Shown: in pieces, positions 1 through 64,000 of the stretch
Position numbering within the stretch: position 1 is the stretch's first letter
Layout of the letters: every line of letters starts with the position of its first letter
Assembly (NCBI GenBank): GCA_014874385.1
Contig: JACWAE010000025.1
Span: 3,910-67,909, forward strand
Direction: 5' to 3'
Length of the DNA stretch: 64,000 nt
Source: Dehalococcoidia bacterium
GTDB lineage: Bacteria; Chloroflexota; Dehalococcoidia; SZUA-161
Program-made: the position numbers and the translations under genes
The notes under the pieces: generated by a model
What the model was told of the DNA's origin: nothing
Seen by the model: the letters and a program-made list of their open reading frames with translations, nothing else
Databases searched by the model: none

Positions 1-46
1 TTTGGAGATGATTTCAGAAAAATCCTTTGACAAAAAGCCAAATTAG

Positions 47-709
47 GTGCTAGTATGTTCCAAATCCAGGGAAAGCCAGGACATGGTAAGCCAGGTACCG
101 ACGTTTGCCGAAGAAGAGAGGCTGATAGCACAGGGCTACCGGCTTATCGCTGGTGTTGACGAGGTCGGCCGCGGCCCGCTTGCCGGCCCGGTAGTGGCTG
201 CAGCAGTTATTCTCCCTCTGGAAGAGCGGCCTTCATGGTTAAGCCTGGTTCGGGACAGCAAGCAGCTTACGCCATCACAGCGTGAGTCTATTTTCGACCA
301 AATCATGGAGAGCGAAATAGCTTTTGGGGTGGGACAGGTTTCGCATGAGGTAATCGATGAACGGGGCATAGCCCCTGCGACCAGGCTGGCGATGCGCCAT
401 GCCATCGAGCATCTCTCAACACGCCCTGATTACCTTCTTATTGATTATCTGCGCCTGCCTGGCATCCGCATTCCGCAAAAAGGTGTGGTCGACGGCGATA
501 GCATATGTGTTTCCATAGCTGCGGCGTCTATAGTCGCCAAGGTCACCCGTGACCGCCACATGGTAGAGATGGATAGCCAATTCCCCGGCTACGGCCTGGC
601 TCAACACAAAGGGTACGGCACCCCCGAGCACCTGGAGGCTTTGCAGCGCCTGGGTCCCTGCCCCATCCATCGCAAGACATTCGAGCCGGTGAGAGGACGT
701 CTGCTTTAA
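47..709 (+). CDS. rnhB: Ribonuclease HII
   Basis: 220-aa ORF with the RNase HII catalytic signature 'AGVDEVGRGPLAGPVVAAAV' and the DSK / 'IVAKVTRD' blocks. GTG start at 47; an alternative ATG at 83 is possible. Confidence 0.9.
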   Translation: MLVCSKSRESQDMVSQVPTFAEEERLIAQGYRLIAGVDEVGRGPLAGPVVAAAVILPLEERPSWLSLVRDSKQLTPSQRESIFDQIMESEIAFGVGQVSHEVIDERGIAPATRLAMRHAIEHLSTRPDYLLIDYLRLPGIRIPQKGVVDGDSICVSIAAASIVAKVTRDRHMVEMDSQFPGYGLAQHKGYGTPEHLEALQRLGPCPIHRKTFEPVRGRLL

Positions 710-737
710 CTTTAATACACAAATATCAAGCGATAGC

Positions 738-1562
738 TCAGAAGCAGACGATGTTGCAGTCCCGGCACACCTCGCACTCCGCTCCCTTCCCCTTTTTGTG
801 CAGGGAGGCATAACGCTGGCGCTCTTCGGAGAGCCATACCTCAGCGACCGTTTGGTGATTCAAGTCGCCGAATATTTTCCTGCCCAGCGGGTCCATACAG
901 CACAGGTTCACCCTGCCGTCCCAGAGCACAGTCATGTGGCTGGTGGCATGGATGCAGTAGGTGAAGCGAGTCTGGTCTTTATGATAGGTGAGCCCGCCGA
1001 AATTCAGGTGCTGGAAAATGTAGGGAGACCGGCATGAGGCATTCGATGTCGTCTTACGCCACCTGCGGTTGAAAGCCTTCTCCTCTTCTTTGGTGATGGA
1101 AGGGTGCTGCACCAGCGATACGCTGTGTGATATGTGAAGCGAATCTATGTAATCTATCATCCTGGCGACATGTTCGTAGTCGCCCAGACCTGTCAGTCGC
1201 TTTCTGGTCTCGACCGAGGCCCCGTTTGCCGAGATATTGAGATGGAATTCGGGCACTTCTGCAAGTTTCTTGATTATCTCCTCAGTCAGCTTGCTGCCGT
1301 TGCTATAAAGGTGAATCTCGGTTTTAGGAAGTGCTGCGCGCGCCTCTTTTATCCGCTCAACCATCTGTGGATCGAGGAAAGGCTCGCCGGTGAGCATGGG
1401 GATGAAGGTTTTGGGAGACGGGTCGAGCTTGGTGGCATCCCTTAAAATCTTGGAGTAGAGCTTATCTGACATAGTGCCGTGCTTCTTAATCTGGCCGTAG
1501 GCGCAGAAGATGCAACGGGCGTTGCAGTAGTTTGTGGTCTCAACCTGAAGGACTTCGAGCAT
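738..1562 (-). CDS. Radical SAM protein with C-terminal SPASM/twitch-like Cys cluster
   Basis: N-terminal 'CNARCIFCAYG' (CxxxCxxC) radical SAM motif. Cys-rich C-terminus 'CCMDP...CEVCRDCN'. Confidence 0.8.
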   Translation of the reverse strand: MLEVLQVETTNYCNARCIFCAYGQIKKHGTMSDKLYSKILRDATKLDPSPKTFIPMLTGEPFLDPQMVERIKEARAALPKTEIHLYSNGSKLTEEIIKKLAEVPEFHLNISANGASVETRKRLTGLGDYEHVARMIDYIDSLHISHSVSLVQHPSITKEEEKAFNRRWRKTTSNASCRSPYIFQHLNFGGLTYHKDQTRFTYCIHATSHMTVLWDGRVNLCCMDPLGRKIFGDLNHQTVAEVWLSEERQRYASLHKKGKGAECEVCRDCNIVCF

Positions 1563-1566
1563 TTGC

Positions 1567-2244
1567 TTACTTTCCAGGGAGTCCCTTCCTCTTGGTCAAT
1601 ATCACGATATGGCTTTGTTTTATCTCGTTGACTTCGCTTATCTCGTCTTTATGCTTATCTATTAAGCTGTCTATAGTCTCGGTAACCTGGGGCAGGTCGA
1701 AATTATAGTCGTGAAAACCGCTGCTGCCTCCAGGGACAAGGTTACGCCAGACTAGATTGAAGTCATTTATCACATAGTCCGGCTGGTGGTTGCCGTCGAT
1801 GAAGCCAAAAACAAACTTCTGCCCTCTGGGAAATCTAACCCTCTTTGAGTCCTTATTGATGGTTACTATGTTGTCGAAACCATTCGTAGCTTGTTGATAT
1901 ACCTCCAACTGAGAGCGTCCCTGGAGGAACGCTTGGTAGATGTCGCACATTTTGACCCCGCTTTTGTCCGGAGTTTTGTCGGCGCGAGGGTCAAATATGT
2001 CAACGGCGTATATCCTCCTCCCATATTTTAGAGCGAATCTTGCTAGTTTGACTGTGCCGCCGCCCATAAAGGCGCCGATTTCGATGAGGTCACCTTCCAG
2101 CTTCGGTAACCTTCGTTTTTCCATGAAGTCTATGAGGACTTCATAGCCCACAAAGTCATTACCAGCACCTGCCGATGTGGGGTTTTCAGAAACTTTTTTA
2201 GAACCAGGCACTGAATTTACCTCAAGCTTTAGACAGGGCTGCAA
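1567..2244 (-). CDS. Class I SAM-dependent methyltransferase (Methyltransf_24-like)
   Basis: 'LIEIGAFMGGGTVKLA' glycine-rich SAM-binding loop followed by 'AVDIFD'. Overlaps the upstream gene by 23 nt, consistent with an operon. Confidence 0.6.
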   Translation of the reverse strand: MQPCLKLEVNSVPGSKKVSENPTSAGAGNDFVGYEVLIDFMEKRRLPKLEGDLIEIGAFMGGGTVKLARFALKYGRRIYAVDIFDPRADKTPDKSGVKMCDIYQAFLQGRSQLEVYQQATNGFDNIVTINKDSKRVRFPRGQKFVFGFIDGNHQPDYVINDFNLVWRNLVPGGSSGFHDYNFDLPQVTETIDSLIDKHKDEISEVNEIKQSHIVILTKRKGLPGK

Positions 2245-3262
2245 TAGCTAATATCAATGCTGCCGATGTCCAGGTTGCCCTCTCTGCATCCGGGGGGCAG
2301 GCTAGCTTTTCGGGGAACTTTATCCCCCGGCAGAAGCCGGGCTTATCGTCTCGAAGCTTCAGAGTCCAATCAAGCAGCATCCTTGCCCTCTCGTGCTCAC
2401 CAATGAGCGCCAACGCTATAATCAACTCGGAGGTCTCGGCTACTGCGGTAGTATCCTCGTCGACAGCGACCCTGCATCCCCAGTTAGTGATGATAAAATC
2501 ATTCCATTCTCTATTGATACGCTCTCTCGCCTCTTTGCCCTTGAGCACCCCTGTGAGGACGGGGTAAAACCAGTTCATGGCGTAACGTCGTTTATTCTCA
2601 CCCATCTTGTCGAACAGCTCGGGATGCTCCCTCATCGCTTTAAGGAGCTTATTGCCTGCCTCCTTCCATACTGGCCTTTTTATTCTCAGTGTTTTCGCAA
2701 TGTTTACGCCATTATTAATACTATGCCAGATACAGCTTGAAGAAGTAAATATAGCTCCCGGCCACGATTTCCCCGTTGGGCTTACCGCCCAGAAGACCTC
2801 GCCAGTGGGCTGCTGCAAACTCAAAGCGAATTCTACGGCTTTATCCACTATAGGCCATATCTGTCGCAGAAAGCTCAGTTCTTTGGTGGCCAGATAATGA
2901 AACCACATACCGGTCGCTATGTAGGAGGCGAAGTTTGCATCCCTGGTCTGGTCATCCTGCTTTACCTGCGGGTAGCTGGAGTACCAGCTTCCGTCGGGAT
3001 TCTGCGTTCCGCAGGACCATCTATAGGCTCTCACAGCCTCATCGTGCCTGCCAGCGAGGTCCAGAGCAATAGTGCATTCCACATGGTCCCAGGGGTCTGT
3101 GATAGCTCCTCGATACCAGGGAATGGCTCCGGAGGCAAGCTGCTGGCTGATAATAAAGTCGGCCTGGTGCTGGACTATTTTCTGAAGGTCATCGCGCGTC
3201 AATTTGGGTCGAAGCTCCCTTGCTTCGGATAGGGTATCAAACACCGAGAGCATTGTCAACAA
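2222..3262 (-). CDS. (alpha/alpha)6-toroid protein (prenyltransferase/terpene-cyclase-like or glycosidase-like)
   Basis: Repeated Trp/Asp-rich motifs 'GAIPWYRG..DPWDHVE' and 'QNPDGSWYSSY', typical of alpha/alpha toroid repeat proteins. The family assignment is tentative. Confidence 0.45.
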   Translation of the reverse strand: MLTMLSVFDTLSEARELRPKLTRDDLQKIVQHQADFIISQQLASGAIPWYRGAITDPWDHVECTIALDLAGRHDEAVRAYRWSCGTQNPDGSWYSSYPQVKQDDQTRDANFASYIATGMWFHYLATKELSFLRQIWPIVDKAVEFALSLQQPTGEVFWAVSPTGKSWPGAIFTSSSCIWHSINNGVNIAKTLRIKRPVWKEAGNKLLKAMREHPELFDKMGENKRRYAMNWFYPVLTGVLKGKEARERINREWNDFIITNWGCRVAVDEDTTAVAETSELIIALALIGEHERARMLLDWTLKLRDDKPGFCRGIKFPEKLACPPDAERATWTSAALILAIAALSKA

Positions 3263-3330
3263 AAAAGCTGGACTTGAAGAGTTACCCGCGTGCGCGGGAA
3301 TCTGTCATGTTTCAATTTATATCTTGTTTT

Positions 3331-4911
3331 TCACGATCCCCCCAGGCTGAGCCCGAGCTGAGGCCTGTTCACTGAGGTCTTCTCGCGTACTGCGGAGTCC
3401 GCTCCTATAGGTTCTGTTACTATCGTTGATTGCCCCCTGTGGACTCGGGCTGTTACGTATTTGCCTCGTGCGTAATAGATTCGAGCCTCACCATCGTCAT
3501 CCGGTTTCAGCCGAACTGTGAAAATGTGCGCACCATCCTCAGTTTTAGCGCCTTGTGAGAAAACCCTGAAGCCCCGATACCGATGACCCGTATTTGCCAC
3601 AACGACATAGGGATAAATTATCCTCCACCTTGGATTATCTTTCAGCGCAAATGTGAGGAAGAAATGAACATTATAGTCTTTTGGTTCTTCGGCTGGTCTC
3701 AAATTGCTGATACCTGCTATGCCCCCAAGCAAAAAGCTGCTGATAAGTTGGAACACCTCATCGCCTTTATCCTTAATCTGATTGATGTTCAGATGCGATC
3801 GGTTCACGGCAACAAAGTAAAGGTTCTCAAAAACTGTGCCGTCGGAATTGAATTTGGCCAGGCTGGTTGAGCTCATCTCTACCATACCATCAGTATGGCC
3901 CCGAGAGTATCCGCCGATAGCAGCGAACTCCGGTACATTAGAATCAGCCTTAGTGTTCAAATCCCAGAGAAACCTGCTATCTGCTCTCAATTCCGCTCCC
4001 GCTCTAGGGATAAGTTTGTCGGGCCATCTGAGATTGAATGGCTCAAATCGCAATGTCCCCAAGTGCGGCGTGGCCAGAGTGAGCAGTTTGGCGACTCTTG
4101 ATTTCCCCCCTGAAGCCACATACTGGCGGGCTACTATCCCTCCCATAGAATAGGCAACGATAGAGCATAGGTTATCACCGGTAAGTTCGCCGATCTTGTT
4201 TATTGCCTTGCCGAGCCTCGAGGCATACTTTGCTGCCGTGCCCAGAGTTCCCCTGGCATTGTCTGAATACTCAAACTGCCATACATTGTACTGGTCCTCT
4301 TTTGTCTGCAGAAGTTCGTCAAGCCTGGTGAATTGCTCCTCGCACCGGGTTGGCCTGGCGGAGCCCGGGAACTTGAACCCGTGCACCAGAACAACATTCT
4401 CCCTGCGGAACACCGGCCCTTTATGCCAGAGTCTCCAAGAGTAATCTTTAGATCCATAATTGAGCATCCTATAGTCAACGCTAATGTTTTGATTACTAGA
4501 GGGACACGGAACATCTTCTCTATGTCCTTCTACAGTGCTCCACATGCCCCACTTCTTAAGGTCTGGATCATAGCACTCCTCTCTTGAAGGGAGGGAAACT
4601 TTAAGGACATAATGTCTTCCGGCGGGAACAGATAGTTTATATTCCCCTTTTTCATCGGTGCGGGTCACTGCTACGGGTTTATCTCTTAGCCACGCGCTCA
4701 CAATTGCTCTCGGTATGGAGATATCTACCTTGGCATCATACATTCCATTGCCATTTTCATCCTTGTAGACAGTCCCTGAAATCGGTGCTGTTATTTTGAT
4801 TGCAGGAGTAGATAAGTATGGCTCGTCAGCACTCTCTTGATGGGTTACTATCAGACCGATATTGGCCAAAGCATGTTGCCCTTTCATCGTAACGCTCTGC
4901 TGTTTCTCCAT
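3331..4911 (-). CDS. Alpha/beta hydrolase (lipase/esterase, PGAP1/DUF676-like) with N-terminal beta-sandwich domain
   Basis: 'VVLVHGF' oxyanion region and 'AYSMGG' GxSxG nucleophile elbow. N-terminal 'SGTVYKDENGNGMYD...YKLSVPAGRHYV' resembles a carboxypeptidase-regulatory-like fold. Confidence 0.6.
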   Translation of the reverse strand: MEKQQSVTMKGQHALANIGLIVTHQESADEPYLSTPAIKITAPISGTVYKDENGNGMYDAKVDISIPRAIVSAWLRDKPVAVTRTDEKGEYKLSVPAGRHYVLKVSLPSREECYDPDLKKWGMWSTVEGHREDVPCPSSNQNISVDYRMLNYGSKDYSWRLWHKGPVFRRENVVLVHGFKFPGSARPTRCEEQFTRLDELLQTKEDQYNVWQFEYSDNARGTLGTAAKYASRLGKAINKIGELTGDNLCSIVAYSMGGIVARQYVASGGKSRVAKLLTLATPHLGTLRFEPFNLRWPDKLIPRAGAELRADSRFLWDLNTKADSNVPEFAAIGGYSRGHTDGMVEMSSTSLAKFNSDGTVFENLYFVAVNRSHLNINQIKDKGDEVFQLISSFLLGGIAGISNLRPAEEPKDYNVHFFLTFALKDNPRWRIIYPYVVVANTGHRYRGFRVFSQGAKTEDGAHIFTVRLKPDDDGEARIYYARGKYVTARVHRGQSTIVTEPIGADSAVREKTSVNRPQLGLSLGGS

Positions 4912-4916
4912 GATGT

Positions 4917-5429
4917 TTAACCTCGATTGTTTTGCGAATGTCTTCTTGTTACCTCGCCTGCCTTTAGCAGTGCCTCAAGTGCCTCAGTGATCAATTGTAG
5001 TTGTGAAGGAGCCGCCGACTGTAGCAGTTCTTTGGTGCGGTCACGGGCCAACTGCCACAGCCCGCCTATCATCTTCTGCCCTTTTTCTGATAGGCGGCAA
5101 AGAACTACCCGCCTGTCCTCGGGCTGGCTTTCTCTCAGCACGATATCTCGTTCCACCAGCCGGTCTACCACTCCGGTTGCTGTGGCCAGGCTCACGCCAA
5201 GTGCGGAGGCAATATCGCTCATCCGTACTGGGCCGTTCAGGAAGAGGAGCAGGACAACCTTAAGTTGTGGCATAGTCAGGTCCAACTGAAGCCATTCTAT
5301 GGGCAGTATAGGAATAAGTTCGCGGAATGCCTTTTCTCCGAGTTCGAGGATGTTTTCTATGAGTTCTTCCTGTTTTGGCCCCTGCTTCATCTGGAGCCTC
5401 CTGTCCGGTTTCTGTCTAAGCGTGTACAT
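4917..5429 (-). CDS. MarR family transcriptional regulator
   Basis: Winged-HTH 'MSDIASALGVSLATATGVVDRLVERDIVLRESQPEDRRVV' is typical of MarR. It is the first gene of a 5-gene minus-strand operon. Confidence 0.85.
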   Translation of the reverse strand: MYTLRQKPDRRLQMKQGPKQEELIENILELGEKAFRELIPILPIEWLQLDLTMPQLKVVLLLFLNGPVRMSDIASALGVSLATATGVVDRLVERDIVLRESQPEDRRVVLCRLSEKGQKMIGGLWQLARDRTKELLQSAAPSQLQLITEALEALLKAGEVTRRHSQNNRG

Positions 5430-5458
5430 GGTATCTTTAGTAAGGCCAGCGCATTACA

Positions 5459-5473
5459 TTAGCATAATGCTAA
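5459..5473. promoter_or_regulatory. Perfect palindrome TTAGCATAATGCTAA upstream of the marR-like gene (candidate MarR operator)
   Basis: 7-1-7 perfect inverted repeat located 30 bp upstream of the MarR start codon (5429). Confidence 0.4.
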
Positions 5474-5655
5474 TCATTTGTATTATACTAACTATTTTAC
5501 GCCATGTCAATAATAGACCAGGAAGGTGTCCAAGATTTGGAGGAAAAGTCAGTGCCGGGGTGGAGCGGTAAGGAATTATCCGTCACGTTTGAGACGATTT
5601 CCTTGACAAGCCAGGGTAGAGGAGCTTATCATAGCTTCAAATTAGTATCAGGTTT

Positions 5656-6354
5656 GTGATTTTGTCAGATCTCGATGCACTTCAAGCTATCCTCGGCGTT
5701 AACTTTAAGGATGAGTCTCTCCTCCGGCAAGCTCTTGTCCATCGCTCCTACCTGAACGAAAACACCGCCTTACACTTAGCCTCCAATGAGAGGCTTGAAT
5801 TCTTGGGGGATGCCGTGCTGGGCTTTGTTGTTGCGAATGAACTCTATTCACGCTTTCCGGATTTCTCAGAAGGGGAATTGACCAAGCTCAGGGCAGCATT
5901 GGTGAGGGGAGAAACCTTAAACCGCATCGCAGCATCGCTGCAGCTTGGAGACTATCTGTATTTGGGGCATGGCGAGGAAGAGAGCGGAGGTCGCTCTCGG
6001 TCCAGGAATCTGAGCTGCACCCTGGAGGCGGTTATCGGGGCTGTGTTTCTCGATGGGGGACTCGATGCGGTGGAAAGCTTCATCCTGAAGTTGCTGAATA
6101 GCGAGTTGGATGGAGTAGTTGAGGACAAGTTTGCGGCCGATTACAAATCCAGGCTGCAGCAGATCATTCAATCGGAGCGTAAAATAACGCCTGTTTATCG
6201 GACCATAGAGGAAGTGGGCCCTGACCACGCCAAGGTCTTCACTGTGGAGGTGCTGGCAGGAGATATGATACTCGGCCGAGGCAGTGGCAGGAGCAAGCGG
6301 GCGGCAGAGGTGGATGCAGCACGTCATGCGTTGCAGGGCTTGGTGGGAGGCTAA
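5656..6354 (+). CDS. rnc: Ribonuclease III
   Basis: 'NERLEFLGDAVLG' RNase III signature plus a C-terminal dsRBD ('GPDHAKVFTVEV...GSGRSKRAAE'). GTG start. Confidence 0.92.
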   Translation: MILSDLDALQAILGVNFKDESLLRQALVHRSYLNENTALHLASNERLEFLGDAVLGFVVANELYSRFPDFSEGELTKLRAALVRGETLNRIAASLQLGDYLYLGHGEEESGGRSRSRNLSCTLEAVIGAVFLDGGLDAVESFILKLLNSELDGVVEDKFAADYKSRLQQIIQSERKITPVYRTIEEVGPDHAKVFTVEVLAGDMILGRGSGRSKRAAEVDAARHALQGLVGG

Positions 6355-6359
6355 GAGAC

Positions 6360-7280
6360 ATGTTTGGCCTTTTTAAGAAGACTGAAAAAGGGGTAAAACG
6401 TAGCCGAGAGGCTTGGTGGGGTAAGGTTGTGCATCTTTTCGACCGACCCACATTGAGCGACGAGCTTTGGGACGAACTCGAGGAGCTTCTTATCTCTGCT
6501 GATGTGGGTGTAAACACGACTGGCAAGCTCATTGAACGGCTTAAACAGAGGATAGAGAGAGAGAAGATCAAAGAGGCTTCCCTGGTAAGAACTGCTCTGA
6601 AAGAGGAGATAGTTTCCATGTTGATGGTGGGAGGCGGAAAGCTCTTGCCATCTATAGACGGAAAAATAGGCGTAGTTCTTGTAGTGGGGGTCAATGGGGT
6701 GGGCAAGACTACCAGCATCGCCAAGCTTGCGTATAGCTACAAGGAGCAAAAGAAACGAGTGCTTCTGGTTGCTGGCGATACCTTCAGGGCGGCAGCCATA
6801 GACCAGCTTAAGGTGTGGGGGGAACGAATAAAGGTCCCCGTGATCGCTCATCAGCCCGGCGGCGACCCTGCCGCAGTGGTCTTCGATGCCTTAGAGTCAG
6901 CGAAGAAAAATGCCGATATTGTCATAGTTGATACCGCAGGCCGTCTCCATACGAAGTTCAACCTCATGGAGGAGCTCAAAAAAATCAGGCGGGTGGTGGA
7001 TAAAGCTAATATGGAGCCCCAGGTACTGCTTGTACTGGATGCCACCACCGGGCAGAACGGTTTGACCCAGGCCAGATACTTCACTGAGGCGGTAAAAGTC
7101 ACCGGTATACTGCTGGCGAAGCTGGATAGCACAGCAAAGGGTGGAATTGTCCTCGCTATCTGCGATGAGCTCAAGATACCCATCTTTTACATTGGCACTG
7201 GCCAGGAGCTGGAGGATTTTGCCCCCTTCAATCCTGAAGAGTTTGTGGAGGCTCTATTTTCCCGTGAGGACCAGGCTTGA
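6360..7280 (+). CDS. ftsY: Signal recognition particle receptor FtsY
   Basis: SRP GTPase motifs 'GVNGVGKTTSIAKLA', 'DTAGR' and 'AKLDSTAKGG'. Confidence 0.92.
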   Translation: MFGLFKKTEKGVKRSREAWWGKVVHLFDRPTLSDELWDELEELLISADVGVNTTGKLIERLKQRIEREKIKEASLVRTALKEEIVSMLMVGGGKLLPSIDGKIGVVLVVGVNGVGKTTSIAKLAYSYKEQKKRVLLVAGDTFRAAAIDQLKVWGERIKVPVIAHQPGGDPAAVVFDALESAKKNADIVIVDTAGRLHTKFNLMEELKKIRRVVDKANMEPQVLLVLDATTGQNGLTQARYFTEAVKVTGILLAKLDSTAKGGIVLAICDELKIPIFYIGTGQELEDFAPFNPEEFVEALFSREDQA

Positions 7281-8470
7281 GTCAAACTGCAATTATATTC
7301 CGACAAAAAGCACTTACCAACAAATGGTTTCAAGCGACCTGTGTAGCCGCTCTGGTCTTCGTTATCTACTTGGTCACCAGCCAGGATTCGACTCCTTATA
7401 ACCAATTTGTCCGCCTGGTCGATGCCTTTTTTCACGGCCGCCTTTATCTGGTTAATGGGCCTTCCTGGTTAGAGCTAGCCAGATACGGTGACAAGGGATA
7501 TGTCATCAATCCGCCTGCTCCCACCCTGTTCCTTATGCCCTGGGTTGCCATCTGGGGGCTGAGCACCAATCAAGTAATCGTCTCCATGCTGGTGGGTGCT
7601 GTAGCCGTAGGTTTCTTCTGGATAGCGGTCACGCAATTAGGCTGGAGTTTCCGGTTTCGGGTAGCCATGACCGTGCTGGTAGCTTTCGGCACGAACTTCT
7701 GGTGGGTCACCAATACAGGTAGTGTCTGGATGATGGCACATGTGTCGGCGGTCTTCTTTCTCATGGCTGCGCTGGTCGAGACCACAAGCAAGAACCGTCC
7801 TTGGCTGGTAGCTTTGCTCGTGGGACTGGCTGGGCTGTCCAGATTGCCCGTTTTTCTCACCTTCCCCTTCTTTGCCTATACCGTAGTCTGGAAAACAGAT
7901 GCTCGGCGGGTTATTATTCGCCGCCTGGCGATTTTTGCGGGCGTTCTGGCAGTGATGGGAGGATTGTATTTACTTTATACCTATGGTGAGTATGGCTCTC
8001 TTACTCTGGGCTATGAACGCGGCCAGTTTGTCAACGAACCCTTTTTCTCTAACGGTCTTTTCAGCATAAGGTACATACCCCGGCAGCTTAACGCTATTTT
8101 ATTTCTGGGCCCCGTATTTAACGACACCTACCCCTTCTTCAAGCCATCATGGGTGGGGATGGGGCTATTTTTCACCACCCCCGCTTTGCTTTATATGTTC
8201 AGCGCTAGCTTGAAGGATAAGCTGGCGCTTGCGGCCCTTGGTGGCCTTGTGCTCACTGCAATCCCCAGTCTGACCTATGGAGTGACCGGTTTCCTCCAGT
8301 TCGGGTATCGTTTCAGCCTGGATATCCTCCCCTTTATGATTATACTGGTGGCATCCGGCATGCGCTATAGATTGAATTGGCTTAAGATAGCTATCATTGT
8401 CTTGAGCGTCGGAATCAATCTCTGGGGCACGCTGGCTTTCAATAAGCTGGACTGGGTAGCTGGCCTATAG
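7277..8470 (+). CDS. Polytopic membrane protein, GT-C (ArnT/PMT-like) glycosyltransferase candidate
   Basis: 397 aa with about 10 hydrophobic segments and a conserved early loop. TTG start overlaps the ftsY stop. Confidence 0.5.
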   Translation: MSQTAIIFRQKALTNKWFQATCVAALVFVIYLVTSQDSTPYNQFVRLVDAFFHGRLYLVNGPSWLELARYGDKGYVINPPAPTLFLMPWVAIWGLSTNQVIVSMLVGAVAVGFFWIAVTQLGWSFRFRVAMTVLVAFGTNFWWVTNTGSVWMMAHVSAVFFLMAALVETTSKNRPWLVALLVGLAGLSRLPVFLTFPFFAYTVVWKTDARRVIIRRLAIFAGVLAVMGGLYLLYTYGEYGSLTLGYERGQFVNEPFFSNGLFSIRYIPRQLNAILFLGPVFNDTYPFFKPSWVGMGLFFTTPALLYMFSASLKDKLALAALGGLVLTAIPSLTYGVTGFLQFGYRFSLDILPFMIILVASGMRYRLNWLKIAIIVLSVGINLWGTLAFNKLDWVAGL

Positions 8471-8549
8471 TAGCCGTTCCGACCAAAGGGTTGTTTCACA
8501 GATTCGCAGCCTTTGCTTGAGCTATATCGCCGTGCAGGGTCTTTGCTAG

Positions 8550-10730
8550 ATGATTCAGATAGCATATGCCATAATCTGGTGGCTTATCCTGCTGGTTATC
8601 GGCCTGATAACGTTTCCCCTGGTCTCCAGGGTATGCGGCGGGCTGCTGGATAAAGGCTACTCCGTTTCTAAGATCCTGGGTATCCTGCTCTTCACCTACT
8701 TCTCCTGGCTGCTTGCCAGCCTGCACCTGCTCAAGTTCGGGTCCCTCAACATCTCCGTCGCGCTGCTGCTTTTGCTGGCGCTCTCCTTCTACGTGGGCAG
8801 AAATAATTTGAGCCTGAAGAATCTGCCGCTGAGAAAGATGTTGATCAGTGAAGCAGTTTTCTCGGCGGCTTATGTCCTGTTTCTAATCTTCTTATTCTAC
8901 ACGCCGGATATCGGCTTTGCTCATTCAGAGGATTTTATGGACTTCGCATTCATCCAGTCCATCACACGAAGCGGCTATTTCCCACCTCCCGACCCCTGGC
9001 TTGCTGGCCAGAGCATCCCCTATTACTACGGCGGGCACATGGTCGCTGCTGTTCTGATGATGATTTCCAGGGTGCCTCATGGCATTGCCTATAACCTGGC
9101 GGTAGCCATGTTCTTCGCTCTTACCTTGTCCGCTTCATTTGGTATCGGGTACAACGTTACCAAGAAAAAGCTATACGGCTTTGTCACCGTTATCTTCGTT
9201 GGCGTGATAGGGTTTCTTTCAGGGGCATTCCAGGCTGCTGCATTCTTCCTTCATCGAGATGTCATGGGCTATTATCCCGTAAGTGCACCCAACTTCTTCG
9301 GATGGTTGCATTCCTTCGATTTCATATCTGCCAACTGGTTGATAAAATTCGCGGCAATGCGCAATCCCTTTTATGCCTTCCTGGTAGGAGACCTGCATTC
9401 GGATGTGACCGATATTCCCTTCCAGCTTTTGTTTATCACTCTCATCCTTGCCGTGTTCCTGGCTAAGAAGAACGAACTCGATGGCAGGACTGCAAAATCC
9501 GATTCGTTGCTGACCGTTATTATCCTGGGCCTCAGCCTGGGGTTCCTTGCCTTTGTCGATACCTGGAGCTACCCCACCTATGCGCTCCTCGCCATACTTG
9601 CTTTCATACTGCTCAAGACGAACCTCGGCTGGAAAAAATTACTTGGTGTCATCGCCCTGAGCATCATTTTCTATCTGCCCTATCATCTCACCAGGGGCGC
9701 CGGTGGCTTCAAAGAGATAGGTATAGTCACTCATAGGACGGAATTGCTGGAATTTATCGATGTTTTTGCCCTGTTCTTGTTTGCTATGTTCTCATTCCTC
9801 TACGTTGCATTCAAAGGCAGGTTGTTCAAGGGAGAGACTCTTATTGTCGTGATGGTTTCGACGATTGTTATTGCCTCAATCTCTTTCTTGTTACATTTCC
9901 AGCTTCTATTAATCCTCATACCTCTGATTCTGGTGCCTCTGTATTGCATATATAAAGCGCGTGAAAAGAGAGAGACAGAGTTTATGCTGACATTAACGCT
10001 CACTGGAGCGTTGATCGTGCTCTTCTGTGAGGTATTCTACATCGCTACTCCTCTTGGCGGAGACTTCGCGAGATTTAACACTATGACACACCTCTATGTG
10101 CAGATATGGATTCTCTTCGCTTTGGCGGCGGCGTACGCTGTCTACTGGGTGCTGAACAATACCAGGAGTGGACTGAAGATCGTGTGGATAGTCTTACTCT
10201 CTCTACTTGTGCTGGCATCCTTGATTCAGCCGATTGGCCTTGTCACTGAGTGGACAAGCGAGGCACATGACTATTTCGGAATTAACAGGGGCACACTGGA
10301 TGGGCTGGCTTACGTGAAGATAATAGCGCCGGGCGATTACGAGGCAATTAACTGGATAAACGAACACATACAGGGTTCTCACGTCATATTGGAGGCGCCC
10401 GGCCCATCTTATGAGTTTACGTCGCAAATCGCGACGATGACGGGATTGCCTACGGTCATCGGCTGGACGAATACCCATGAAGTGATGTGGAGGGGAAATT
10501 GGGATAAAGTAGCAGGGCGAGATACGGACGTAGATAATATTTACAAATCTCCGGATAGCGTTGAGGCTCTTGTTTTGCTGAGGAAGTATAATGTCGAATA
10601 CGTGTATGTGGGGAAGATGGAAAAGGAGACATACCCGGCGGAGAGCTTGCAGCAGTTTGCCAGCCATCCCGAGAAATATAAGCTGATTTATGAGAACCAG
10701 GGCGCCGTTATATATCAAGTGATGCCGTAG
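8550..10730 (+). CDS. DUF2298 / Chlor_Arch_YYY-domain membrane protein
   Basis: 726 aa and highly polytopic. Contains the hallmark 'SIPYYYGGH' motif of the Chloroflexi/Archaea YYY domain family and a C-terminal soluble domain. Confidence 0.7.
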   Translation: MIQIAYAIIWWLILLVIGLITFPLVSRVCGGLLDKGYSVSKILGILLFTYFSWLLASLHLLKFGSLNISVALLLLLALSFYVGRNNLSLKNLPLRKMLISEAVFSAAYVLFLIFLFYTPDIGFAHSEDFMDFAFIQSITRSGYFPPPDPWLAGQSIPYYYGGHMVAAVLMMISRVPHGIAYNLAVAMFFALTLSASFGIGYNVTKKKLYGFVTVIFVGVIGFLSGAFQAAAFFLHRDVMGYYPVSAPNFFGWLHSFDFISANWLIKFAAMRNPFYAFLVGDLHSDVTDIPFQLLFITLILAVFLAKKNELDGRTAKSDSLLTVIILGLSLGFLAFVDTWSYPTYALLAILAFILLKTNLGWKKLLGVIALSIIFYLPYHLTRGAGGFKEIGIVTHRTELLEFIDVFALFLFAMFSFLYVAFKGRLFKGETLIVVMVSTIVIASISFLLHFQLLLILIPLILVPLYCIYKAREKRETEFMLTLTLTGALIVLFCEVFYIATPLGGDFARFNTMTHLYVQIWILFALAAAYAVYWVLNNTRSGLKIVWIVLLSLLVLASLIQPIGLVTEWTSEAHDYFGINRGTLDGLAYVKIIAPGDYEAINWINEHIQGSHVILEAPGPSYEFTSQIATMTGLPTVIGWTNTHEVMWRGNWDKVAGRDTDVDNIYKSPDSVEALVLLRKYNVEYVYVGKMEKETYPAESLQQFASHPEKYKLIYENQGAVIYQVMP

Positions 10731-10831
10731 TAGTTGCTTCGTTTATGGTATTTGTGAGACAATGTAAAAATACTGTCATTCGGCGATGACAGGAAGACAA
10801 TAGCAGCTCATGATGGTTCCGGAAAACTGGG

Positions 10832-13804
10832 ATGCAAATAAAGCCCTTAGAAAAACTGCAAAACTTCGTCTCCAAGCCCGGGGGACAGATTTTTCTGGTT
10901 GTCCTAACTCTTGCGGTATCACTTCTTATCCGGATACTCCTGTTTCGCTATCATGGCTACTATATAGACGAAAACACTTTTAAGGCTTGGTATAACACCG
11001 CCGCCGATAAGGGGCTATACGGCTTTTACGATTCTATCTGGTCTGATTACCCTCCGTTCAACATCTATATCTTCTGGCTGTTCGGAAAGCTGGCTCATGC
11101 CATAGGGCCGGGCAGCTTGGACCTTCTCATTAAACTGCCCCAAAACCTGTTCGACCTTGCCACGGCCTATCTTATCTTCCGCTTCGTGCGCCAGAGGTAC
11201 TCTTTCCTCTTCGCCCTGGGCGCTATGACTGTGTATGCCCTTAATCCTGCAACCATCTTCGGCCTCGCCGTGTGGGGTCAGTTCGATTCGGTCTATACCT
11301 TCTTCATGGTTGCCTCCCTCTATTCAGCCATGCGCTCGAAATACGAGCTTTCAGGAGGTCTTTTTAGCCTTGCCATACTCACCAAGCCTCAAAGCGTCGT
11401 CCTTCTCCCGGTTCTGGCCTATGTTATGCTGAGAAATGGGGGCTGGAAGCGAGCTATATCCAGCGCCGTTGTCTTCTTCGTCTTGATTTTCCTGGTTATC
11501 TTGCCGTTTCACTGGAGCAACCCCATAACGTTTCTGATTGACCGCTACAATGGCTACAATCTATATTCCTATAACAGCCTCAATGCCTATAACTTCTGGT
11601 CGCTGCTTGGATTCTGGAAGCCGGATACTGTGCCGCATCTGGGCCTGAGCTACCAGTCCTGGGGTATTATCGCATTTGTCGTCTTCGCGGCCTTTGTCAT
11701 GTGGCAGTTCCATCGCAAGCCCGGCGGAAGGGCGCCAATTTTTGCCACCTTTCTTCTGGCGTTCGGTTTTTTTATGCTGATGACCCGTATGCACGAGCGG
11801 TATCTCTTTCCTGTCTTCGCGCTTCTGGCCATGAGCTTTTCCCCGCGTCACCCTCCCTGGCTCTATGTGGGGCTCATGGGTACGTTTTTTGCCAACCTGG
11901 TGTATGTGATGTCGACGCTCAATGCCAATTCTTTCATCCCGGATGGGCACTGGTCCATTTACGTCCTGGCTCCCATCAATGCTATTCTATTCTTCTACGC
12001 CATCTGGAGTTTTTGGAAGATGCAACGCACTCGAGAGACGGAAGGAGGACCGCCGGAAATTTCTACCGGGCCGCCGGAAGCCGAGATGCCTGAAGCAGTG
12101 TCGAAAGCGGTTTCTCCTCCCTCGCCGAAGCTCGAAGCAGCCGAGGAGGAGCCGCCATCTCCTATCCCCAAAGTACCCATTCCCTGGACGCATGCCCTTA
12201 TTCTGGTACTCCTCATCGTCATCTTTCTCGGCATGTCCCTCTGGAATCTGGGAGACCGCAGCTTTCCCAAGTCTGACTGGGTTCCTCAGGAGAACCCCGA
12301 AGAAGTCTATCTAGACCTCGGCACAAAGACCTTTGTGGAAAAGGTATATCTGCTGGTTCAGGATGCCAATCCCGTTAATGTTGATCTCTACTGGGGCTCG
12401 CCGGGGAACTGGACTTACCAGAGTGACCTGACCGAATCGGGCGTTTGGGCTAAGTGGGATTCACTGGACCTAAATCAAGAGACCAGGTATGTTCGCCTGC
12501 TTTTTAAAGATACGACTGGAAAAATCGGGGAGGTTGCTCTATTCACAGACGGCCACAAATTGAGCATAAAGGGGATAGTAGGAGACCAGGATAACACAGT
12601 CTCAGCTCTTATCGATGAGCAGCAACTGGTGGGCAACCCCGCCAGCCACACATCGGGCACCTATTGGGATGAAATATATTACGTCAGGACTGCCGAACAG
12701 ACCCTCAAGCTCGAAAGCCCTTCCCAGTGGGACCATCCTCCGACAAGCAAGCTTATCATGGCTGCCAGCATCGCCGTTTTCGGCCACGACCCCTTCGGCT
12801 GGCGCATAAGCGGGGTCATCTTTGCAGTGCTCGGGATATTGCTTATCTACTTCTTCGCCAAGCGCGTATTTAAGTCTTCCCGGGCTGGACTTATCGCTGC
12901 CTTCCTGCTCACTTTCGGGTTCATGCATTTCGTCGAGGCGCGTATTGCCGTGCCCGAGACCTATGTCTTTTTCTTTATTATCGCTATGTTCTATTTCTTC
13001 TACCGTTACTGGGAAGACCCTGCGCGGAGCGGAAAGTACCTTTTCATAAGCCTGTTGTTCTTCGGGCTGGGGTTCTCCACAAAATGGACTGCCATGTACG
13101 GCTTTGCAGGCATCGTGCTGCTGCTGGTTGTGCTCAAATGGCGCAAGCCTGTAATCCGCTGGAGCGAAGTCCTCTGGTTCGTGGGCGGCGTGGCAGCCTC
13201 GGTGGCTATCTATATGCTATCTTACACAACGTACTTCCTGGCGGGCCACGGTGCGCATGACTGGTGGCACCTGCAGTTCGCTATGTACGACTTCCATGCC
13301 CATTTGACAGCAACTCATCCGGCCAGCTCCCCGTGGTATACCTGGCCTTTGATGCTGCGCCCGGTCTGGATGTATTTGGGCAGCTTTGACGGCAGTACAG
13401 GGTATATCTCCACTCTGGGTAATCCTGCGCTGTGGTGGCTAGGCATACCCGCAATACTCGGCACATTCTGGCTTGCGGTAAGGTACAGGAACAAGGTAGC
13501 TATTTTCATCTCTATCCCATTCCTGATTCAGTGGCTTGCCTTTGTCCCTATTCATCGCGTGATCTTCATCTATCACTTTTTCCCCAACGTGCTGTTCGTA
13601 ATCCTTGCGGTTACTCTCTGGTCTCAGTGGCTGTGGAAGAAGTATACGTGGGGCAAATGGGCGGTCGCGGCCTACCTTGTTATCATTGTTGCCTGCTTTG
13701 CCCTGTTCTTCCCTGTGTTATCCGGCCATCCTATGAGCCAGGGGTATTGGGACTCGATGAGGTGGATGGTGAACTGGGTCACCGCTGGTATCGGTCCTCA
13801 CTGA
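10832..13804 (+). CDS. Two-module GT-C membrane glycosyltransferase with a central discoidin (F5/8 type C)-like domain
   Basis: 990 aa. N-terminal polytopic module, then a Pro/Glu-rich linker (TEGGPPEISTGPPEAEMPE...PPSPIPKVPIP). A beta-sandwich-like segment follows ('VYLDLGTKTFVEKVYLL...RYVRLLF...IGEVALF'). The C-terminal module is PMT_2-like ('DEIYYVRTAEQ...WDHPPTSKLIMA'). Confidence 0.6.
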   Translation: MQIKPLEKLQNFVSKPGGQIFLVVLTLAVSLLIRILLFRYHGYYIDENTFKAWYNTAADKGLYGFYDSIWSDYPPFNIYIFWLFGKLAHAIGPGSLDLLIKLPQNLFDLATAYLIFRFVRQRYSFLFALGAMTVYALNPATIFGLAVWGQFDSVYTFFMVASLYSAMRSKYELSGGLFSLAILTKPQSVVLLPVLAYVMLRNGGWKRAISSAVVFFVLIFLVILPFHWSNPITFLIDRYNGYNLYSYNSLNAYNFWSLLGFWKPDTVPHLGLSYQSWGIIAFVVFAAFVMWQFHRKPGGRAPIFATFLLAFGFFMLMTRMHERYLFPVFALLAMSFSPRHPPWLYVGLMGTFFANLVYVMSTLNANSFIPDGHWSIYVLAPINAILFFYAIWSFWKMQRTRETEGGPPEISTGPPEAEMPEAVSKAVSPPSPKLEAAEEEPPSPIPKVPIPWTHALILVLLIVIFLGMSLWNLGDRSFPKSDWVPQENPEEVYLDLGTKTFVEKVYLLVQDANPVNVDLYWGSPGNWTYQSDLTESGVWAKWDSLDLNQETRYVRLLFKDTTGKIGEVALFTDGHKLSIKGIVGDQDNTVSALIDEQQLVGNPASHTSGTYWDEIYYVRTAEQTLKLESPSQWDHPPTSKLIMAASIAVFGHDPFGWRISGVIFAVLGILLIYFFAKRVFKSSRAGLIAAFLLTFGFMHFVEARIAVPETYVFFFIIAMFYFFYRYWEDPARSGKYLFISLLFFGLGFSTKWTAMYGFAGIVLLLVVLKWRKPVIRWSEVLWFVGGVAASVAIYMLSYTTYFLAGHGAHDWWHLQFAMYDFHAHLTATHPASSPWYTWPLMLRPVWMYLGSFDGSTGYISTLGNPALWWLGIPAILGTFWLAVRYRNKVAIFISIPFLIQWLAFVPIHRVIFIYHFFPNVLFVILAVTLWSQWLWKKYTWGKWAVAAYLVIIVACFALFFPVLSGHPMSQGYWDSMRWMVNWVTAGIGPH

Positions 13805-14098
13805 GGACAGCACGGCCCGAGATTAAGGATTACGCATTTTTAAATTTTCGGGGCCCCCGGACGCGGAATTTCGCACGCTGCGTTCAGCTTCGTCTAAACG
13901 CCTGGGGACTGCCCGAGTAAAAAAACTCCTATGTTGAGGAACGATTTCCCCAAAACGAATTCCCGCGAACGAAACCCCTCTTATTCAGTTGTCAGTAAAG
14001 TCAAAACTTTACCGAGCCAGCCGGCAATCAGCCTCAAGCGTGGCTCTAAATGGTCGGTGGTTCCGGGCATAGAACCCCGATGAGTTTGGTGCAATAAT

Positions 14099-14112
14099 AG
14101 AACATAAGTTCT
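14099..14112. promoter_or_regulatory. Cheo-box-like palindrome AGAACATAAGTTCT (GAAC-N4-GTTC; candidate LexA site)
   Basis: Perfect GAAC-N4-GTTC core in the intergenic region, about 320 bp upstream of the HNH gene. No lexA gene is in the window. Confidence 0.2.
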
Positions 14113-14429
14113 TATATTGTCAAGAGGAAAATGTCGCGGGGAGGCGATTCACCGCAGAGAACGCAGAGAGAGGACGGGATTGGGATATTCGACCGGAGCA
14201 GTTAGTGGACGGGTTCGAGGGGCGCCTAATCCCCCTTGCCCCCTTTAAAAAAGGGGGAATGATATTAGGAATGGCACAGTTAGTCGCAGGGAATGCGGAA
14301 GGGTTTGCAGAACACCCTGATTAAAAGATACAAGAGGCTTGTCCTTGAGGGTGGAGAGGGATGAATCTTGGTACTGTTTGGTGGGCTGATTAACTTCAAT
14401 TTGTACCGCTGGGGAACTGCTGATGTATA

Positions 14430-15308
14430 ATGGTGGTTGATAGTCTGTTAGCACTGGTGTTAGCAAGCAAAATGGACAATAGTGAATCGGACATGGCTCT
14501 AGATGCGGGTGCAGAAGCAGCAGAAGTGCCATCTGCGTGCATCATGTGTGGAATGGGTTCCTTGTTCACCGGGAGAGAGCATATTGTCCCCGAGTCGCTC
14601 GGGAATGATATCTTGGTGCTCGGGCGAGGCTGGGTATGCGACAAGTGCAATAACGTCATGAGCGGATTCGAGAATAGAGTGCTAGAGAAGTCTATTCTGG
14701 GCGTCGAAAGGTGTCGGCTGGGCGTCACGACGAAGAGGAACAAGCCTGCTCGCTCTGAAACGGCCGGTATTGCTTGGTTCGCGGAGCCCGAGTGTCCAGA
14801 GAATGTTGTTTCGGCTGAGGCTAACTGGTCAGAAGTACCTGTGGTCTGGAACGGCAACGGCGGTGGGAAGGCTCTCCTGTTGTTGCACGACGACACCTGT
14901 TTCGACATCGCCAGACTGCTACTGAAAATTGGGGTGGAGATAATCGTGTCAGCTGGCCGTGTGAGGTCCCTTGGTATCAAATGTGAGCTGGAAATGGCGA
15001 AGCGTCACATTCTAGGTGCGGATATGGAGGCTTGGCCGTATTTCGTTTTGCTATCAGGTGGGACACGGGACAGACTAGTGAGCGTGTTCCACGAATTGCC
15101 AGGCGTGCATTCGTATGTTCGGTCGTGCGGTTTTGACATGTTCCTTCATTTGATAGACGAAGAAGTCGTGCTGTTCTTTGAATACGGGCAATTTAGAGCT
15201 GGTATTGCACTGACAAGTAGGAGCGTCAAATGGAGGCAAGCACTAGTCGAGTGGGGCTTCCGTCACGTGGGATGTCCACAGCAGTTTGCAAATCTGAGTC
15301 GGCCGTGA
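14430..15308 (+). CDS. HNH endonuclease family protein with uncharacterised C-terminal domain
   Basis: 'CIMCG...REHIVPESLGN...VCDKCNN' is a CxxC...H...CxxC HNH zinc-finger layout. AT-rich codon usage. The true start is possibly an internal ATG (MDNSESD). Confidence 0.55.
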   Translation: MVVDSLLALVLASKMDNSESDMALDAGAEAAEVPSACIMCGMGSLFTGREHIVPESLGNDILVLGRGWVCDKCNNVMSGFENRVLEKSILGVERCRLGVTTKRNKPARSETAGIAWFAEPECPENVVSAEANWSEVPVVWNGNGGGKALLLLHDDTCFDIARLLLKIGVEIIVSAGRVRSLGIKCELEMAKRHILGADMEAWPYFVLLSGGTRDRLVSVFHELPGVHSYVRSCGFDMFLHLIDEEVVLFFEYGQFRAGIALTSRSVKWRQALVEWGFRHVGCPQQFANLSRP

Positions 15309-15516
15309 TGTTTGTGGGTGGGTGATGAAAAGTTCGTTAGTAAAAATGTTAGCAAATTGTGGTAGTGGGTAATCTTCAATCAGCTATCTATTGTGGATGG
15401 ATTGGGAACGGCATGAATCACTACAGGGCGGTGGTATACAGGAATGCATTTAGGATTACCAGGAAGAATTTTATTTATTAGAATTGCAGGTTAGTAACAT
15501 ATAGAACATGTTAGGA

Positions 15517-16044
15517 TTATCTTTCCCGCCGTAGTATTCTGCGTGCAATTGCGCTAGGACTCCATGTCTTGTCAACCCAGGCTTTCTTTGTGGCTTGGCT
15601 AATGAAACCAGCAGACAGATTGAGAATTTTTTGGGGGCCAAACCATGAGGTAATATTGGTAGAAGCCAGGGGTGATATGCCTACTTTGCTAGTCAAGGCC
15701 CATCCGGATAGGGCAGAAGGGACTAGGGTAATGAGATTGGGTGCCTGCTCAATAAGCTGCAGACGCAGCATATCAGGCCATATTGGTCTTTTCAGCTTGT
15801 GGTAGTCCTTGCGGAAGGCTACGAAATACCCAATAAACCATATCGCCACGTAGCCGAAGTTACTTGCTATGGTATAAAACAGAGCGGTATCCCAGATGGA
15901 AAGATGGAATTTGTACGTTGTAAAGTAAGCTACTGCAGTCCTAAATATGAAAGCACTGCAACCTCCAAGGAATTGCACTACGATAAGCTTGCCGCTCAAG
16001 TATCTTTTTGCTATTTCGACTGCTTTTAATCGTATCTTCTTCAC
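15517..16044 (-). CDS. Hypothetical membrane protein
   Basis: 175-aa ORF with about 3 hydrophobic helices in the same AT-rich islet, convergent with the HNH gene. I recognise no family. Confidence 0.4.
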   Translation of the reverse strand: MKKIRLKAVEIAKRYLSGKLIVVQFLGGCSAFIFRTAVAYFTTYKFHLSIWDTALFYTIASNFGYVAIWFIGYFVAFRKDYHKLKRPIWPDMLRLQLIEQAPNLITLVPSALSGWALTSKVGISPLASTNITSWFGPQKILNLSAGFISQATKKAWVDKTWSPSAIARRILRRER

Positions 16045-16530
16045 GTTTTTTCAACAGTTCATGATAGCTTAAGGGGGAATGAATCCCGCAGAATTTCTAT
16101 ATTAGACAATCCTCAGATAAGTCAACTTCATTTCTCTGATGTTCACAATATACCATACTTCTTAGCGTCCAAGCTAACTGACATAGACCTGAGGACAACA
16201 TGAAGCATTACGGAGCGGTGGTGGGATAGGGTATGCACAGAACCTTGAAAAGCTCAGCGTTTCTGGATATACTTGGATTAAGGCTGCTATCTGGCTCTTT
16301 GGTTTGAAGCTGGCTGAGATGCTGGCACTCTCCGTGGCGGAATAGGAGGTGCCCATCGTTGCTCTGTATAATGTGCATCGGGAGTTCGGCTGCATAACTG
16401 TTATTGTGTCGGCTGGGCTCCTTCCTTTCTATGCACGGGTTTCGCCTGGTCTAGTATCACTGCTTGACAAATTGTCTGTCCAACAAGCTATAAATTCGTT
16501 TTTAAGTCGATTGCAGATGGGTTTAACTAA

Positions 16531-16622
16531 CCCGTTCGCCCTGAGTCCTTCATCAAGCTCAGGACAGGCTTGTCGAAGGGTGAACGGCCCGTTCATGGTT
16601 CGACAGGCTCACCACGAACGGG
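16531..16622. repeat. REP-like double-hairpin element (CCGTTCGCCCTGAG...GGGTGAACGG / CCCGTTCATGGTTCGACAGGCTCACCACGAACGGG)
   Basis: Two stem-loops. A second copy of the same family lies at 32519-32590. The spurious ORF 16349-16654 is a translation of this repeat. Confidence 0.65.
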
Positions 16623-16760
16623 AAAATCTCCCTCGATTGGAGATACTATTTTAATTTTTCGTGGCGAACATCGTGATGCTCATGATGGCTTGCTTAGCGA
16701 ATCACTCTGACAACAAGAGATAGAAATAGACCTCTAACGTTTATTTCCAATTTATCTCTA

Positions 16761-19700
16761 GTGGGGTGCAAAGTGAAAGAGATCACTCTTACCATCGATT
16801 CGCGAGAGGTCAAGGTGGAGGAAGGGACAACTATACTCAAGGCAGCGGAGAAGGCTGGAATCTACATACCGGCGCTGTGTAACTACCCCGGCCTGAAACC
16901 CCTGGCTGAGTTACAGCCCGATAGAGCCTGCCGCCTCTGTGTCGTTGAGGTGAAGGGCGTTGTCGAGCCCCAACTGGCTTGTATCACCCCTGTAACCGAA
17001 CGAATGGTTGTCTATACCAACAAACTGCGGCTCCAAAAACTGCGCCATCACAGCCTGAAGCTCATGCTTTCGAGATATCCCAATGCTCACCTCAAAGGAG
17101 GGAATGCCACACCATACGAAACCAGCTTCAAGGGCGGCAATGGAGAGCTGCAGAGAGCCATCGACCATATCGGGCTCGACGAGCTGCCTGAATATATTTC
17201 CAAGAAGCTGCCCATCCGAGAAGACAGCCCCTTCTGGATTCGTGATAATAACTATTGTATCCTCTGCGAACGCTGCGTCCGTGTCTGCGACGATATACGA
17301 GGGGCCAGGGCTATCGAGTTCGCTTACCCCTGCCATAAAGCCTGTCCTGCCGGCATAGACATCCCTCGCTACCTGCGCCTCATAGCCAGAGGCAGGCCAT
17401 CCGCTTCCCTGGCAGTGATTCGGGAGAGAGTCCCCTTCCCCGGCTCCCTGGGACGTGTCTGTGTGCATCCGTGCGAGCAGGCCTGTCAGCGCGGCAAAGA
17501 GGTGGACAAGCCGCTCTGCATCAGGATGATGAAGCGTTACGCTGCCGATAATAGCGATGATTCCTGGAAGAAGCGCGCCAAGAAACTCCCGCCCACCGGC
17601 AAGAACGTGGCGGTGGTGGGCGCAGGCCCTGCGGGACTGACCGCTGCCTACTATCTGGCCAAGCAGGGCCATAAAGTGACTGTCTTCGAGGCTCTCCCTG
17701 AAGCCGGCGGCATGATGAGGGTGGGCATACCCGAGTACCGTCTCCCGCGCAATATCCTGGGAGGCGAGATCGAGGATATCAAGGGCTTCGGCGTTGAGAT
17801 TAAACTGAACACCAGGGTCGATTCGCTGGACTCGGTTTTCGAGCAGGGTTACAACGCTGTCTTTCTCGGCCTGGGCTCGCATCAGGGGATGAGCCTGGGT
17901 GTGGAGGGGGATAATCTGCCTGGTGTTATAGAATCGGCGGAGTTCCTGCGCCGTGCCAACCTGGGCGAGAAGATAAACGTGGGCAAAGAAGTAGGCGTGG
18001 TCGGTGGGGGCAATGTCGCTATAGATGCAGCCCGCATTTCTTTGCGCCTGGGTGCTAAGAATGTGAAAATAATCTATCGCCGCACGCGGGCTGAGATGCC
18101 TGCCAACCCCGAGGAGGTGGACGCAGCACTGGAGGAAGGCATAGAAATTACCTATCTGGCTGCCCCTTCCAGGGTTACCCGCGAGGGCCACAAGCTGAAG
18201 CTGGAGTGCATCCGCATGGAGCTGGGCGAGCCCGACGCCAGCGGCAGACGCCGTCCCGTCCCTATCAAGGGCAGCGAGTTTGTTACCGAGCTTGATACCA
18301 TCATAGCTGCTATCGGGCAGCGCACCGACATCCCCGCTGGCTTTAAAGTCGAGGCGGGTAAAGGGAACGTAGTTAAGATAGATGCCAACCTGCAGACCAG
18401 TCGCCAGGGCGTGTTCGCCGGAGGTGACTGCGTCAGCGGCCCCTCCACCGTTATCGAAGCCATAGCGGCAGGAAGAAAAGCCGCTGAAACCATAGACCGA
18501 TACCTGGGAGGCAAGGGCGATATCTCCGAATCGCTCGTCGCTCCTGAAGAGGCCACCCATTTTACGGAGCACGACCTCCCGCCGGAGAAGCTGGCTGTCT
18601 TCTCACATCTTCATGCCAAAGATAGAATCCACAACTTCGATGAGGTCGAGCTTGAAATTCCTAAAGATATAGCTATAGCCGAGGCGCAGCGATGCTTACA
18701 GTGCAACGTTATCGCTCCACCCAATAAGCTCAACCTCAAAGAGGCCAACTGCCAGTTCTGCGGCGCTTGCGTGGATGCCTGCCCGGTGGTGGCCCTTATG
18801 GAGCGCAGCGCCATCGGTATGAGTCCCCCGGACCGTGTGGTGACCACCATCTGCCCCTACTGCGGCGTGGGCTGTCAGCTCAAGCTCGAGATAAAGAATG
18901 ACAAAATCATGCGCGTTGTCCCCGACCGCAAGGGTGCTGCCAACAAAGGTCAGGCCTGTGTCAAAGGCAAGTTCGGCCTCGATTTCGTGAACTCCCCTGA
19001 GCGCCTCACCGCGCCTCTCATCAGGCAGAAGAACGGCGAGTTCGTGGAGGCCACCTGGGGCGAGGCATACGACCTGATAACGGTCAGGCTCGCCGGATAT
19101 AAAGGAAACCAGTTCGCCGCCATATCTTCGGCCAAGTGCACCAACGAGGACAACTATGTCTTCCAGAAATTCACGCGGGCGGTGATGGGCACCAACAACA
19201 TAGACCACTGTGCCCGTCTCTGACACGCGCCCACTGTGGCCGGTCTGGCCACAAGCTTCGGCAGCGGCTCTATGACCAACTCCATTGAGGAGATTGCGGA
19301 TGCCAAATGCATCCTCGCTATCGGGACCAATACCACTGAAGACCATCCGGTTATCGCCCTCGAGATAAAGAAGGCGGTGGACAAGGGGGCCAAGCTCATC
19401 GTCGCCGACCCCCGCGAGATACCGCTGTGCCGCATGGCCCATATCTGGCTGCGCCACCGTCCCGGCACCGATGTGGCCCTGCTCATGGGCCTGTGCCGGG
19501 TGATATTCGACGAAGGCTTACTGGACAAGGCGTTCGTGGAGCAGCGCTGCGAGAACTTCGAGGAGTTCAAGAATGCTCTCAAGGGTTTCAACATAGAGCT
19601 TGTATCAGAGATCACCGGCGTCCCTGCCGCTACCATCGCTGAGGCGGCCAGGGTATATGCCACCAATGGCCCTGCTTCTATCCTCTACGCCATGGGCATC

Positions 19701-20870
19701 ACGCAGCACTCCCACGGCACAGACAATGTGCTGGCTGTAGCCAACCTCGCCATGCTCACGGGCAACGTGGGCAAGCGGGCTTCGGGGGTGAACCCCTTGC
19801 GCGGCCAGAACAATGTGCAGGGTGCCTGCGACATGGGCGCTCTGCCCAACGTGTTTACCGGCTATCAGCAGGTAGCAGGCCCCAGCGCGAGGTCGAAGTT
19901 CGAGGCTGCCTGGGGCTGTACCTTACCCTCAGAGCCGGGTCTTGTGCTCACCGATATGTTCCACGCTATGGACGAAGGCAAGGTCAAGGCAGTTTACATC
20001 ATAGGTGAGAACCCGGTGCTCAGCGACCCCGATGCCAGGCATATCAAAGAGGCGTTGAGCAAGCTGGAGTTCCTGGTAGTACAGGATATATTCCTCACCG
20101 AGACGGCGCAGTTCGCCCATGTGGTATTGCCCGGGGCAAGCTTCGCCGAGAAGAACGGCACCTTCACCAACACCGAGCGCCGCGTGCAGCGGGTGCGCAG
20201 GGCTATCGCCCCTCTGGGCACAGCCAGGCCGGACTGGCAGATAGTCTGCGAGGTAGCCCGTCGCATGAGGAGCAGGGGCTTCGAGTTCGCCACCGCTGAG
20301 GATGTTATGAAGGAGATCGCCGATGTAACACCTTCCTACGGCGGCATCAGCTTTGCCAGGCTGGAGAACGGCAGCCTGCAGTGGCCCTGCCCCACGGAAG
20401 ACCATCCCGGCTTGCAGTTCCTCCATGAGGGCATGTTCAGCCGAGGCAAGGGCAAGTTCGCCGCATTGGAGTACAAGCCGCCCAAGGAGCGGCCCGATGA
20501 TACCTACCCCCTGGTGCTGACCACAGGGCGCAGCCTGTTCCATTACCATACCGGCACCATGACCCGCAAATCGAAGGGGCTCAACGAGCTGAAGGGTGAG
20601 GAGGAGGTGGAGATCAATCCTCAAGATGCTAAAGCCCTGGGCATCGCCGATGGCGATAAAGTGCGCGTCATATCGCGCAGGGGTAAGGTGATAGCCAGAG
20701 CGAAAGTAACCAATAGCTTAATGAAGGGCGTAGTCTTCATGACCTTCCACTTTGCGGAGAGCGCCACTAACCTGCTCACCAATCCCGCACTGGACCCCGT
20801 ATCAAAAATCCCCGAGCTCAAGTTCTGCGCGGTACGGGTGGAGAAAGTCATCGAAAAGGTCCCTGCCTAG
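16761..20870 (+). CDS. fdhA: Selenocysteine-containing formate dehydrogenase alpha subunit fused to N-terminal 2Fe-2S and GltD-like NAD(P)H/FAD oxidoreductase modules
   Basis: ORFs 16761-19223 and 19236-20870 are in one frame, joined by TGA 19221-19223 in the canonical FDH active-site context '[30 protein letters not shown]'. Upstream modules: 2Fe-2S ('ACRLCVVEV'), 'VAVVGAGPAGLTAAYYLAKQGH' (GltD-like) and ferredoxin-type CxxCxxCxxxCP. The Mo-bisPGD cluster motif is 'CPYCGVGCQ'. Confidence 0.85.
19221..19260 (+). promoter_or_regulatory. Recoded UGA (Sec) plus downstream SECIS hairpin
   Basis: Hairpin GTGGCC-GGTCT-GGCCAC (19236-19252) begins 13 nt after the UGA. Its apical GGUCUG matches the apical loop sequence of the E. 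coli fdhF SECIS. Confidence 0.7.
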
Positions 20871-20892
20871 AAACCGCAACCAATTTAGAATT

Positions 20893-20920
20893 GTAGGGGC
20901 GGTTCGCGAACCGCCCCTAC
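20893..20920. repeat. GTAGGGGC...GCCCCTAC palindromic REP unit (possible terminator of fdhA)
   Basis: 28-nt perfect palindrome GTAGGGGCGGTTCGCGAACCGCCCCTAC, 23 nt after the fdhA stop and followed by a T-rich tract. Confidence 0.7.
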
Positions 20921-21009
20921 TTTCTTTCCTCAATCGTTTACGATATAATCCCACAAAGAGATTATTCGATAGTCAATCAAGCGGCGGCTTATCTAATCGG
21001 GAGGCTTAA

Positions 21010-21270
21010 TTGAGAATTAAGCTTACAGAACATGCGAGGGAGAGAGCTAAGGAGAGAGGAACTACTGAAGAAGAAATCGGATTGGTTCTAGCGAGCGATA
21101 GTGAAATTCAACTGAAGAAACGTCGAAAAAGTAAAGAGCTGGTTTTCGAGTATAATAAGAATTGGCTGGGCAAACACTATCCCCAGAAAAAGGTCAAGGT
21201 GGTGTATACTGAGGAAAACGACGATACAGTGGTGATTACAATTAAGGTATTCTATGGCAGGTGGGGGTAA
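21010..21270 (+). CDS. DUF4258-like toxin candidate
   Basis: 86 aa, 'KLTEHARERAKERGTTEEEI' N-terminus, TTG start. Sits directly upstream (3-nt gap) of a DUF2283-like gene. Confidence 0.55.
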   Translation: MRIKLTEHARERAKERGTTEEEIGLVLASDSEIQLKKRRKSKELVFEYNKNWLGKHYPQKKVKVVYTEENDDTVVITIKVFYGRWG

Positions 21271-21273
21271 ATC

Positions 21274-21498
21274 ATGAGAATTAGCTATGACCCGAAGTAC
21301 GATACACTTTATCTGAAGATTGGGGAGGCCGAAAAAGTCCTCTGCAAGGAAGTGGACGAGGATATCACTCTGGACATGGATGCAAAGGGGAAATTGGTCG
21401 GAATAGAGGTCCTTTCAGCATCCGAACACGTAGATTTGGCGCATTTATTGCCGGTAGAAATAAGGAAAGAGATAGCCAGGTCTTCCCGAAGAAGGTAG
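21274..21498 (+). CDS. DUF2283-like antitoxin candidate
   Basis: 'MRISYDPKYDTLYLKIGE...DMDAKGKLVGIEVLSAS' matches the DUF2283 pattern. Confidence 0.65.
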   Translation: MRISYDPKYDTLYLKIGEAEKVLCKEVDEDITLDMDAKGKLVGIEVLSASEHVDLAHLLPVEIRKEIARSSRRR

Positions 21499-21689
21499 GG
21501 TTCCCTCGTTATGGACATAGAAGCCAGGTTCAGAACTAAGAGTGCTCGCTTTGTAGATGAGCGTAAGCTGGAGTTGAAAGCAGGGCTTGAGAGAAGGCTT
21601 GAGCGCTCTTTATCTTCCCAAGCAAAAGGCATACTTGTGGGGAAGGTGGTAAAGAGTTGAGTCTGGAGTGGTAAGTTCTTTCGGGTAGC

Positions 21690-21738
21690 TTGGAGCATCC
21701 GCTCCAACGAGTAGGGGCACAGCGCGCTGTGCCCCTAC
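21690..21738. repeat. Composite REP: TTGGAGCATCCGCTCCAAC hairpin plus GTAGGGGC palindrome
   Basis: Hairpin TTGGAGC-ATCC-GCTCCAA is followed by GTAGGGGCACAGCGCGCTGTGCCCCTAC. The same leading hairpin recurs at 60952. Confidence 0.65.
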
Positions 21739-21812
21739 ATAATTAGTCAGCATTCCTCCAACAGACTAACCTATTTATTTTAGCTGGCGAACAGTTTAAA
21801 CTTGCTGTAAAC

Positions 21813-22595
21813 ATGGAAAACCTGAGGAAATACGGCAGTAAGCCTTTCCGTGTGGCTGTAATTCACGGCGGGCCGGGTGCGCCCGGAGAAATGGCGCCGG
21901 TGGCGCGAGAGCTATCCTCTACCATGGGCGTCCTGGAGCCGCTGCAAACAGCGACTACGCTCGAAGGGCAAGTCCGAGAGCTCAAGGCCGTTTTGGAGAG
22001 ACACGCAGCTATTCCCGTCACCTTGATCGGTTTCTCCTGGGGAGCTCTACTCAGCTTTATTTTTACTGCTCGATATCCTTCCTTCGTACGGAAACTCATA
22101 CTCATTGGCAGTGCGCCCTACGAGGATAGATATGCCCTGAGTATTACACAGATGCGGCTGAGTCGGCTCAACGAGCAAGAAAGACAGCAAGCCATCTACC
22201 TGATGCAGACTTTGAACGACTCCTGCATTTCAGACAAGAACACGCCCCTGGCACGGCTGGGAAAGCTGCTATCCCAAGCCGACTCATATGACCCTTTGCG
22301 CTATGACGACGAGATACTGGAATGCCAGTACGATGTCTTCCAGGGTGTGTGGGAACAGGCTGAGCAGCTTAGAGGCAGCGGCAAGCTTCTGGAGTTGGGT
22401 AGGAAAATCAAGTGCCCGGTAATCGCCATCCACGGTGACTACGACGCTCATCCCGCCGCAGGAGTCAAGGAGCCTCTTTCTCGCGTTCTGAGAGACTTTC
22501 GATTTATCATGTTGGAGAAATGCGGCCACCGCCCCTGGCTCGAACGCAGCGCCAGAGACAGGTTTAACAATATCCTTAAAGAGGAGGTTCCATGA
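21813..22595 (+). CDS. Alpha/beta hydrolase
   Basis: 'VIHGGPGAPG' and the nucleophile elbow 'GFSWGA'. C-terminal 'GHRPWLE' provides the His. Confidence 0.75.
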   Translation: MENLRKYGSKPFRVAVIHGGPGAPGEMAPVARELSSTMGVLEPLQTATTLEGQVRELKAVLERHAAIPVTLIGFSWGALLSFIFTARYPSFVRKLILIGSAPYEDRYALSITQMRLSRLNEQERQQAIYLMQTLNDSCISDKNTPLARLGKLLSQADSYDPLRYDDEILECQYDVFQGVWEQAEQLRGSGKLLELGRKIKCPVIAIHGDYDAHPAAGVKEPLSRVLRDFRFIMLEKCGHRPWLERSARDRFNNILKEEVP

Positions 22596-23401
22596 CAGCA
22601 AAGCAGTTTCCGCTGAAGGGATATACACTGCCGTTAACACCCCAGGGCCGATCGTCCATAGTTGAACCACCGCCCTGGTATTACGGCGGTGAGGTGATGC
22701 AGCTAGTCTTCCGTACCGATGCAAAGCGGGCTAAGAAGTTGATCCCGCCGCCTCTGGAGATGGGCCCGGAGCCGGGAAAGGGAATTGTGTGGTTCGTAGA
22801 ATGGGTCTCGGTGAGCGAATCGAATCCCGAGCTGGCCTTTATCAACCCGGAGCGGGCTGTTTACCAGGAGTGCCTGGTAATGATTCAGTGCAGTTTCCGG
22901 GGGGAACCGGGCTACATAGTGCCTTATATCTGGGTGGATAACGATTTCACCCTGATGCGCGGCTTTGTGCAGGGATTTCCCAAGAAGCTGGCCCGCATCT
23001 ATCGCACGAAGCTCAGCGAGTTGAATCCCAAAATAGGTGGCAAGCGCGTTGGGGCAAAGATAAAAGGCATCTGCGAGGCCCACGGTGAAAGAATAGTGGA
23101 AGGCTCCCTGGTTTTTACCCGTCAGGCTGTCGCCTCGGAGTTGCCGTCAGTACGATTTTATCTGATGCGTCATTTCCCGGATATCGAAAACCCTGCCAAA
23201 CCAGCAGTGCACGAGCTTGCAATCAGCCAGATCTCAGACGTCAGGGTGGCGGACGTCTGGGCGGGTGACGCAGACCTCAAATTCTTCGAGTCAGCCGTGG
23301 AAGAGGTGGCTGCCCTTGCGCCGGTGGAGATGCTGGGCGGATTTTTTCATAGCATGGGTCTCACCATCACAGGCGGCAAGGTGGTCTACAAGTACCGGTA
23401 G
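22592..23401 (+). CDS. Acetoacetate decarboxylase (ADC) family protein
   Basis: 'PPPWYYGGEVMQLVF' N-terminal block typical of the ADC-like beta-cone family. ATGA overlap with the upstream hydrolase. Confidence 0.65.
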   Translation: MTAKQFPLKGYTLPLTPQGRSSIVEPPPWYYGGEVMQLVFRTDAKRAKKLIPPPLEMGPEPGKGIVWFVEWVSVSESNPELAFINPERAVYQECLVMIQCSFRGEPGYIVPYIWVDNDFTLMRGFVQGFPKKLARIYRTKLSELNPKIGGKRVGAKIKGICEAHGERIVEGSLVFTRQAVASELPSVRFYLMRHFPDIENPAKPAVHELAISQISDVRVADVWAGDADLKFFESAVEEVAALAPVEMLGGFFHSMGLTITGGKVVYKYR

Positions 23402-23605
23402 CCGCGCAGGGAGACTCTGAGTAGTCAAACAATTTCCCGGGTCTCTGTTATGTCGCTCCCCAAATACTTTGTCTGGAGCAGGCATTTCTGCGCAAGCATA
23501 ATAAGATACTCTGCCACAAATCAGTTGACTTCTTAATCCATTTCGCTTACATTCTCTGACATTAATCATAGTTGGTTTACTTGCCTGAGGAGAAACAACG
23601 AGGAA

Positions 23606-25297
23606 TTGATGGAGAATCTGCCGACACCTCCGCCGGGCATTGCGGTAACCTGGCGGCGCTTGATGTGGGAAGCTATTAAGAGAGAGTGGCCTATATGGCT
23701 TACTTGCCTTGCTATTCTCGCTAATGGGCTATTGCCCATCTTCCACACGTTGTTGACACGTTTTCCTCCTCATCCTCGTTTCTTTGATTTAGTTTTGCCC
23801 TTCGGCATATTCCACTTGAGCCGTTCACTAACAGTGGCGATAGGTTTCGTTCTTGTTTATCTGTCCTTTCGCCTACTTCAGCGCCGCAGGGTGGCTTGGT
23901 GGCTCGCCATCGTGAGTCTATTTTTGGCCCTGATCATGAACCTCGGTTCGCAGCAGTGGTATGAAGCCCCGGCTCCAGGAGTGACATTGACGCTCATGCT
24001 TATCTTCCGCAGACGGTTCTCCGTGCGCACTGAACGTCACAGCATAACACGGGGTTTGGCACTTTCGCTTGTTGTCGTGTTGTTTGCGGTAGTGTACGGG
24101 ATTGTAGGCTTCAGTTTCCTTGACCGCCGTGATTTTGGCGTCAATTTCAGTTTTGGAGGGGCATTAGTCAGAACGTTGCGTGAGCTCTTCTTCGTCGGTA
24201 ACTCCGACCTGGTGACGCACAGCAATTATGCCCGTTGGTTTATGGACTCACTCGACCTTATGGGGGTTCTGGCTTTCGGTTTCTCAGCCTACAGTATATT
24301 CCGCCCTGTTGCGTACAGGCTCCAGGTGGTGCCTCAAGAGATCGCAGAGGCAAAGGCTATCCTGGAGAAGTATGGCCGGTCCTCCTATGACTACTTTAAG
24401 GTCTGGCCCGATAAATCCTATTTCTTCTCCGACACCCGCAAATCATTTGTCTCATACAAAACGGTCATGAGTGTGGCTTTTTGCCATGGAGATCCTGTAG
24501 GGCCTGATGATGAGATGGAAAATACTGCCTGTGCGTTTCTGCGCTTCTGTTCTGACAATGGCTGGTTGGTCTCACTCTTATGGCCGGATTTGCTCCCCAT
24601 GTACAAGCGGATTGGCCTATCTGTGCTAAAAATTGGCGAAGAGGCCATAGTCGACCTTGACCATTTCAGCTCTCATACTATAGAGGCTAAGTATTTTCGC
24701 AAGATCAGGCGCAGGTTCGAAGCCAGAGGTTATAAACTATCCCGACACAAGCCTCCCCACTCACCGACAACGCTGGATGAGGTGGAAGCGGTTTCAAAGC
24801 AGTGGCTCTCTGAACCCGGGCGGCACGAGTTCGGTTTTCTCGAGGGACGCTTTAAGCGAAGCTATATGGCAGCGACTCCACTTGTCGTTCTCCGAGACTC
24901 CACAGGACATCCTTTGGCTTTCGTCAACGAAATACCCTCTAGTAGGCCAGGGGAGGCAAATTTCGACTTAGCAAGACACGTACCTGGAGTGCCGCCCGGT
25001 ACCATGGACTACATATTTACAGAATTAATGCTGGCTTTAAGACAAGAGGGATACCGTTCGTTCAATTTAGGAGTAGCGCCATTCGCTGGTATAGGAGAGA
25101 GGCCCGAGGCGACGATAGAAGAACGAGCTGTTCATCAACTCTTTGAACGTTTCACTCGGTTCGTGTCTTACAAAGGACTTAGCGACTACAAGGTCAAATT
25201 CGAGCCGAATTGGGAGGATCGCTTCCTTGTCTATCAGGGCGGCCCCATCGGTCTGGTGAGAGTAGCGCTCGCCATAGGTCGTGCACTGGAAGGATGA
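23606..25297 (+). CDS. MprF-like phosphatidylglycerol aminoacyl(lysyl)transferase (DUF2156 C-terminal domain)
   Basis: N-terminal polytopic region plus a C-terminal 'SYDYFKVWPDKSYFF...FVSYKTVMSVAFCHGDPVGP' LPG-synthase_C-like domain. Confidence 0.65.
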   Translation: MMENLPTPPPGIAVTWRRLMWEAIKREWPIWLTCLAILANGLLPIFHTLLTRFPPHPRFFDLVLPFGIFHLSRSLTVAIGFVLVYLSFRLLQRRRVAWWLAIVSLFLALIMNLGSQQWYEAPAPGVTLTLMLIFRRRFSVRTERHSITRGLALSLVVVLFAVVYGIVGFSFLDRRDFGVNFSFGGALVRTLRELFFVGNSDLVTHSNYARWFMDSLDLMGVLAFGFSAYSIFRPVAYRLQVVPQEIAEAKAILEKYGRSSYDYFKVWPDKSYFFSDTRKSFVSYKTVMSVAFCHGDPVGPDDEMENTACAFLRFCSDNGWLVSLLWPDLLPMYKRIGLSVLKIGEEAIVDLDHFSSHTIEAKYFRKIRRRFEARGYKLSRHKPPHSPTTLDEVEAVSKQWLSEPGRHEFGFLEGRFKRSYMAATPLVVLRDSTGHPLAFVNEIPSSRPGEANFDLARHVPGVPPGTMDYIFTELMLALRQEGYRSFNLGVAPFAGIGERPEATIEERAVHQLFERFTRFVSYKGLSDYKVKFEPNWEDRFLVYQGGPIGLVRVALAIGRALEG

Positions 25298-25405
25298 GGA
25301 AATGTGGAGCATGCTATCCCGGCAGACACAGGTTTCCCTACTTAGAAATCATATGCTCCAAATCGGCTTTGTCCTGTGGTGGGGCTTGGCGAAAAGCTCC
25401 TGAGC

Positions 25406-26215
25406 CTATATTGGGATGGTCTTCGAACCCCTGACCCCTCTGACCCTGTTCCACTCGGCGGTGCCGAGATACTTTATCCTCCGCGCCGATTCCCCCAGGT
25501 AAGATGTGCGCAAGAGTTGTATGGCTTTGCTTCCATATTTTTGCCGCACCCTCTTGCCTAAGTCGAGGTCCTCCCGGAAGCCCTTTGTCGGATCCAGCGT
25601 CTCATCGTAACCGCCTAATTCATTGAAGGCACTCTTCCAGATGGCTATACCCCTGCCTGTGGTATATGCTTTAGGCTTGAGCCAACTGCGCAGCATGAGC
25701 GATGCCGCAGGGAAGAAGACACCCTCCGCTACAGGGTCAGCGCCATGGGCCAGGACGTATCCTTCGTCCAGAGCGGCCACCACATCCTGGATATAGGTGG
25801 GGGTAAACAGGCAATCCGCATCAACAAACACCAGTATCTCGCCCTGTGCTTCCATCGCCCCCACGTTGCGGGCATGGGGCAGATTCAGCTTGGGGACAAA
25901 GATGTACTTTGCTTTGTAGGCCTGGCATATCTCCAGGGTTTCATCGCTTGAAGGAGGGGGGCTGCTATCTGCTACAACGATTTCTATGGGCTGGTATGTC
26001 TGGTTACGGATGGTCTCCAGAAGCTTAGGGAGGTATTCCTCCTCCATCAGTGTTGGAATAACCACAGAGACTAAGCGCCCCATAACCTGGTAGGCAGGTG
26101 GCCCGGTGGAAGCCTGGCCTATCCTGTACACAACCACCCTTGTCGTTATGTAGGCGCCTAAGAACGCCCCAACGACCCCTGATCCGAGTACCCCGCCCAC
26201 AATTTCCCCAGCCAT
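25406..26215 (-). CDS. Glycosyltransferase family 2 with N-terminal TM anchor
   Basis: 'VSVVIPTLMEEEYLPKLLETIRNQTY' and a DxD ('VDADC'). Confidence 0.8.
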   Translation of the reverse strand: MAGEIVGGVLGSGVVGAFLGAYITTRVVVYRIGQASTGPPAYQVMGRLVSVVIPTLMEEEYLPKLLETIRNQTYQPIEIVVADSSPPPSSDETLEICQAYKAKYIFVPKLNLPHARNVGAMEAQGEILVFVDADCLFTPTYIQDVVAALDEGYVLAHGADPVAEGVFFPAASLMLRSWLKPKAYTTGRGIAIWKSAFNELGGYDETLDPTKGFREDLDLGKRVRQKYGSKAIQLLRTSYLGESARRIKYLGTAEWNRVRGVRGSKTIPI

Positions 26216-26483
26216 AGCAATTACATTATATTTCTTAAAAGACTATATAGCAACAGCAATAGGCAGGTCGTTTACTAACTGGGGGTATCCCCCACTTTCT
26301 TAATCCCCCCAAGATTGGGGACATAGGGGTTGAAGACAGATCGATAAACGACTTCCGCTGTTGAGACGAAGACAGCATTAAATGCCACAGGGCATCGCTT
26401 TCAGGGTGATAGGCAGATTAAGGAAGCGCAACTGAGGAATTTCTCTAAGTGAATAGAGCAAAATGTCTTGAGTGTACTGCAAT

Positions 26484-26747
26484 CTAGAGTAAGACGAGTC
26501 CGATTGGTATGCCAACTATGGTAGCACACAGTATAAAGCCGCCCAAGATTAGCCCTCCGACTAGTGTGGCTTCGGGAGGTGCTGCTGCAGCGCCAGCAGG
26601 TGGGGCTATGAGCAATGGGAATAAGGATACGAAGAATATCAGGCCCGCAATTCCCCAATAGGCAGAACCTGAACCAAGGTTTTGTATCAACCTTCTTCTA
26701 ATGAAAGCTTGCCTCTTGCACTCAAGTCGAACCAGCAATTCCAGCAT
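26484..26747 (-). CDS. Small hypothetical membrane protein
   Basis: 87 aa with two hydrophobic segments ending 'CATIVGIPIGLVLL'. Support is weak. Confidence 0.3.
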   Translation of the reverse strand: MLELLVRLECKRQAFIRRRLIQNLGSGSAYWGIAGLIFFVSLFPLLIAPPAGAAAAPPEATLVGGLILGGFILCATIVGIPIGLVLL

Positions 26748-26894
26748 ATCAACCCCCTGCGATTAGTCTTTGAACCCCTCCACCAACAAGTTTAACATAG
26801 CAAATTAGCCCCTCTATGTCAAGGCGAACGTGTGACTGGCCTTTTCAGTGAATTGTCTTCCTCGGCGGAATAGCTCAGCTCTCTCGCATCCGGC

Positions 26895-27017
26895 CTAGGT
26901 CGCCTTTTCGCTCTTACTGTGGGAGTGGCTGGATAATTTCCGCAGATATTCGGCCCCTGTTAGATGGCCCTTTTCTATCATCTCGGTGGCGTGATTGAAA
27001 TCCCAGATGCCCAGCTC
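26895..27017 (-). pseudogene. Relic of a patatin-like 3' end (41 codons including stop)
   Basis: Reverse-strand translation 'ELGIWDFNHATEMIEKGHLTGAEYLRKLSSHSHSKSEKAT*' aligns with the C-terminus of the intact patatin gene ('GTWDFNHTTEMIEKGHQTGVEYLRQLSSHARISDKKAT*'). It is preceded by an in-frame TAA. Confidence 0.7.
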
Positions 27018-27136
27018 TTGACTTTAGTGACTTGTGGGAGCATTATTCTGTACAACACTCTGTTGCGGGGAATGGCCTCTCGGGTATGCTGAAATTTTGC
27101 GCAGCTATAATCCAATACAACTAATGGAGGGATGAA

Positions 27137-27922
27137 ATGACTGAATCGGTTCAACTCATCAAAGACGGTCATATAACCAAACTGCTGCTCAACCGCCCTG
27201 AAGTGTACAATTCCATTGATCTTGACCTGGTTCAGCGTCTTCAGGAACGCCTTCTTTATCTTGCCATGGACAACACTTCGCGCGCTGTAGTTATTTCAGG
27301 GAATGGCAAAGCGTTCTGCGCCGGAGGTGATTTGAAGTGGATGCTTAACTTTCCCCGTGGTACCTCGGCTGCCCTTCATGAGTTGTCTGCCCGCTTACAC
27401 CAATCCGTTCTGGAGATTCGCAGGATGAAGAAACCTGTTATAGCGGCGATCAACGGGATTGCTGTAGGTGCTGGATTTTCACTGGCGCTGGCCTGTGATT
27501 TCCGCATCATGGCTCGCTCTGCATTCCTCCAGCAAGCCTATACCTCGGCTGGGCTTTGCCTCGACGGTGGGGGCTCATTCACGCTGCCTAGAATCGTGGG
27601 ACTGGCCAGGGCGCTCGAAATCGTAGCCTTCGACCAGCGCATCCCGGCAGAGCAAGCTCTTGCCTGGGGGTTGGTGACGCAGGTTGTGGATGATGGCCTG
27701 GCACTGGAAGAAGCTGTCAAGATAGCCAGGCAATTGGCGCAGGTCTCTATGAACTCCTTTGGTTGGTCTAAAAAACTGCTCACTGACTCGTTCCACACAT
27801 CGTTTGAGGCCCAACTTGAGCGGGAGAGGGAGGGTATCCGCAGTTGCGCTGCCCATCCGGACGGGCAGGAAGGAATCCGCGCGTTTATCGAGAAACGGAA
27901 ACCGGTGTTCAACCCTGAGTAG
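27137..27922 (+). CDS. Enoyl-CoA hydratase/isomerase (crotonase) family protein
   Basis: 'KAFCAGGDLK' and 'AAINGIAVGAGFSLALACDFRI' crotonase signatures. Confidence 0.9.
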   Translation: MTESVQLIKDGHITKLLLNRPEVYNSIDLDLVQRLQERLLYLAMDNTSRAVVISGNGKAFCAGGDLKWMLNFPRGTSAALHELSARLHQSVLEIRRMKKPVIAAINGIAVGAGFSLALACDFRIMARSAFLQQAYTSAGLCLDGGGSFTLPRIVGLARALEIVAFDQRIPAEQALAWGLVTQVVDDGLALEEAVKIARQLAQVSMNSFGWSKKLLTDSFHTSFEAQLEREREGIRSCAAHPDGQEGIRAFIEKRKPVFNPE

Positions 27923-27963
27923 ATTCCTAGTGAGGGTGATGGCTTAAAGCTCGCGTGTTTGCT

Positions 27964-28884
27964 CTAGGTCGCCTTCTTGTCCGAGATGCGGGCGTGACTG
28001 GATAATTGCCGCAGATATTCGACCCCTGTCTGATGGCCCTTTTCTATCATCTCCGTGGTATGGTTGAAGTCCCAGGTGCCCACCTCATTGAAACCCTCTA
28101 CCATGATATAATGGATTTTGTCCTGGGCTAGCTTGTTGGCCCAGCCCATATCATCAATAAATCGCTGATAGGCAGTGGCGTTCAATATCTGCCTGATAAC
28201 GCGGAGTACCCCTAGACGGCTTTTTCTTATGGTCTTGGTCTGGCGTTTTCCCACATCGATAGCATAAACCTCAGTGGCCTTCATCTGCACGGCAACGCGG
28301 ATGGGCAGGTCGCTGACTAGAGCGCCATCCACGTACTGCCGCCCCTGGTATTCCCAGGGGGCAAGAATTAGAGGATAAGCACTGCTTGCCATTACGGCGT
28401 CGATGACTGACTCGGTACGGTCTATGCCAAAGACACGCAGCTCGCCGGTACGGATGTCCACAGCCGTGATATATAGTTCTGCGGTTTTTATGTCCGCAAA
28501 CTTTTGCATATCTTTTGGCAATCGGGACTCTAGATAGTCCTTAAGCCTCTTATTGTCGAACAGGCTGCTTCGACCGGTGAGCAGGCGTATTGCCATGGAC
28601 ATATAGTTGTCGGGCAAGACATCTTTCTTGGTTACCCTACGCCACGTTTTTCCCAGCCACTTGGCCCCTTCCAGGGTAGGGTTAATAGCCATAGCTGTGG
28701 CGTTTATAGCTCCCACCGACGTACCTACCAGGATTCGCGGCCGAATTTCATGCTCCAGGAGGGCGAGAAGGGCCCCGACTTCGAGCGCACCCCGGTTGCC
28801 TCCCCCGCTGAGGACGAAGGCAACTTTATCTGCTGGTCTGCTTTGCGCTGTGGTGCCGTCGCCTTGGCTGCTGTCATCATCCAT
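27964..28884 (-). CDS. Patatin-like phospholipase
   Basis: 'LSGGGNRGALEVGAL' oxyanion loop, 'GTSVGA' GxSxG, 'DGAL' catalytic Asp. Confidence 0.85.
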   Translation of the reverse strand: MDDDSSQGDGTTAQSRPADKVAFVLSGGGNRGALEVGALLALLEHEIRPRILVGTSVGAINATAMAINPTLEGAKWLGKTWRRVTKKDVLPDNYMSMAIRLLTGRSSLFDNKRLKDYLESRLPKDMQKFADIKTAELYITAVDIRTGELRVFGIDRTESVIDAVMASSAYPLILAPWEYQGRQYVDGALVSDLPIRVAVQMKATEVYAIDVGKRQTKTIRKSRLGVLRVIRQILNATAYQRFIDDMGWANKLAQDKIHYIMVEGFNEVGTWDFNHTTEMIEKGHQTGVEYLRQLSSHARISDKKAT

Positions 28885-28997
28885 TTCTTCGAACCTTGTT
28901 ATGTAAGTGTACCACTAACTTGCGCTTTGCGCTAGCTCGTCATTATGTGGTTTATCCCCACATTTTAGTAAGTGGTATAATCGAGGTCGCTGATGAA

Positions 28998-29864
28998 ATG
29001 AACAGACAGTTCGGTGTCTCTACATGTTTGTGCACCGGGCAAGTCGAGAGACTTGCGCGCGGAGTTGGCAGGCCTGCCCAGGAGCGGTTGCTTAGAGGCT
29101 ACTTAAGCCTGTTGGACGATTTTGCCAGGTTTGTTCTGGAGAATGGTTTCGACACCATAGAGATTGAGTTCGGTTTCTCTATTATCGGTGCTGAACTTCT
29201 ATTTCCGTTGTTAGACGAGTTGAAAGCGATAATCCGCCCATTCCGCGCAGTATTCTGCCATCTTCCTCTGGGTGAGGTCAACATCGCTGCCCTTCATTCT
29301 ACCATGAGAAGAGAGGCTATTGCAGAGACAAAGAGGCACATTGACCTCTGTGGGGAACTGGGGATAAGCGTACTGGTAATGCATCCGGGCTGCTTTAGCG
29401 CAACCCCCGACAGATATGCATTGCTGGAAAAGCAGACCAGGCAAATAGCCGAGCAGAGCGTTTTCGAGATAGCCGATTATACCAAAAAGAAAAATATGGA
29501 GCTTTCCGTGGAGAACTTGCACTGTGGCGAGGCGCTCTTCAGAGAGCCGGGGGAATTTGAGCCATTTGTCCGCAAGGGAATCGGAATGACTCTGGATACC
29601 GTTCACGCCTTTGTCAGCGGTGTGAATCCGCTGGACTTTATCACCACATACGGTAAAAAAATCACCGAAGTCCATCTAACAGACGGCATTGCTGGCGATT
29701 CCTATGCTCACTATCCGGTGGGAACGGGCATGGTAGACTGCATAGCTGTTCTTCGGAAATTAGAGGAGATAGGCTACGATGGCAGGATTATCCTTGAAGT
29801 GAACTCCAAAGATGCTTTGCTCCAGAGCAAAAAGTTCCTCCAACAAAAAGGTTATCTGAAGTGA
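28998..29864 (+). CDS. Sugar phosphate isomerase/epimerase (xylose isomerase-like TIM barrel)
   Basis: 'IEIEF', 'VMHPG', 'LSVENL' and 'GRIILEV' blocks. Start chosen at ATG 28998 rather than the longer 28896 ORF, which would abut the divergent patatin start. Confidence 0.65.
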   Translation: MNRQFGVSTCLCTGQVERLARGVGRPAQERLLRGYLSLLDDFARFVLENGFDTIEIEFGFSIIGAELLFPLLDELKAIIRPFRAVFCHLPLGEVNIAALHSTMRREAIAETKRHIDLCGELGISVLVMHPGCFSATPDRYALLEKQTRQIAEQSVFEIADYTKKKNMELSVENLHCGEALFREPGEFEPFVRKGIGMTLDTVHAFVSGVNPLDFITTYGKKITEVHLTDGIAGDSYAHYPVGTGMVDCIAVLRKLEEIGYDGRIILEVNSKDALLQSKKFLQQKGYLK

Positions 29865-29918
29865 GATTGTTCATTTATTTATCTGGCATTGGCAATAGAA
29901 TTTCTTGGGGGTGAGAAG

Positions 29919-30350
29919 ATGAAAGTCAGCGAGAGTCAATGGAAGCTTATGCAGGAACACCTGGGGTACACTGACGAGGAGATGAAGGTTTTTAAGCGAA
30001 ATCCCAGGAATAAAGATGTCTTGTCGAAGGCTGCGGTCTTAATGAACAAGACGATCATTGCCGAAGTAGTCGAATCTAACGGGTGCAATAGCCACCACCG
30101 CATCGGTGACAAGTTGTATTTTGACGGGGCTGGCAATCTCCTAACCAGTCTCAGCCCGAAGAGGATTTGCATCTACGCCTTGGCCTCAGTGGCTACATTG
30201 ATTTTTACGTCAAATGAACTCTTCTATGCTGGAGTTGATCCGAATGAGATGAGATTCAAACGGACTGGTTGCTTTGATGTGGGGGTGCGATGTGGTGGTT
30301 GGGGTCACATTGTTCTGGAGCTGCGCGTGGAAGAACGCAAGAAGCGATGA
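29919..30350 (+). CDS. Hypothetical protein (possibly TIGR04076-like)
   Basis: ATG 29919 is preceded by GGGGGTGAG. Cys/His pattern 'GCNSHHRIGDKLYFDG...RICIYAL...GCFDVGVRCGGWGHIV'. Family call is tentative. Confidence 0.35.
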   Translation: MKVSESQWKLMQEHLGYTDEEMKVFKRNPRNKDVLSKAAVLMNKTIIAEVVESNGCNSHHRIGDKLYFDGAGNLLTSLSPKRICIYALASVATLIFTSNELFYAGVDPNEMRFKRTGCFDVGVRCGGWGHIVLELRVEERKKR

Positions 30351-30387
30351 GCTAAGAATACTAAGCTCGGACAAATTCACCTCTGAG

Positions 30388-30525
30388 ACAGATTATCAAA
30401 GCGAGTGAACTACGTGGAATAAGAGTAAGAACTTCCTATTGCTTGTGCTAACCACTATCCCCTAACACTGACAACACATGTGGCCCGACATGAGTGCGCC
30501 AACTACGGGACTGACCTTTGTTCTC
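30388..30525 (-). pseudogene. Decayed duplicate of the degV 3' end plus downstream sequence
   Basis: About 138 bp at ~85% identity to 31590-31728. Reverse translation starts 'RTKVSPVVG', as in DegV 'RTKVSPVVGTHVGPHVLAVSVLGDRG*', then frameshifts (1-nt insertion, 6-nt deletion). Confidence 0.7.
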
Positions 30526-30860
30526 TTTCCACTTGCACTGAGCTTGCCAGTTAAGAGCGAGCAGCCCGAGCTCTCCCTGACTCCTGTCTTGGTAACAGAT
30601 TGTGCGTTTGGCAAAGGGATTTTGTATGACGGAACGGTAAATGTAATGACTTTTTCAGCTTTTTTCCCTTCATTTTATGACTATTATATGGTTTGTTGCC
30701 TAGAATTGCTGCGCGTACAACTATGCGTATAACATTTTCCATGCCGAACAGATAATTAAGGAACAAAGTTGTAGATAACAATTAGAATTACAGTACTAGC
30801 ACTAGTCGACACCGATTATGCGAAGGCAAGAAGACCACTTCTGAAAGGAGCTGGAATAAA

Positions 30861-31541
30861 ATGACTGCACCCTATTTGGTTCTGCCTACTCTGATAGTCA
30901 TATTTGCTTCTTTGCTCATAGTCAGGGCTGCCGGGATCGTCTTGAGGATGACCGGGCTTGATAAAGATACCGCCAATTTTCAGGCTCTGTCTGCTTTTAC
31001 GAGAACAGGCTTTACTACAAAGGAGGCTGAGCTCGTAATGAACAATCCTCAAAGGCGCCGCATCGTGACCTGGCTTATCATACTCGGTAACGCAGGGCTT
31101 ATCGCAGTCATCGTCAGCGCCACTTCATCGTTAAGCAGGGGCACGGGCTATGAGATGCTTATCAGTATAGGCGCACTTATTGTAGGAGTCTACCTTATTT
31201 TCTTGGTGGGGCGTCATGTCGGCTTTACCGGTAGATGGGAAAGGTTCATTGAGAATCGACTTGTCCGGTCACGTGTTTCCAGGGCAACCTCGATAAATCG
31301 ATTGCTGCATCTGGCAGGAGGTTATGGAATTGCTGAAGTGTCTGTTGGACAGGGCTCCTCGCTTATTGGACGTTCTATTGAAGAAAAGCATCTGTTACAA
31401 GGAGATATGGTCATTTTGGGCATCGAACGAAGTCAAAGGTGGGTAGATAGGCCGTCTGCTCAACAGGTGATCGATGTTGGAGACAGACTCATTATATACG
31501 GGCAACTTAATGCATTGGAAAGCTTGTTCAGTACCATTTAG
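30861..31541 (+). CDS. Membrane protein with C-terminal TrkA-C (RCK_C) domain
   Basis: N-terminal TM helices. C-terminal 'GSSLIGRSIEEKHLLQGDMVILGIERSQRW...VGDRLIIYG' is typical of TrkA_C. Good RBS (GAAAGGAG). Confidence 0.55.
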   Translation: MTAPYLVLPTLIVIFASLLIVRAAGIVLRMTGLDKDTANFQALSAFTRTGFTTKEAELVMNNPQRRRIVTWLIILGNAGLIAVIVSATSSLSRGTGYEMLISIGALIVGVYLIFLVGRHVGFTGRWERFIENRLVRSRVSRATSINRLLHLAGGYGIAEVSVGQGSSLIGRSIEEKHLLQGDMVILGIERSQRWVDRPSAQQVIDVGDRLIIYGQLNALESLFSTI

Positions 31542-31647
31542 AAACTCCGGCCTGTGCAGCCATCGTGGCGACCACGAACCTTTCGAACGCAGCTTATCGA
31601 AGCGCTGAACTGCTTGGAATAGAAGCAGGAACTTCCCGTTGACTGTA

Positions 31648-32490
31648 CTAACCTCTATCCCCTAACACTGACACGGCCAGCACATGTGGCCCGACGTGAG
31701 TGCCAACCACGGGACTGACCTTTGTTCTGTAGATACGCTCTTTGGGGAATCTGGAACTGATACGTTCAGCCAGCATATCCGCTTCATCGGGGGTAGCAGC
31801 ATCTTCAATAGCCAACTCCTCGATGTTTGAAAAGCTCGCAGCAAACTTATACAGGAATTCTATGGCTTTTGTGCGAGACCTCGGCTTGGCGACAGGCCGG
31901 CCTTCACCTTCTTCCAGGGTCATGATAGGGTTCACCTTTAGCATTGAGCCCAGAAAAGCTTGTGCGGCACTGACACGGCCACTCCTTTTAAGATATTCCA
32001 GCGTATCGAAGGCAAAATATATCTTTGATCGATAGATATTCCGCTGAGTTATCTTCAGCACATCCTCGATTTTAGCTCCGGCATTTGCTGCTTTGGCGGC
32101 AGCGATAGCGATTAATCCCAGCGCCATGCAACCTGCCTTCGAATCGATTATCTCTATGCGGCATTTCTTTTTCATCATCCCGACTGCTTGCGATTCCATC
32201 GTGTAGGCAGAAGATAACTTGCTGGCTAAAGCGATGACGACAATTTCATCCGTCTCCTGAGCTAACTTGTCATAAACTTGAGCGAAGGCAGCAGGACCGG
32301 GGACGGCGGTGGTAGGTAAAGTCTTGCTGGATTCGAGCTTCCGGTAGAATTCCTCGGTCGTTAAGTCAACACCGTCTCGGTAAGATTCTTTGCCGAAGTT
32401 AATATACAATGGCACCACTGCTATCCCCAAATCGCCCGCAATTTGGGTGTTCAGGTCGGAAGTGCTGTCGGTAACAATCTTTACAGTCAT
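31648..32490 (-). CDS. DegV family fatty-acid-binding protein
   Basis: 'VKIVTDSTSDL' N-terminus and the overall DegV pattern. Confidence 0.88.
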   Translation of the reverse strand: MTVKIVTDSTSDLNTQIAGDLGIAVVPLYINFGKESYRDGVDLTTEEFYRKLESSKTLPTTAVPGPAAFAQVYDKLAQETDEIVVIALASKLSSAYTMESQAVGMMKKKCRIEIIDSKAGCMALGLIAIAAAKAANAGAKIEDVLKITQRNIYRSKIYFAFDTLEYLKRSGRVSAAQAFLGSMLKVNPIMTLEEGEGRPVAKPRSRTKAIEFLYKFAASFSNIEELAIEDAATPDEADMLAERISSRFPKERIYRTKVSPVVGTHVGPHVLAVSVLGDRG

Positions 32491-32518
32491 ATTGCTTCGA
32501 AAAGTAGACTCTTTCTTA

Positions 32519-32590
32519 CCGTTCGCCCTGAGCCCGTCGAAGGGTGAACGGCCTGTTCACAGTGATACCTTCGGCAAGCTCGTGGCAGAT
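32519..32590. repeat. REP-like element, same family as 16531-16622
   Basis: CCGTTCGCCCTGAGCCCGTCGAAGGGTGAACGG followed by a second, degenerate hairpin. Confidence 0.6.
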
Positions 32591-32804
32591 TCCTGAATGC
32601 AGCTTTATTCCTGCCCCTCTATTCTATCTTGCTATTTCCCAACAAGCAATAAGAGTAATACGGTATTCTAGCTTATTCTTTACGGCCCATATTGACACCC
32701 CAGTATTCCATAGTATAAATTAGCCTGGAACAAACCACTGCTCCGCAGCTTGCACCAGCCTGCAAAATGATGACATATCGTAACCACCTGCCTTAGGAGG
32801 TGTC

Positions 32805-35231
32805 ATGGAAGAGGCTGTAGAACAGATGAAGGACCTGGCCCAAAAATCCCTGTCGGCGACAAGCGGAACCATCAGTGTAGCGGGGTTGAAGGATGAGGTC
32901 CGCATTATCAGAGACCAGTGGGGAGTACCTCATATCTTTGCCTCCAATGTGGAAGACCTCTTCTACGCCGAGGGTTACACCCATGCCCAGGAGAGGCTGT
33001 GGCATATGGAGTTTAATCGCCGTCTGGCTAGCGGTACCCTCGCTGAAATGCTGGGCGAACTTCCTCTGGACATCGACATGTTCATGCGTACTATAGGGCT
33101 GAGACGAGCTGCTCAGGCAGCAGCCAGGTTCATCCAGGGAAAGGGCGATAAGCTCACCAGGACCGTGACCGGGGCTTATGTCAGGGGAGTCAATGAGTTC
33201 ATTGAGAGCCACCTCGACAGCCCTCCTTTTGAATACAGATTCCTGGGCTGGCAGCCATCTCCCTGGACATTAGCGGATACTGCTGTCTGCGGCCTGCTTG
33301 TGGCCTGGCAGTTGTCCACGAATTGGGATAACGAAATACTGAGGGCGGACCTGATCGAGCGGCTGGGCGAAAAGCGCGCCCATGACTTGCTCCCCTTTTA
33401 TCCATCTGAGGCATCGCTTATTATTCCGTCAAACGGTGTATTTAGAGATATGGCGGCATCACTGCTGGAATGCCAGAAGAAAGCAACAGGTTCCCTCGGC
33501 TCGGACGCAGTGCCGCCTGGCAGCAATAACTGGGTAATAGATGGAAGCAAGTCCACCACGGGCATGCCTCTTCTTGCCAACGACCCTCACCTGTTAATCG
33601 GAATGCCCTCCGTCTGGTACGAAGTAAATCTGGTAGCTTCCGAATTCAACGTCATCGGTGCTACCTTCCCCGGATTACCCCAGGTGTTCATTGGGCATAA
33701 TGAGCGTATTGCCTGGGGGCTTACCAATCTGGGCTCCGATGTTCAGGACCTGTATATCGAGAAGTTGAATCCAAAAAATCGCCGCCAATACCTGTATCAG
33801 GGCAACTGGGAAGATGCCGAAGTCTGCCTTGAGCAATTTCCGGTACGCGGCAAGGAGGAGCCCGTTACCAAGGAGGTCTTGATTACGCGCCATGGCCCCA
33901 TAATTGACTCTATACTTCAGGGGATGGCAAAACCCGAGATAAGGAAAGGACTTCGCCAGACTGTAGCCCTCCGTTGGACCGGGCATGAGCCATCTCACTC
34001 TGCTCTTGCCCTTAAAGGACTGCTCAAACTAAACGCATCCAGCAACTGGAAGGAGTTCAGAGAAGCCCTGCGTCTTTGCGGCCTTATCTCGCAGAACGTA
34101 GTGTATGCCGATGTGGAGGGCAACATCGGTTATGTCGCCAACAGCATCATCCCTATAAGGGCGAAAGGGCAGGGGCTGGTCCCAGTGCCGGGATGGACTG
34201 GAGAATACGAATGGACAGGTTATATCCCATTCGATGAGCTCCCGAGCGCTTTTAACCCTCCCACTCATTTCTTTGCTACCGCAAACAACAAAATAGTGGA
34301 TGATGACTACCCATATCTTATCACTCATGACTGGCTGCCGGCCTATCGGGTCAGGCGTATAGTACAGATGCTGACCGCCCGAGAAAAGCTCTCCCTGGAT
34401 GATTTCAAGAAAATGCAGGCAGACGTTTACAGCCTTCAGTCCCAGGAGCTTATCCCTCTCCTGACCCGGCTAAAACCAAAGAACCAGCGTCAGAACGAGG
34501 CGCTTGATTATTTTCGTTCCTGGGATTTTCGCATGGACAGGGATAGCATTCCTGCCGCTCTGTACCATATGTGGTATCTAAAACTGGTGCAGAACCTCCT
34601 CAGGGGTAAACTGGGCCAGGATATTTATGAGCATTACTTCTATAAAAGACTGCTCACTAACTGCTTCCATATTTTGGCTATGCCTGGGCTGCTGGAGTAT
34701 CCCACCTCATACTGGTTCGGCGATGGCTCCAGGTCAAATGTGGAAAAGCGGGACGAACTTGTGAGTGCCAGTCTGGAACAGGCCATTGAGGAACTCACCA
34801 AAACACTGGGCCCCGATATGTCGACCTGGCATTGGGGCAGGCTGCATACCGCCACTTTCCGTCATCCGCTCGGAGTGATCCCACCACTGGACCAAATCCT
34901 GAACGCAGGACCTGTAGGGGTAGGCGGCGATGAGTATACAGTAAACAATGGTGGGTTAGATTACAGCGCAGACTTCGCCCAGGTCGTTATCCCCAGCTAT
35001 CGCCAGATCGTAGACCTGAGTGACCTGTCGAAGTCGATATCAATGCACAGCACAGGTCAGTCGGGGCAGCCAGCCAGCGACCACTACAGGGACTTCGTGG
35101 AACCCTGGGCCAAGGTAGAATATCATCCTATGCTCTTTGATAAAGAAACCATTGAGAGGGAGGCTGCAGAAGTGCTCCGACTGGTACCCTCAGGTGGTGA
35201 GAAGCTGACTCGTAAAAAGAGGAAGGCATGA
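32805..35231 (+). CDS. Penicillin/AHL acylase family Ntn-hydrolase
   Basis: 'PPGSNNWVIDGSKSTTGMPLLANDPHL' contains the autoprocessing site and nucleophilic Ser. 808 aa is typical of the family. Confidence 0.85.
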   Translation: MEEAVEQMKDLAQKSLSATSGTISVAGLKDEVRIIRDQWGVPHIFASNVEDLFYAEGYTHAQERLWHMEFNRRLASGTLAEMLGELPLDIDMFMRTIGLRRAAQAAARFIQGKGDKLTRTVTGAYVRGVNEFIESHLDSPPFEYRFLGWQPSPWTLADTAVCGLLVAWQLSTNWDNEILRADLIERLGEKRAHDLLPFYPSEASLIIPSNGVFRDMAASLLECQKKATGSLGSDAVPPGSNNWVIDGSKSTTGMPLLANDPHLLIGMPSVWYEVNLVASEFNVIGATFPGLPQVFIGHNERIAWGLTNLGSDVQDLYIEKLNPKNRRQYLYQGNWEDAEVCLEQFPVRGKEEPVTKEVLITRHGPIIDSILQGMAKPEIRKGLRQTVALRWTGHEPSHSALALKGLLKLNASSNWKEFREALRLCGLISQNVVYADVEGNIGYVANSIIPIRAKGQGLVPVPGWTGEYEWTGYIPFDELPSAFNPPTHFFATANNKIVDDDYPYLITHDWLPAYRVRRIVQMLTAREKLSLDDFKKMQADVYSLQSQELIPLLTRLKPKNQRQNEALDYFRSWDFRMDRDSIPAALYHMWYLKLVQNLLRGKLGQDIYEHYFYKRLLTNCFHILAMPGLLEYPTSYWFGDGSRSNVEKRDELVSASLEQAIEELTKTLGPDMSTWHWGRLHTATFRHPLGVIPPLDQILNAGPVGVGGDEYTVNNGGLDYSADFAQVVIPSYRQIVDLSDLSKSISMHSTGQSGQPASDHYRDFVEPWAKVEYHPMLFDKETIEREAAEVLRLVPSGGEKLTRKKRKA

Positions 35232-35303
35232 AATAGTCGCAGCTCTGAATTTCGGGAACGTGACCTGGTGCTAGCCCAAGTTTCAATTATTGACTGTCAA
35301 TTA

Positions 35304-37088
35304 TCAATGCTTGCCTGTTTTAACCGCGCCTTGCGGCGGCTGCGCTACCATTTTGGCGACCTTGAATCTCAGGTCGCAGCCCATGCACCGTAGCGCTTCC
35401 TCTGCTCCCGCCTCGTCGCTGAATCCCAGCTCTGCCTTGGCGGGTTTGCCTTTTCCTTGCTCTACGGAGGCCGTGGGCATAGCGACGCGCTTCCGCTGGG
35501 CGAAGTTCGGTATCCTGCCTATCCTGTGAACTCCTTCTTGCACCGGGGCCAGCGCTTCTTCAATATTGCCGCTGCCGCCCAGATAGCGGTCTATGGAGGC
35601 GGCGGCTTTCCTGCCCACCGCCACTGATTTAATAAAGATGTGCTTGCCGGTAACCTCTTCGCCCATCGTGAATAGACCTTTCCTGCCGGTGCTGAGATCA
35701 TCGGGGTTGACCGTGATGCCGGACTCGGCTGCCTTGCGGGTGTCCAGAGCTACGAATACTGCCTGGAAGCCGTCCTGGAACAGCCTGTCCATTGTCTCCA
35801 TCCTGGCCTGTGTCTTTATCTCCACTCCCAGCCTCTTGAGCATCTCCAGTTCATCATCGAGCATCTGGCGAGGCAGGTCGTACTCAGGTGTCGCTGTGCG
35901 TAATATGCCGCCCGCCTGAGGCTCAGATTCGAAAACGGTCACCGCGTGCCCGCCCTTCTTAGCCAGGTAGTAGGCTGCGGTCAAGCCTGCAGGGCCCGAG
36001 CCGACGATGGCTGCTTTTTTGCCCGAAGCAGGCGCTTTGCTCTCCAGAGCCCATTTTACGTTTGCCCGCTCGGCAGCGAATCGCTCCAGCCCCCTGATAG
36101 CCAGCCCCTGGTCAAGCTTGCTGCGCCTGCAGGCAATCTCGCAGGGACGCGAGCAGATACGGCTGCATATATGGGCAAAGGGTACTTTCTCCTGAATTAC
36201 TGCCAGAGCCTCATTATACTTACGCTCCCTGATGAACCTGATGAAGCGCGGCACGTCTACCCCTGCGGCGCAGGCGTACATGCAGCGAATCATGGCTCTC
36301 CTGGGGTCAGGCCAGCGCTGCCACTCATCGCCTACGTCCATCAACGCCCCTGTAGGGCAGACCTCCACGCAGCAGCCGCAGAAGGTGCAACCGGACTCCA
36401 GGAGCGGCCTGCCGAAGGCTCCGCCGATGAAAGTATCCTTGCCACGGCGGTTGAAGGCGATTGCTTCTATTCCCAGAATCTCCTGGTCTACCCTGACACA
36501 GCGTCCGCAGAGGATGCAGAGGTCGTTATTGCGCACGATGAAGGGATTCTCTCTCTCGATGGGGTATCCCTTGGAGGTGTAAGGATAGGGCATCTTGCCC
36601 AGTCCGATGAAATCAACCGCTCTCTGCACCTCGCAGCGGTCGTTATTGGGGCAGAGGATGCAAAATTGTTCGTTTACACTCATCAGGCGCAGGCAGGTGC
36701 CCCCCGGCTTGCATCGCTCAATGCGGTGGCATTCCAGGCAGGCAAATGGATGCCTCGCCAGCATCATCTGCAATATCTTGCGGCGCATGTCGTTCACTTC
36801 AGGTGTGTTGTTATGGACGACCATGCCCTCTGTTGCTGGCTCGCTGCAGGCCGTGATGAAGCCTTCCCTTCCCTCGATCTGCACCTGGCACAGCCGGCAT
36901 GCCCCGAAGGGCAGCTTGATATCTCGCAACGAACATAGATTGGGTATATAGATATTGTTGTCCAGCGCTGCTTCCAGTATCCTCTTGCCCTCGATAGTCT
37001 TAATTTCAACGCCATCTATCTTTATCGTAACGACTTTTGCTTTGGTTATCGTGCTTTCCACTGGCATTGTACCTCGCTTATTTCGCAC
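35304..37088 (-). CDS. NuoG/HydA-N-terminal-like Fe-S protein fused to a GltD-like NAD(P)H oxidoreductase
   Basis: 2Fe-2S ('ACRLCQVQIEG'), His-ligated cluster region ('HPFACLECH...C'), 2x CxxCxxCxxxCP, then 'AAIVGSGPAGLTAAYYLAKKGGH'. Confidence 0.75.
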   Translation of the reverse strand: MRNKRGTMPVESTITKAKVVTIKIDGVEIKTIEGKRILEAALDNNIYIPNLCSLRDIKLPFGACRLCQVQIEGREGFITACSEPATEGMVVHNNTPEVNDMRRKILQMMLARHPFACLECHRIERCKPGGTCLRLMSVNEQFCILCPNNDRCEVQRAVDFIGLGKMPYPYTSKGYPIERENPFIVRNNDLCILCGRCVRVDQEILGIEAIAFNRRGKDTFIGGAFGRPLLESGCTFCGCCVEVCPTGALMDVGDEWQRWPDPRRAMIRCMYACAAGVDVPRFIRFIRERKYNEALAVIQEKVPFAHICSRICSRPCEIACRRSKLDQGLAIRGLERFAAERANVKWALESKAPASGKKAAIVGSGPAGLTAAYYLAKKGGHAVTVFESEPQAGGILRTATPEYDLPRQMLDDELEMLKRLGVEIKTQARMETMDRLFQDGFQAVFVALDTRKAAESGITVNPDDLSTGRKGLFTMGEEVTGKHIFIKSVAVGRKAAASIDRYLGGSGNIEEALAPVQEGVHRIGRIPNFAQRKRVAMPTASVEQGKGKPAKAELGFSDEAGAEEALRCMGCDLRFKVAKMVAQPPQGAVKTGKH

Positions 37089-38931
37089 CTGCGCCTGCAG
37101 CTATGGGCACAGGCTCTTTGGGTACCTCGACGGTCTCGCCGCTGGCCTTTTTCACCGCGCTGAACTTGGGCGGACATTTCTCCAGGCAGGTGGCGCACTT
37201 GATGCACTTGCTCTGGTCGATTACATGCACCATCCTCTTCCCGCCGGTGATGGCATCTGCAGGGCAAGCCCTGACGCAAATGCCGCAGCCCTGGCACCTG
37301 TCGGGAAGGATGTAGAAGTTTGTCAGCGCCTTGCATACCAGCGCCGGGCATCTCTTCTCGTTGATATGGGCTTCCCATTCGTCGCGGAAGTAGCGTATGC
37401 TGGTCAGCACCGGGTTGGGAGCGGTTCTCCCCAGTCCGCACAGAGAGCCCTGGATAAGCGTATCGCTTATCTCCAGAAGCCGGCTTATATCTTCAGGTTT
37501 TCCTTTTCCTGCTGTAATTCTATCGATTATCTCAACCATAAGGGGAAGCCCCTCACGGCAGGGCACGCATTTGCCGCAGGACTCATCCCGGCAGAAGGAG
37601 AGGAAGCCCTGAGCGGCATTCACCATGCAGGTGTCCTCGTCCATCACCGCTATTGCGCCGGAGCCCATGATGGAGCCAGCTTTGGCCAATGCTTCGAAGT
37701 CAACAGGCAGGTCCAGGGCGCTTTCAGGGAGGCATCCGCCCGACGGCCCGCCGGTTTGCACCGCCTTGAAGCGCTTCCCATCGGGCACCCCGCCTCCGAT
37801 ATCGAAGATGACCTTACGCAGCGTAGTGCCCATCGGCACTTCGACCATGCCGTTGTTGGCTATCTTGCCGGTCAGTCCCAGGACGGCTGTTCCTTTGCTG
37901 CCCTCGGTGCCGATGCTGGCAAACCAGTCTGCGCCTTTATCGATAATCAGGGGCACGCTGGCCAGAGTTCTCAGGTTGTTCGTACATGTAGGCAGGCCCC
38001 ACAGCCCCGCGTCCACCGACAGCGGAGGCCTGACCCGAGGCATACCTCGCTTGCCCTCGATTGAAAGCAGCAGGGCCCTGCCCTCGCCACAGACCCAGGC
38101 CCCGGCCCCCTGCGAAATATCTACGTCGAAGCTGAATTTGCTGCCCAGGATATTCTTGCCCAGCAGGTTACGTTTTTTGGCTTCCTCCATAGCGAGATTA
38201 AATCGCTTCATGGCGATATGATAGTCAGCCAGGACATATATATAGCCCTGCGAAGCGCCGATGGCATAGGCAGCGATGGCCATCCCCTCCAGCACGGAGT
38301 GCGGGTCAGCCTCCATGACGGAGCGGTCCATAAACGCGCCGGCGTTACATACCACGTATTTGGGATTGCCCTTCGCCTTGTAAGCCGCTTCCCACTTCTT
38401 GCCCGTGGGGAATCCGGCGCCGCCCCTGCCCCGCAGACCTGAGCGCTGAACCTCACTGATGACCTGCATCGGCTGCATCGAGGAAATGGCCTTTTTCAAA
38501 GCCGTATAGCCGCCTCTGGCCAGATAGTCTTCGATTTCCTCGGGGTTAATCTCGCCGCAATTGCGCAGGATGAGGCGGTGCTGCTGGCTGTAGAACGGTA
38601 TATCCTTGTACAGAGGTACGGCTTTATTGGTAGCGGGGTCATGGTACAGCAGCCGCTCCAGCGGCTTCTTCTCTACGAAGTAGGACTTCACCACCTCCGG
38701 CGCGTCCTCTATTTTGACTCCGGTATAGAAGATGCCCTCGGGCTCTATAACAACGATAGGGCCCTGCTGACAGAAGCCGTGGCACCCGGTAGTTTTGACC
38801 TGGATAGTATCAGATAGGCCGGAGCGCTTGATTTCCTCTGCCAGCGCCTGGTTTATTCTGGCGGATTTTGAGGACTCGCATCCGGTCCCCTGGCAGACTA
38901 AGATTTGGTGCCTGGTATTAGACTGAGCCAT
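37078..38931 (-). CDS. NuoF/HydB-like NADH- and FMN-binding subunit with extra Fe-S domains
   Basis: N-terminal thioredoxin-like 2Fe-2S, 'GRGGAGFPTGKKWE', 'ESCGKCVPCREG', and C-terminal 2x[4Fe-4S] ('CQGCGICVRACP', 'CIKCATCLEKCP'). Confidence 0.85.
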   Translation of the reverse strand: MAQSNTRHQILVCQGTGCESSKSARINQALAEEIKRSGLSDTIQVKTTGCHGFCQQGPIVVIEPEGIFYTGVKIEDAPEVVKSYFVEKKPLERLLYHDPATNKAVPLYKDIPFYSQQHRLILRNCGEINPEEIEDYLARGGYTALKKAISSMQPMQVISEVQRSGLRGRGGAGFPTGKKWEAAYKAKGNPKYVVCNAGAFMDRSVMEADPHSVLEGMAIAAYAIGASQGYIYVLADYHIAMKRFNLAMEEAKKRNLLGKNILGSKFSFDVDISQGAGAWVCGEGRALLLSIEGKRGMPRVRPPLSVDAGLWGLPTCTNNLRTLASVPLIIDKGADWFASIGTEGSKGTAVLGLTGKIANNGMVEVPMGTTLRKVIFDIGGGVPDGKRFKAVQTGGPSGGCLPESALDLPVDFEALAKAGSIMGSGAIAVMDEDTCMVNAAQGFLSFCRDESCGKCVPCREGLPLMVEIIDRITAGKGKPEDISRLLEISDTLIQGSLCGLGRTAPNPVLTSIRYFRDEWEAHINEKRCPALVCKALTNFYILPDRCQGCGICVRACPADAITGGKRMVHVIDQSKCIKCATCLEKCPPKFSAVKKASGETVEVPKEPVPIAAGAGAK

Positions 38932-39422
38932 TATTTCTCAGATGCCCCTTCCTGCTTAGCTTTCTTGGGGAAAAGGTCTTCCACAGCCTTTGTGGTTAGC
39001 TTGCCGATGGTCTCCTCATTAATTTTCATGGCCGGAGCCATAGAGCAGGCTCCTATGCAGGCTACGGTTTCCAGGCTGTACTCGCGGTCTGGAGTCGTCT
39101 CACCCACTTTCAAATTCAAGGCGCGCTCGATAGTTTCCAGGATACGTTCCGAGCCGCGCACGTTACAGGCATTGCCCCGGCACACCGCAACCATCCTTTT
39201 ACCCACTGGCTTCGTCCTGAACTGCGCATAAAAGGTAGCTACTCCATAGACCACATTTGCCGAGACACCCGCCAGTTCCCCGATCTCCTCCATCGCCTCC
39301 AGAGGCAAATAGCCCAGTTTCTGCTGCACCGCCTGCATGGCCGGTATCAGCACAATCTGGCGCCCCTTCAATGGGGCGATTACATCTCGTGTCTGCTTTC
39401 GTACATCGGTCTCCGTTACCAC
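38931..39422 (-). CDS. NuoE/HydC-like 2Fe-2S subunit
   Basis: 'VCRGNACNVRGS...CIGACSMAPAM' NuoE-type cluster motif. Overlaps the start of the NuoF-like gene by 1 nt. Confidence 0.85.
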   Translation of the reverse strand: MVTETDVRKQTRDVIAPLKGRQIVLIPAMQAVQQKLGYLPLEAMEEIGELAGVSANVVYGVATFYAQFRTKPVGKRMVAVCRGNACNVRGSERILETIERALNLKVGETTPDREYSLETVACIGACSMAPAMKINEETIGKLTTKAVEDLFPKKAKQEGASEK

Positions 39423-39682
39423 TGGTTCCCTCCGGTTCCTCGCTTCCCTTTCTTTTCAGATACACAAAAAACTTGGCGGTCGTTCGCCAAGTACCCTAAG
39501 AGATTGCTGATGGTTCTGCCATATACACTTGAGCCAGCGCGGCACTTTGAGTCAATAATCAAATGAACAATGAAACGGGTCATACCAATAGGGAAGCCTG
39601 CCAGATTCGATTTTCCTTGAAGCAACTGCTCGGAAAACATTATAGCCCCCGAGTATATTCAAGTCAAATTCGCACACTGAGA

Positions 39683-39735
39683 GGTTCAGTTAAATCGTGG
39701 TTGATTGCCGCGCTGCCTACTATTTAGAATACAAC
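39683..39735. repeat. Left terminal inverted repeat of the cassette
   Basis: GGTTCAGTTAAATCGTGGTTGATTGC-CGCGC-TGCCTAC-TATTT-AGAATACAAC. Confidence 0.7.
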
Positions 39736-39757
39736 AGCATCCAGTTGCCTAACCCTC

Positions 39758-39786
39758 TTGACAAATTGTCAACACAATGATATTGT
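39758..39786 (+). promoter_or_regulatory. Candidate promoter with an overlapping perfect palindrome TTGACAAATTGTCAA (putative operator)
   Basis: TTGACA (39758-39763), 17-nt spacer, TATTGT (39781-39786), then ATG at 39793. The palindrome 39758-39772 overlaps the -35 element. Confidence 0.4.
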
Positions 39787-39792
39787 TGTGTC

Positions 39793-40230
39793 ATGATACC
39801 AGAACTTGTAGATATTGGTGCAACCTGGAGAGTGCTGCCTCCAGGGATACACGATGCGACTTTAACCTAGATTGAGTATCGCTTTGCGACGAATGAAAAA
39901 CGCAGAGGCCTATATAGAGGTCTTTTGGCAGGATGCAACTCCTTAAAATCTGCTGGATGCAGGGTTGTTTACTTGGATGGAAGCTACGTGACAGAGAAAC
40001 CAATCCCCAGGGACTTTGATGTCTGTTGGGATCCGACGGGGGTTGAACCTGGTAGGCTCGATCCTGTTCTCTTAGATTTTGATAATCTACGAAGAAATCA
40101 GAAACTGAAGTACGGAGGCGAATTTTTCCCGTCTAGTGCAAGAGCTGATGGAACCCATAACTTTGCTGACTATTTTCAAACAGACCGAGATACGGGGAAG
40201 AACAAAGGAATCATACGCATCCGAATCTAA
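39793..40230 (+). pseudogene. DUF6932-like (MNT/pol-beta fold) nucleotidyltransferase interrupted by an in-frame TAG at 39868-39870
   Basis: 'MIPELVDIGATWRVLPPGIHDATLT*IEYRFATNEKRRGLYRGLLAGCNSLKSAGCRVVYLDGSYVTEKPIPRDFDVCWDP...' is one frame. It has a 'DGS...DFD' NTase motif and a single stop codon. Confidence 0.6.
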
Positions 40231-40254
40231 TGAGCAGAGAGGGGAGGGGGAGAA

Positions 40255-41559
40255 ATGATTAGTAACGAACGGCAGTATCTGGTAACAAAGCAACAGCTTA
40301 AGAAACTTCGTAAAGCTATTAGAGAATTCAATTTGAAGGAAGTTGCAGAGCGTGTAGGCTCAGATATACTTGCGACAGCGGAATTGAGCGCTCTCAAAAG
40401 TGAGGAGATATCTCTAGCGGATCAAGTGAAGGAATATGATGCTCTCCGTACTGGTGAGATCACAATACTCGAGGCTACGGATTTGAGAGAGCTGCCAAAG
40501 ATTCTTATCCGCGCAAGAATAGCTCAGGGACTGACGCAACGCGATTTGGCTGAACTTGTTGGACTCAAGGAGCAACAGATTCAGCGATATGAATCGGATG
40601 AGTATGCAACTGCAAATCTGCGTCGCCTCGGTGAAATTGCAGGAGCGTTGAAGCTCAACATTACTGAGATCGCAGAATTCAAGACAAAGCCTTCAACTAC
40701 GGAGATAGTAAGCCCAGGTGGGCTTGACTGGAACAGATTTCCTGCGAAAGAGATGTATAGAAGACAATGGTTTGAGGGCTTTAGCGGGTCATTATCTGAG
40801 GCTTTAGGGGAAGCCGACACGCTGGTGAGTGGTTTTGTTAAACGTGTCTTTCCTACGCTAGCAGGAGTGTTACATCGGAAACAGGTTAGGGCTGGTTCAA
40901 TCGTTGATGACTATGCTCTGTTAGCTTGGGAATGTAGAATTCTACATTTGGCAAGCAAAGTAGAGCTCAAACGTCGATACGAAGACGGATTGATTGATTC
41001 TAAATGGATTGCAGAACTTGCCAAAGAGAGCAGAAATGACAATGGCCCGCTACGTGCCAAGGAAAAATTGGCGGAAGTTGGTATTGCATTTGTGGTCGAG
41101 CCTCATCTAGTAAATACGTATCTAGACGGGGCAGCGTTGCTTCATGGCAAGGGGCCAGTGATAGGGCTAACGTTGCGATACGATCGTTTAGACAATTTCT
41201 GGTTCGTGTTGTTTCATGAGTTAGCTCATATCATAATACATCTGCGCAAGAGTAAGCTGGAAGGCATTTTTGATGACTTGGATAATATCAGCGCAGACAG
41301 ATTAACAAAGAAATTGGAGGATGAAGCGAATCATTGGGCTGAGGAAACCCTTATTCCAGAGGAGAAATGGAGTTGTGAATTAGCTCGATATACTAGGACT
41401 AGAGAATCGGTAATAGAAACAGCTAAGCACCTAAATATCCATCCTGCCATCGTGGCAGGTCGGATAAGGCGCGATGCCAATGATTACATAATTCTGAAAG
41501 ATCTTGTTGGGCAGGGTGAGGTTAGGAAACATTTTCCTGATGCTGGTTTTGGTAGATGA
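40255..41559 (+). CDS. XRE-family HTH fused to an ImmA/IrrE (M78) zinc metallopeptidase domain
   Basis: HTH 'IAQGLTQRDLAELVGLKEQQIQRYE'. HEXXH motif in 'FVLFHELAHIIIH'. 434 aa. Confidence 0.8.
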   Translation: MISNERQYLVTKQQLKKLRKAIREFNLKEVAERVGSDILATAELSALKSEEISLADQVKEYDALRTGEITILEATDLRELPKILIRARIAQGLTQRDLAELVGLKEQQIQRYESDEYATANLRRLGEIAGALKLNITEIAEFKTKPSTTEIVSPGGLDWNRFPAKEMYRRQWFEGFSGSLSEALGEADTLVSGFVKRVFPTLAGVLHRKQVRAGSIVDDYALLAWECRILHLASKVELKRRYEDGLIDSKWIAELAKESRNDNGPLRAKEKLAEVGIAFVVEPHLVNTYLDGAALLHGKGPVIGLTLRYDRLDNFWFVLFHELAHIIIHLRKSKLEGIFDDLDNISADRLTKKLEDEANHWAEETLIPEEKWSCELARYTRTRESVIETAKHLNIHPAIVAGRIRRDANDYIILKDLVGQGEVRKHFPDAGFGR

Positions 41560-41575
41560 GGAAGGGGGTGTGACA

Positions 41576-42661
41576 ATGAGTTTTAGTTCAGGGCAATATG
41601 TCCCTTGCCTTAGATGGAAGCAGGGAGAATATCAAGCATTGTCTCGACTGTCATCGAACGCTCAAGTAGCTATAGTACCTTTAATAGAGATCCCTGAGAT
41701 AGGGTACGATTTTGAAAGCGATACGAACTCGAAATCCATTGATGAACACTTATCAAAGTTTGCCAAGAGAGTCAAGGAGAAGTGGGGTAGGCATTGTTTG
41801 GTAGATATAAATATTATCCCACCCTCGGAACGTATGAATAATGGAGAGCATCCACTTGCATTCGTTTTTGAAGATCTAAGGGCGAAAAAGGTATCGGCGA
41901 TTCCAGTGATCAATCTTAAACAAGACTATGCCTGTCAGAATGAAATTAAGACAATTGTCGCCACTGATATGCGTGGGCTGTGCATTAGAATTGGCATAGA
42001 TGAGGCGATAAAGGCTGATTTAGCAGCTTCCTTGGAAGTACTTATTCAACGATATAACGTTGGTATTGACGAATGTGATTTCATTCTTGATCTAGGAGCT
42101 CCAAACTTCGAGCCAATAGGTAGCTTCGGGAATCTATTGGAGACAATCATTGGAAAACTACCGCACCTTAAGGAGTGGCGTTCGTTCGCGCTGATTGGTA
42201 CCTCTTTCCCCCAATCGATGGGTGGACTGCAATTGGGGGCATCAATTATTCCGCGAAACGAGTGGAGCCTTTATAAGTCCCTTATAGAGCGATTGATGCT
42301 TTCGGAAATTCGGATTCCGGCCTTCGGTGATTATGGGATTAATTATCCGGATATCTTAAGGATTGACCCGCGATTAACCAAACCATATGCTACTGTTAGA
42401 TATACGATTGAAGATGGTTGGTTAATAGTAAAAGGTCGCAATGTACGCGATTATAAATATGGTCAATATCGTGGACTATGTCAAGAAGTTATCGCGTCTG
42501 GGTACTATAGCGGAATAACGTTCTCGGAAGGCGACAAGTATATTCATGGCTGTGCGCAGGGCACTCAATCAACCGGGGGGCTTACGACGTGGCGCTGGGT
42601 TGGAACAAATCATCACCTGGAGAAAGTGGTGAAGGATGTCGCCAATTTATTCGCTTCATAA
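41576..42661 (+). CDS. Beta_protein (T4 beta protein)/sce7725-like family protein
   Basis: The N-terminal 'YVPCLRWKQGEYQALSRL' block and size (361 aa) resemble the Beta_protein/sce7725 family as I recall it. ATG 41576 is preceded by GAAGGGGG. Confidence 0.55.
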   Translation: MSFSSGQYVPCLRWKQGEYQALSRLSSNAQVAIVPLIEIPEIGYDFESDTNSKSIDEHLSKFAKRVKEKWGRHCLVDINIIPPSERMNNGEHPLAFVFEDLRAKKVSAIPVINLKQDYACQNEIKTIVATDMRGLCIRIGIDEAIKADLAASLEVLIQRYNVGIDECDFILDLGAPNFEPIGSFGNLLETIIGKLPHLKEWRSFALIGTSFPQSMGGLQLGASIIPRNEWSLYKSLIERLMLSEIRIPAFGDYGINYPDILRIDPRLTKPYATVRYTIEDGWLIVKGRNVRDYKYGQYRGLCQEVIASGYYSGITFSEGDKYIHGCAQGTQSTGGLTTWRWVGTNHHLEKVVKDVANLFAS

Positions 42662-43199
42662 GGTATTCCCTAATTGTTGCTCGCAGTTCGGACGAATCCA
42701 ATCTGCTAACAATACGAATGTACAGATTTGCGCGTTTCTCCCGTAACTGTTTTCCATGAATCCCTAAGTTCTCGAGAATCTCTCGGGCTTCGTTTCTCCA
42801 TAGTAGCTGAGCGACTGCATAGTTATCTACGCATGTATTACGTTTTGGGCGTCGTACGGTTTTAAAATTCACCGCCCCGCGTTGACCTTCTGTCACAGAT
42901 ATTATTCCCCACCATTCGGGTAGCATCGCTATTGCCTCGTTAAGATGTCGTTCAGCTACAATCACAAAAACACGGTCGAATACTGCGTTATAGCTAGCTA
43001 TCTGGCCATCTAATCTACGCAAAGAATCCACATCGCTCTTTATCTCATATCCGATCAGATGCCCATTAATAATTGCAATATCAGCTCTACACTTGCCATG
43101 GCGCAATCCTAATTCGTCGACCACTATGGTAGACGAGTCAAAATGGTGCTTGCGTAAGCACTTCTTATGAAAGCTAGTTCTGATTTGTAAATCGTTCAT
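42582..43199 (-). CDS. sce7726-like PD-(D/E)xK nuclease-fold protein
   Basis: 'VVDELGLRHGKCRADIAIINGHLIGYEIKSDVDSLRRL...VFDRVFVIVAERHL...PEWWGII' contains a D...E-x-K core. Its 3' end overlaps the convergent Beta-protein gene by 80 nt. Confidence 0.65.
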   Translation of the reverse strand: MNDLQIRTSFHKKCLRKHHFDSSTIVVDELGLRHGKCRADIAIINGHLIGYEIKSDVDSLRRLDGQIASYNAVFDRVFVIVAERHLNEAIAMLPEWWGIISVTEGQRGAVNFKTVRRPKRNTCVDNYAVAQLLWRNEAREILENLGIHGKQLREKRANLYIRIVSRLDSSELRATIREYLMKRINWRHPSPLSPGDDLFQPSATS

Positions 43200-43382
43200 T
43201 TGTTTTAATGTAGCTGCAATTGTTTGCCGAATTATACATTATAAGTCAAGCATATTCAAATACTAAGCGGCGCATGGCGAATTTCCTCATTCTTTCTTTT
43301 CACAAATTAGGGTTGATATGCCAAGAGCAGCAGTAGTGCCAGCAGTAGATAGGACTTTTCCGAGAAGCTAATTCAATATATC

Positions 43383-43433
43383 GTTGTATTCTACATGATG
43401 GTAGGCAGCAATCAACGACGATCTAACTGAACC
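43383..43433. repeat. Right terminal inverted repeat of the cassette
   Basis: The reverse complement reads GGTTCAGTTAGATCGTCGTTGATTGC-TGCCTAC-CATCATGT-AGAATACAAC. Confidence 0.7.
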
Positions 43434-43607
43434 ATCTGATATCTGCTCTTGTCATTTTTCTTGAATGAAGGTAAAATTATACATCGGGGGCTGGACTCAT
43501 CTCATCTGTCAATTTCCTGCACAGTTCTAGTATGGGATGTTGACGGTGTTATTCTTCTTAATTCCAACGAGCCCTGCCCACCTAGTGTCTTAAATATTGG
43601 AGGTAAA

Positions 43608-44459
43608 ATGTACCAAATCGTGACCAGGGAGGACCTTACCCCTGAGATCCACCTTTTCGAGATAATGGCCCCGGATGTCGCTAAGAAAGCTCAGGCGGGG
43701 CAGTTTGTTGTAATCAGGGTGGATGACAAGGGTGAGCGCATCCCGCTGACCATAGCCGATTGGAATCGGCAGAAAGGCACTGTTACCGTAGTCTTTATGG
43801 AAGTGGGCAAGACGACCCGCAAGCTGGCTACTATCAAGGCTGGCGAGTCTATCGCCAATTTCGCCGGCCCCCTGGGCCTGCCCACGCATATCGACAAGTA
43901 TGGCACGGTGGTCTGCGTCGCCGGCGGCTTCGCTATCGCCACCATCGTTCCCATAGCCCGGGCCATGAAAGAGGCAGGGAACAAGGTTGTCTCCATAATG
44001 GGTTTCCGCAATAAGAACCTGATGTTCTGGGAGGACCGCCTGCGCCAGTTCAGCGATGAGCTGATTATTACCACCGATGATGGCTCCTACGGACTCAAGG
44101 GGGTGGTCACAATTCCTTTGAAGGAATTGCTTGAGAGCGGTAAGGACAAGATCGGCCTGGTGGTCGCCATCGGGCCCACGGTTATGATGAAGTTCTCCTC
44201 GCTGACCACCAAGCCGTTTGGGGTGAAGACCATAGTCAGTCTCAACCCCATCATGGTCGATGGCACTGGCATGTGCGGTGTCTGCCGGGTATCTATTGAT
44301 GGCGTTACCAAGTTCACCTGCGTCGATGGGCCCGATTTCGATGCCCATAAGGTTGATTGGGACGAGCTTATGGCTCGGCAGCGTACCTATCTCGATGAAG
44401 AGAAGCGCTCACTCGAGCTCTGGAAGCAGAGCTGTAGCTGCGGGGGAGGTAAGACCTAA
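43608..44459 (+). CDS. nfnA: NfnA/SudB-like ferredoxin-NADP+ oxidoreductase small subunit (FAD/NAD-binding plus 2Fe-2S)
   Basis: 'FEIMAPDVAKKAQAGQFVVIRV...GERIPLTIAD' and 'GTGMCGVCRV...FTCVDGP'. ATG 43608 has a GGAGG RBS. The longer ORF from 43449 runs toward the cassette TIR and was not used. Confidence 0.8.
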   Translation: MYQIVTREDLTPEIHLFEIMAPDVAKKAQAGQFVVIRVDDKGERIPLTIADWNRQKGTVTVVFMEVGKTTRKLATIKAGESIANFAGPLGLPTHIDKYGTVVCVAGGFAIATIVPIARAMKEAGNKVVSIMGFRNKNLMFWEDRLRQFSDELIITTDDGSYGLKGVVTIPLKELLESGKDKIGLVVAIGPTVMMKFSSLTTKPFGVKTIVSLNPIMVDGTGMCGVCRVSIDGVTKFTCVDGPDFDAHKVDWDELMARQRTYLDEEKRSLELWKQSCSCGGGKT

Positions 44460-45862
44460 TGCCGGAAAAGCTGAACCTGAATAGAGTTGCTATGCCCAAG
44501 CAAGAGCCCAAGGCAAGGGCTGCGAATTTCAACGAGGTTGCTCTGGGATACCAGGCCGAGAACGCGCTGGCCGAAGCCAGCCGCTGCATTCAATGTAAGA
44601 AGCGCTCCTGCGTTGGTGGCTGTCCTGTGGGCGTGGACATACCGGAATTCATTGCGGCGCTGCGCGATAACAAAATGTCCGAGGCGGTGAAGGTGCTCAA
44701 AGGCAAGAACGCCCTGCCGGGTATCTGCGGGCGGGTCTGTCCCCAGGAGACCCAGTGCGAGGAGGTCTGCGCCCTGGCCAAGAAAGGCGCTCCTATCGCC
44801 ATCGGACGCCTTGAGCGCTATGTCGCTGACTGGGAGCTCGCCCAGCCCGCGACCTCGAAGCCCAAGCCGGAGATCGCTCCGCCGACGGGCAAGAAAGTGA
44901 TGGTAGTCGGTTCCGGCCCGGCGGGTCTCACCGCAGCCGCTGACCTGGCCAAGCGCGGCCATCAGGTCACCATCCGTGAGGCCCTGCACGTCGCCGGCGG
45001 GGTGTTGATGTACGGTATCCCCGAGTTCAGGATGCCCAAGCGTATTGTCCAGGCCGAGGTGGACTACGTGAAGTCGCTGGGTGTTGAAGTCAAGCTGGAC
45101 TCTGTAATAGGCAAGATAGCTACAGTCGACGAGATTCTTGCGGACGGGTATGATGCAGTATTTCTGGGCACTGGCGCAGGCCTGCCCATGTTCCTGCGCA
45201 TCCCCGGCGAGAACTACAACGGTATCTATTCTGCTAACGAGTTCCTGACTCGAACCAACCTGATGAAGGCTTACCTATTCCCCGAATACGATACCCCGCT
45301 CAGGGTGGGCAAGAGGGTGGCAGTCATCGGCGGCGGCAATGTGGCTATGGATGCTGCCAGATGCGCCCTCAGACTTGGTGCTCAGGAGGTCTATATCGTG
45401 TACCGGCGCAGCCGCACCGAGATGCCGGCACGGCGTGAGGAGGTCGAGAACGCTGAGGAGGAAGGCGTAATATTCAAGTTCCTCACCAACCCCGTGAAAT
45501 TCCTAGGCAACGACAAAGGCTGGGTCACCTCTATGGAGTGCGTGGAGATGGAGCTTGGCGAGCCCGATGCCAGCGGGCGCCGCAGCCCTGTGGTCAAGAA
45601 GGGCAGCGAGTTCAAGATGGATGTTGACATTGCAGTCGTAGCGCTGGGCACCACGCCCAATCCGTTAGTGCCGACTACCACCAAAGGTCTGGACACGACC
45701 AAGAAAGGCACTGTAGTTGCTGAAGAGGCGACAGGCAAGACCACCAAGACCGGTGTCTGGGCAGGAGGAGACGTGGTTACCGGCTCAGCCACCGTGATAA
45801 GCGCCATGGGCGCTGCCAAGAGAGCGGTAGCCTCCATGGATGAGTACCTGAAAGGTAAATAA
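44459..45862 (+). CDS. nfnB: NfnB/GltD-like NADPH-dependent oxidoreductase (glutamate synthase small-chain family)
   Basis: 'CIQCKKRSCVGGCPV', 'VMVVGSGPAGLTAAADLAKRGH', 'VIGGGNVAMDAAR' and 'VWAGGDVVTG'. Confidence 0.85.
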   Translation: MPEKLNLNRVAMPKQEPKARAANFNEVALGYQAENALAEASRCIQCKKRSCVGGCPVGVDIPEFIAALRDNKMSEAVKVLKGKNALPGICGRVCPQETQCEEVCALAKKGAPIAIGRLERYVADWELAQPATSKPKPEIAPPTGKKVMVVGSGPAGLTAAADLAKRGHQVTIREALHVAGGVLMYGIPEFRMPKRIVQAEVDYVKSLGVEVKLDSVIGKIATVDEILADGYDAVFLGTGAGLPMFLRIPGENYNGIYSANEFLTRTNLMKAYLFPEYDTPLRVGKRVAVIGGGNVAMDAARCALRLGAQEVYIVYRRSRTEMPARREEVENAEEEGVIFKFLTNPVKFLGNDKGWVTSMECVEMELGEPDASGRRSPVVKKGSEFKMDVDIAVVALGTTPNPLVPTTTKGLDTTKKGTVVAEEATGKTTKTGVWAGGDVVTGSATVISAMGAAKRAVASMDEYLKGK

Positions 45863-45939
45863 CGTAGCGTCGCCACTCCTGTGGCGACGAGGAAGGTATT
45901 CTTCCATCGGCTCCCCCCTTTTTAAAGGCAACAATATAC

Positions 45940-45968
45940 TTGACAAATCACGTTTTCTGTGCTAGAAT
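45940..45968 (+). promoter_or_regulatory. Sigma70-like promoter inside IRL (TTGACA-N17-TAGAAT)
   Basis: Consensus -35 element, a near-consensus -10 element and optimal spacing, about 25 nt upstream of the transposase start. Confidence 0.5.
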
Positions 45969-45993
45969 GTAACCAAGAATAAAGAGGGAGTGA

Positions 45994-46947
45994 ATGAACA
46001 TGATTCCACAAAGCCTTCAAGAAGCTATCGTTTATTTCTCGGATGAACAGCACTGTCACGAGTTCCTCGCTGGTATGCGTTGGCCCGATGGCCCTGTATG
46101 CCCACACTGTGGTTCCAAGCAGGTATCTTTCCTTGAGAGGCAGCATCGCTTTCAGTGTACTTCCCGCCACGCCAATAGGCAGTTCACTGTTAAGGTTGGC
46201 ACAGTATTTGAGGACAGCCATATCCCGTTGAACAAGTGGTTGCCAGCCGTTTGGCTCATTAGTAATGCTAAGAATGGAGTCAGTTCCTACGAAGTCGCTC
46301 GTAGTCTGAAGGTTACTCAAAAGACAGCCTGGTTCATGATGCACAGAATACGTTTGGCTATGGGAGTTGACAATGGCAAATTCTCTGGCACAGTCGAAGC
46401 CGATGAGACTTTCATTGGTGGTAGGGCTGTCAATATGCACAAGGCCAAGAAAGAAAAGGTTATCAAAGGCCGTGGCACTATCGGCAAGGTCGCTGTCATG
46501 GGACTGCTTGAACGGCACAATCTTGACGATATGCCCAGCAAGGTTCAAACCAAGATACTTGCCGATACCAGCCGAAATACAATTCCACCTGCGGTCAAAC
46601 AGTCGGTTGAAGCTGGCAGCAACCTTATCACCGATGCACTGTCTCCCTACGACAACCTGAATACCGAGTATGTCCATGAGGTGATTGACCATGCCGAGGC
46701 TTATGTTCGAGGCCACGTTCACACCAACGGCATTGAAAACTTCTGGAGCCTCTTGAAGCGAGCAATCAAAGGCACATACGTTAGTGTTGAGGCATTTCAC
46801 CTGCCCAAGTATCTTGACGAACAAACTTTCCGTTTCAACGCTCGAAAGACTAACGATGCTAACCGATTCGAGTCTGTGGTAGAAGGCATTACTGGCAAGC
46901 GATTGACCTATAATCAACTCATTGGGGCTGCTACGACGCCAGCCTAA
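45994..46947 (+). CDS. IS1595 (ISXO2-like) family transposase
   Basis: N-terminal zinc ribbon 'CPHCGS...FQCTS', 'IPLNKWLPAVWLISNAKNGVSSYEVARSLKVTQKTAWFMMHRIR', and a DDE domain starting 'VEADETFIGG'. Confidence 0.9.
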   Translation: MNMIPQSLQEAIVYFSDEQHCHEFLAGMRWPDGPVCPHCGSKQVSFLERQHRFQCTSRHANRQFTVKVGTVFEDSHIPLNKWLPAVWLISNAKNGVSSYEVARSLKVTQKTAWFMMHRIRLAMGVDNGKFSGTVEADETFIGGRAVNMHKAKKEKVIKGRGTIGKVAVMGLLERHNLDDMPSKVQTKILADTSRNTIPPAVKQSVEAGSNLITDALSPYDNLNTEYVHEVIDHAEAYVRGHVHTNGIENFWSLLKRAIKGTYVSVEAFHLPKYLDEQTFRFNARKTNDANRFESVVEGITGKRLTYNQLIGAATTPA

Positions 46948-46961
46948 GAGGGGGAAAGCAA

Positions 46962-47153
46962 GTGGCAAAAGCAAAGAAAGACGAACTCCCAGAACAAGAG
47001 GGTAATTCTGAGTTTCAGCGTTTCGACCAAATACTCCGTAAAGTCGTCTCTGTTCCCAAGACAGAAATTGAACGACGTGAGTCTCAGTGGAGAAAGCACA
47101 AAGACAAAACGAAAAAATTGGAACAGGGGCAACACGCTGATAAGGACAAATAA
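46962..47153 (+). CDS. Small Lys/Glu-rich hypothetical protein
   Basis: 63 aa, GTG start 14 nt after the transposase stop, preceded by GAGGGGG. No homology recognised. Confidence 0.35.
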   Translation: MAKAKKDELPEQEGNSEFQRFDQILRKVVSVPKTEIERRESQWRKHKDKTKKLEQGQHADKDK

Positions 47154-47163
47154 TCATTACTCA

Positions 47164-47565
47164 TCACTTCTTTGCCAGAATGATTAAAACAGCGACCAAG
47201 GCGAGAAGCCCCATAATAGCCACCCATGCATCCTTATTCCCCACCCGCTCTGCCTCTTGCTTTTCCTTGTCGAGCATGTCATTAAGCTCTTGCAACTCTG
47301 CGAGACTGATTGTGTGAGAGTTGATTCTGTCAAGGAGATATTGCTTCCGTGGTGACATGCCCGGATTAGGCAAAATACCTCTCTCTACGTAGTATTTGAC
47401 TATTTCGAGTTGGTGGATAGTTACCAGTGGAATGAATTTGCCATCCATCTTATTGAGTTTTTCCTCTAGTCTGTTTAGTCGGTACTCAATTCGGGCGAAA
47501 AAACCGCCAGCACCGAAAGCTAAAATAACCAGCGTGATTACAATGCCTAAATTCATGCCCATCAT
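47164..47565 (-). CDS. Hypothetical 2-TM protein with a central coiled-coil
   Basis: 133 aa. N-terminal TM ('LGIVITLVILAFGAGGFF') and C-terminal TM ('WVAIMGLLALVAVLIILA'). Lies 26 nt downstream of the HEPN gene. Confidence 0.55.
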   Translation of the reverse strand: MMGMNLGIVITLVILAFGAGGFFARIEYRLNRLEEKLNKMDGKFIPLVTIHQLEIVKYYVERGILPNPGMSPRKQYLLDRINSHTISLAELQELNDMLDKEKQEAERVGNKDAWVAIMGLLALVAVLIILAKK

Positions 47566-47591
47566 CCCCCACCTTAAATCTTAAGGCTTAA

Positions 47592-48395
47592 TCACTCTTT
47601 CAACTTCGTGGCAAGGTGTCGCATGAATCCTTTGACTGCGTTCCAAATATCTTCTGCCTGCTCTTCTGTATAGACCTTCTCGACATGCATAGTAGGATTC
47701 CGCCATGCATCTTTGACAGCTCGGAGCATACCAGTCGCGCCAGAGAAAAACACGTCGTCTACCTGCCATTCTGGAGAACGCTGTGCTAGTCGCTTGGTAA
47801 GTTCTGAATCACACTTCGTCAGAATAGCATCCCAAGTTGGGTTTGTAGTCGGAGGCAATTTAAGTGTATCCCCTAGAACCCGAAGGGCTACCTCCATAAC
47901 ACGCATTAAGTGAAATACACAAGCCGTTGCTCTATGATAGGCTAGACAATGGGATGCTTCTTCAATATCAAATCGTGCCTCCGGGAAATTCAGAAATACG
48001 TCCTCCCCAAAGTGATGTATATCCCCTCTGGCTAATTGAAGTTCCTCGAAGTTAAGATGTAAGAATACTTGGTTACTTAACTCAATATCTAGTGCTGTTT
48101 GCAAAGCCCTAGCTGTGCTAGGGATTTCTTCGCCTTTTTGTGAGTCAGCCAAAACGTCTAAAAGTTGTCGCATGAAGCCAAGTGAAACAGGAGTGAGAGA
48201 GATCTTTTCAGTGAGAGAGAGCTTCTCAAAGTAACGAAGTGACTTACTCAAAAATTCACGTAACTCGGTAGCTGTTTCAGGGCTAATGTTCCCATGTGAA
48301 GAAGCGAGGCTATCCAGCACTATGAATAGTCGTCCATATAGCTCAGGGCGGAAAATCTTCACAAGTTCTCCCAAAGTGATATAATGGTTGCTCAA
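47592..48395 (-). CDS. HEPN-domain protein (Rx4H motif)
   Basis: 'AVKDAWRNPTMHVEK' carries R-x4-H. The preceding helix 'IEEASHCLAYHRATACVFHLMRVMEVALR' is typical of HEPN. TTG start. Confidence 0.6.
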   Translation of the reverse strand: MSNHYITLGELVKIFRPELYGRLFIVLDSLASSHGNISPETATELREFLSKSLRYFEKLSLTEKISLTPVSLGFMRQLLDVLADSQKGEEIPSTARALQTALDIELSNQVFLHLNFEELQLARGDIHHFGEDVFLNFPEARFDIEEASHCLAYHRATACVFHLMRVMEVALRVLGDTLKLPPTTNPTWDAILTKCDSELTKRLAQRSPEWQVDDVFFSGATGMLRAVKDAWRNPTMHVEKVYTEEQAEDIWNAVKGFMRHLATKLKE

Positions 48396-48470
48396 TTCTA
48401 ATCCCCCCTTCCGTGATTTGTCAACTATATTGTTGCCTTTTTAAAGGGGGATACAGGGGGATTACGTTAC

Positions 48471-48502
48471 GGGGCGTCCTTCCCGTACGGGAAGGACGCC
48501 CC
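48471..48502. repeat. 32-nt perfect palindrome GGGGCGTCCTTCCCGTACGGGAAGGACGCCCC
   Basis: 14-bp arms and a 4-nt centre. Part of a palindrome cluster upstream of mutS. Confidence 0.7.
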
Positions 48503-48519
48503 TGCTTTCTCCGGAATTT

Positions 48520-48569
48520 GTAGTTGCCTGATTTATCAGGCAGAATTGCCCAATGAATTGGGCAACTAC
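48520..48569. repeat. GTAGTTGCC...GGCAACTAC nested double-hairpin REP
   Basis: Outer stem GTAGTTGCC/GGCAACTAC encloses hairpins CCTGATTTATCAGG and GCCCAATGAATTGGGC. A second copy lies at 60972-61022. Confidence 0.7.
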
Positions 48570-48639
48570 TTTTCCAACAGCGACTATTACTGTAAAATGG
48601 GGGCTGTCTGGATTACTTGTTGGGTAGTCGGGATCAGAT

Positions 48640-48667
48640 GTAGGGGCAATTCATGAATTGCCCCTAC
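48640..48667. repeat. GTAGGGGC...GCCCCTAC palindromic REP unit
   Basis: GTAGGGGCAATTCATGAATTGCCCCTAC, a 28-nt perfect palindrome 17 nt upstream of mutS. Confidence 0.7.
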
Positions 48668-48683
48668 AAGACAGAGATCGAAG

Positions 48684-51248
48684 ATGACACCAGTTCGAAG
48701 CCAGTATCTCAAAATAAAGCGCAGCTATCCTCAGGCTATCGTCTTCTTCCGCCTGGGCGATTTCTACGAGACCTTCGATGAGGATGCCAGGCTCGTCTCA
48801 AGGGAGCTTGAAATAACCCTCACCTCCCGGGAGATGGGCAAGGGTCAGCGTTATCCCATGGCGGGGATACCGTACCATGCCCTGGACAACTATCTGGCCA
48901 AGCTTATCAATAAAGGCTACAAGGTGGCTATCTGCGAGCAGATGACCGAGCCCAAGCCGGGACGCGGTATTGTGGAGCGGGAGGTGGTGCGGGTGGTGAC
49001 GCCGGGCACGGTGCTCGAGCCCAACCTGCTCGAGACCAGGACGAATAACTACCTTGCTTCTATTGCTGCTGAAGGCGAGCAGGTGGGCATATCGTATATT
49101 GACATAACGACAAGTGAGTTCGCTACGACCCAGCTTCCCGCCGAAAAAGCCTTGCTGGAACTGGAACGGCTTCGCCCCTCCGAGCTGCTTGCCCCGAGTA
49201 ACTCCCGTTTCCCTCTGACATCGCAATCGGCGCCTGTGACCCCTCTTGAAGACCAGTGGTTCGAGCTCGATGTAGCGCAGCAGACCCTACTCGACAGCTT
49301 CAAGGCATCCACTCTCGAAGGCTATGGCTGTGCCCATCTGCCGCTGGCGATAAGGGCGGCGGGCCCGATCATGCATTATCTGGAGCAGACCCAGAAGGGT
49401 GTGCTGGGTCAGATAAACAACCTGAGTACCTATTCCACCGAATCATATATGGTTCTCGATGCTCAGACGCGCCGCAATCTGGAGCTGTTTCAGAGCAGCC
49501 GCCTGGGGCTGACCGCCGGCTCGCTGCTCTCTGTCATTGATTTGACCAAAACGCCGATGGGCGGCAGGCTGCTCAAGAGATGGCTGGGGCAGCCCCTCCT
49601 TGACATAAAGCAGCTTGAGCGCAGGCAGCAGGCTGTGGCCTGGTTCCAGTCGCCGCAGCGTGCTGAGGTCATCAGCCTGCTCAGCAGGCTCAGCGATGTA
49701 GAACGGCTGATAAACCGCGTGAGGGCAGGCATCGCCACTCCGCGCGAACTGGTATCATTACGCCGCAGCCTGGAGCAGTTGCCTAAGTTGAAGGCGATAT
49801 TGGATGTAGATGGTGTGTTGGAGTGGCTTTCCTCGGAGCTCAAGTCCTGCGAAGATGTGGTTTCGTTGATGTTAAGTGCCATCGTGGATGACCCTCCACC
49901 GGTGGTGAGTGAGGGCAATGTGATAAAGAGCGGCTTTTCCAGCGAGCTGGATGAGCTTCGCTCAGCTTCATCAAACGCCCGAAAATATCTGGCCGACCTG
50001 GAGCGCACCGAGCGCGATAGGACGGGTATCAAGTCACTCAAGGTGGGCTATAACAGGGTGTTCGGCTATTATATCGAGGTCACCTCGCCTCACCTGAGCC
50101 GTGTCCCTCAGGACTATATCCGTAAGCAGACGCTGGCGGGGGCGGAGCGCTATTTCACCCCGCAGCTCAAGGAGTACGAGTCGCTCATCCTCAATGCTGA
50201 GACCAGGATCGCTGAACTGGAGGGCTCTATCTTTCGCCAGGTTTGCCGCCAGGTAGGGGATTGCGGCGAGCGCATCCTGGGCATCGCCGCTGCTCTGGCG
50301 CAGATAGACGTTCTCTCCAGCTTCGCCGAGGTGGCAGTGAGGTACGGCTATGCCTGCCCCAGGCTGACCAATGATGACTCGATAACGATCGTCAACGGAC
50401 GCCACCCTGTGGTGGAGCGGGCGCTGACGGATGAGCGCTTCGTCCCCAACGACACCTATCTCTCGAATCAGGATGCCCAGCTCATCATCCTCACCGGGCC
50501 CAACATGTCGGGGAAATCAACCTATCTGCGGCAGGTAGCCCTCATTGTGCTCTTGGCCCAGATCGGCAGCTTCGTGCCCGCGGACTCTGCCACCATAGGG
50601 CTGGTGGACCGCATTTTCACCCGCGTTGGCCTTCAGGACGACCTGGTCACGGGACAGTCCACCTTCATGATTGAAATGGTGGAGACCGCCAATATACTCA
50701 ACAACGCCACTTCGAAATCGCTGATTATACTGGATGAAATAGGACGTGGCACTTCGACCTACGATGGCCTTTCCATAGCGCAGGCCGTGGCGGAGTACAT
50801 TCATAACCATCCCCGGCTCGGCGCTAAGACGCTGTTCGCTACTCATTATCACGAGCTGGTGGAGCTGGCTAACTTTCTGCCCCGTGTAAAGAACTACAAT
50901 ATCGCCGTGTCGGAGGAAGGCGGCAAGGTAGTCTTCCTGCGCAAGATAGTGCCCGGTGGCGCTGACAAGAGCTACGGCATACATGTGGCGCAGTTGGCAG
51001 GCCTGCCCAAAGCAGTGGTGCACCGCGCCGAAGAGGTCTTGACCGAGCTCGAAAGTAATGGCGACGTGAAAGTTGTGCCTGGATTCAAACCTCGTTCCAG
51101 ACAGAAGACTCCCCAGGAGCAGATTCCTCTATTTGGACAGAGGTCCCCTGTAACGGATGAAATCCTCAAGCTGGATATATCTTCGATGACCCCTCTGGAG
51201 GCCATCACCAAGCTCTATGAGCTGCAGCGCAAGGCGAATGAAGGGTAA
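48684..51248 (+). CDS. mutS: DNA mismatch repair protein MutS
   Basis: N-terminal 'TPVRSQYLKIKRSYPQAIVFFRLGDFYETF', Walker A 'GPNMSGKST', and 'DEIGRGTSTYDG'. Confidence 0.95.
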   Translation: MTPVRSQYLKIKRSYPQAIVFFRLGDFYETFDEDARLVSRELEITLTSREMGKGQRYPMAGIPYHALDNYLAKLINKGYKVAICEQMTEPKPGRGIVEREVVRVVTPGTVLEPNLLETRTNNYLASIAAEGEQVGISYIDITTSEFATTQLPAEKALLELERLRPSELLAPSNSRFPLTSQSAPVTPLEDQWFELDVAQQTLLDSFKASTLEGYGCAHLPLAIRAAGPIMHYLEQTQKGVLGQINNLSTYSTESYMVLDAQTRRNLELFQSSRLGLTAGSLLSVIDLTKTPMGGRLLKRWLGQPLLDIKQLERRQQAVAWFQSPQRAEVISLLSRLSDVERLINRVRAGIATPRELVSLRRSLEQLPKLKAILDVDGVLEWLSSELKSCEDVVSLMLSAIVDDPPPVVSEGNVIKSGFSSELDELRSASSNARKYLADLERTERDRTGIKSLKVGYNRVFGYYIEVTSPHLSRVPQDYIRKQTLAGAERYFTPQLKEYESLILNAETRIAELEGSIFRQVCRQVGDCGERILGIAAALAQIDVLSSFAEVAVRYGYACPRLTNDDSITIVNGRHPVVERALTDERFVPNDTYLSNQDAQLIILTGPNMSGKSTYLRQVALIVLLAQIGSFVPADSATIGLVDRIFTRVGLQDDLVTGQSTFMIEMVETANILNNATSKSLIILDEIGRGTSTYDGLSIAQAVAEYIHNHPRLGAKTLFATHYHELVELANFLPRVKNYNIAVSEEGGKVVFLRKIVPGGADKSYGIHVAQLAGLPKAVVHRAEEVLTELESNGDVKVVPGFKPRSRQKTPQEQIPLFGQRSPVTDEILKLDISSMTPLEAITKLYELQRKANEG

Positions 51249-51372
51249 AAAGCCTGCTTCTTGCGAGTAGTTTTGTGAAGTTGTTTGCCATCAATCCTTT
51301 TATTCCCTGCTGAAAAGAGGTCTCTGTCCTGGTTGCAATTAAGTGTTATAATTATATTGTAATAATGGCGCA

Positions 51373-51684
51373 ATGAGCCAATATGCCAAGGAGTTTGCTA
51401 TGGGAATGTTAGCGAAACTAACAAGCGGTGGTCAAGTTACCCTTCCCAAAGAGATCAGGGTGAAGACCAACATGAAGCCTGGAGATTTTGTAGAGGTTGA
51501 CCTCGACAGGCGGGGACATATTGTTCTGAGACCCAAGAAGCTTGTGGATGCCAACCAAGCGTATTTCTGGACTGAGGAATGGCAGAAGGGGGAGCACAAA
51601 GCAGATGAGGATATAAAAGCTGGGCGGGGCAAGAGGTTCAAGTCAGCTTCGGCAGCCGTGAAATATCTTAGGGTCAAGGCGTGA
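51373..51684 (+). CDS. AbrB/MazE/SpoVT-family antitoxin candidate
   Basis: 'GGQVTLPKEIRVKTNMKPGDFVEV' swapped-hairpin motif. The true start is possibly ATG at 51400. Confidence 0.6.
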   Translation: MSQYAKEFAMGMLAKLTSGGQVTLPKEIRVKTNMKPGDFVEVDLDRRGHIVLRPKKLVDANQAYFWTEEWQKGEHKADEDIKAGRGKRFKSASAAVKYLRVKA

Positions 51685-51685
51685 C

Positions 51686-51946
51686 GTGGAGCTCTTTCTT
51701 ACCGAGCAATTCGAGCAGGCTTATCAGAAGCTCACGGATGCCGAACGACGCAGCGTTCGCAAGGCGCTTAGCCTGTTGGGTGATAATTTGAGACATCCCA
51801 GCTTGCGTGTTAAGAAGATGGAGGGCAGACAAAATATCTGGGAGGCTTGTCCTTCCAAGAGGCTGAGGATGACCTTCGAGTTGAAGGAAGGAATAATCAT
51901 CATGCGCAATGTGGGAGAACATGACAAGGTATTGAAGAAACCATAA
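51686..51946 (+). CDS. RelE/ParE-superfamily toxin candidate
   Basis: 86 aa, GTG start 1 nt after the antitoxin stop. 'HPSLRVKKMEGRQNIWEACPSKRLRMTFELKEGIIIMRNVGEHD' fits the RelE/ParE-like pattern. Confidence 0.5.
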   Translation: MELFLTEQFEQAYQKLTDAERRSVRKALSLLGDNLRHPSLRVKKMEGRQNIWEACPSKRLRMTFELKEGIIIMRNVGEHDKVLKKP

Positions 51947-52008
51947 TCGTCCTGGCTTAAGGTGCAAGCAGCGAAGTTTTTTAATCATTATGAAATAGGA
52001 GGTCAGCG

Positions 52009-52923
52009 ATGTACGAGAAAATACTTGTTCCCCTGGATGGTTCAGAGTTAGCTGAGGTTGCCCTGCCTTATGCCGAGGAGCTGGCGGGAAAACTTGGCTC
52101 TGAGGTCACCCTGCTGCATGTTTGTGAGTCCTCGGAAGAACAGTATCATCACATGCACCAGTTATATCTACAGAAGATGGTTGGGGTTACGAAGCGCGGC
52201 GCCAAGAAATATCTGGCGAAACCGGATGCTAAAACAATCACGGTGAAGTCAGCGGTTCTGCCCGGCCACCCTGCCGAGCAGATTGTGGACTTTGCAGAAA
52301 AGCAGCGTATTGACCTGATTGTAATTGCCACGCACGGCTGGTCCGGCATCAGGCGGTGGGTTCTGGGAAGCGTGGCAGATAAGGTAGTGCGTGCCACGAA
52401 ACAGCCGGTGGCGCTCATCAGGGCCAAGGGCGCCCATCACCATACGTTTGCCGAAGCCACACTGAATAAGACGCTTCTCCCTCTCGATGGCTCCAAAGAG
52501 AGCGAAGCAGTGATTCCCTATGCCGAGGAGCTTGCCTCCGGGCTCGAGGGAGAGGTTGTCCTCCTTCACGTGGTGCCGCCACCTTCCCCTGTCTATGCTG
52601 TCGTCCCGGGGGAGACTGCCCAGATCCCCTATACCCAGGCTCAGGTTGAGCTATTAAAGGTGGATGCCGGGAGTTACCTGGAGAAGGTGACAAATTCACT
52701 TAAAGACAAGCATATCAAAGTGAGGTCTGAGGTGAGGGTTGGGAATACGGCTCATGAGATTATCAAGCTCGCCGATGAAGTGCATGCCGATTTGGTGGCC
52801 ATGTCAACACACGGCTGGTCCGGCATCAGCCGTTGGGCATTGGGGAGCACAGCAGACAAAGTCCTCAATGGAGGGAACACTCCGCTCTTACTGGTGAGGT
52901 CGCCGGGCGTTACAACAAAGTAG
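52009..52923 (+). CDS. Tandem-domain universal stress protein
   Basis: Two UspA domains, each ending in 'THGWSGI(R/S)RW(V/A)LGS(V/T)ADKV'. Confidence 0.88.
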   Translation: MYEKILVPLDGSELAEVALPYAEELAGKLGSEVTLLHVCESSEEQYHHMHQLYLQKMVGVTKRGAKKYLAKPDAKTITVKSAVLPGHPAEQIVDFAEKQRIDLIVIATHGWSGIRRWVLGSVADKVVRATKQPVALIRAKGAHHHTFAEATLNKTLLPLDGSKESEAVIPYAEELASGLEGEVVLLHVVPPPSPVYAVVPGETAQIPYTQAQVELLKVDAGSYLEKVTNSLKDKHIKVRSEVRVGNTAHEIIKLADEVHADLVAMSTHGWSGISRWALGSTADKVLNGGNTPLLLVRSPGVTTK

Positions 52924-53105
52924 ATTGAAGCAGACTACGGGAACGCCATAGAGCTTCATTTATGCCTTCCAGTAAGTTATTGTGACTGATTCTGCCCTGA
53001 GCATTCTATTCGCCTTGTGCACGTTGCCAACGACCTGCATATAAAGATAAGATGCCCCAGCCTTCCTTTTAATGGTAGGACTGGGCCATCTCGTCTTAGG
53101 CTATT

Positions 53106-53486
53106 CTAGCCGGGGCGGGCTACAGCCCAGATGGCGCGAAACGCGCTGATCACAGCCGCCGGCGCCATGAAGGTTGCCAGGTAGCCCACGATGCTGTCTA
53201 TCCTTGTGCCTGCAGCTCCCCCCAGGTCATTAAGAGGGGCGAATCCAGCTTTGCCTACTACAATCAAGGCGATGGCAGCGATTAGCAAAGGGAGCACTTC
53301 CTTGCCGGTGATATTGAGCACGCCGACGAGGATGCCCATGATGGCCAGCGCTAGCGTGATGCTGCCATAGTCCCGGTACCCGATGCCACCGACTATCGCT
53401 AGAACTATCCCACCGAGGAAGGCCAGCAGGCCGATGGTGCCGGCGAGCCTTTTTACAGCATCTGGCTGTTTAGCTTCTTCTGCCAT
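53106..53486 (-). CDS. Hypothetical small membrane protein
   Basis: 126 aa with 4 hydrophobic, Gly/Ala/Ile-rich helices. Confidence 0.5.
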   Translation of the reverse strand: MAEEAKQPDAVKRLAGTIGLLAFLGGIVLAIVGGIGYRDYGSITLALAIMGILVGVLNITGKEVLPLLIAAIALIVVGKAGFAPLNDLGGAAGTRIDSIVGYLATFMAPAAVISAFRAIWAVARPG

Positions 53487-53735
53487 TTTCTATGCTCCTT
53501 TCCTTTCGTTCATTAGCACGGAATTCTACAAGAGTAATCTACGATTGTCAAGAGCCTTTAACTCGAAATTATCTATCAGGTAAACGAGCGGTGCAGGGAA
53601 GCGAAGCCCCTTTGCCAGGAGCCTGGGAGCACACAATACCGAAGGTCTCGAGACTATTCGCACCGAAGAAGTAGATAAAAGCTTCGGGGCACACTCTCTA
53701 TTTCCCTTGACATATCGCTCAATATCCTCTACAAT

Positions 53736-53751
53736 ATTCATAGATTTGAAT
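53736..53751. promoter_or_regulatory. Palindrome ATTCA-N6-TGAAT upstream of arsR-like gene (candidate operator)
   Basis: Inverted 5-mers in an AT-rich promoter region, 24 nt upstream of the ArsR start. Confidence 0.3.
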
Positions 53752-53774
53752 ATTATAATATAAAGATTGAATCT

Positions 53775-54125
53775 ATGATAGATGAATCTCAGATTCAGCT
53801 TTTCAAACAGCAGGCCAGTATCTGCAAGACTATGGCCGATGCTAAACGTCTCATGATACTCCATGAGCTTCGGGACAGCGAGGCATCGGTGGGCCAACTG
53901 GTCTCCAGCCTGGGCTTGCCTCAGTCCAATGTCTCGCAGCACCTGGCTATCCTCAGAGAAAGGGGCATCGTCACCACGCGCCGCAAAGGAACCACTATTT
54001 ACTACAGCCTGGCTCATCCCAAGATAGGCAAGGCCTGCGACCTAGTACGCGAGGTTCTCGCCGACCAGTTGTCTCAGAATCAGGCCCTGGTCAAGTCCCT
54101 GGGACATCGCGGCAAGCAAGCTTAA
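53775..54125 (+). CDS. ArsR/SmtB family transcriptional regulator
   Basis: 'CKTMADAKRLMILHELRDSEASVGQLVSSLGLPQSNVSQHLAILRERGIV'. Confidence 0.88.
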   Translation: MIDESQIQLFKQQASICKTMADAKRLMILHELRDSEASVGQLVSSLGLPQSNVSQHLAILRERGIVTTRRKGTTIYYSLAHPKIGKACDLVREVLADQLSQNQALVKSLGHRGKQA

Positions 54126-54147
54126 GCAGGTAGTGAGGGAGGATTCA

Positions 54148-57100
54148 ATGGGCAAGGTAAACAGCAAGCAGCAGGCATATCTCGAAGGTAAATTCGGCAG
54201 CCGCGTATGTTTCCGTAAGACAGAGCGTAAGCTCTATGGACACGATATAGCTGCTGTGCCTGGTTTAATCAAACCGCTAATCGGCAATACCACGCCCGAG
54301 GCAGTGGTGCAGCCTGAGACGGAGCAGGAGTTGGTGGAACTGTTACGCTGGGCTGCCCGGAACAAAGTGCCGCTCACTCCCCGCGGCAAGGCTTCGTCGG
54401 GCTACGGTGGCGTGTTGCCTGTGAAAAACGGCGTAGTTGTCGACTTCTACCGCATGAATCGGATAATCAAAATTGACCCCAAGGCTCAGACCGTCACCGT
54501 GCAGGCTGGCGTGATATGGGAGAAGCTGGACAGGGAGCTTGGTAAGCAGGGATTGACTTTGAGGCTATATCCCTCAAGCTATCCCTCGTCCACAGTAGGT
54601 GGCTGGCTGGCTCAGGGCGGTGCTGGCATTGGCTCCTACGAGGCAGGTTGGTTCCCCGACAACGTGGTCAGCGCGCGTGTGGTGTTACCCAACGGCGAGG
54701 TCAAAGAGTTCGCAGGTAAGGAGCTTGACCTGATATCGGAAGCTGAAGGCATCACCGGCTTCATCAGCGAGGTCACAGTCCGCGTCATGCCTCTGGATGA
54801 ACTGGAGATTGTTGCCATCGGCTGCCCCGACCCTCACGATATGCAGAAGTTCGTGCAGGCTTTGATCGACGAAAAGCTGCCCATTTGGTCTCTGATATTC
54901 ATCAATCCTCGTATGGCCGAACTGAAAAACAGAGCTCCCTTGAGGGAGCATTACGGACGTCCTGTGGAGGAGCGGGTGCTGTTGCCTGCCGCTTACGTAC
55001 TTACCCTGGCTTTCCGTAAGAAAGACCGTGATGCTGTCATGGGCAAGCTGCCTCAAATGCTGAAGCTCTGCGAGGCGGAGATACTCAATGACCGCATTGC
55101 TCAGCACGAGTGGAAGGAACGCTTCAAGCTTATGGTCGTCAAGCGCCTGGGCCCCAGCCTGGTGCCTGCTGAAGTGGTGATCCCGCTCTCATCTTTAGGC
55201 GATGTTATGACCGAGATAGAGCACAAGGTGCACCAGCCTGTGGTCAAGGAAGGCGTCATTATCCGAGAGGGCTCCAAAGGCAAGCCGGAGGTAGTGATTC
55301 TGGGTTTTATCCCCAGCGACCAGCGCAAGTTCAACTACAACTTCGTGTTCAGCCTGGCCCTGACCATCATCAAGATCGCTGAGAAGAACGGCGGACGTGC
55401 CTACGCTACCGGGCTTTACTTTGCCAAGAAAGCGCCTGAGGTGTTGGGAAAGGAACGGGCCAGCAGATTGAAGGAATACAAGTCTCAGGTAGACCCCAGG
55501 AATATCCTTAACCCCGGCAAGGTTATCGGTAACGGTTTGATGGGCGCGTTCATGGGCCTGGCGAGTACCTTCGAGCCCCTCATACGCCCCTTTGGCAACA
55601 GAGTTATTCCCCAGATCGGTGAGCTTCCCGACAAACCTGTGCGCGGTATCCCTGCCGATGTGGCCTGGTATGCCTATGGCTGCTCTCAGTGCGGCTACTG
55701 TGTCGAGGAGTGCGACCAGTTCTATGGGAGGGGTTGGGAGAGCCAGTCGCCTCGGGGCAAATGGTACTGGCTGCGTGAGTATATGGAAGGTCGCGAGAAG
55801 TGGGACCAGTTTATGGCTCACACCATCCTGGCCTGTACCACATGCGAGCTATGCAACGTGCGCTGCTCTGCTTCATTGCCTATCGAGCCGGCATGGATGA
55901 AGCTACGTGGCCTTCTCATTGACGAGAAGAAGATGATGACCATACCGCCCTTTGAGATGATGGCGGCGGCAACCAGGAAGCAAGGCGATATCTGGGCCGG
56001 CTACCGTAAGAACCGCGATGACTGGTTCCCCCAGGATCTCAAGGAGAAGCACGGGCCTGCTCACAAAGCAAAGACAATCTATTTTGCAGGCTGCACTGCC
56101 AGCTATGTGGAGCATGATATAGGCATGGCCACTGTGCGCTTGCTCGATGCCGCCGGAGTTGACTTCTCCTACCTTGGTGAGAAGGAGAACTGTTGCGGCA
56201 TACCCATGTTGATGTGTGGCAAGTGGGATGTCTTCGCTGAGACTATAAAGAAGAACATGGCGGCTGCCAAGGTTGCCGGTGCTGATACCGTTATCACATC
56301 GTGTCCTGCCTGCAATATGATGTGGCGTAAGACTTATCCGGTGTGGGCTAAGAAGCTGGGCATTGAATACAATATCGAAGCGAAGCATTACAGCGAGGTG
56401 GTGGCGGAGAAGATAAAGTCAGGCGAGTTCAAGTTCCCTGCAAGTCTTCCTCCTACCACGGTTACCTGGCATGATTCATGCCACATAGGCCGAGTGTCGG
56501 GTGTTTACGAGCCGCCGCGCGATGTCATCAAGGCTATACCTAATGTAAAATTAGTGGAGATGCCCTACAATCGCGAGGAAGCGCATTGCTGCGGCAGCGT
56601 GCTCACCCTGATCAAAGACCCGCCTGTGGCTGCCGAAGTGGGCAAGACCCGGCTCGACGAGGCGCTGGAGGTTGGCGCTGACAAGGTGCTGGCGCTCTGC
56701 CCCTGCTGCGAGTTCCAGTTCCGCGTCACCGCTGACAAGAAGAAGACGCCCGTCGAGGTGATAGACCTGGCGCGCTTCGCAGCCTCGGCCCTGGGCTACA
56801 AGTTCCCCGACCCCCACCCGGAGGTGCAGAGGCAGTGGGCGGTGTTCGAGGGCATGATTGCGCTGATGTCGCCGCAGGGCTTTGCCGACCTCATGGGTAC
56901 GATGTGGCCGGAGCTGATTGAGGCTATGCCCTTCGGCATGGGCGGAATGATGCGGGTGATGGGCAGGATTCCCTTGACGCTGGAGTTGATGAAGCCCATG
57001 TTCCCCATCCTGTTCCCGCGGCTGCTGCCCATGATGATGCCCAAGGTGATGCCGTTAATGCTGAAGAAAGTTGGGGAGCGCATCCCCATGCCGGACTACA

Positions 57101-57228
57101 TGGCGGAGCAGATGCCCGAGATGATGCCCGGAGTGATGGACAGTCTAATGCCGCACATGATAGGCGATGTAGTTCCCTTGGTGACACAGCCTATGATTGA
57201 TTATCTAAGAGGCAAGACCAAGAAGTAA
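54148..57228 (+). CDS. FAD-binding oxidase (GlcD-like) fused to 4Fe-4S and two CCG (GlpC/HdrD-like) domains, with a Met-rich C-terminal tail
   Basis: FAD_binding_4 region ('PRGKASSGYGGVLP'), 'CSQCGYCVEEC' and 'CTTCELCNVRC'. CCG motifs 'CCGIP' and 'HCCGS'. The last 111 residues contain 23 Met. ATG 54148 has a GAGGGAGG RBS. Confidence 0.8.
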   Translation: MGKVNSKQQAYLEGKFGSRVCFRKTERKLYGHDIAAVPGLIKPLIGNTTPEAVVQPETEQELVELLRWAARNKVPLTPRGKASSGYGGVLPVKNGVVVDFYRMNRIIKIDPKAQTVTVQAGVIWEKLDRELGKQGLTLRLYPSSYPSSTVGGWLAQGGAGIGSYEAGWFPDNVVSARVVLPNGEVKEFAGKELDLISEAEGITGFISEVTVRVMPLDELEIVAIGCPDPHDMQKFVQALIDEKLPIWSLIFINPRMAELKNRAPLREHYGRPVEERVLLPAAYVLTLAFRKKDRDAVMGKLPQMLKLCEAEILNDRIAQHEWKERFKLMVVKRLGPSLVPAEVVIPLSSLGDVMTEIEHKVHQPVVKEGVIIREGSKGKPEVVILGFIPSDQRKFNYNFVFSLALTIIKIAEKNGGRAYATGLYFAKKAPEVLGKERASRLKEYKSQVDPRNILNPGKVIGNGLMGAFMGLASTFEPLIRPFGNRVIPQIGELPDKPVRGIPADVAWYAYGCSQCGYCVEECDQFYGRGWESQSPRGKWYWLREYMEGREKWDQFMAHTILACTTCELCNVRCSASLPIEPAWMKLRGLLIDEKKMMTIPPFEMMAAATRKQGDIWAGYRKNRDDWFPQDLKEKHGPAHKAKTIYFAGCTASYVEHDIGMATVRLLDAAGVDFSYLGEKENCCGIPMLMCGKWDVFAETIKKNMAAAKVAGADTVITSCPACNMMWRKTYPVWAKKLGIEYNIEAKHYSEVVAEKIKSGEFKFPASLPPTTVTWHDSCHIGRVSGVYEPPRDVIKAIPNVKLVEMPYNREEAHCCGSVLTLIKDPPVAAEVGKTRLDEALEVGADKVLALCPCCEFQFRVTADKKKTPVEVIDLARFAASALGYKFPDPHPEVQRQWAVFEGMIALMSPQGFADLMGTMWPELIEAMPFGMGGMMRVMGRIPLTLELMKPMFPILFPRLLPMMMPKVMPLMLKKVGERIPMPDYMAEQMPEMMPGVMDSLMPHMIGDVVPLVTQPMIDYLRGKTKK

Positions 57229-57252
57229 AAGGCTAAGGTCTGATTATCGTTG

Positions 57253-57580
57253 GTAGGGGCACGGTGCACCGTGCCCCTACCAACATTTGTTAGAGGTGAT
57301 GACACTGTGATAATTGGAGGGCGATGTTAGAGAAATGTAGGGGCGAGGTGCCCTCGCCATGGGCGCATGCCATGCGCCCCTACACAGCATATAACATGAC
57401 GATGAGATTATTTATGCGTAGGGGCAGACCCGTGTGTCTGCCCAAAATCGTGTTTAAGGGCGAACACATGGGTTCGCCCCTACGGGACATATAGTGCGCC
57501 ACCACATGTTAATTCGCAGATCATAGGGTCGGTGCTCTGCCACCGACCTTTCGGGCAGCGGACAGAGCCGCTGCCCTATG
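57253..57580. repeat. Cluster of four GTAGGGGC/CATAGGG-type palindromic REP units (BIME-like)
   Basis: Units at 57253-57280 (perfect 28-nt palindrome), 57337-57383, 57418-57483 and 57522-57580. The latter three are double hairpins closed by GTAGGGG...CCCCTAC or CATAGGG...CCCTATG. Confidence 0.75.
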
Positions 57581-57677
57581 ATTGACCTTATTGATGCTAG
57601 ATTCTGTTATACTACTGATTAGGTTAAACCTAATGCCTGTCTCAAAATACATACGGGGTTTCCTGGGGAAGGGAACG

Positions 57678-58199
57678 ATGTCTCAGAAAGAACTCGAAGG
57701 GCTGTGGTTGGACTTGCGCAAACATTTTGAGGTCTTGAATCAGCAAAGAGGGACCATTCGAAAGAAGCTAGAGCAATATGCAGATGGGAAGAAACTGAAG
57801 GGTGACGAGTATGTTGGTTGGCTAGGTGAGATAAACGGTAAACTACTACTAAATGGGAAATTGGTTCCTGATAGTCGCCTGTACAGCCACGACCTAGTGA
57901 CCAAAGATAGAAAGCGGATATCTATAAAGGCTCGCAAGGGTGAAAAGGGTTGGAAACACACGGGTATCATACCAGAGATAGATGGGCCTGAATGCCCAAC
58001 TCATCTGATGTTTGTGCACCTCAATAAAGACTACTCTGTTGATCGGATATGGCTCTATCCATGGGAGAAGATGCGAAAAACCCACCGGTTCAAGCCAAAA
58101 AAAGTTCGAGGAAAGCCCAGGGCATACTTCTTTGTAGTAAGTCCTGAATCTGATGGTGAATATCTCGTTTATCCAACTACAATCTCAGGCAACCGTTGA
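57678..58199 (+). CDS. Hypothetical protein, possibly PD-(D/E)xK-like
   Basis: AT-rich 173-aa ORF (ATG 57678 with a GGAAGGGA RBS). The 'GDEYVGWLGEINGKLLL...HDLVTKDRKRISIKARKG' layout resembles E...D...x-K nuclease cores. Weak. Confidence 0.4.
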   Translation: MSQKELEGLWLDLRKHFEVLNQQRGTIRKKLEQYADGKKLKGDEYVGWLGEINGKLLLNGKLVPDSRLYSHDLVTKDRKRISIKARKGEKGWKHTGIIPEIDGPECPTHLMFVHLNKDYSVDRIWLYPWEKMRKTHRFKPKKVRGKPRAYFFVVSPESDGEYLVYPTTISGNR

Positions 58200-58270
58200 T
58201 GAAAATGCGGCTTTATATCGACTAGAATTTCAATTGTTTTGCTAGCCAAGAGAATAAGGAACACTAACTC

Positions 58271-59989
58271 ATGCAGATCAAAGTTTTGTCTCCTGATGTA
58301 GCTTCAAAGATTGCCGCTGGTGAGGTGGTGGAGAGGCCGGCCTCGGTGGTCAAGGAGCTGCTGGAGAACTCGCTGGACGCCGGCGCTACCCAGATCGCCA
58401 TCGAGGTGCAGGGCGGCGGTGTGCGCCTCATCAGGGTGGTGGACAACGGCGCGGGCATACCTCCCGAGGAGGTAGACTTGGCCTTCGAGAGGTTCGCCAC
58501 CAGCAAGGTCGCCACAACCGACGACCTCGAGGGTATCTCCAGCCTCGGCTTCAGGGGAGAGGCCCTGCCATCAATCGCCGCTGTCTCCGAGGTCACCATG
58601 GTGACCCGCAGTAGGGACGAGCTTTCGGGGATTTTTGTTAACATAAAAGATGGCGCAATTTTAGAGAAAGCCAAGCGAGGCTGCCCCATCGGCACCACGG
58701 TCACCGTGCGTAACCTGTTCCGCAACGTCCCCGCCCGCCTCAAGTTTCTCAAGTCCACTGCTACAGAGAACGGCCATATCAGCAACCTGGTGGCACAGTA
58801 CAGCCTCGCCTTCCCCGAGGTACGTTTCACCCTGCTCATAGACGGGCGTACAGCCTTCCGCTCTACAGGCAGCGGCAATCTCAGGGAGGTGCTGGGAGCG
58901 GTCTACGGTCTTGAGGTCGCCAGGGCGATGCTTCTGATAGAAACTAAAGAGGGTGCCGACCCTTTGCTGCCCGGCGTCACGGGCTTCGTCAGTCCTATAA
59001 CGCTCACCCGCGCCAGCCGCAGCTACCTGAGCTTCTTCGTCAACCGGCGCTGGGTGCAGAGCCGCATGGCCACCTATGCCCTCGAGGAGGCCTACCAGGG
59101 TTTGCTCATGGTGGGCAGGCATCCCATAGCCGTAATCAATATCTCGCTGCCTCCTCAGGAGCTGGATGTCAATGTTCACCCTACTAAAAACGAGGTCAGG
59201 TTCCGCAACGAGCGCGATATCTTCTCCGCCGTGCAGAGAGCCGTCAGAGCCACCCTGACTGCACAGGCGCCCATGCCCACGCTGGATACCCTGCCTCAGC
59301 CTCAGCCAGTATCGGCTTCTCAGGCAGAGCATCTTCCTGCCTTCGCCGCCAGGCCTGAAGAAGCAGCAATCAGAACCCCCCTCGCCACCCCGCCCCAGAG
59401 CGCTGAGCCAGTCGCCAAATCCATACCTATCCTGCGCGTAGTGGGGCAGTTAGCCAATACCTATGTTATCGCCGAAGGGCCTGACGGTATGTATCTCATA
59501 GACCAGCATGCCGCGCATGAGCGCGTCCTCTTCGAAAAAATCCGTAACGAGCGTTCACGTAGAGCCCCTGAGGTCCAGGGGCTGCTCGAGCCTGTGACGG
59601 TGGAGCTCACGGTGCGCCAGCAGGAGCTGCTGGAGATACAGGCTGAGGCCCTCTCCGAGTACGGCTTCGGCATAGAGCATTTCGGCGAGCGCACCTATCT
59701 GGTGAGGTCGATGCCCGCTGTGCTCAGGGGACAGAACGTGGCGCAGTCGCTGGTTGAAGTGCTGGACTTTCTGGCAGAAGGGGAGAAGGGAGACCGCCGC
59801 GAGGATATTGCCGCTTCGCTGGCCTGTCACGGCGCAGTACGGGCAGGGCAGGCATTGAGTCACGAGGAAATGCGGGACTTAATAAGGCAACTGGAGCAAG
59901 CGTCTCAACCCCGCACGTGTCCGCACGGCAGGCCAACAATGATCCATCTCAGCTCCTTGCAGCTTGAGAAGGGCTTCGGCAGGAGATAG
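58271..59989 (+). CDS. mutL: DNA mismatch repair protein MutL
   Basis: GHKL ATPase N-terminus 'IAAGEVVERPASVVKELLENSLDAGA' and C-terminal dimerisation domain with 'CPHGRPT'. Confidence 0.95.
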   Translation: MQIKVLSPDVASKIAAGEVVERPASVVKELLENSLDAGATQIAIEVQGGGVRLIRVVDNGAGIPPEEVDLAFERFATSKVATTDDLEGISSLGFRGEALPSIAAVSEVTMVTRSRDELSGIFVNIKDGAILEKAKRGCPIGTTVTVRNLFRNVPARLKFLKSTATENGHISNLVAQYSLAFPEVRFTLLIDGRTAFRSTGSGNLREVLGAVYGLEVARAMLLIETKEGADPLLPGVTGFVSPITLTRASRSYLSFFVNRRWVQSRMATYALEEAYQGLLMVGRHPIAVINISLPPQELDVNVHPTKNEVRFRNERDIFSAVQRAVRATLTAQAPMPTLDTLPQPQPVSASQAEHLPAFAARPEEAAIRTPLATPPQSAEPVAKSIPILRVVGQLANTYVIAEGPDGMYLIDQHAAHERVLFEKIRNERSRRAPEVQGLLEPVTVELTVRQQELLEIQAEALSEYGFGIEHFGERTYLVRSMPAVLRGQNVAQSLVEVLDFLAEGEKGDRREDIAASLACHGAVRAGQALSHEEMRDLIRQLEQASQPRTCPHGRPTMIHLSSLQLEKGFGRR

Positions 59990-59992
59990 CCT

Positions 59993-60919
59993 CTACAGCT
60001 TCAGATACCCGTGGGCATAGAGCGTCTTGTTCTGCAAGATATTGACGGTCTTGGCTATGTCGCTCAGCACGGGGTCGCTCATGTCTACCTGGCTGGTATC
60101 GTACTGCTCCATAGCAACGTAAGCATCGTAAATTCCCAGATAGAGCTTGCCCTTCGGAGTGGAATCGTCCCTGGTATCGAGGATGCGTACTGCCTCCATA
60201 GTCTCTTTGTCCAGCGGGTCGAGTATTGCTGAATCCAGGCCTGCGCCGGCCATCATGATCAAGAAGATGCGGTTGAGCAAGGGGCGCAGGTCGGGAGGGC
60301 ACTGGTTGGACACGTTGGACAGGCCGCAGGTGGTCTTGGGTGGGGGGTCTGCCAGTTGTTTGAAGAATCTCACTGCATTTATGGTCTGTTGAGCCTGGTC
60401 CTGGTTGCCGTTCACTGTGAGCACCAGCGGGTCGAGCCAGATGTTCTCGATGGGCACGCCGTATTGTGCGGCTGCGGTGAAAGTGCGCTCGGTGGCGAGT
60501 TCGACGCGGGCATCGGCGGTGGTGGGTATGCCGCCTTTCGCCAGGGTGAGGGCGATGATATTGGCGTTATATTTAGCTGCCAGAGGCATCATTGCGCTTA
60601 AGCGTTCCTCTGTGGCATCGGTGCTGTTGATGAGCGCCGTTTTCTTGCAAACCTTAAGCCCGGCCTCGATAGCAGCGGCGTTGGAGGTATCCAGCGAAAG
60701 CGGCAGATCGACGACCTCCTGAATGGTCTGCACCATCCAGGGCATGACCTCGTGTCCTGCCTTCTTCTGAGGGCCGATGTTGAGGTCAAGATAGTCAGCG
60801 CCCTTTTCAGCCTGCTTTTTGGCTAGATTCTGGATGAAGGCCTTATCTCGATTCTCAACTGCCGCTTTAACATCCTTCGATATAATGTGGATGCACTCAC
60901 CTATGGCGATCAGCTTCAT
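59993..60919 (-). CDS. acsE: Methyltetrahydrofolate:corrinoid/Fe-S protein methyltransferase (pterin-binding, AcsE-like)
   Basis: 308-aa pterin-binding TIM-barrel pattern ('INSTDATEE', 'LDPLVLTV', 'GLSNVS'). Context with cooC, acsC and acsD supports the call. Confidence 0.75.
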   Translation of the reverse strand: MKLIAIGECIHIISKDVKAAVENRDKAFIQNLAKKQAEKGADYLDLNIGPQKKAGHEVMPWMVQTIQEVVDLPLSLDTSNAAAIEAGLKVCKKTALINSTDATEERLSAMMPLAAKYNANIIALTLAKGGIPTTADARVELATERTFTAAAQYGVPIENIWLDPLVLTVNGNQDQAQQTINAVRFFKQLADPPPKTTCGLSNVSNQCPPDLRPLLNRIFLIMMAGAGLDSAILDPLDKETMEAVRILDTRDDSTPKGKLYLGIYDAYVAMEQYDTSQVDMSDPVLSDIAKTVNILQNKTLYAHGYLKL

Positions 60920-60951
60920 CTAATTCCCTCCTTTTTTTGTATATGGGTGGA

Positions 60952-61022
60952 TTGGAGCATCCGCTCCAACCGTAGTTGCCTGATTTATCAGGATAGGCCT
61001 GCCCAATAAATTGGGCAACTAC
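60952..61022. repeat. Composite REP: TTGGAGCATCCGCTCCAAC hairpin plus GTAGTTGCC...GGCAACTAC double hairpin
   Basis: Same two modules as at 21690 (first) and 48520 (second). The 3' end overlaps the cooC stop codon (61019-61021). Confidence 0.7.
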
Positions 61023-61780
61023 ACTACCAGTCCCAATTTCCGGGCTACCTCAGCTACCCCTTTTTGTAGCGGCGAATCCGGAGGCAGCTCGATAAGCGGA
61101 GTGCCTTGTGCCTCCAGCTCCTTGATTTTCGGGTCTTCGGGTATCAGGGCTATAACCTGTAGAGATGCCTCCTCTATTGTCTGGGCGATTTTGGGCGGCA
61201 GAGGACTTGCAGCGCGATTGACTATGAGATGAATCTTACCTACGTAAGTCCTCAGGTCCTTTATCAGCGATTTCATGTTGGCGGCGGTGAGGATGCCTCT
61301 TACCGTAAGGTCTGAGACCAGGAGCATGATATCGATGTCCCGTGTGGTCTGCCTGCTGATGTGCTCCATGCCCGCTTCGCAATCGATTACCACATAGTCG
61401 TAGTTCTTCCCCAGCCGGTCAACGCAGGTGCGAATCATGTTGTTGGCAGCGCAGTAGCATCCCGGGCCCTCGGGGCGTCCCATGGCCAGCAGGTCTATTT
61501 GTGGCGATTCCACCAGGGACTCGCTTATCTTTATATCCAGGTAGTCCTGCTTGGCCAGGCCGGGCTCCATGGTTCTGGCCTTCACCTTGGCTGCCATCTC
61601 CTCTCTCACCTTACCTACAGTATCGTTCAGGGGCAAGCCCAGAGCCAGGTTGAGATTCGTAGCAGGGTCGGCGTCGATGGCCAGCACCGCACCCTTTTGG
61701 GAGAGCAGTTTGATGAGCAGGGCGGCGACAGTGGTCTTGCCGCTGCCGCCTTTACCAGCGATAGCTATGGTTGTAGTCAT
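61019..61780 (-). CDS. cooC: CooC/AcsF-type nickel-insertion ATPase
   Basis: Walker A 'AGKGGSGKTT' and the CxC motif 'GPGCYCAANN'. Confidence 0.88.
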   Translation of the reverse strand: MTTTIAIAGKGGSGKTTVAALLIKLLSQKGAVLAIDADPATNLNLALGLPLNDTVGKVREEMAAKVKARTMEPGLAKQDYLDIKISESLVESPQIDLLAMGRPEGPGCYCAANNMIRTCVDRLGKNYDYVVIDCEAGMEHISRQTTRDIDIMLLVSDLTVRGILTAANMKSLIKDLRTYVGKIHLIVNRAASPLPPKIAQTIEEASLQVIALIPEDPKIKELEAQGTPLIELPPDSPLQKGVAEVARKLGLVV

Positions 61781-61870
61781 TTCCCCATCACTTGCGGTAT
61801 TTGAAACTATGGAAGGGGTAGAATGCTGAGCAGACCCCTATCTACCCCTTCTCTCTAAATAAACTCGCTG

Positions 61871-63223
61871 TTAAGCCTTCCAATGCTCCTTGAGGAAGCC
61901 GCCCACAGCCATGGCCTCGCGCGGACCCACCATAATCTTCCAGTCGGGCAGCGCCTCCTCGAGCTCACCTCTTAGCACTGCCACTCCGCCCGGGATAATC
62001 ACATTGCGGTGGCTCACCTTCTCCGCAGCATTCTGTCCTTTGACTGTCTTGGCTATCTTATCGGCATCGAACTTCCCTGCTGACCAGGCGGTCAGCACCG
62101 AGAGCCCCTCTGTATCGCAGACCAGCAGCCATGAGGACCAGCCCGATGCCTCGAGCTCTCCGGCTATGGAGAAGTAGGTCAGCGAGAAATTCGTAGTTAC
62201 GCAGAGCGGGCTTGTTGACTTGGGCTCCAGTATCTGATACAGGCCTGGCTTCATCTGAATCGGCTTCTGCGGGTCGGTGTAAACATTGAGCCGCAGCGTG
62301 AGCAGGCCGTAAGCGAAAGCAGGCGAGAAGTGGTCCAGAACGATGATGCCGCCATATTTGGCTATGTGCTGTCCTGCCAGAATCGCTTCCTCATCTGGAG
62401 AAGCAGCGCCTTCTCCGGGGAAGGATATTAGAGGATAGCCCACCGGCTCGAATCGCTTGTTCAAGGCCAACCTTCGCATCTGGGTAAAGGTGACCAGTGT
62501 GTCACCGAAGCCTCTAACGCCGGGGTCGAGGATAAGGTCTTCTACGCCGGCCTTCGCTGCCTTATCCGTCAGTTCGGCAAGCTCACTCAGCCCGTCTGAG
62601 CTGCGCACAGCCAGAGGGCAGGCATACTTCTTGGCCAGCTCTATCATCTTGTCGATATTTTCCTTGGTTGCGGCGTAGATAGCCGGCTTCGACTTGGCGA
62701 CTTTCTCCAGCGCTGCGCTCATGCTGTCGGGGTTCGTCGCCATAAGAACCAGGGGGAGAGTAGTCTTAGCGCTGACCGCTTCAACACACTGAGCGAATGT
62801 GGCTGCGTTTCCGGAGTCGTTCTGGATGGCGATGCCGTCAATGCCGAATGTCAGCCCCACGCGGTCTACCTTGTATTGGCCGACCTCTTCCGCGGTCTTG
62901 GCAGCCTTTTCCGGGCCGGCGGAATCCTTGACCCTGATCACGAGTCCGGGACGATGGAAGAAAGTTTTCTCGTGGCGGAACAGGACTGTCTCGTTGCCCA
63001 CCTCGATTTTCTTATCTCCGGCGCCCACGGCCACCAAGCGAATCGGCGGTTTGGAGGCTGCTTCCAGCGACTTTTTCGCTTCCTCGCTGACATATTTGCA
63101 GGCTGCAAGCTCGGCCTGGCTTGCTGCCAGCTTCATGGCAAAGGCCAGACATGTAGGCTGGCCGCATTCCTTGCAATTCGTTTTGGGTAAGAACTTATAG
63201 ATTTGAATACCTGTCAGTGCCAT
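61871..63223 (-). CDS. acsC: Corrinoid iron-sulfur protein large subunit (AcsC/CdhE-like)
   Basis: N-terminal 4Fe-4S motif 'CKECGQPTCLAFAMKLA...C', a TIM-barrel region and a C-terminal B12-binding domain. Confidence 0.88.
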   Translation of the reverse strand: MALTGIQIYKFLPKTNCKECGQPTCLAFAMKLAASQAELAACKYVSEEAKKSLEAASKPPIRLVAVGAGDKKIEVGNETVLFRHEKTFFHRPGLVIRVKDSAGPEKAAKTAEEVGQYKVDRVGLTFGIDGIAIQNDSGNAATFAQCVEAVSAKTTLPLVLMATNPDSMSAALEKVAKSKPAIYAATKENIDKMIELAKKYACPLAVRSSDGLSELAELTDKAAKAGVEDLILDPGVRGFGDTLVTFTQMRRLALNKRFEPVGYPLISFPGEGAASPDEEAILAGQHIAKYGGIIVLDHFSPAFAYGLLTLRLNVYTDPQKPIQMKPGLYQILEPKSTSPLCVTTNFSLTYFSIAGELEASGWSSWLLVCDTEGLSVLTAWSAGKFDADKIAKTVKGQNAAEKVSHRNVIIPGGVAVLRGELEEALPDWKIMVGPREAMAVGGFLKEHWKA

Positions 63224-63242
63224 TGTTCAGCTCTCCTTTCCT

Positions 63243-64000
63243 CTATTTATTCCCCATCAGCTTATGGATAGTAGCCTTAATCCGCTCTACGGACTTGGGG
63301 TGAAGCATGGTGATTAAATTGGAGCCTGAATTGATCACGGTTAGAGCGGTAAGTTCCTCCCAGATAATGCCGCGCTCTTCCACTGAGCCCCAGGCGGGTG
63401 GCATACCCTGACTGGCTTTTGCTTCTTTCTGGCGCCACGCCTCCGCACCAGCATGGCTCAAAACAGGCATGCTGACCATAGCATCGCCGCCCAGGGCGGC
63501 CAACCGCACGCGCTCGCGAATGGAGAGAGCGTACTCCAGACCGTATCCCAGCGCTCCGGTGTCCAGGTCCATGATGATGGAGTCCGCAGGAACTCCTATA
63601 TCGGTGAGCAGGATATTAAGCTGTTTCGCCAGGTTTATGTCCAGAGGACTCTTGGCAATGGCGACATGCCCGTCTGATATACATACGGCGGCAACTGTGC
63701 GGTAGTTTTTCTCCTCGCAGTTGCCCATAGCGATACGCTGTCCTTTCGCTGCCTCGGATACCGCAACCAGAACGGCGTTATCCTTCTCAGGTACCCCCGG
63801 CCCCAGAACGATAAGCGGCAGGTCAACTGCCGACAGCACTTTGTCCACTACCTTCTTGGCTTCGTCGGCGCCGGTATTGCCCATCTCAGGATGGGCGCTC
63901 ACCAATCTCAATGATATAGCCTCGGCACCGTATTCCGCAGCTTTCTTGGCCCAGGTTGCCGGGTCTTTCACTGCATCGCCCCAGGCAGAAAGCAGGCTCG
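63243..64000 (-). CDS. acsD: Corrinoid iron-sulfur protein small subunit (AcsD/CdhD-like), 5'-truncated by the window edge
   Basis: The frame stays open from 63971 to the window end (…SLLSAWGDAVKDPATW…). TIM-barrel-like sequence, adjacent to acsC. Confidence 0.75.
   Translation of the reverse strand, partial: SLLSAWGDAVKDPATWAKKAAEYGAEAISLRLVSAHPEMGNTGADEAKKVVDKVLSAVDLPLIVLGPGVPEKDNAVLVAVSEAAKGQRIAMGNCEEKNYRTVAAVCISDGHVAIAKSPLDINLAKQLNILLTDIGVPADSIIMDLDTGALGYGLEYALSIRERVRLAALGGDAMVSMPVLSHAGAEAWRQKEAKASQGMPPAWGSVEERGIIWEELTALTVINSGSNLITMLHPKSVERIKATIHKLMGNK

Follow-up and report, generated by a model that had tools for sequence, protein, structure and literature searches.

The window analysed here, a 64-kb (64,000-nucleotide) stretch of a contig from a Dehalococcoidia bacterium, contains a 3751-bp segment with four genes, lying between the divergent NuoE-like operon and nfnAB and enclosed by long inverted repeats. 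How did such a group of genes come to this site, and what could have moved it? A first-pass annotation had read the segment as a non-autonomous cargo element bounded by terminal inverted repeats (TIRs), with insertion into a pre-existing palindrome as the alternative. The analysis supports the former reading, and both checks put forward with it came out in its favour. We propose that the segment is very probably a mobile insertion cassette (MIC) of the IS6 family that lacks a transposase and carries cargo of the Gop-beta-cII / PD-lambda-2 type. Its ends, judged by their sequence, would be the TIRs of an IS6-family IS of the long zinc-finger-transposase type.

Results

The two ends read as first annotated: the left arm and the reverse complement of the right arm share five collinear identical blocks of 10, 5, 9, 7 and 10 nt (coordinates in Table 1). 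Their outer 26 nt are identical at 24 of 26 positions, and an inverted-repeat search placed the outer 29 nt (90%) first among the inverted repeats of the region, picking up the inner block as a separate repeat (I19). With up to 3 mismatches allowed, the 26-nt core occurs only twice in the window and not once across 100 dinucleotide shuffles. Aligned locally with gaps allowed, the ends scored 58; shuffled controls gave 14.9 +/- 2.2 (maximum 28), and 58 was the highest value among 3000 equally spaced genomic pairs. The inverted repeats of the cassette are far beyond chance. Inward-facing promoter-like sites are present in the inner block of the left arm (TTGATT-18-TAGAAT, 39701-39730) and in the right arm (TTGATT-16-TAGAAT, 43415-43388), and over about 57 nt each arm is similar to one and the same promoter-bearing IS end. 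The repeats had been said to delimit an AT-rich segment exactly; the cassette is indeed AT-rich, but the limits are not exact, since AT-richness extends into the intergenic flanks (39423-39682 and 43434-43607). The two copies of the putative target-site duplication around the window element agree at 5/8 positions.

Table 1. Features of the window element, its copies and the IS6-family element with the same tips. Positions are those of the window, except for the two L021 rows.
Feature	Position	Strand	Description
Left terminal inverted repeat	39683..39735	+	core 39683-39708 = GGTTCAGTTAAATCGTGGTTGATTGC
Right terminal inverted repeat	43383..43433	-	core 43408-43433, 2 mismatches vs consensus
Putative 8-bp target-site duplication, left copy	39675..39682	.	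CACTGAGA, decayed
Putative 8-bp target-site duplication, right copy	43434..43441	.	ATCTGATA, decayed
DUF6932 gene	39793..40230	+	Pfam PF22014, 1.7e-32; PADLOC PDC-M63A, 7.9e-11
Xre-type HTH + M78 (ImmA/IrrE) peptidase fusion	40255..41559	+	434 aa; Pfam HTH_3, Peptidase_M78
Beta protein (phage P4 beta family)	41576..42661	+	361 aa; Pfam PF14350, 3.9e-83
sce7726 / P4 cII-like protein	42582..43199	-	205 aa; NCBIfam NF033832, 1.4e-54
NuoE-like operon host promoter	39639..39667	-	TTGACT-17-TATAAT; promoter scan 11/12
Cassette's own promoter	39758..39786	+	TTGACA-17-TATTGT, upstream TG; promoter scan
Promoter-like site of cII-like gene	43231..43259	-	TTGAAT-17-TATAAT; promoter scan
nfnAB host promoter	43449..43477	+	TTGTCA-17-TAAAAT; promoter scan
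Cassette copy L005			between nitroreductase gene and thiolase-like gene
Cassette copy L007			after adh_short gene, before SNF2/DEAD helicase genes
Cassette copy L008			adjoins methyltransferase genes
Cassette copy L010			after abhydrolase gene
IS6-family element in L021	3298-5898		2601 bp; tips GGTTCAGTTAAGTCTTGGTTG, GGTTCAGTTAAATCGTGGTTGA
L021 transposase	4319-5446		375-aa CxxC-zinc-finger DDE protein

Scans with Pfam, NCBIfam and PADLOC found no transposase domain in any of the four cassette genes, as had been claimed, and matched them to Gop-beta-cII / PD-lambda-2 families, which bears out the earlier description of a defence-like module. The Xre-HTH peptidase, the beta protein and the cII-like protein are encoded together, the cII-like gene being convergent with the beta gene and overlapping its 3' end. 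PADLOC assigned the first of these proteins to PD-Lambda-2_B (5.9e-87; a Gop / PD-lambda-2 B-like component), the second to PD-Lambda-2_C (8.8e-54; a PD-lambda-2 C-like component) and the third to cll (3.5e-35; precomputed Pfam annotation Phage_P4_cII). These assignments point to a Gop-beta-cII / PD-lambda-2-type anti-phage module accompanied by a DUF6932 gene. The likeness to Gop-beta-cII of satellite P4 and PD-lambda-2 of E. coli concerns the cargo only and lies in the HTH-peptidase, beta and cII-like genes; whereas PD-lambda-2 begins with a HigB-like gene (PD-lambda-2A), this component is absent from the cassette, where DUF6932 takes first place instead. In the window copy the DUF6932 gene has an in-frame TAG at 39868-39870 (codon 26 of the translation) and is a pseudogene. 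Its homologues are intact (146 aa), with Asp at the TAG position in L007, L008, L010 and L012 and Glu in L017 and L005. Homologous Gop-beta-cII / PD-lambda-2 systems are reported to defend against lambda and P1 (PMC9519451, PMC9122126), and by analogy the window cassette may have anti-phage activity.

Contigs of Dehalococcoidia and from metagenomes carry the 3.75-kb unit at a minimum of four further, unrelated places (five distinct contexts with the window, 81-85% nucleotide identity), and homology ends at the repeat tips. Homology of L010 to the window covers exactly 39683-43433, and that of L005 stops at 43434, one base beyond the right tip. Both arms are intact in L010, where they are flanked by a perfect 8-bp direct repeat, CCGCTCTC; this is the only cassette copy with a perfect duplication, the matches in the window and in L005 (4/8) being weak alone. 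Three copies lack a second intact end: L007 and L008 have the left arm only, and a truncated right end is all that is present on the L011 contig. The 26-nt cores of the window left arm, both L010 arms and the L005 right arm are identical (26/26), against an overall difference of 13-18% between the elements, which indicates constraint on the tips. Two more distant cassettes, L012 and L017 (76% nucleotide identity), have only 39752-43264 in common with the window element and lack TIRs, and thus the repeats belong to the vehicle and not to the defence module. Since exact-tip scans of two large collections gave only one further locus each, the tip family is rare or divergent. Based on its imperfect duplication, the 2 mismatches in its right arm and the nonsense codon in one cargo gene, the window copy looks old and partly decayed, and it is probably immobile.

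A cassette-free arrangement was found in L019/L020, relatives in which NfnA is 89% identical and the two window flanks are adjacent. The junction-spanning alignment scored 55 against 20 +/- 3.4, a value reached in 0 of 3000 shuffles, and no TIR-like sequence, half-site or hairpin is present at the junction. Both host promoters lie just outside the element: that of the NuoE-like operon, beyond the left end, is conserved in cassette-free L019, and that of nfnAB, beyond the right end, aligns to TTGGCA-17-TATAAT in L019. The window copy inserted into the few bases that separate the divergent -35 boxes of these promoters and disrupted neither. Within the element, the cassette's own promoter overlaps a near-palindrome, presumed to be an operator, and is also kept in the TIR-less cassettes L012 and L017. 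The promoter-like site of the cII-like gene lies at the edge of the homology to these TIR-less cassettes, which stops at about 43264.

A candidate for the cognate transposase was found in L021, in an element with the same tips. This element is flanked by a perfect 8-bp duplication, CCAGAGTT, and its right end is identical to the window left core (22/22). Its transposase scored 128.8 bits with NF033587 transpos_IS6 (cut-off 125 bits) over profile positions 3-202 of 202, and matched Pfam DDE_Tnp_IS240 at 6e-20. The link between the cassette and this element consists of about 22 identical terminal bases and the same duplication length, the arms being otherwise only marginally similar. No IS6-family transposase was found in the 64-kb window (tblastn with an IS6 transposase) or in the DNA around the other cassette copies. 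Published traits of the family fit: its members duplicate 8 bp and have tips with GG, and it includes MITEs as well as a zinc-finger clade of 340-350 aa (PMC7986276, PMC6807381). The cassette tip has the GG but reads CAGTT against the logo cTGTt (fully conserved T to A) and TAAA against caaa, and the L021 tip deviates from the logo in the same way. IS6100, whose verified end is GGCTCTGTTGCAAAAATCGTG, aligns to the tip with a score that 35 of 5000 shuffles reached.

Discussion

The shared tips and shared duplication length suggest that the cassette is mobilised in trans. The conserved 22-26-nt tips of the two arms would be bound by a cognate DDE transposase of the IS6 family whose gene lies elsewhere, and insertion of the cassette would duplicate 8 bp of the target. 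If the studied IS6/IS26 members are a guide, this might proceed through a copy-in cointegrate that is then resolved by homologous recombination; since the long zinc-finger IS6-like group is without experimental data (PMC6807381), this route is an extrapolation.

The least improbable of the other histories, although we consider it very improbable too, is that of a compound transposon remnant: two full IS copies in inverted orientation would once have flanked the cargo and then lost their internal parts, and no unit of the present form would ever have transposed. The resemblance of both arms to one promoter-bearing IS end speaks for such a history, as does the fact that pseudo-compound transposons are typical of IS6 members (PMC7986276). 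However, copies at several loci agree in their short arms and internal junctions, and in one copy the perfect duplication directly abuts the short arms, indicating that the already-reduced unit has moved. A compound transposon may still describe the origin of the element. Slightly less probable again is movement by another family that duplicates 8 bp, such as that of the IS1595-family transposase encoded 2.5 kb away (45994-46947). The IS1595 family likewise makes 8-bp duplications, and the gene is both close to the cassette and passes the NF033547 model. Yet this transposase sits in an element of its own, with unrelated 39-nt inverted repeats (45914-45952 and 48412-48450; CCCCCTTTTTAAAGGCAACAATATACTTGACAAATCACG) and no GGTTCAG-type end, and the only transposase found with matching tips (GGTTCAGTTAAATCG) is of the IS6 family.

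It is very unlikely that a small serine recombinase uses the repeats as crossover sites, the segment between them being either invertible or an excisable island whose attL and attR have inverted half-sites in common. The idea draws on the sole metagenome match to the tip (L006), located about 150 bp upstream of a divergent gene whose 187-aa product is of the resolvase/invertase type; on the longer contig L021, however, that gene falls outside the element, past the 8-bp duplication, no such gene was found in the window or L005, and the perfect 8-bp direct duplications of L010 and L021 mark DDE transposition instead. As for the pre-existing intergenic palindrome, whose loop would have received the cassette and whose arms would be the host's, the site is a divergent-promoter region where palindromic operators are common, but the cassette carries these arms at several unrelated loci, the same tip ends an IS6-family element elsewhere (L021), and the adjacent flanks of L019/L020, with neither half-site nor hairpin, refute this reading and leave it a negligible probability.

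An IS6-family mobile insertion cassette would join a known class of elements. MIC231 of the Bacillus cereus group is one mobile insertion cassette. Others are the qnrD MICs of Proteeae (PMC3913671) and the Tn3-type MICs that carry TALE genes in Xanthomonas (PMC4337579). The window element resembles MICs in its IS-type TIRs around passenger genes, the absence of a transposase, the target duplication and the copies at different sites, and trans mobilisation is presumed for both. It differs in its predicted IS6-family ends, its anti-phage type of cargo and its Dehalococcoidia hosts. Among the IS6/IS26 ISs the nearest are those of the long zinc-finger group (clades h/i of Varani et al., VII/VIII of Harmer and Hall), with ISDsp3 of Dehalococcoides sp. 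BAV1. The likeness comprises the 8-bp duplication, the GG tips, a GGnTCnGTT...AAA end that may resemble that of IS6100, and an element with identical tips that encodes a zinc-finger transposase matching the IS6 model (L021). In contrast to these ISs, the window element is transposase-less and 3.75 kb long (typically 0.8-1.7 kb), has arms of about 52 nt (15-20 nt in IS6/IS26; 28/36 in ISDsp3, by description), and has a tip A where the logo T is fully conserved. In the reviews of the family cited here (PMC7986276, PMC6807381), two MITEs and a single IS with passenger genes are all that is listed. The first-pass annotation had called the element MITE-like, a label that we reject for 3751 bp with four genes, MITEs being ORF-less and a few hundred bp long; the IS6 MITEs (MITEBth2, MITEHarch3) are likewise non-autonomous and keep only IS ends, but measure 227-336 bp and have no ORFs (PMC7986276). 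Tn7-like elements also spread defence genes as transposon cargo but, unlike the window cassette, encode their own transposition machinery (PMC8649781).

It is possible to go further, although we regard what follows as tentative and rather unlikely as a whole. In Chloroflexota, the long zinc-finger IS6-like transposases could act in trans on multi-kb cassettes and move each as a discrete unit, with this cassette family serving as a dedicated shuttle of Gop-beta-cII-type defence between Dehalococcoidia genomes and the inward promoters of the arms helping to express the cargo wherever it has landed.

The principles that defence genes travel on transposons and that MICs are mobilised in trans are already established. 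To these the present cassette would add a cargo-carrying non-autonomous derivative of the IS6 family, on a vehicle that escapes transposase-based annotation. With its 26-nt tip and 8-bp duplication, the cassette offers a concrete substrate on which the function of zinc-finger IS6-like transposases, an unstudied group, could first be assayed. Our findings suggest that in Dehalococcoidia, which grow slowly and are hard to culture, a complete anti-phage module can pass from genome to genome on a minimal vehicle.

Results

The 3.75-kb cassette between the NuoE-like operon and nfnAB is a mobile insertion cassette that derives from a zinc-finger element of the IS6 family, and its gene content predicts a defence module of the Gop-beta-cII/PD-lambda-2 type. 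When re-read in the window, both of its ends were exactly as the first-pass annotation had written them. The core GGTTCAGTTAAATCGTGGTTGATTGC of the left arm returns as its reverse complement, with two substitutions, in the right arm; a third match was absent from the window at up to 3 mismatches, and 100 shuffles gave zero matches. A gapped alignment of the arms reaches ~52 nt by way of the blocks TGCCTAC and AGAATACAAC, scoring 58 against 14.9 +/- 2.2 for shuffled controls. Conservation of the inner block AGAATACAAC would be explained by promoter-like TTGATT-16/18-TAGAAT sites facing inward, one in each arm; these resemble TTGAAT-17-TAGTAT in the right end of the insertion sequence described below and could contribute to transcription of the cargo. 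The repeats had also been said to bound an AT-rich segment exactly: the drop in GC is real, but the exact limits do not hold, since the intergenic flanks outside the repeats are low as well.

The arms travel with the cassette, which supports the original reading of a non-autonomous element bounded by terminal inverted repeats and carrying a defence-like module. A search of 185,579 species genomes with the tip returned one locus, on a Dehalococcoidia MAG contig (L005), where a cassette 84.6% identical to that of the window has different neighbours and an intact right arm, homology stopping at window 43434, one base beyond the tip. Contigs encoding close beta-protein homologues yielded more copies, each in other surroundings. 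In one of these (L010) both arms are intact, homology covers window 39683-43433 exactly, and a perfect 8-bp direct repeat, CCGCTCTC, stands on either side of the element. Further copies of the repeats and a target-site duplication, both proposed earlier as checks, were thus found. The flanks of the window copy (CACTGAGA / ATCTGATA) match at 5/8 positions and those of L005 at 4/8, which is consistent with decayed duplications, if weak by itself. Two other copies (L007 and L008) have the left arm only. The right-end truncation of L008 (~6281) is the same as that of L011 (~3335-3370), from a different assembly: homology breaks off at one position (43301-43306 in window terms), a short unique sequence is common to both, and the contigs then diverge into different DNA, reflecting either truncation in a common ancestor or a variant form of the right boundary. 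The cores of four arms from three elements are identical (26/26) despite 13-18% overall divergence, an indication that the tips are under selection. Cassettes of ~76% identity (L012, L017) have only 39752-43264 in common with the window, promoter to promoter, and inverted repeats of their own were sought in the distant cassettes (L011 right end, L012, L016 and L017) and not found. It follows that the defence module has gained the arms as a vehicle.

Features of the cassette, its surroundings and related contigs
Feature	Location	Strand	Size	Remarks
Left arm	window 39683-39735
Left core	window 39683-39708
Right arm	window 43383-43433
Right core	window 43408-43433
Left promoter-like site	window 39701-39730	+
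Right promoter-like site	window 43415-43388	-
Near-palindrome CAACACAATGATATTGTTGTG	window 39766-39792			overlaps cassette promoter
DUF6932 gene	window 39793-40230			in-frame TAG at codon 26 (39868-39870)
Xre-HTH/M78 peptidase fusion			434 aa	PADLOC PD-lambda-2 B, 5.9e-87
P4 beta-family protein			361 aa	PADLOC PD-lambda-2 C, 8.8e-54
sce7726 / P4 cII-like protein		opposite to other three	205 aa	PADLOC 'cll'
Interval from left end to TTGACT	window 39668-39682; L005 2086-2100		15 nt
MITE-like insertion in DUF6932	L005 2264-2399		~125 bp	17-24-nt inverted repeats, TTTAA duplicated
Second AT-rich insertion	window 45914-48450			nfnB-mutS gap
Its inverted repeats	window 45914-45952 / 48412-48450		39 nt	36/39
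IS1595-family transposase	window 45994-46947
IS6-type element	L021 3298-5898		2601 bp
Serine recombinase	L021 6045-6608		187 aa	no recognisable C-terminal HTH
Second zinc-finger transposase	L021 8542-9612			IS6 model

A candidate cognate transposase, also suggested earlier as something to look for, was found through the tip. A metagenome scan gave one match, on contig L006, beside a small serine recombinase; on L021, which has these genes on a longer contig, the tip forms the right end of an element whose left end is GGTTCAGTTAAGTCTTGGTTG and which is flanked by a perfect 8-bp repeat, CCAGAGTT. The element encodes a protein of 375 aa whose N terminus bears a CxxC zinc finger and which matches the full-length NCBIfam IS6-family transposase profile at 128.8 bits (cut-off, 125 bits) and also passes Pfam DDE_Tnp_IS240. 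Published accounts of the IS6 family record 8-bp target repeats, GG tips, a clade of 340-350 aa with a zinc finger, two MITEs and, as the one IS with passenger genes, ISDsp3 of Dehalococcoides; the long group, they add, has never been examined experimentally (PMC7986276, PMC6807381). The end of IS6100, checked in plasmid pTET3, aligns with the tip (GGCTCTGTTGCAAAAATCGTG versus GGTTCAGTT----AAATCGTG). Past the first 22 nt, similarity between the cassette arms and those of the L021 element is marginal (13/3000 shuffles in a short window) and non-significant over 178 nt. Given the size of the collection, a chance 22-mer match is conceivable; one falling to the base at an IS terminus, with an equal duplication length, is not. 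Among all loci collected, an IS6 transposase was found only in the L006/L021-L023 set, and neither in the window nor near the other copies. After another 2.6 kb, L021 has a second transposase of 55% identity.

Other partners fared less well. The resolvase gene of L006 had raised the idea of a serine recombinase and an invertible segment; in L021 the gene lies outside the insertion sequence, which is inserted 147 bp upstream of the gene and has its own 8-bp duplication. Short contigs, some of them named Chloroflexota, hold very many homologues of this recombinase, suggesting that it may itself belong to a repeated element. The IS1595 transposase of the window belongs to its own element, with unrelated 39-nt repeats; this second insertion holds further ORFs, is absent from the relative L018, and looks like a passenger-carrying IS1595-type element. 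Viral contigs had no match to two tip patterns, the beta protein or the transposase, and Rfam had no RNA family in 39000-49000.

NfnA homologues place the host in the Dehalococcoidia. In a cassette-free relative (L019/L020; NfnA 89% identical) the window flanks adjoin each other: the window minus the element gives a junction-spanning score of 55 against 20 +/- 3.4, reached by 0/3000 shuffles and 0/2000 random window segments. TIR-like sequence is absent at this junction, which, with the adjacent flanks, refutes the alternative that the cassette entered the loop of an existing palindrome. An exact empty site was sought and not found: synteny upstream of nfnA is broken in L018, and L019/L020 is a convincing comparator whose alignment contains an indel of 13 nt where the flanks meet. 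The flanks are two divergent promoters, and the element lies between their -35 boxes, both intact. Apparent homology between the window and L005 outside the left arm is the -35/-10 region of adjacent leftward promoters, and also resembles L019. The window and L005 share a spacing of exactly 15 nt between the left end of the cassette and the TTGACT -35 box of a leftward host promoter; no such motif adjoins the left end in L007, L008 or L010. The shared spacing may have arisen by chance or may reflect a weak target preference.

Domain searches found neither a transposase nor a recombinase domain in any of the four cargo genes; the first-pass annotation had already held that no transposase is encoded. 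The anti-phage activity of PD-lambda-2 and gop-beta-cII has been demonstrated by experiment (PMC9519451, PMC9122126). DUF6932 was inactivated independently in the window and in L005. The position of the window TAG is Glu in L005 and L017 and Asp in other intact homologues; L005 has a premature TAA in addition to its MITE-like insertion, which lies a few bases from the equivalent position. The reading frame is whole in L007, L008, L010, L012 and L017. In PD-lambda-2, a toxic second gene is neutralised by the first, and the loss of DUF6932 is curious in this light. The near-palindrome is kept even in the TIR-less cassettes at 76% identity (L012, L017) and is probably an operator of the HTH-peptidase.

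Discussion

With its decayed duplication, two right-core substitutions and DUF6932 nonsense codon, the copy in the window appears to be a fossil. The cassette would have been mobilised in trans, perhaps by a cointegrate route, and we infer that its cargo would act in defence. Mobile insertion cassettes are a kind of element already known, and this one is an additional member rather than a new kind.

Follow-up and report, generated by a model that had tools for sequence, protein, structure and literature searches.

A candidate horizontally acquired four-gene immune cassette of toxin–antitoxin or abortive-infection type in a Dehalococcoidia genome

Organization of the cassette and its flanks

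The locus described here lies in a 64-kb stretch of Dehalococcoidia DNA (hereafter the window) and comprises, in order, a gene for a DUF6932 protein, predicted to be a nucleotidyltransferase, a gene for an Xre-HTH/M78 protein, a Beta gene, and an opposing cII gene. The first-pass annotation of this DNA had described a cassette of three intact genes, and the open reading frames (ORFs) at 40255–41559, 41576–42661, and 42582–43199 are indeed intact. However, the unit has four members: the synteny of related loci shows that it begins with DUF6932, which had been taken for a mere neighbor. The third of the listed genes, cII, also required correction, as it lies on the minus strand and converges on Beta, with an 80-nt antisense overlap of the two 3′ ends (42582–42661, from the ORF coordinates).

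The AT-richness noted at first pass was borne out: the G+C content of the cassette is 43–46%, compared with 54–60% in the flanks, a drop of approximately 12 points. An imperfect inverted repeat of approximately 55 nt, identified by a repeat search and alignment of its arms, brackets the cassette, with the left arm at 39683–39737 and the right arm at 43381–43433. A 29-mer of this repeat occurs at only two sites in the 64-kb window, one in each arm, against a chance expectation of 0. Because of the drop in G+C content and the flanking repeat, horizontal acquisition of the cassette appears probable. A promoter scan revealed an inward-facing sigma70-like TTGATT-N18-TAGAAT in the left arm and the same boxes, as an inward-facing TTGATT-N16-TAGAAT, in the right arm. 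In the closest relative (L010), the exact 26-mer of the right arm recurs upstream of cII; the repeat, a possible operator, was not seen in other clades. Two additional promoter-like sites were detected by consensus scanning, each as a pattern match only: TTGACA-17-TG-TATTGT on the plus strand (39758–39786; 10 of 12 positions matching, together with an extended −10 TG), which stops 7 nt short of the DUF6932 ATG, and TTGAAT-17-TATAAT on the minus strand (43231–43259; 10 of 12 matches), approximately 30 nt upstream of the cII ATG. The mRNA of the cassette operon may be leaderless.

Predicted products of the four genes

The DUF6932 gene (39793–40230, plus strand) was recognized by comparing its read-through translation with Pfam DUF6932 (E = 1.7e-32). 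Its product of approximately 145 residues carries the pol-β-type motif G63-S64-x9-D74-x-D76, which, in the form G63-S64-x9-D74-F-D76, is invariant among 29 aligned DUF6932 homologs. Pfam, NCBIfam, and PDB sequence searches yielded no match to MNT or other known nucleotidyltransferase families, and the protein is a putative minimal pol-β-type nucleotidyltransferase.

The second gene (40255–41559, plus strand), assigned from its ORF together with Pfam and PADLOC matches, encodes a PD-λ-2B-like protein of 434 residues (hereafter B), which consists of a coiled N-terminal region, an Xre HTH (86–139), a middle domain, and an M78 metallopeptidase (287–403). This fusion, with its HEXXH motif, had been proposed at first pass and is confirmed by Pfam matches to HTH_3 (residues 86–139, E = 9e-11) and Peptidase_M78 (PF06114; residues 287–403, E = 1.7e-8), the latter scoring 34.7 bits against a gathering cut-off of 22 and placing the protein in the ImmA/IrrE family. 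The HEXXH corresponds to H321-E322-x-x-H325 and is at least 97% conserved in 71 homologs. The PADLOC model PD-Lambda-2_B (PDLC03982) matches with E = 5.9e-87, over residues 151–429 only, and weaker matches were obtained with RmrA (4e-12 to 1e-8), CapP (5.9e-8), and CapH (2e-4).

The Beta gene (41576–42661, plus strand) follows B after a gap of 16 nt, with a Shine–Dalgarno-like GGAAGGGGG just upstream of its ATG, and encodes a 361-residue protein of the P4 β/PD-λ-2C family, as identified from the ORF, Pfam, PADLOC, and AF2. Pfam Beta_protein (PF14350) covers it end to end (E = 3.9e-83; profile positions 1–341 of 342), in agreement with the first-pass assignment, whereas the accompanying description as sce7725-like fails because the sce7725 model (NCBIfam NF033831, sce7725_fam; cut-off 60 bits) gives no match even at E ≤ 10. 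With the Rac Beta protein, the same model aligns just 35 N-terminal residues (E = 0.099). The PADLOC PD-Lambda-2_C models match the window protein over its full length (PDLC03984, E = 8.8e-54; PDLC03983, E = 3.9e-51), and the P4-specific "beta" model matches weakly at the N-terminus only (E = 2.5e-7); identity is approximately 21% to P4 β and 28% to Rac-SA53 Beta. The structure prediction that had been recommended for this protein yielded a TIM barrel (AF2, pLDDT 94, pTM 0.92), for which Foldseek retrieved only generic (β/α)8 barrels at 8–13% identity, none of them specific. The best query TM-score, 0.45, was to tRNA-guanine transglycosylase, and UVDE and APN1 barrels were also present. Residues E18, D172, R202, D252, and H347 are invariant across the family, including P4 β, and Beta is predicted to be a TIM-barrel enzyme.

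The convergent cII gene (42582–43199, minus strand) encodes a protein of 205 residues, assigned from its ORF, NCBIfam, PADLOC, PF26915, and AF2. Its proposed resemblance to sce7726 proteins was upheld by sce7726_fam (NF033832), which matches with E = 1.4e-54 and 184.9 bits against a cut-off of 70 bits; the protein falls within PF26915 (Phage_P4_cII), the phage P4 cII family, and also matches PADLOC "cll" (E = 3.5e-35). Identity is 29% to P4 cII (BLASTP, E = 4e-20) and 39% to Rac-SA53 cII. The motif E29, D40, E52-x-K54, and Q66-x3-Y70 is at least 97% conserved in 81 loci; in the AF2 model (pLDDT 89.9), D40 lies on strand 37–44, E52-x-K54 on strand 48–54, and Q66-x3-Y70 on helix 63–73, and a C-terminal helical domain is present. 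Foldseek matches include SfsA (4dav; probability 0.99, E = 4e-3) and PDDEXK phage proteins (MmcB-like, Mrr, and exonuclease VIII; E = 3e-7 to 1e-2). Conserved motif, predicted fold, and structural matches thus agree with the restriction-endonuclease-type core recognized at first pass, and cII is predicted to be a PD-(D/E)xK nuclease. The earlier view of these genes as uncharacterized and without assigned function is outdated, given that sce7726 corresponds to the P4 cII family, Beta to P4 β/PD-λ-2C, and the fusion to PD-λ-2B.

Conservation of the unit and its relation to known systems

Eighty genome loci were compared, drawn from more than 10 phyla and with Beta 35–83% identical to that of the window; approximately 70 of them show the order DUF6932, Xre-M78, Beta, and convergent cII. 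Order and orientation are kept wherever the contig allows, so the conserved linkage anticipated for homologs of the trio was recovered across the sample. The same four-gene order was found on S. meliloti pEm1132a, where an intact homolog spans 101650–105010, and in a single viral contig. Conservation does not extend to a fifth gene, as any further gene is common to at most 6 of the 80 loci. Every locus examined has Beta with convergent cII. Of 97 loci, 94 show overlapping 3′ ends, by 26–173 nt and always by 2 mod 3; P4-type loci alone have a gap of 26–27 nt instead. This pair also occurs without the upstream genes: Rac-SA53 carries it, as do 93 of 5426 E. coli genomes and 9 of 12 viral contigs.

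PD-λ-2 from E. coli ECOR42 (Vassallo et al. 2022) confers abortive-infection protection against λvir; its B is toxic alone and is rescued by A, and C is needed for defense (PMC9519451). Its B and C genes are homologous to those of the window and in the same order, and in both systems a small gene lies directly upstream of B. The first genes differ, as A has a HigB/RelE fold, whereas the window encodes the predicted DUF6932 nucleotidyltransferase. The PADLOC PD-Lambda-2_A models give no match to DUF6932 at E ≤ 0.01, although they match true HigB at 6.8e-49, and tblastn with three HigB seeds found no HigB in the 64-kb window (best E = 0.05). A further difference concerns the N-terminal 150 or so residues of the window's B, which are unrelated to those of HigB-linked B: the two proteins share 38% identity over residues 156–411 only, and the N-terminal 155 residues of DUF6932-linked and HigB-linked proteins do not align. 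HigB–B pairs also occur without Beta, and both findings are in keeping with partner swapping. Finally, convergent cII is an obligatory fourth member of the window's cassette type, whereas the tested PD-λ-2 E. coli clone extends less than 400 bp past gene C and therefore contains no complete cII.

The gop-β-cII locus of satellite phage P4, traced to Ghisotti 1990 as cited by Rousset et al. (2022), protects against λ and P1; Gop is toxic without β, which serves as its antidote (PMC9122126). cII was part of the cloned P4 locus. P4 and the window both have a convergent cII/sce7726-family gene after a Beta-family gene, in the same orientation, and a small gene upstream of Beta. The window differs from P4 in having the HTH-M78 gene between the upstream gene and Beta, in its cII, which is 60 residues shorter, and in the overlap of the Beta and cII genes, which in P4 are 27 nt apart with a terminator. 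PADLOC "gop" matches no window protein, whereas the same model matches P4 Gop at 4.8e-70; tblastn with P4 Gop reached E = 0.59 at best in the window and matched nothing in the 80 loci.

DUF6932 occupies the slot of HigB in E. coli PD-λ-2 and of Gop in P4. The locus lacks both HigB-like A and Gop and is therefore a full instance of neither system. The PADLOC survey proposed at first pass gave a split result, with matches to PD-Lambda-2_B, PD-Lambda-2_C, and "cll" but not to PD-Lambda-2_A or "gop." The question of whether the trio is already an established named system likewise has a divided answer: its relatives are known, but the first gene of each is missing here.

Additional systems share parts of this architecture. 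The Beta–cII pair of Rac-SA53 has the same convergent, 3′-overlapping genes but lacks the upstream DUF6932 and HTH-M78 genes. RosmerTA (RmrT/RmrA) and the NetFlax ImmA hub combine an HTH-plus-M78 protein with a variable small partner, often encoded first, and partner swapping is typical of the ImmA hub. However, RosmerTA consists of two genes, without Beta and cII, compared with four in the window's operon, and its RmrA matches the window protein far more weakly than does PD-Lambda-2_B. To our knowledge, DUF6932 is not among the described RmrT toxins. The pairing of an HEXXH M78 metallopeptidase with an Xre HTH domain is also seen in ImmA/ImmR (ICEBs1), IrrE/DdrO (Deinococcus), and CapP/CapH (CBASS regulators), whereas the window's protein unites both domains in a single polypeptide and has a middle domain in addition, and the cassette has no attached integrase, CBASS, or repair regulon. 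DUF6932 resembles the MNT of HEPN–MNT in its size, its G-S-x9-D-x-D motif, and its first position in a toxin–antitoxin-like operon, but the cassette lacks a HEPN partner.

Possible function and competing explanations

That region 39683–43433 represents a four-gene immune cassette, acquired horizontally and of toxin–antitoxin or abortive-infection type, has a probability of roughly 0.6. The broader proposition, that the cassette is homologous to a phage-defense or toxin–antitoxin-like module and would function as one, can be advanced with considerable confidence. By analogy, its likely role is that of a toxin–antitoxin-like abortive-infection module, the function of the four-gene form being carried over by homology from PD-λ-2 and gop-β-cII. 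The first-pass suggestion of a mobile-looking conflict or defense-type module with an HTH-M78 switch protein, Beta, and a PD-(D/E)xK-type nuclease is supported.

The state of this particular copy deserves separate consideration. An in-frame TAG at 39868–39870 (codon 26) interrupts the window's DUF6932 gene, and because of it the copy is probably partly decayed; it is probably either still decaying or operating with three genes as a remnant. It is possible, if not what we would expect, that the locus in this genome is an altogether inactive remnant decaying after horizontal transfer. DUF6932 is intact in 65 of 67 homolog loci, and the TAG precedes residues at least 97% conserved among the homologs, as are L15, G18, and H20 ahead of it. 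The closest relative, L010, likewise lacks an intact DUF6932 N-terminus, and DUF6932 and the 5′ part of B are missing in four other loci. Against inactivity, none of B, Beta, and cII is truncated and all their catalytic motifs are present, and Beta with cII alone is a widespread stand-alone unit. Moreover, the TAG recurs in two other metagenome contigs, the sequence being identical across three independent metagenome assemblies, and the longest intact DUF6932 ORF (39925–40230, 101 residues, TTG start) would yield a product retaining the G-S...D-x-D motif. Three loci combine a disrupted DUF6932 with an intact B, as would be expected for a dispensable toxin, but the pattern is reversed in two nanopore MAG loci.

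It seems improbable that the cassette is mainly an addiction or stabilization toxin–antitoxin of plasmids and genomic islets, with incidental phage effects and no dedicated anti-phage role. The neighborhoods speak for it, as the defense-island enrichment expected at first pass was not evident: few defense genes occur among the 134 nearest neighbors, and the cassette is mostly solitary, either between housekeeping genes, as in the window and three MAG loci, or on plasmids, where it adjoins VapBC and Phd/YefM modules. Furthermore, one B homolog is annotated as a "plasmid stabilization protein," and HTH-ImmA proteins are described as a hub antitoxin with swappable toxins and classed as type II antitoxins (PMC10440598). 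However, relatives of three of the four proteins belong to loci selected or tested for phage protection (PMC9519451, PMC9122126). A four-enzyme cassette is also more elaborate than addiction requires, and addiction and defense roles are compatible with each other.

A restriction–modification-like system, in which Beta, as a barrel enzyme modifying nucleic acids in the manner of TGT/DpdA or Endo IV/UVDE, would mark or protect self DNA, cII would be the cognate PD-(D/E)xK restriction nuclease, and the Xre HTH would act as a controller (C) protein, appears very unlikely. The invariant Beta–cII pair is convergent with overlapping 3′ ends, a layout common in type II restriction–modification systems; the invariant acidic and His residues of Beta are typical for enzymes, its top structural match by query TM-score is tRNA-guanine transglycosylase, with UVDE and APN1 also found, and cII resembles Mrr- and MmcB-type nucleases. 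Nevertheless, the matches of Beta are those of generic TIM barrels, a cofactor-binding motif was not identified, abortive infection by PD-λ-2 comes from a clone without room for a full cII (PMC9519451), and P4 β is the antidote to Gop, not to cII (PMC9122126).

For the toxin–antitoxin-like abortive-infection module, a stepwise mechanism can be sketched tentatively, and as a whole it is doubtful. The HTH-M78 protein would be the switch: its HTH part would repress the cassette, and its partner-specific N-terminal region of approximately 150 residues would keep DUF6932 in a mutually neutralized complex. A phage cue, for which DNA damage, ssDNA, or a phage protein are candidates, would switch on the M78 protease, after the model of ImmA/ImmR, IrrE/DdrO, and CapP/CapH, systems that set the precedent for cleaving an HTH repressor in response to a signal. 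Activation would end the neutralized state, and the cassette enzymes would then bring about killing or growth arrest: cII may cleave DNA, Beta would act as an enzyme rather than a passive antidote and be needed for defense output, as is PD-λ-2C, and DUF6932 may alter a protein or RNA target. The convergent, overlapping transcripts of Beta and cII may couple expression of the two units. In PD-λ-2, the toxic component is B, not A, which bears on DUF6932 as toxin versus antidote.

The cassette joins two separately occurring modules, namely a RosmerTA/PD-λ-2-like pair of a small partner gene and an HTH-M78 protein, and the pairing of Beta with a convergent cII that satellite P4 and the Rac prophage carry. 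It constitutes a widespread four-gene variant, the parts of which match two experimentally validated anti-phage systems.

Gene content and relation to tested anti-phage systems

The three open reading frames that the first-pass annotation had grouped as an uncharacterised defence module are present as described, at 434, 361 and 205 amino acids, and lie in the AT-rich segment that it had also reported (43–46% G+C versus 54–60% in both flanks). The B gene (40255-41559, forward strand) encodes the 434-aa protein, whose proposed fusion of a helix-turn-helix (HTH) with an M78 peptidase was borne out by profile searches (HTH_3, E 9e-11, residues 86-139; Peptidase_M78, E 1.7e-8, residues 287-403); its HEXXH motif is kept in 71 homologues. 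Residues 30-136 of B, covering the N-terminal region and HTH, also gave weak phmmer matches to eukaryotic EDF1/MBF1 (E 6e-4) and NCBIfam aMBF1 (E 1e-3), which probably represent generic Xre-HTH similarity. The Beta gene (41576-42661, forward strand) starts 16 nt past the B stop codon, after a purine-rich Shine-Dalgarno-like stretch, and encodes 361 aa from an ATG. Its assignment to Beta_protein held over the full length (PF14350, E 3.9e-83); the suggested sce7725 likeness did not, as the NCBIfam sce7725 model gave no match even at E ≤ 10. The cII gene (42582-43199, reverse strand; 205 aa) is convergent with the Beta gene, with an 80-nt 3' overlap, and its product belongs to the sce7726 family as expected (NCBIfam sce7726_fam, E 1.4e-54), its precomputed Pfam family being PF26915 Phage_P4_cII. 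A DUF6932 gene (39793-40230) lies directly upstream of B, and its read-through translation matches the DUF6932 profile with E 1.7e-32.

The original observation was largely correct. The label "uncharacterised" has to be given up, because the proteins match PADLOC models of experimentally tested systems. B matches PD-Lambda-2_B (E 5.9e-87) and, more weakly, RmrA of RosmerTA and CapP/CapH; Beta matches PD-Lambda-2_C (E 8.8e-54); and cII matches "cll", the cII protein of satellite phage P4 (E 3.5e-35). RefSeq names P4 cII a "sce7726 family protein" and P4 β a "beta family protein". The PD-λ-2 system of Escherichia coli consists of a HigB-like protein A, an Xre-peptidase B and a P4-β-like protein C, and guards its host against λvir via abortive infection; B alone is toxic, A rescues, and defence requires C (PMC9519451). 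Given that the tested PD-λ-2 clone extends less than 400 bp past gene C (clone limits, supplement of PMC9519451), it cannot contain a complete cII. The gop-β-cII locus of P4 protects against λ and P1, and Gop is toxic without β (PMC9122126).

DUF6932 takes the position held by HigB in PD-λ-2 and by Gop in P4. The PADLOC models for PD-λ-2 A matched genuine HigB at 6.8e-49 and never DUF6932, and no HigB or Gop homologue was found anywhere within the 64-kb window. HigB-linked and DUF6932-linked B proteins share 38% identity over residues 156-411, and their N-terminal regions of about 155 residues, HTH included, gave no alignment; judging from this comparison, the N-terminal region of B may be a module for partner-specific interaction or regulation. 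With its four-gene architecture, the cassette adds a variant to the known systems and is not a system of a new kind. Literature searches found no mechanistic work on Beta/"beta family protein", sce7725, cII/sce7726 or DUF6932.

Spread, setting and the Beta–cII core

The order DUF6932, XRE, beta and convergent sce7726 recurs on Sinorhizobium meliloti pEm1132a, and plasmid homologues of B accompany DUF6932 on Acinetobacter baumannii pAC1633-1 and Marinibacterium pLA6_006. The pEm1132a cassette is intact at positions 101650-105010, and so is that of locus L094 at 7232-10624. A GTDB scan with the Beta alignment as query, using one genome per species, yielded 80 loci whose Beta is 35–83% identical to that of the window, from Chloroflexota, Planctomycetota, Verrucomicrobiota, Alpha- and Betaproteobacteria, Nitrospirota, Acidobacteriota, Actinomycetota, Spirochaetota, Myxococcota and others; the four-gene form occurs in more than 10 phyla. 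Across the 80 loci the order DUF6932, B, Beta and convergent cII is retained wherever the contig permits, and all-against-all ORF clustering found no fifth conserved gene common to more than six loci. Therefore, the cassette is a discrete four-gene unit that moves among unrelated contexts.

Of the neighbourhood features named in the first-pass annotation, conserved linkage was confirmed and enrichment beside defence genes was not evident. In three long contigs of metagenome-assembled genomes (MAGs), as in the window, the cassette is solitary amid housekeeping genes. A Pfam and PADLOC census of 134 nearest-neighbour ORFs gave a heterogeneous picture in which defence genes were few (AbiEii, MADS, methyltransferases, a CBASS cyclase, GajB and HerA), as were plasmid genes, so defence-island enrichment was discarded as support. 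Genes for an integrase, an excisionase or conjugation show no conservation beside the cassette, and a mobile-element immunity regulator like ICEBs1 ImmR/ImmA was therefore rejected. The cassette is distributed much as toxin-antitoxin modules are. A pure addiction module is an unlikely rival explanation with which such a distribution is consistent; relatives of three of the four proteins belong to loci with tested phage protection, which weighs against it.

An IS1595-family transposase gene (45994-46947; Zn_ribbon_IS1595 and DDE_Tnp_IS1595 domains) lies 2.5 kb downstream of the cassette, past two NfnAB-like oxidoreductase genes. DUF6932 and B on A. baumannii pAC1633-1 (locus L008, 380-5245), and HigB and B in a Vibrio locus (L109, 456-5200), directly follow tnsD/tnsE as the first cargo of a Tn7-like transposon; in pAC1633-1 the Beta gene is severed by an IS30-family element with blaNDM-1. 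A gene for an "RHE_PE00001 family protein" adjoins the cassette on an S. meliloti plasmid (L007, 6983-8122) and, on a Neorhizobium plasmid (L093, 4796-5926), a two-gene module of ImmA and an unannotated small ORF in the HigB position; these sites may represent a rhizobial plasmid hotspot.

Beta and convergent cII occur without upstream genes in the Rac-SA53 prophage, in 93 of 5426 complete E. coli genomes and in nine of 12 Beta-bearing viral contigs, the other three being one four-gene cassette and two P4-type loci. Conversely, HigB+B pairs abound in the absence of Beta (6035 proteins, E ≤ 1e-20) and adjoin Tn7 tnsD/tnsE genes, type I restriction-modification genes and similar. As each pair is found alone, Beta and cII make up the invariant core, upstream of which input modules can be exchanged. 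Searches of E. coli genomes by blastn with Rac beta DNA and with an Aeromonas HigB+B locus returned Rac-type loci only, or nothing. Of 97 loci (the window, L004, L005, L007, L010-L089 and L094-L108), 94 have Beta and cII genes that overlap at their 3' ends, by 26–173 nt with a median of 68; a gap of 26–27 nt separates the two in P4-type loci, and only there. The overlap length is always 2 mod 3, so the two genes keep the same relative frame from phylum to phylum.

The earlier proposal that cII is a PD-(D/E)xK nuclease is supported by its predicted structure, by Foldseek matches and by motif residues that are near-invariant across 81 loci. The AlphaFold2 model (pLDDT 89.9) has an αβββαβ core with D40 on β2, E52-x-K54 on β3 and Q66-x3-Y70 on the next helix. 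It matched SfsA in the PDB (probability 0.99, TM 0.34) and, among phage models, MmcB-like repair proteins, an Mrr domain and Exo VIII PDDEXK proteins (E 3e-7 to 1e-2). In a phage collection, 280 records contain cII/sce7726-like tblastn matches, which are mostly partial and less than 40% identical; the genomes of 198 Bacillus, 37 Enterococcus and 15 Lactobacillus phages are among these records.

Beta, a family of about 3,200 clusters at 50% identity, is modeled as a (β/α)8 TIM barrel (pLDDT 94, pTM 0.92). Its Foldseek matches were generic barrels at 8–13% identity (galactanase, TrpA, IspG, dehydroquinase, tRNA-guanine transglycosylase, UVDE and APN1), from which no specific activity could be assigned. 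The residues E18, D172, R202, D252 and H347 are invariant, P4 β and Rac β included, which argues that Beta is an enzyme rather than a passive antidote. PDB sequences gave no significant match to the Beta, cII or DUF6932 profiles. A restriction-modification-like pair is another, unlikely rival reading of Beta and cII; the predicted nuclease would fit such a pair, and the generic barrel matches of Beta do not single out a modification enzyme.

Cassette borders and probable decay of the DUF6932 gene

An imperfect inverted repeat of about 55 nt (39683-39737 and 43381-43433) flanks the cassette, with an inward-facing sigma70-like site in each arm. The best inverted repeat between the two promoter regions did not exceed shuffled controls in 65 other loci, and a conserved operator or terminal repeat was rejected; the inverted repeat of the cassette is therefore specific to the lineage of the window. 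An arm was found again only upstream of cII in the nearest relative, L010, and no target-site duplication is evident. The repeat may mark mobile-unit ends or a lineage-specific operator. The DUF6932 ATG is preceded, at a distance of 7 nt, by a strong promoter-like site that has an extended -10, and no Shine-Dalgarno sequence was found at this start (39758-39793). This predicted placement suggests a leaderless operon transcript.

The G-S-x9-D-x-D motif, typical of pol-β nucleotidyltransferases, is invariant in DUF6932, for which neither profile search nor comparison with PDB sequences gave a link to a named nucleotidyltransferase family. In the window copy, codon 26 (39868-39870) is an in-frame TAG. 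The same TAG is present in two further metagenome assemblies, making three independent contigs, and the closest relative has Glu at the homologous residue. Recoding by pyrrolysine or an alternative code was rejected given this Glu and the neighbouring genes, which are intact under table 11; a nonsense mutation is the most likely explanation. Residues upstream of the stop position are at least 97% conserved elsewhere and internal stops occur in only two of 67 homologues; the window's own copy is therefore probably damaged at DUF6932. An ORF of 101 aa starting from a TTG at 39925 would still include the G-S...D-x-D motif.

Elsewhere, DUF6932 and the 5' part of B are missing from four other loci that keep Beta, and cII is intact in all loci whose contig reaches it. 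Decay thus tends to begin at the DUF6932 end of the cassette, a pattern that is weak evidence as to which partner is the toxin. In two nanopore MAGs (L054, 5613-7014; L083, 5739-7014), B is broken near residue 90 into two ORFs that lie in different frames, next to an intact DUF6932; either a frameshift from sequencing or a real disruption could account for this. A third rival, that the cassette is an inactive remnant in this particular genome, is in line with the TAG; the three other genes are intact there.

Proposed working and wider meaning

By analogy with the tested systems, the best-supported reading is that the cassette acts as a toxin-antitoxin-like abortive-infection immune unit, in which a RosmerTA/PD-λ-2-type pair (DUF6932 and HTH-M78) has been fused to P4-type Beta and cII. 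The HTH would repress the cassette, and the N-terminal region of B would neutralise its partner. A signal would then switch on the M78 protease (compare ImmA, IrrE and CapP), and the output would come from three predicted enzymes: cII as a nuclease, Beta, and DUF6932 as a nucleotidyltransferase.

A further-reaching reading, which we consider possible though unlikely, is that Beta and cII constitute the ancient, self-sufficient core of an unsolved immune class. The TIM-barrel enzyme, not a passive antidote, and the PD-(D/E)xK nuclease would together modify, sense or process, for example, a nucleic acid or small molecule, and input modules (Gop, HigB with HTH-M78, or DUF6932 nucleotidyltransferase with HTH-M78) would have been added repeatedly. 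If so, no natural arrangement would be more widespread than the four-gene form, and PD-λ-2 and gop-β-cII would represent two aspects of a single super-family. DUF6932 would then act on the HTH-M78 switch as a novel nucleotidyltransferase, either a toxin or a regulator.

PD-λ-2 and gop-β-cII are validated anti-phage systems without known mechanism and are catalogued as unrelated entries. The window locus and its roughly 80 relatives show that both share a conserved Beta and cII core, preceded by a swappable first gene (HigB, Gop or DUF6932). Detection rules that demand HigB or Gop would probably overlook the four-gene form. The fold assignments and residues, namely E18, D172, D252 and H347 of Beta, those of cII and the DUF6932 nucleotidyltransferase motif, offer handles on the mechanism of both named systems.
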